From positions 1 through 10,978 of the forward strand of contig CBDUYR010000072.1 in assembly GCA_965371515.1 (NCBI GenBank): a stretch of 10,978 nucleotides of DNA. Direction: 5' to 3'. Origin of the DNA: an uncultured bacterium. GTDB lineage: Bacteria > Krumholzibacteriota > Krumholzibacteriia > Krumholzibacteriales > Krumholzibacteriaceae. The notes under the pieces are model-generated. The model worked only from the letters and a program-made list of their open reading frames with translations. It did not search any database and was not told the DNA's origin. Shown here one piece after another: positions 1 to 10,978 of the stretch. The number at the start of each line of letters is the position of its first letter. Positions within the stretch are counted from its first letter, which is position 1. Position numbers and translations under genes: made by a program.

Positions 1-77
1 GATGTCCTTGTACCATTATTCTATCCGTCCGGGTGTGGATGCAAGATGTTAAATGTCTGTCGGCAGGCCTTGGTGTC

Positions 78-1565
78 CTACGGCACCTCGTATACGTATA
101 TATCGAAGTTGCTCATCCGATGCCCTCTGAATACGATCTTCGTGCAGTCAGGCGACCAGGCGGGATCCTTCTGTTCCCATCTCTGGTCCAGGATCGTCTC
201 GAAGCCCGTACCGTCGGAGTTCATGACGCACAACCCGATGTATCCGTTTATGCTGTTGCGGTGAAAGACGATCTTGTCGTTGTTCCATCCCCAGTGAGGA
301 TTAAAATCGCCGAAACCAGTGGTCAGTACAGTCGGCTCGGTGCTCCCTCCCACCTCGATCTTGCAGATCTCGTATTCGTTGTTCTGGTAGACGACCCACC
401 TTCCGTTGTACGAGAAGGCCGGATTGTCGCCATCGGTGAGCCGGACATGACCGGCAGTCGGCCCGTACAGAAATATCGTCGGCACTGTACTGCCATCATC
501 ATCCGGGTCGTAGAACTGCCCGTAGACCATGGGATATCCCTGGTAGACCTGGTTCGCGTAGGAAGGCGCCCTGTTGCGGTCGTTGTCCGAAGTGATCGGT
601 GCTTCCCAGCATCCTCCCAACGGGCAGATCAGGAATCCGTGGTATATGTCGTATTCTCCCTCTACACCCCGTCGCGACATCCACGCCATCTCGCCTGTAC
701 TCGGCTTGATATCGGGCATGAAATCAGATACGGGATCGTGTGTCACCTGCTCCCACTCGCCGCCATCGACAGGCATGCGCCATATGTCCCAGTTGCCCGA
801 CCGTGACGAGGAGAAATAGATCATCGATCCGTCGGAGTTCCAGCAGGGATATTCTTTCTGAGAATTATCGTCAGTGAGCCGAATGATTCCCGGCGGTAGA
901 ATATCGATATGACCGGTGATTCGCCAGCGGCAGTCGACGAGGATTTCCATGCTGACAATCGCGTCCTCGGGAATACCGGCAGGAATCACGAATTCCACCT
1001 CTGTATCACTCCATTCCTCGACTGTCGCCTCATGGCCGAAGACCGTCACACGGCCGTTACCGTTGTCCGGTCCAAATCCACTCCCCTGTGCCTTGATGTT
1101 TCTCCCGCTGTATACACCCTTCGGCCAGAATCCGTCGATCGTTGCGCTCGATGTACCCTTTGTGACATTGACACAGGTCCAGTCAGACATATTGCCCGCC
1201 GTGTCGACCGCTGACATGCAGACGAGGTATCCAGCGTCCTGAACGCTGCTCGCGTCCCAGGCCGCCTCGTAGGGCGCGGCGAGGTCGTGACCCGACCAGA
1301 TCTGCTGATCGCAGAGGTCCCTCGCCTCGAAGAAGACCGTGTCGACCTCTGTGTCGTCGGTAGCCGTGCCGGCGATATCAAGCGACGAGGGAAGAGCAGA
1401 GCCGTCCGTGGGGCTGGTGATATTGACCACGGGGGCGAGCGTGTCGGCATCCCCGCCGCCGTTCCCGTCGCCCGGATCTGTGACGCCCGAGTCGCTGCTG
1501 CAGCCGATCCATACCAGAACGGATAACACAACACATGCCGTAATGAAGCTGATAACAGTTTTCAT
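78..1565 (-). CDS. Lipoprotein (495 aa) with bacterial Ig-like domain, IPT/TIG-like domain and C-terminal TolB-like (PD40/WD40) beta-propeller
   Basis: Signal peptide MKTVISFITACVVLSVLVWIG-C with lipobox-like Cys22, then a G/D/S-rich tether. Ig-like segment DTLAPVVNITSP...ATDDTEV...WDAS...AVDTAGN. IPT/TIG-like segment IKAQGSGFG...WSDTEVEFVIP. Six PD40-like blades, e.g. YPCWNSDGSMIYFSSSRSGNWDIWRM, NPAFSYNGRWVVY, DPAWSPDCTKIVF. Purine-rich GGGGGA 5' of the ATG; TAG stop at 78-80. Confidence 0.88.
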   Translation of the reverse strand: MKTVISFITACVVLSVLVWIGCSSDSGVTDPGDGNGGGDADTLAPVVNITSPTDGSALPSSLDIAGTATDDTEVDTVFFEARDLCDQQIWSGHDLAAPYEAAWDASSVQDAGYLVCMSAVDTAGNMSDWTCVNVTKGTSSATIDGFWPKGVYSGRNIKAQGSGFGPDNGNGRVTVFGHEATVEEWSDTEVEFVIPAGIPEDAIVSMEILVDCRWRITGHIDILPPGIIRLTDDNSQKEYPCWNSDGSMIYFSSSRSGNWDIWRMPVDGGEWEQVTHDPVSDFMPDIKPSTGEMAWMSRRGVEGEYDIYHGFLICPLGGCWEAPITSDNDRNRAPSYANQVYQGYPMVYGQFYDPDDDGSTVPTIFLYGPTAGHVRLTDGDNPAFSYNGRWVVYQNNEYEICKIEVGGSTEPTVLTTGFGDFNPHWGWNNDKIVFHRNSINGYIGLCVMNSDGTGFETILDQRWEQKDPAWSPDCTKIVFRGHRMSNFDIYVYEVP

Positions 1566-1604
1566 GGTTTCCCCCAGGCAGGAGCCGTTGAATATATCGC
1601 GATC

Positions 1605-1633
1605 ATTCTACAACGAATGGGTTGTCGATTCAA
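1605..1633 (-). promoter_or_regulatory. Sigma70-type promoter for the lipoprotein gene
   Basis: Minus strand TTGAAT (1633-1628), 17-nt spacer, TAGAAT (1610-1605). It lies about 40 nt upstream of the ATG at 1565 and downstream of the preceding gene's terminator. Confidence 0.6.
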
Positions 1634-1680
1634 CAGGAATGACGGGGGCAAAAACGAGCCTGTTTATTATTGCAATTACG

Positions 1681-1711
1681 AAAACAGGACCCGGCCATCG
1701 ACCGGATCCTG
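1681..1711 (-). terminator. Intrinsic terminator after the membrane-protein gene
   Basis: Minus strand CAGGATCCGGTC-GAT-GGCCGGGTCCTG forms a 12-bp stem with two G-U pairs, followed by TTTT, about 33 nt after the TAG at 1745-1747. The G-U pairs work only on the minus-strand RNA. Confidence 0.7.
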
Positions 1712-1744
1712 CATCTGGAACAAGCTTTATGAAAGATCGGCACG

Positions 1745-2986
1745 CTAGGGGAGCGCCCGGCTCAACTCCCAATCAAGTATCAGCATCTCGGCGGGGAGCG
1801 TCGTTTTAACCGTCCCGTCGACGGCCCCGATATCGGAAGCCGCGGGAATAACATTCTCGCCGGCCGGGATCCAGGCCGTCAGAATCACGATGCCCTCTTC
1901 TTCGAGCAGCGGCACTGACGGTTCCAGTCGAGCGATGAGTTCCCGGCGCATCGTATCGGCCGTTGCCTGGTCGCCGTTACTCTCGTAAAGTTCGATCGCC
2001 CTGATGACGTAGCCAGGACGTGACGGATCGAGAAGGATCGCCGCACGCGAGAGATGGAGCGGGATGATTATCATGCCCTCGCTGGAGGCAACTGCCGCGC
2101 CCCTGTCAAGCGCTTCGGCGACCACAGCGGGCCTGGAAAGGATCGAAAAAGCAATAATGGAAATAAAGAGCGCGACGGCAGCCCAGTTTCTCCGGGAAAC
2201 CGTTTTCCGGTTCGAAGCCCGTCCGGCCAGGCGCGCCCCATTCAGCGCCTGTACGATCCAGGCCAGCCCTCCCAGTACCACCGCCGCACTCGCACCCATC
2301 AATACATACTCAAGCGTTTCCGGCCTCACGGCGAAGGCGCCGGCATACGCGTTGAAATTCCACAGCCATGCCGCCCTCGAGAGAACGAGCAGGGAAATAA
2401 CGGTCAGGCATGCCATCCACAGAGCCGCAGCCGCGCGTTTCGATCGCCCTGCGACGAACAGCCCCATGCCCGGACAGATGATGCCGAACAGGCCCGCGGC
2501 CAACGACCCTCTGATCCAGTTGGGCGAGCGCCTCAGCCTCGTGCCCTCGTAGCGCCCGGCGAGTACGACCGCCCTGGTCCATGCGGAGAAACCGGCTATC
2601 ACCGCCACAGCCAACGCGAGAAGCATTACGGCGCCGACGGGGTTTTCCTGCGTGGACCAGTAGGAGAAGCCCCTCCACATCAATATGACGACAATGGCCA
2701 GAATCACGCTGAAGACTGAAAGTCCCGCCCAGAACCGGCTCTTGCGCCCCCTGCGGGTCGCGAGAATGGACAGCGGCCCTGTAAGGTACGAGAGTATCAG
2801 AGGAACGCCCGACTGCCTGTCATTTGTCCGCGCCTGTGATGTTCCCTGGCCGCTCCCCCCATCGCCTCCGGAAGACCGGAGATAATCGGGAAGTTCATTC
2901 TCTGCCTCCCCGTACGAAGAGGACCTTTTGGCTTTGCCTTTCAGACTCTTAGGATCGATGACATATACCTTGTTCTGTCCGCTCAT
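1745..2986 (-). CDS. Hypothetical multi-pass inner-membrane protein (about 413 aa, about 7 hydrophobic segments, C-terminal TPR-like helices)
   Basis: Long ORF with hydrophobic stretches separated by Arg-rich loops (TRRGRKSR, TRLRRSP, SNRKTVSRR). Start moved from 3037 to ATG 2986, which is preceded by the SD-like GAGGGGGAAACG. No family recognised with confidence. Confidence 0.8.
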   Translation of the reverse strand: MSGQNKVYVIDPKSLKGKAKRSSSYGEAENELPDYLRSSGGDGGSGQGTSQARTNDRQSGVPLILSYLTGPLSILATRRGRKSRFWAGLSVFSVILAIVVILMWRGFSYWSTQENPVGAVMLLALAVAVIAGFSAWTRAVVLAGRYEGTRLRRSPNWIRGSLAAGLFGIICPGMGLFVAGRSKRAAAALWMACLTVISLLVLSRAAWLWNFNAYAGAFAVRPETLEYVLMGASAAVVLGGLAWIVQALNGARLAGRASNRKTVSRRNWAAVALFISIIAFSILSRPAVVAEALDRGAAVASSEGMIIIPLHLSRAAILLDPSRPGYVIRAIELYESNGDQATADTMRRELIARLEPSVPLLEEEGIVILTAWIPAGENVIPAASDIGAVDGTVKTTLPAEMLILDWELSRALP

Positions 2987-3083
2987 CGTTTCCCCCTCTG
3001 CTGCCGATGACGAATCAACGGCAGAATTCAATGTCACACGGGAGAGAATTAATCAATATTCGCTCTGGTAACGGGGGATTTCG

Positions 3084-3098
3084 GCAAGTTCCATGCCC
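3084..3098 (-). promoter_or_regulatory. Sigma54 (RpoN)-type -24/-12 promoter candidate
   Basis: Minus strand GGGCATGGAACTTGC compared with consensus TGGCACGNNNNTTGC, with exact GG-N10-GC spacing. Intergenic, about 100 nt upstream of ATG 2986 and in the correct orientation. Confidence 0.55.
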
Positions 3099-3229
3099 GG
3101 GGCGGGAGTGCACGAAACGGGCAAGAAACTATCGTAAACAACGGCGGCATTATGGGTAAAACGGGAAATCACAAGGAAGGTCAGGACCGGCATTTTTCGG
3201 GCCCCGGAATGCGGTATCATGCGGCCTAA

Positions 3230-3278
3230 AGGCGTAAAAAAGACCCAGACCTGCAACTCAGGCCTCTATCTCGCCCGC
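3230..3278 (-). promoter_or_regulatory. Bacterial SECIS-like stem-loop 3' of the in-frame UGA
   Basis: RNA after the UGA: GC GGGCG AGAU AG AGGCCUG AGUUG CAGGUCU GG GUCU UUUUUA CGCCU. A 7-bp apical stem (3265-3259 with 3253-3247) closes a 5-nt loop AGUUG that begins 20 nt after the UGA and has G at its second position. Lower pairings AGAU/GUCU and GGGCG/CGCCU are possible. Confidence 0.7.
3236..3271 (-). terminator. Possible intrinsic terminator coincident with the SECIS-like hairpin
   Basis: The same hairpin runs straight into six T residues (3241-3236) at the end of the two-gene unit. Confidence 0.45.
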
Positions 3279-4235
3279 TCAGGTGAAGCCCGCGCCGGCG
3301 GTGCAGGTATAGCAGTGGTCGGCAGTGGCTATCGGGCTGCCCGGCTCCGGCGGCCCCGCCATCTCGGAAACATGGACCCTTTCCCCTCCCATGTGAAGCC
3401 CCACGGCTATGTTGAAATCGCAGTCGTAGAGGTACCCGTCCCAGTCGACCGACACGAGGGTCCGGCACATCACCGCATCCGTGGCGCAGGGATTGAAGCC
3501 CTCAACCAGTTTGCCGTAATAGGAGTCGAGAGCGCCCCTCTTCTCGAGCCACTTGCGGAACCTTCCGAGCGGCACGTTGGCAAAGTTGAACAGATTGCTG
3601 AATTGGAGCCCCCACTTCCTCTGCATCACCTCGCGGAACCTCTCCCCCATCTCTTTCTGGGCCGGGGGAAGGAAGGCTCCGGCGGGATTGGAAACGATGT
3701 CGAACTCGAGCCCGGTGCCCGGCTCGCCGTATCCGAGGGAGTTGAGCCGCTCGATCGCCTCTAGGCTCTTCTCGAAAACATGGTCACCGCGCTGCGAATC
3801 GGTCTGCTTCGCGTTGAGCGACGGCAACGACGCGATAATCGCTATCCCGTTCGAGCGAAGGAGTTCGAGGAGCTCCACCCTCCCACCTCCAGCTATCGAT
3901 GTGAGATTGCAGCGGAATATCACGCGGGCCGCAAGAGACGCGACGCCCTCGACAAGCCTCGTGATATTAGGATTCATCTCGGGAGCGCCTCCGGTAATGT
4001 CGATGATATCGAAGTTGCAACGCCCGACGTAATCGATCACGGCCTCCATCGTAACGAGGTCCATGATCTCCTTGCGCGAGGGACCTGCCTCCAGATGGCA
4101 GTGCAGACAGGTCTGGTTGCAGAGCAGCCCGACGTTGATCTGGAGGGTCGTCGTATGTCCCCTCACCAGCTCGATATCGTGATCGGCCAGCGTCTGCCGG
4201 AAGGGGGGGATTGCAATGCCGTCGTTTATGTCCAT
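3258..4235 (-). CDS. arsS: ArsS-family radical SAM (seleno)protein (arsenosugar biosynthesis type, DUF3641 C-terminus); 325 aa with probable selenocysteine at codon 319 (TGA 3281-3279)
   Basis: Family motifs TLQINVGLLCNQTCLHCHLEAGP (CxxxCxxC), DITGGAPEMNP, ASLP, QRG..VFEKS, AGAFLPP.Q, F..LF...N.P.GRF, VMCRTLVSVDWDGYLYDCDFN and HCYTCTAGAGFT. After the TGA the frame continues GCG GGC GAG ATA GAG GCC TGA (AGEIEA-stop). The likely start is ATG 4235, 4 nt after the upstream TAA. Confidence 0.9.
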
Positions 4236-4239
4236 TACT

Positions 4240-4572
4240 TTACATCGAAAGCTTCTCGGCAACGTTACGCATCTGAATGCCGTGGACGAGGGAGGCCCCT
4301 CCCCGTATCGCAGCGGTGACGTGCACCGCCTCGGTCATCTCGGCAACGCTCGAACCCTTTTCGAGGCAGGCCTGCGTATATGCATCGATGCAGTAAGGGC
4401 ACTGGATCGCGTGCGCTACGGCGAGAGCAATGAGCGCCTTTTCGCGCTCAGAAAGCTCGCCCTCGGCGAAAACAGCCCCGTACCAGTCAAAATATTTCTT
4501 CGCCAGTTCCGGCGCTTCCTCACCGATCTCGGCAAACTTCGGCAGGTCTTCAGGCTTGTAATACGTATCCAC
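4240..4572 (-). CDS. AhpD/carboxymuconolactone decarboxylase-like CxxC protein of the family found next to ArsS-type radical SAM genes (110 aa)
   Basis: YY.PEDL.KF..IG...PELA..YF..Y..VF.EG.LS.REKALIALAVAHAIQCPYCIDAY...AVHV.AAIRGGASLVHG.QM. SD AAAGGAG lies 7 nt before GTG 4572 but only 1 nt before ATG 4578, so the GTG start is preferred. Confidence 0.9.
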   Translation of the reverse strand: MDTYYKPEDLPKFAEIGEEAPELAKKYFDWYGAVFAEGELSEREKALIALAVAHAIQCPYCIDAYTQACLEKGSSVAEMTEAVHVTAAIRGGASLVHGIQMRNVAEKLSM

Positions 4573-4626
4573 CCGCATACTCCTTTCATGACGATTACTG
4601 ATTTTCGCGAGATTTCCCCAACTGAC

Positions 4627-4639
4627 CAGGGTGACCCTG
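4627..4639. promoter_or_regulatory. Perfect inverted repeat CAGGGT-G-ACCCTG, operator candidate
   Basis: 6-1-6 palindrome located right at the predicted transcription start (about 4640) of the AhpD-like/arsS unit. Confidence 0.35.
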
Positions 4640-4646
4640 TAATCTC

Positions 4647-4675
4647 ATTCTATACATTGCGCAGCGGGAAGGCAA
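4647..4675 (-). promoter_or_regulatory. Sigma70-type promoter for the AhpD-like/arsS unit
   Basis: Minus strand TTGCCT (4675-4670), 17-nt spacer, TAGAAT (4652-4647), in the divergent intergenic region. Confidence 0.6.
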
Positions 4676-4705
4676 TATGTCATTCCTGCCTGCGGTGTTC
4701 TCGGC

Positions 4706-4734
4706 TTTTCCAAAACGTCTAAGTGGGATATAAT
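4706..4734 (+). promoter_or_regulatory. Sigma70-type promoter for tamAB, possibly giving a leaderless transcript
   Basis: Perfect TATAAT at 4729-4734 with a weak -35 (TTTTCC, 4706-4711) at 17-nt spacing. The ATG follows 6 nt after the -10 box. Confidence 0.55.
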
Positions 4735-4740
4735 ACTTCA

Positions 4741-6525
4741 ATGCCGCGCCTTCTCATCATACTGACGTTTCTGGCCTTTGCCGTACCCGTCCATGCGGAC
4801 GAAGATCCCGCAATATGGAATGAGGTATCAAACTATCGCGGCTGGAAGGTCAAATCACTTTCACTCACCGGCATCGACAAGACATACATCAGTGAGCTTG
4901 AAAAAGGACTCGAGCTCGAGGACGATGAGGCGGCCCTCTACGAGCGCAGCCTAAGGAGGGACGTCGACAGGATCCGTCTCTTTCTCGCGCTGCGCGGTTA
5001 CCCGTACAGCGTCGTAACACCCTCCGTATCTGCGAGAGAGGATAAACGTCAGGTCGAGGTGGTTCTGGATATCGAACTCGGCCCTCCCGTCAAAGTCTCG
5101 TCTCTCGAGATAAACGGCCTTCCGGAACATTTCAGCGATGAAGTCCGGGAGAATGTGAAGACGAAGGCCGGCATGATCTTTTCCGACGGCATCATGGTCG
5201 CCGATGAGCAGGCTGTTCTCGAGATCCTGAGAAAGGCAGGGCATGCCCGCGCCCGCTCTGTCTCATCCATCGAGATGACAGACACGACGACTGTAAGGGT
5301 ACGGTTCGATATAGAGCCGGGGGCGGTCTATTACTTCGACAGCTTCCGGGTAAGCGGGGCGAGCGAGGACCTCAACAAGCTGGCTCTGATCTCTATCAAC
5401 ATCGATAAGGGTGAACGCTTCGAGCCGAAGACAGTCAGCGACGCGAGGGATAACATCTCGGATCTGCAGCTTTTCAGGCAAATCCGCATTTCGCTTGAGG
5501 ATACCGCGCCGGACTCGCTGGCAATAATCGTCGAGCTGTCGGAAAGGCAGCATCGCCTCATTGAATTCGCCGGAGGATACTGGTCGGATGACGGCTTCAG
5601 CGCAAGGGTCCGATGGAGGCATTCCAACCTCTTCAAGAGGGGCCGTGGATCGAGCATCGAACTCTCCTATACCCAGTACAAGAGGACCGGCAGGTGGGTA
5701 TCGTGGTGGCCCGCGCTGTTCAATGCCAGAGTGGTCGGAACGCTGCGCATAGGAATCGACGACATCAGCGAGGACAGCTACGATAAGAGAGCGCCCGGCA
5801 TAGGCGCCGGCCTCAGCTTTGCCCACACCCGCACGATGAAATCATCGATCGGATACGTGATCGAGGTGGCGAGTTACACGATCAATACGACCGAAAAAGA
5901 ATATTTCGAGGACCCCGAGGGACCCGTTACGTGGTTGTTCTATCGTTTCGTGCGGGACGGAACGGACGACCGGATCAATCCGACGAAGGGTACCTATTCA
6001 TGGCTAAATCTCCAATTCGGTCCGAAGGGCGGAGTGTCGAACAGCAGTTATTTTCTCGCTGAGATCTCCGGAACGGCTCACATCCCGGTCACAAGGAAAC
6101 TCGGGTTCGCGACGAACCTGCGCCTCGGATCAGCGGCACCGATAACGCCCGCGCTGGTGCTTCTCCCCGACAAGCGATTCTATCCGGGTGGTTCGACGTC
6201 TCACAGGGGGTTTAACAGGAGAAAACTCGGGCCGCTCGACGAAAACGGCCTGCCTCTCGGAGGCGAATTGATGTTGACCGGCTTCGTCGAGTTACGGTTC
6301 CCGTTGTTCTGGAAATTCAACGGAGCCGTATTCGCCGACTACGGACAGGCCTGGCGGACACATGGCGATTTTACATGGGACAATATCGAGATCGCCGTCG
6401 GCCCCGCGATAAGGATCATGACCCCTGTCGGGCCGCTTCGCTTCGACCTCGGTTACAGGCTGACCGACTACGAGCCGAGCGAACCTGAATTCGCGTTCCA
6501 CTTCGCCATCGGATACCCGATGTGA
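4741..6525 (+). CDS. tamA: TamA-like Omp85-family outer membrane protein (signal peptide, three POTRA-like domains, beta-barrel; 594 aa)
   Basis: Sec signal MPRLLIILTFLAFAVPVHA. Three POTRA-like units (VKSLSLTG...RGYP, VSSLEING...AGHARA, FDSFRVSG...LQLFRQI). Barrel motifs GYWSDDG, HSNLFKRG, DDRINPTKG, RFYPGGSTSHRGF, GG......VELRFPL, AVFADYG, G..IR..TPVGPLRFDLG, FHFAIGYPM. Lies directly upstream of a TamB gene. Confidence 0.88.
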   Translation: MPRLLIILTFLAFAVPVHADEDPAIWNEVSNYRGWKVKSLSLTGIDKTYISELEKGLELEDDEAALYERSLRRDVDRIRLFLALRGYPYSVVTPSVSAREDKRQVEVVLDIELGPPVKVSSLEINGLPEHFSDEVRENVKTKAGMIFSDGIMVADEQAVLEILRKAGHARARSVSSIEMTDTTTVRVRFDIEPGAVYYFDSFRVSGASEDLNKLALISINIDKGERFEPKTVSDARDNISDLQLFRQIRISLEDTAPDSLAIIVELSERQHRLIEFAGGYWSDDGFSARVRWRHSNLFKRGRGSSIELSYTQYKRTGRWVSWWPALFNARVVGTLRIGIDDISEDSYDKRAPGIGAGLSFAHTRTMKSSIGYVIEVASYTINTTEKEYFEDPEGPVTWLFYRFVRDGTDDRINPTKGTYSWLNLQFGPKGGVSNSSYFLAEISGTAHIPVTRKLGFATNLRLGSAAPITPALVLLPDKRFYPGGSTSHRGFNRRKLGPLDENGLPLGGELMLTGFVELRFPLFWKFNGAVFADYGQAWRTHGDFTWDNIEIAVGPAIRIMTPVGPLRFDLGYRLTDYEPSEPEFAFHFAIGYPM

Positions 6526-6539
6526 TGAGCCTATAGACG

Positions 6540-9500
6540 ATGAATGTAAAGAACGGCATAAGGAAGACACTGAAGATACTGGCTGCAGCCGCGGGCCTGC
6601 TGCTCGCCGTTGTGATCATCATCGTACTGCTGCTGCTCGTGCGGCCGGTGCGTGAGAAGGTGCTCGATATCGCGCTCTCGAAGGCGGGACAGGCTCTCCC
6701 TGGTGAGCTTACCGTATCAGAGACCCGCTGGCCCTCCCCCGGCACCCTCGAGATCGACGGAGTGACATGGACAGACGGCGCCGACACCCTCGCCGAGGCA
6801 GGCCGGCTTGCGGTGTCGGTCGATATCTCCGAACTCTTCTCGAGGGATATCCATGTCAATGAGGTGGTGCTTCGCGGTATAGGCGCGGACATCCCGGCTA
6901 TAACAAAGATCTTCGCATCATTGGCGGACAGCGCCGACACTCCGGACAGACCAGCAGATGAAGATAGATCTGAAGGAGGCGGACTCCCTCGTGCAGGAGC
7001 GCTCCCCGGGATCCCCTCGATCGCCGTCGACAGGATCGAGATCGAAGGACAGCATATCCTCGCCGCCGAAGGCATCGAACTTGTCGGCCTGCGACTGATC
7101 GGGGAGCTGGACCTTCTCTCCGGATCCGAACCGTTTATCGAGATCGAAGAGCTCTCCCTCGACAGATCCAGCACGCCATTATCGGTCGACAGCCTCTGGC
7201 TGAAGGCTGACCTGGCCGCCTCGTCACTAGCCGGCGAGGGCGTCATCCTGCTGCCCCACGATATAAATGCCCGCATGACATGCCGTACGGAATCTGACAG
7301 TTCGTTCACCCTCCGAATCGTCCCGGCTGACGGCCCGTTGACATCGACCGACGCATTCGTATCGATAGGCGGCATCGCCGAAGTCGTGGACCGCAGCATC
7401 AGGTCGGTCGATCTCGAGATCGAGTTTCTCACTCCGGGGACCGAAGAACTGGCAACTTTCCCCTTCCTTGCCGGATCGCTCGAGGGAATCGGTCCGCTGG
7501 AAGGGGCCCGCGGCAGCATCACTGGACACCTTGCCCTGTCCCCTTCTTTCTCGGTATCCGCAGATATGCATCTGAACCGAACCTCCTATATCGACACACT
7601 CCATCTCACCGGTGCATACGAGGATAAAAAAATAGAAGTCGAAGAGCTGCTTCTTGCGATGCCCGGACTCTCGCTGAGCGCCTCCGGGTCACTGATCGAT
7701 GGCGTCCCCGGCATGTCGGCGCAGGTGAGGGCGGACAGTATGACATGGCTGACGCGCATCATTCCCGGCGCGGCTCTCCCTGCGGGGACCTCCGCCAGGC
7801 TCACACTCGAAATGGGTGACAGCGGCGGAGCCGGCGGAATACCGGTGCTCCTCGAGGGACATGTCACGGCGGGTGGCACTTCGATAGATTCTATCAATGT
7901 CTCGGGATTTATTCCCGCAGAGAGCGGCGATCCATATACGGCAGATCTCCTGGTAGAGACTTTCGGTATAAGGATCGTTACGAGCGTCGTCGCCGATCTC
8001 TCCTCCGGCGTTGATGTGACACTTTCCCGTACGGCCGGGACAGGGACCGATTCGGTAACGGTATATCTCGCCGGAAACGTGCGCATGGACGGTGGGACCG
8101 GCGATATCGCGATTCGCGATCTTCATACGGAAGGGATGTTCGGACGGATCTCGGTCAACGCGGATATCGACTCATCGCGAAGCGGCCGCTTCGACATTCT
8201 CGGAGAGTGGCCTGCGCCTCCAGCTCCGTTGAAAACGATACTCAGAGCCGATTCCTCCTCATGGGACTCCATGATGGTCCTCTGGAGGACCGACGGCCCG
8301 TTTTCACTGCGAATCGGCGGAACCTTCGCGCAGGAGGGCCGTGAGATATCTGCGTCCGGCTCCGCCCTGCTTCCGGGCCCGCGCCTTCTCGCACCGCTTA
8401 CCGCTGCGGGAGATGCCTTCCGAGACCTCGGTCCATTGATGATCGACTTCTCGGCGAACGTGGCGCCGAAAGACAGCGGCAGCTCGATCGTAGGGCGCCT
8501 CGACCTCGGCAGAACGGAATGGATCGATACCGCCCTTGTCTCGATTGAAAGCGGAAGCGGCGGCCTGACCGTCGACACAGCACTGGTCGTATTCGAGGGA
8601 CTGAGGATCTCGGTTCAAGGTGGGATCACTGGAGACATGATCGATCTGGCGGCTGCCGTATCCCTCGCCGATTCCCTCCTCGTCCAGAGGCTGGGACGAC
8701 TGGCAGGCAGAAGCGTCAGCATGACGCTCGACGCGGATTGTATCGTCGCCGGAACGAAGGATGACCCGGCTGTATCGATCGGGATCGACGGCCGGCTATC
8801 GACCGAGGACCTGGTAATCCCGCAATTCTCCGGAACTGCCGAAAGGAACGACGGGATCACGAACGCCGACCTGTTCATGCCCGAGGGGCTCCACACAAAC
8901 GCCGTCGTCTTCGACAGCGTCAGGGCCTCATACACAGACTCCGTTAATACCGGTGAATCGGCCGGCGCCGCGGTGAGACTGGAGGCTGACGGCACTGACA
9001 CCAATATCCTTCTCGCTTTCAGGGTGCCGCAGGGAGATGGATTCTCCGTTCTGGCCGACACATTCTTTATTGCCTTATCCGGCCAGACGCTGGCTTCGAC
9101 AGGACCTTTCACGATATCCACGCTTGCGGGAGGCGGAGTCATCGTCGACGGGCTTTCTCTCGAGGGAAGTATTGGAAGTATAAGGGCGAACGGAATCGCA
9201 TCCCCCGACTCGGCGGACCTGGAAGCCCATATCGAGATCGCCGTTCCCGAAAAGCCCGAGATGATCAAGGTGGCCGAACGCCTCTGGCCCAACAGCGTAA
9301 CCATCGACATCCGTGCTGAAGGCCCTTCCAGAGTGGCTGCGGATGGTATGATAAGCGGAATAACAATCAGCGACGGCACGAAGACCGTGATCGGCTTCAC
9401 CATGTCTTCCGACACTCTTGCCCTTCAGGCATCACTGAATATCAAGGGGCCGGAGAAGACGATCCTCTCTCTCGAAGGCAGCCTTCCTCCCCTGCAGGAG

Positions 9501-10978
9501 GACGGCTCTCTCACGGACGGCCCCCTGTTGATCGACCTTGCTCTGGATAGAGTGCCGGTGCCGGGCGACGTTAACTCTTTCATTTCAGACAACCCGAGAC
9601 AGATCGGATCGTTGAGCGGCCGGATCGCGGTGCGGGGCACCCTTTCCGATCCCGAGGCAGTCGTTCTGCTCGACTGTTCTTTCATCGGCGGCGAGGAACT
9701 GGAGAAGTACCTGTTGTCGATCGATGGAACGTACGCACGGGGGACGGTATCGGATACCGCTCTTACACGGCTCATGAGCGCTAGGAAAGGAAAGGAAGCG
9801 CAGGCCGCTGCCAGCACCCGTTCTTCCGGCCTGTCGGCCGGTCTCTTACTCACGAAATCAAAACAGGATGTTTTTACCGGCGTTTTCGAATACCCGCTGA
9901 ATGTAACGCTGGCACCGTTCACATTCGATCACCCCGAGAGCGGGGAGATGCTGATGGAGGTCAAGTCGGAGGAGCTGCCCCTCACCGACTTCGATCCACT
10001 GCTGCCACCCGATATAAACCTGGAGGGTATCGTAGAGATCGAATTCAAAGCAGCCGGAAATGTCCGCAATCCCGGTTTCGACGGAAGGCTCGAGACAAAA
10101 GGCATGTCCATCGCGGTTGCCAACAACCTTCAGGCCTCCCCGACAGTAGCCCTCGAATTCGGTGGCGACCTCGCCAGACCGTCCGTAAAGGGAAATATTA
10201 TCATCGAGCGCGCGCTGCTTCGCCTCCCAGAGAGGAAGGAGAGTCTACACGACGTCGATGGCGATGCTATCCTCTGGGAGGCAGCCGACTCCTTCCATGT
10301 CGCGTCCGACACCACCTCGGCAGGAATCGCCAAAACAGACACCTCGGGAACCGGGGAACCGAAGGCCCTCGAGGGAATGGATATCGACGTGACCATCTCC
10401 ATCCCCAACTCCTTCCGGATTGAGAGTGAACGACTCAACCTCGAGCTGGAAGGCAACCTCCGTATCCGGCAGCAGGGAGACCGGCCGATCATCACCGGTG
10501 AGCTCAAACCGACGAAGGGCCGGCTCACTTTCATGGGAAGGTACTTCGAAATCCAGCGTGGAAGCGTCTTCTTCTACGGCGGGGACGAGATGAATCCCTC
10601 GTTCGACCTGAGCCTGAAGGCCAGGGTGACCGACGTCGATATTTTCATCAAACTCACGGGGACAGCCCTTGAGCCTGAGGTAGAGCTCACATCCAATCCT
10701 TCCAGGTCGGAGAGCGATATCATGTCCCTCCTGCTCTTCGGCCGTTCGATGAACGACCTGGACAGTTCGCAGTCGAACCTGCTGCAGCAGCGCACCGCCG
10801 AGATCCTTATGGTCTTCGGCGCATCGAAGCTCGAAGGGGAGATGTCGAGAAGACTCGGCGTGGATATGTTCACCTTCCAGCAGAGCACCAGGGATCCGAA
10901 CCAGACGGCCCTGACCGTGGGCAAGTACATCAGTAACAAAACGATGCTGAAGTACGAGCAGGGACTGGAAAACTCGAC
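6540..10978 (+). CDS. tamB: TamB/AsmA-like translocation and assembly module protein (DUF490 C-terminus), more than 1479 aa, 3'-partial
   Basis: Missing from the ORF track because no stop occurs in the window. ATG 6540 gives MNVKNGIRKTLKILAAAAGLLLAVVIIIVLLLLVRP (signal anchor), then long alternating beta-strand sequence. The same frame ends with DUF490-type motifs LELEGNLRI, GRLTFMGRYFEIQRGSVFFYG...NPSFDL, LTGTALEPEVELTSNP..SESDIMSLLLFG, LGVD and LTVGKYIS.K..LKYEQG. Confidence 0.92.
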   Translation, partial: MNVKNGIRKTLKILAAAAGLLLAVVIIIVLLLLVRPVREKVLDIALSKAGQALPGELTVSETRWPSPGTLEIDGVTWTDGADTLAEAGRLAVSVDISELFSRDIHVNEVVLRGIGADIPAITKIFASLADSADTPDRPADEDRSEGGGLPRAGALPGIPSIAVDRIEIEGQHILAAEGIELVGLRLIGELDLLSGSEPFIEIEELSLDRSSTPLSVDSLWLKADLAASSLAGEGVILLPHDINARMTCRTESDSSFTLRIVPADGPLTSTDAFVSIGGIAEVVDRSIRSVDLEIEFLTPGTEELATFPFLAGSLEGIGPLEGARGSITGHLALSPSFSVSADMHLNRTSYIDTLHLTGAYEDKKIEVEELLLAMPGLSLSASGSLIDGVPGMSAQVRADSMTWLTRIIPGAALPAGTSARLTLEMGDSGGAGGIPVLLEGHVTAGGTSIDSINVSGFIPAESGDPYTADLLVETFGIRIVTSVVADLSSGVDVTLSRTAGTGTDSVTVYLAGNVRMDGGTGDIAIRDLHTEGMFGRISVNADIDSSRSGRFDILGEWPAPPAPLKTILRADSSSWDSMMVLWRTDGPFSLRIGGTFAQEGREISASGSALLPGPRLLAPLTAAGDAFRDLGPLMIDFSANVAPKDSGSSIVGRLDLGRTEWIDTALVSIESGSGGLTVDTALVVFEGLRISVQGGITGDMIDLAAAVSLADSLLVQRLGRLAGRSVSMTLDADCIVAGTKDDPAVSIGIDGRLSTEDLVIPQFSGTAERNDGITNADLFMPEGLHTNAVVFDSVRASYTDSVNTGESAGAAVRLEADGTDTNILLAFRVPQGDGFSVLADTFFIALSGQTLASTGPFTISTLAGGGVIVDGLSLEGSIGSIRANGIASPDSADLEAHIEIAVPEKPEMIKVAERLWPNSVTIDIRAEGPSRVAADGMISGITISDGTKTVIGFTMSSDTLALQASLNIKGPEKTILSLEGSLPPLQEDGSLTDGPLLIDLALDRVPVPGDVNSFISDNPRQIGSLSGRIAVRGTLSDPEAVVLLDCSFIGGEELEKYLLSIDGTYARGTVSDTALTRLMSARKGKEAQAAASTRSSGLSAGLLLTKSKQDVFTGVFEYPLNVTLAPFTFDHPESGEMLMEVKSEELPLTDFDPLLPPDINLEGIVEIEFKAAGNVRNPGFDGRLETKGMSIAVANNLQASPTVALEFGGDLARPSVKGNIIIERALLRLPERKESLHDVDGDAILWEAADSFHVASDTTSAGIAKTDTSGTGEPKALEGMDIDVTISIPNSFRIESERLNLELEGNLRIRQQGDRPIITGELKPTKGRLTFMGRYFEIQRGSVFFYGGDEMNPSFDLSLKARVTDVDIFIKLTGTALEPEVELTSNPSRSESDIMSLLLFGRSMNDLDSSQSNLLQQRTAEILMVFGASKLEGEMSRRLGVDMFTFQQSTRDPNQTALTVGKYISNKTMLKYEQGLENS

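Follow-up and report, generated by a model that had tools for sequence, protein, structure and literature searches.

A probable selenocysteine codon close to the 3' end of a radical SAM gene of the arsS family in an uncultured member of the Krumholzibacteriaceae

Does the TGA codon that closes the apparent reading frame of an arsS-like gene end the protein, or is it decoded as selenocysteine (Sec)? The question was raised by a window of 10,978 bp, the whole stretch of DNA that was analysed, which is contig C72 of the genome of an uncultured bacterium of the Krumholzibacteriaceae (3.08 Mb, scored 99.6% complete). At the codons concerned the minus strand reads CAC TGC TAT ACC TGC ACC GCC GGC GCG GGC TTC ACC TGA GCG GGC GAG ATA GAG GCC TGA, in agreement with the original prediction, and with the first TGA translated as U the gene (4235-3258) ends HCYTCTAGAGFT-U319-AGEIEA-stop, with CxxC-x7-U spacing (Table 1). 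Assignment to the ArsS family, TIGR04167, also held, with 359.9 bits for the truncated protein (profile positions 4–297) and 368 bits for the protein read through (positions 4–303 of 303) against a cut-off of 300, the read-through carrying the match to the last position of the profile. Two Pfam domains were identified, PF04055 in the N-terminal part, which contains the CxxxCxxC motif, and the Cys-rich PF12345 (DUF3641) in the C-terminal part. The start at ATG 4235 is supported by the closest database homologues, which likewise have 318 amino acids up to the TGA.

The arsS gene starts 4 nt downstream of the end of a gene assigned to TIGR04169, a model named 'arsenosugar biosynthesis-associated peroxidase-like protein' and the usual companion of the arsS family. 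By inspection of ORF translations, a TIGR04169-like gene also precedes arsS in loci L043, L044 and L045. The other long reading frames of the window include one for a 430-aa multi-pass membrane protein (1745-3037, minus strand) without a Pfam or NCBIfam match, and an ORF resembling it comes after arsS in both same-genus genomes (L042, L043). They also include one for a 495-aa probable lipoprotein with Big_7, TIG and PD40/TolB-like propeller repeats (78-1565, minus strand) and one for a BamA/TamA-like Omp85 protein (4723-6525, plus strand) that is divergent from the arsS pair. Beyond the latter no complete long plus-strand ORF was listed, and the contig may stop within a long gene.

Table 1. 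Positions of the features of the arsS locus (window coordinates) and of the selenium machinery genes of the source genome (contig coordinates)
Feature	Position	Strand	Basis
AhpD/CMD-like protein, 112 aa	4240..4578	-	TIGR04169, 193 bits, cut-off 120
arsS coding sequence including the predicted read-through, 325-aa radical SAM protein	3258..4235	-	TIGR04167; Pfam Radical_SAM and DUF3641
Radical SAM motif CxxxCxxC, C39/C43/C46	4098..4121	-	Invariant in 85 aligned sequences
Cys250, extra cysteine seen only in Sec-type homologues	3486..3488	-	Counts in Sec and Cys forms
SPASM/twitch-type C257-x9-G267-x4-C272, predicted auxiliary Fe-S ligands	3420..3467	-	Invariant; weak anSME profile match
C308-x2-C311	3303..3314	-	Invariant, 85/85
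TGA probably read as selenocysteine, U319	3279..3281	-	Cys in aligned homologues; TGA in metagenome loci
Six codons past Sec, predicted to be translated, AGEIEA (family consensus GGAIxx)	3261..3278	-	Codon-position pattern; in-frame length variation
Predicted true stop TGA, in the SECIS 5' arm and first loop base	3258..3260	-	Stop-codon variation in relatives
Predicted bacterial SECIS apical hairpin, 7-bp stem, 5-nt loop AGUUG at 3258-3254	3247..3265	-	bSECIS constraints; conserved core
selA	C4:17556-18923		Source genome
selB	C22:21450-23318		Source genome
tRNA-Sec (selC)	C12:40847-40944		Source genome
selD (L008)	C5:35926-36852		Source genome

The window by itself gives weak evidence for Sec, and it is comparison with homologues that lifts the case far above chance. 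The column of U319 was occupied by Cys in all 42 aligned homologues with an open frame. A metagenome scan with the pattern HCYTCTAGxGFT, in which the following codon was left free, returned at least 119 loci, and removal of four duplicates left 115; among these distinct loci in the matches listed, the codon after GFT was TGA in 113, TCA in one and TGT in one, while TAA or TAG, the codons that the original prediction had named as contrary evidence at this position, occurred in none. The true stops of the Cys forms, on the other hand, were mixed (TGA 20, TAA 12 and TAG 10; n=42). The reading of the first TGA as a real stop, according to which the protein would end in GFT and have lost its last cysteine, with the hairpin downstream acting as an intrinsic terminator, is disfavoured because true stops drift to TAA and TAG, as they do in the Cys forms. 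What speaks for a real stop is that TGA is the commonest stop of the source genome (1293 of 2268 long frames) and that all 120 nearest listed database proteins terminate at the U319 column, some of them under NCBI's ArsS name, but such protein ends reflect gene calling, and the database may hold few U-containing records. The expectation that standard gene callers would truncate the protein was thereby borne out. Further comparison came from 301 genomes of the Desulfobacterota, the phylum of a Desulfurivibrionaceae record, 112 of which carried TIGR04167 and 40 of which had an arsS interrupted by an in-frame TGA (41 copies in all). This TGA fell in the U319 column in 40 of 40 retrieved copies, the 41st copy being locus L044, and four copies inside the Sec clade had Cys in that column, which also argues against a real stop. 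We therefore assign a probability of about 0.93 to the reading that the first TGA of this ArsS family member is decoded as selenocysteine, as originally predicted, on the strength of the Cys column, the TGA count among the listed loci, the coding tail, the SECIS element and the Sec machinery; a real stop at this codon is very improbable.

Single loci depart from the common pattern. The codon in the Sec column is TCA in metagenome locus L058, and in L089 U is directly followed by C. Loci L210 (G263:C31) and L241 (G292:C14), which fall outside the main Sec branch, also show TGA in the Sec column, in the motifs GSSU and GSHU; Cys may have changed to Sec independently in them, or L241 may be a truncated copy.

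Evolution of the six codons after the first TGA is that of a protein, which is difficult to reconcile with a stop in front of them. In the 98 listed metagenome loci with the commonest hairpin offset, the entropy at third positions of codons 1–5 was 1.35–1.96 bits, whereas positions 1 and 2 of codons 1, 2 and 4 were near-invariant (0–0.28 bits), and hairpin offsets among the listed loci were 16, 19, 22 or 25 nt, all steps of three. Variable third positions, conserved first and second positions and length changes in threes together indicate that the tail is coding. As to its end, it is conceivable that both TGA codons encode Sec and that the protein extends past 3258, since the second TGA was kept in 111 of 115 metagenome loci among the matches listed and the frame beyond it runs on for another 35 codons of the window without a stop. 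However, in the 40 genome-sampled Desulfobacterota loci the first stop after Sec was TGA in 26, TAG in 13 and TAA in one, with an equivalent hairpin mostly kept; in the listed metagenome loci conservation collapsed right after the hairpin; and Cys forms end at roughly the same place. Protein extension through two Sec residues is thus extremely improbable, and the TAG and TAA codons at the same place in relatives led us to reject Sec at 3260-3258. Conservation of the second TGA is best explained by the RNA stem of which it is part, given these stop-codon swaps in the 40 relatives, and judging from the comparison the second TGA is the true stop of arsS. In one metagenome locus, L093, a TAG is located one codon before the hairpin.

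The SECIS-like hairpin of the original prediction proved to be real (3265-3247) and compliant with the bacterial SECIS (bSECIS) model, but it starts inside the tail, straddles the second TGA and runs past the boundary at 3258 that it had been given. Its loop starts 20 nt past the UGA, the first loop base being the A of the second UGA, and the hairpin has an energy of -8.7 kcal/mol; a weaker lower stem is predicted, in which 3272-3268 would pair with 3244-3240. The bSECIS model of Zhang and Gladyshev (2005), as restated in PMC13188914, requires a loop of 3–9 nt, an upper stem of 4–16 bp, a G in the first two loop positions, a spacing of 16–37 nt and an energy of at most -7.5 kcal/mol. These constraints were coded in our own implementation, which is distinct from bSECISearch, and the arsS hairpin agreed with every one of them. 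It differs from the consensus hairpin, which lies wholly within the coding region, in straddling the stop of its gene, as a consequence of the position of Sec seven residues from the protein end. The 26-nt hairpin folded better than 197 of 200 shuffles (z -2.7), while the folding of seven longer stretches of 40–85 nt after the UGA did not differ significantly from shuffles (z -1.0 to +0.9); the SECIS-model score of the hairpin was matched by 61 of 2000 shuffles.

The hairpin is conserved among homologues, with the core CCUGAG-N1-3-C(A/G)GG present in 103 of 115 metagenome homologues among the matches listed. Of the 109 TGA forms with enough downstream sequence for the test, 93 had the best hairpin loop 20–21 nt after the codon, against none of 43 Cys forms, although a relaxed SECIS test at -3 kcal/mol was also positive in 16 of the 43 Cys forms, at scattered positions. 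The arm variants CUCA/UGAG, CUAA/UUAG and UUGA/UCAA preserve the stem; these were tallied by script, as a MAFFT DNA alignment left the variable loop ungapped and was not used for pair counts. A terminator-like character of the hairpin, which would suit a real stop at the first TGA, was apparent in that it was the sole terminator-like site scored in 2900-4800 and that a T run is found 8–9 nt past it in three genus copies. Most of the homologous hairpins in the listed metagenome loci have no T run after them, which weighs against the real stop, and a second role of the hairpin in termination is possible, though not general in the clade. A scan of the source genome for UGA followed by this hairpin type gave 102 raw matches, and among the 23 listed after a frame filter none besides arsS resembled a selenoprotein by eye, suggesting that the arsS hairpin type is not a genome-wide consensus. 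Metagenome locus L134 is a Cys form that has retained the hairpin.

The genes required for Sec insertion, whose presence the original prediction had made a check on its claim, were all found in the 99.6% complete genome (selA, selB, selD and tRNA-Sec; Table 1). The selD gene is itself a selenoprotein gene, with an in-frame TGA at its GU motif (SCSGUASK) and a hairpin unlike that of arsS. Both same-genus genomes having arsS share the same arrangement as well as selB. In the Desulfobacterota sample, 37 of the 40 genomes with a TGA form had selA and the other three had selB, but the co-occurrence with selA is nearly uninformative because 282 of the 301 genomes have that gene. By the standard bacterial mechanism, SelB carrying Sec-tRNA would recognise the loop, which contains a G and lies 20 nt past the UGA, and insert Sec319, after which the ribosome would melt the hairpin, translate the six codons and terminate at the UGA in the 5' arm. 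Arsenic genes of the source genome were found on a contig other than that of arsS, as an arsR-arsC-arsM cluster on C32 that includes a Cys-type general ArsM (C32:6736-7509, L199); an adjacent TIGR04282/TIGR04283 pair is likewise located on another contig (C5:5173-7419). The arsenosugar-type ArsM model had no match over its cut-off in any of the four genomes searched, the source genome included. With a general ArsM only and no arsenosugar-type ArsM over cut-off, any substrate named for the GFT-U clade is provisional.

What Sec319 may do was considered from the cysteines of the protein and its predicted fold. Besides those of the radical SAM motif, five chalcogen positions are invariant, namely C257, C272, C308, C311 and 319. 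The motif of C257 and C272 corresponds to the CX9-15GX4C with which SPASM/twitch domains start (PMC6231123), and the C-terminal part of the TIGR04167 profile gave a weak match to the SPASM domain of anSME (E 0.007). A search of PDB sequences for an ArsS structure gave 0 matches, and the best fold matches of the ArsS model were SkfB, SuiB and BlsE. The C-x9-G-x4-C hairpin motif with a later CxxC is shared with SkfB, BtrN, anSME, SuiB and BlsE, at 13–17% identity and TM-scores of about 0.4–0.57. The auxiliary cluster of BtrN is fully ligated by four cysteines (PMC6231123), and on this analogy C257/C272 and C308/C311 are likely to bind a BtrN-like, twitch-type auxiliary Fe-S cluster with four Cys ligands, while C39/C43/C46, to judge from their motif, would hold the SAM-cleaving cluster.

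The Cys/Cys/Sec triad of the original prediction, in which Sec319, C308 and C311 would form a three-ligand As(III) site, survives in its residues and their spacing, but the proposed binding role is doubtful, as the CxxC is more likely an Fe-S ligand together with C257/C272. The three positions are invariant and near one another in sequence, and ArsL offers a precedent with a C-terminal RCCLKC motif that binds arsenite and no Fe-S cluster (10.1101/2024.02.01.577332). We nevertheless regard the triad as unlikely, since it would strip C257 and C272 of their partners and since the ArsL substrate is inorganic arsenite, whereas that of ArsS is DMAs(III). The AlphaFold model, which is cofactor-free, had a mean pLDDT of 93.4, falling to 67 for the block 311-320 and below 50 for residues 320-325. 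Dimethylarsinous acid, DMAs(III), offers as a matter of general chemistry one coordination position free for a thiol or selenol, which suits a single selenolate tether more than it does a triad. The ArsS reaction, adenosylation of DMAs(III), is redox-neutral, with an As-centred radical passing an electron back to the cluster (PMC13598754). Sec319 on its flexible tail may thus capture dimethyl-As(III) as an As-Se adduct and offer it to the 5'-deoxyadenosyl radical; we hold this tether tentatively, at slightly less than even odds.

Alternatively, Sec319 could, instead of tethering the substrate, help to ligate the auxiliary Fe-S cluster or form a redox couple with Cys250, which appears rather unlikely. 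Five invariant Cys/Sec positions in the C-terminal domain, and the variation in ligating cysteines among SPASM/twitch domains (PMC6231123), are compatible with a ligand role. However, the four other invariant cysteines can complete the ligation of a cluster by themselves, as four do in BtrN, and no part of the cluster-free model is less ordered than the Sec tail. As for a redox partnership, Cys250 was present in 26 of 44 Sec forms and in none of 62 Cys forms, but a strict Sec-Cys250 partnership was rejected because the other 18 Sec forms lack this residue. Cys250 was also present in 104 of 105 parsable metagenome TGA loci among the matches listed, a set chosen by motif and with duplicates included. 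On these sequence counts the association of Cys250 with Sec is a lead only, as kinship explains much of it.

That the Sec call would be new, as the original prediction implied, did not stand. NCBI already names TIGR04167 'arsenosugar biosynthesis radical SAM (seleno)protein ArsS', and both PMC9312934 and PMC13188914 count the family among the predicted selenoproteins, a status that it has had since 2005 (reference 13 of PMC13188914). The call in the source arsS is accordingly correct but ordinary, the family having been catalogued. Like the listed TIGR04167 selenoproteins, the source protein scores over the cut-off and has the same domains, a GxxU motif (GFTU), a single Sec and an upstream TIGR04169 partner; it differs in its host, which lies outside the Desulfobacterota and has class relatives with Cys forms. 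The listing gives Sec insertion for the family as predicted and not as experimentally verified. Characterised ArsS is a DDMAA synthase that adenosylates DMAs(III), and ArsS of Synechocystis works with ArsM (PMC13598754; PMC8552651; 10.64898/2026.04.29.721666). The source arsS shares with it the equivalog family and the invariant cysteines but belongs to a separate GFT-U clade about 36–52% identical to Cys forms and, unlike characterised ArsS, has the extra Cys250, no adjacent arsM and no arsenosugar-type ArsM over cut-off. A literature search, outside whose scope lay the primary ArsS papers, found no paper on the role of Sec in C-As bond formation by ArsS, on Cys250 or on the stop inside this SECIS; the main texts of the Haft preprint and of BSepDB make no mention of ArsS or TIGR04167, and their supplements may list the family or gene. 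The practical value of the result is an annotation fix: the nearest database proteins are without Sec and tail, and expression of such truncated entries would yield an enzyme lacking a chalcogen residue that is otherwise invariant.

The history of the GFT-U clade was considered from a quick tree of 106 copies (2 of 108 were left out), built with the Sec column excluded. One branch with SH-aLRT support of 100 contained 42 of the 44 Sec forms and four Cys forms. The three copies from the host genus nested in this branch among copies from the Desulfobacterota sample, and the nine Cys copies found in the family and class of the host fell outside it, a placement which suggests that the host genus acquired the Sec-type arsS horizontally. 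A joint reading of these observations, improbable as a whole, would make the GFT-U clade a functionally distinct ArsS branch of anaerobes that lack arsenosugar-type ArsM. In this branch Sec319 and Cys250 would act as a selenylsulfide redox pair that takes up an organoarsenic or other metalloid substrate and lets it go again, the AhpD-like protein encoded alongside would recycle the pair, and both genes would have passed together from Desulfobacterota to the host genus, bringing a portable SECIS with the stop codon built into it. If true, it would describe a radical SAM enzyme that tethers its substrate through selenium. The four Cys copies in the Sec branch are GFT-C forms (L254, L258, L260 and L045), all of them without Cys250. 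L254 keeps the 5' half of the hairpin (CCTGAG) without its partner arm, like a SECIS decayed after a Sec-to-Cys change, and three of the genomes with these copies still possess selA.
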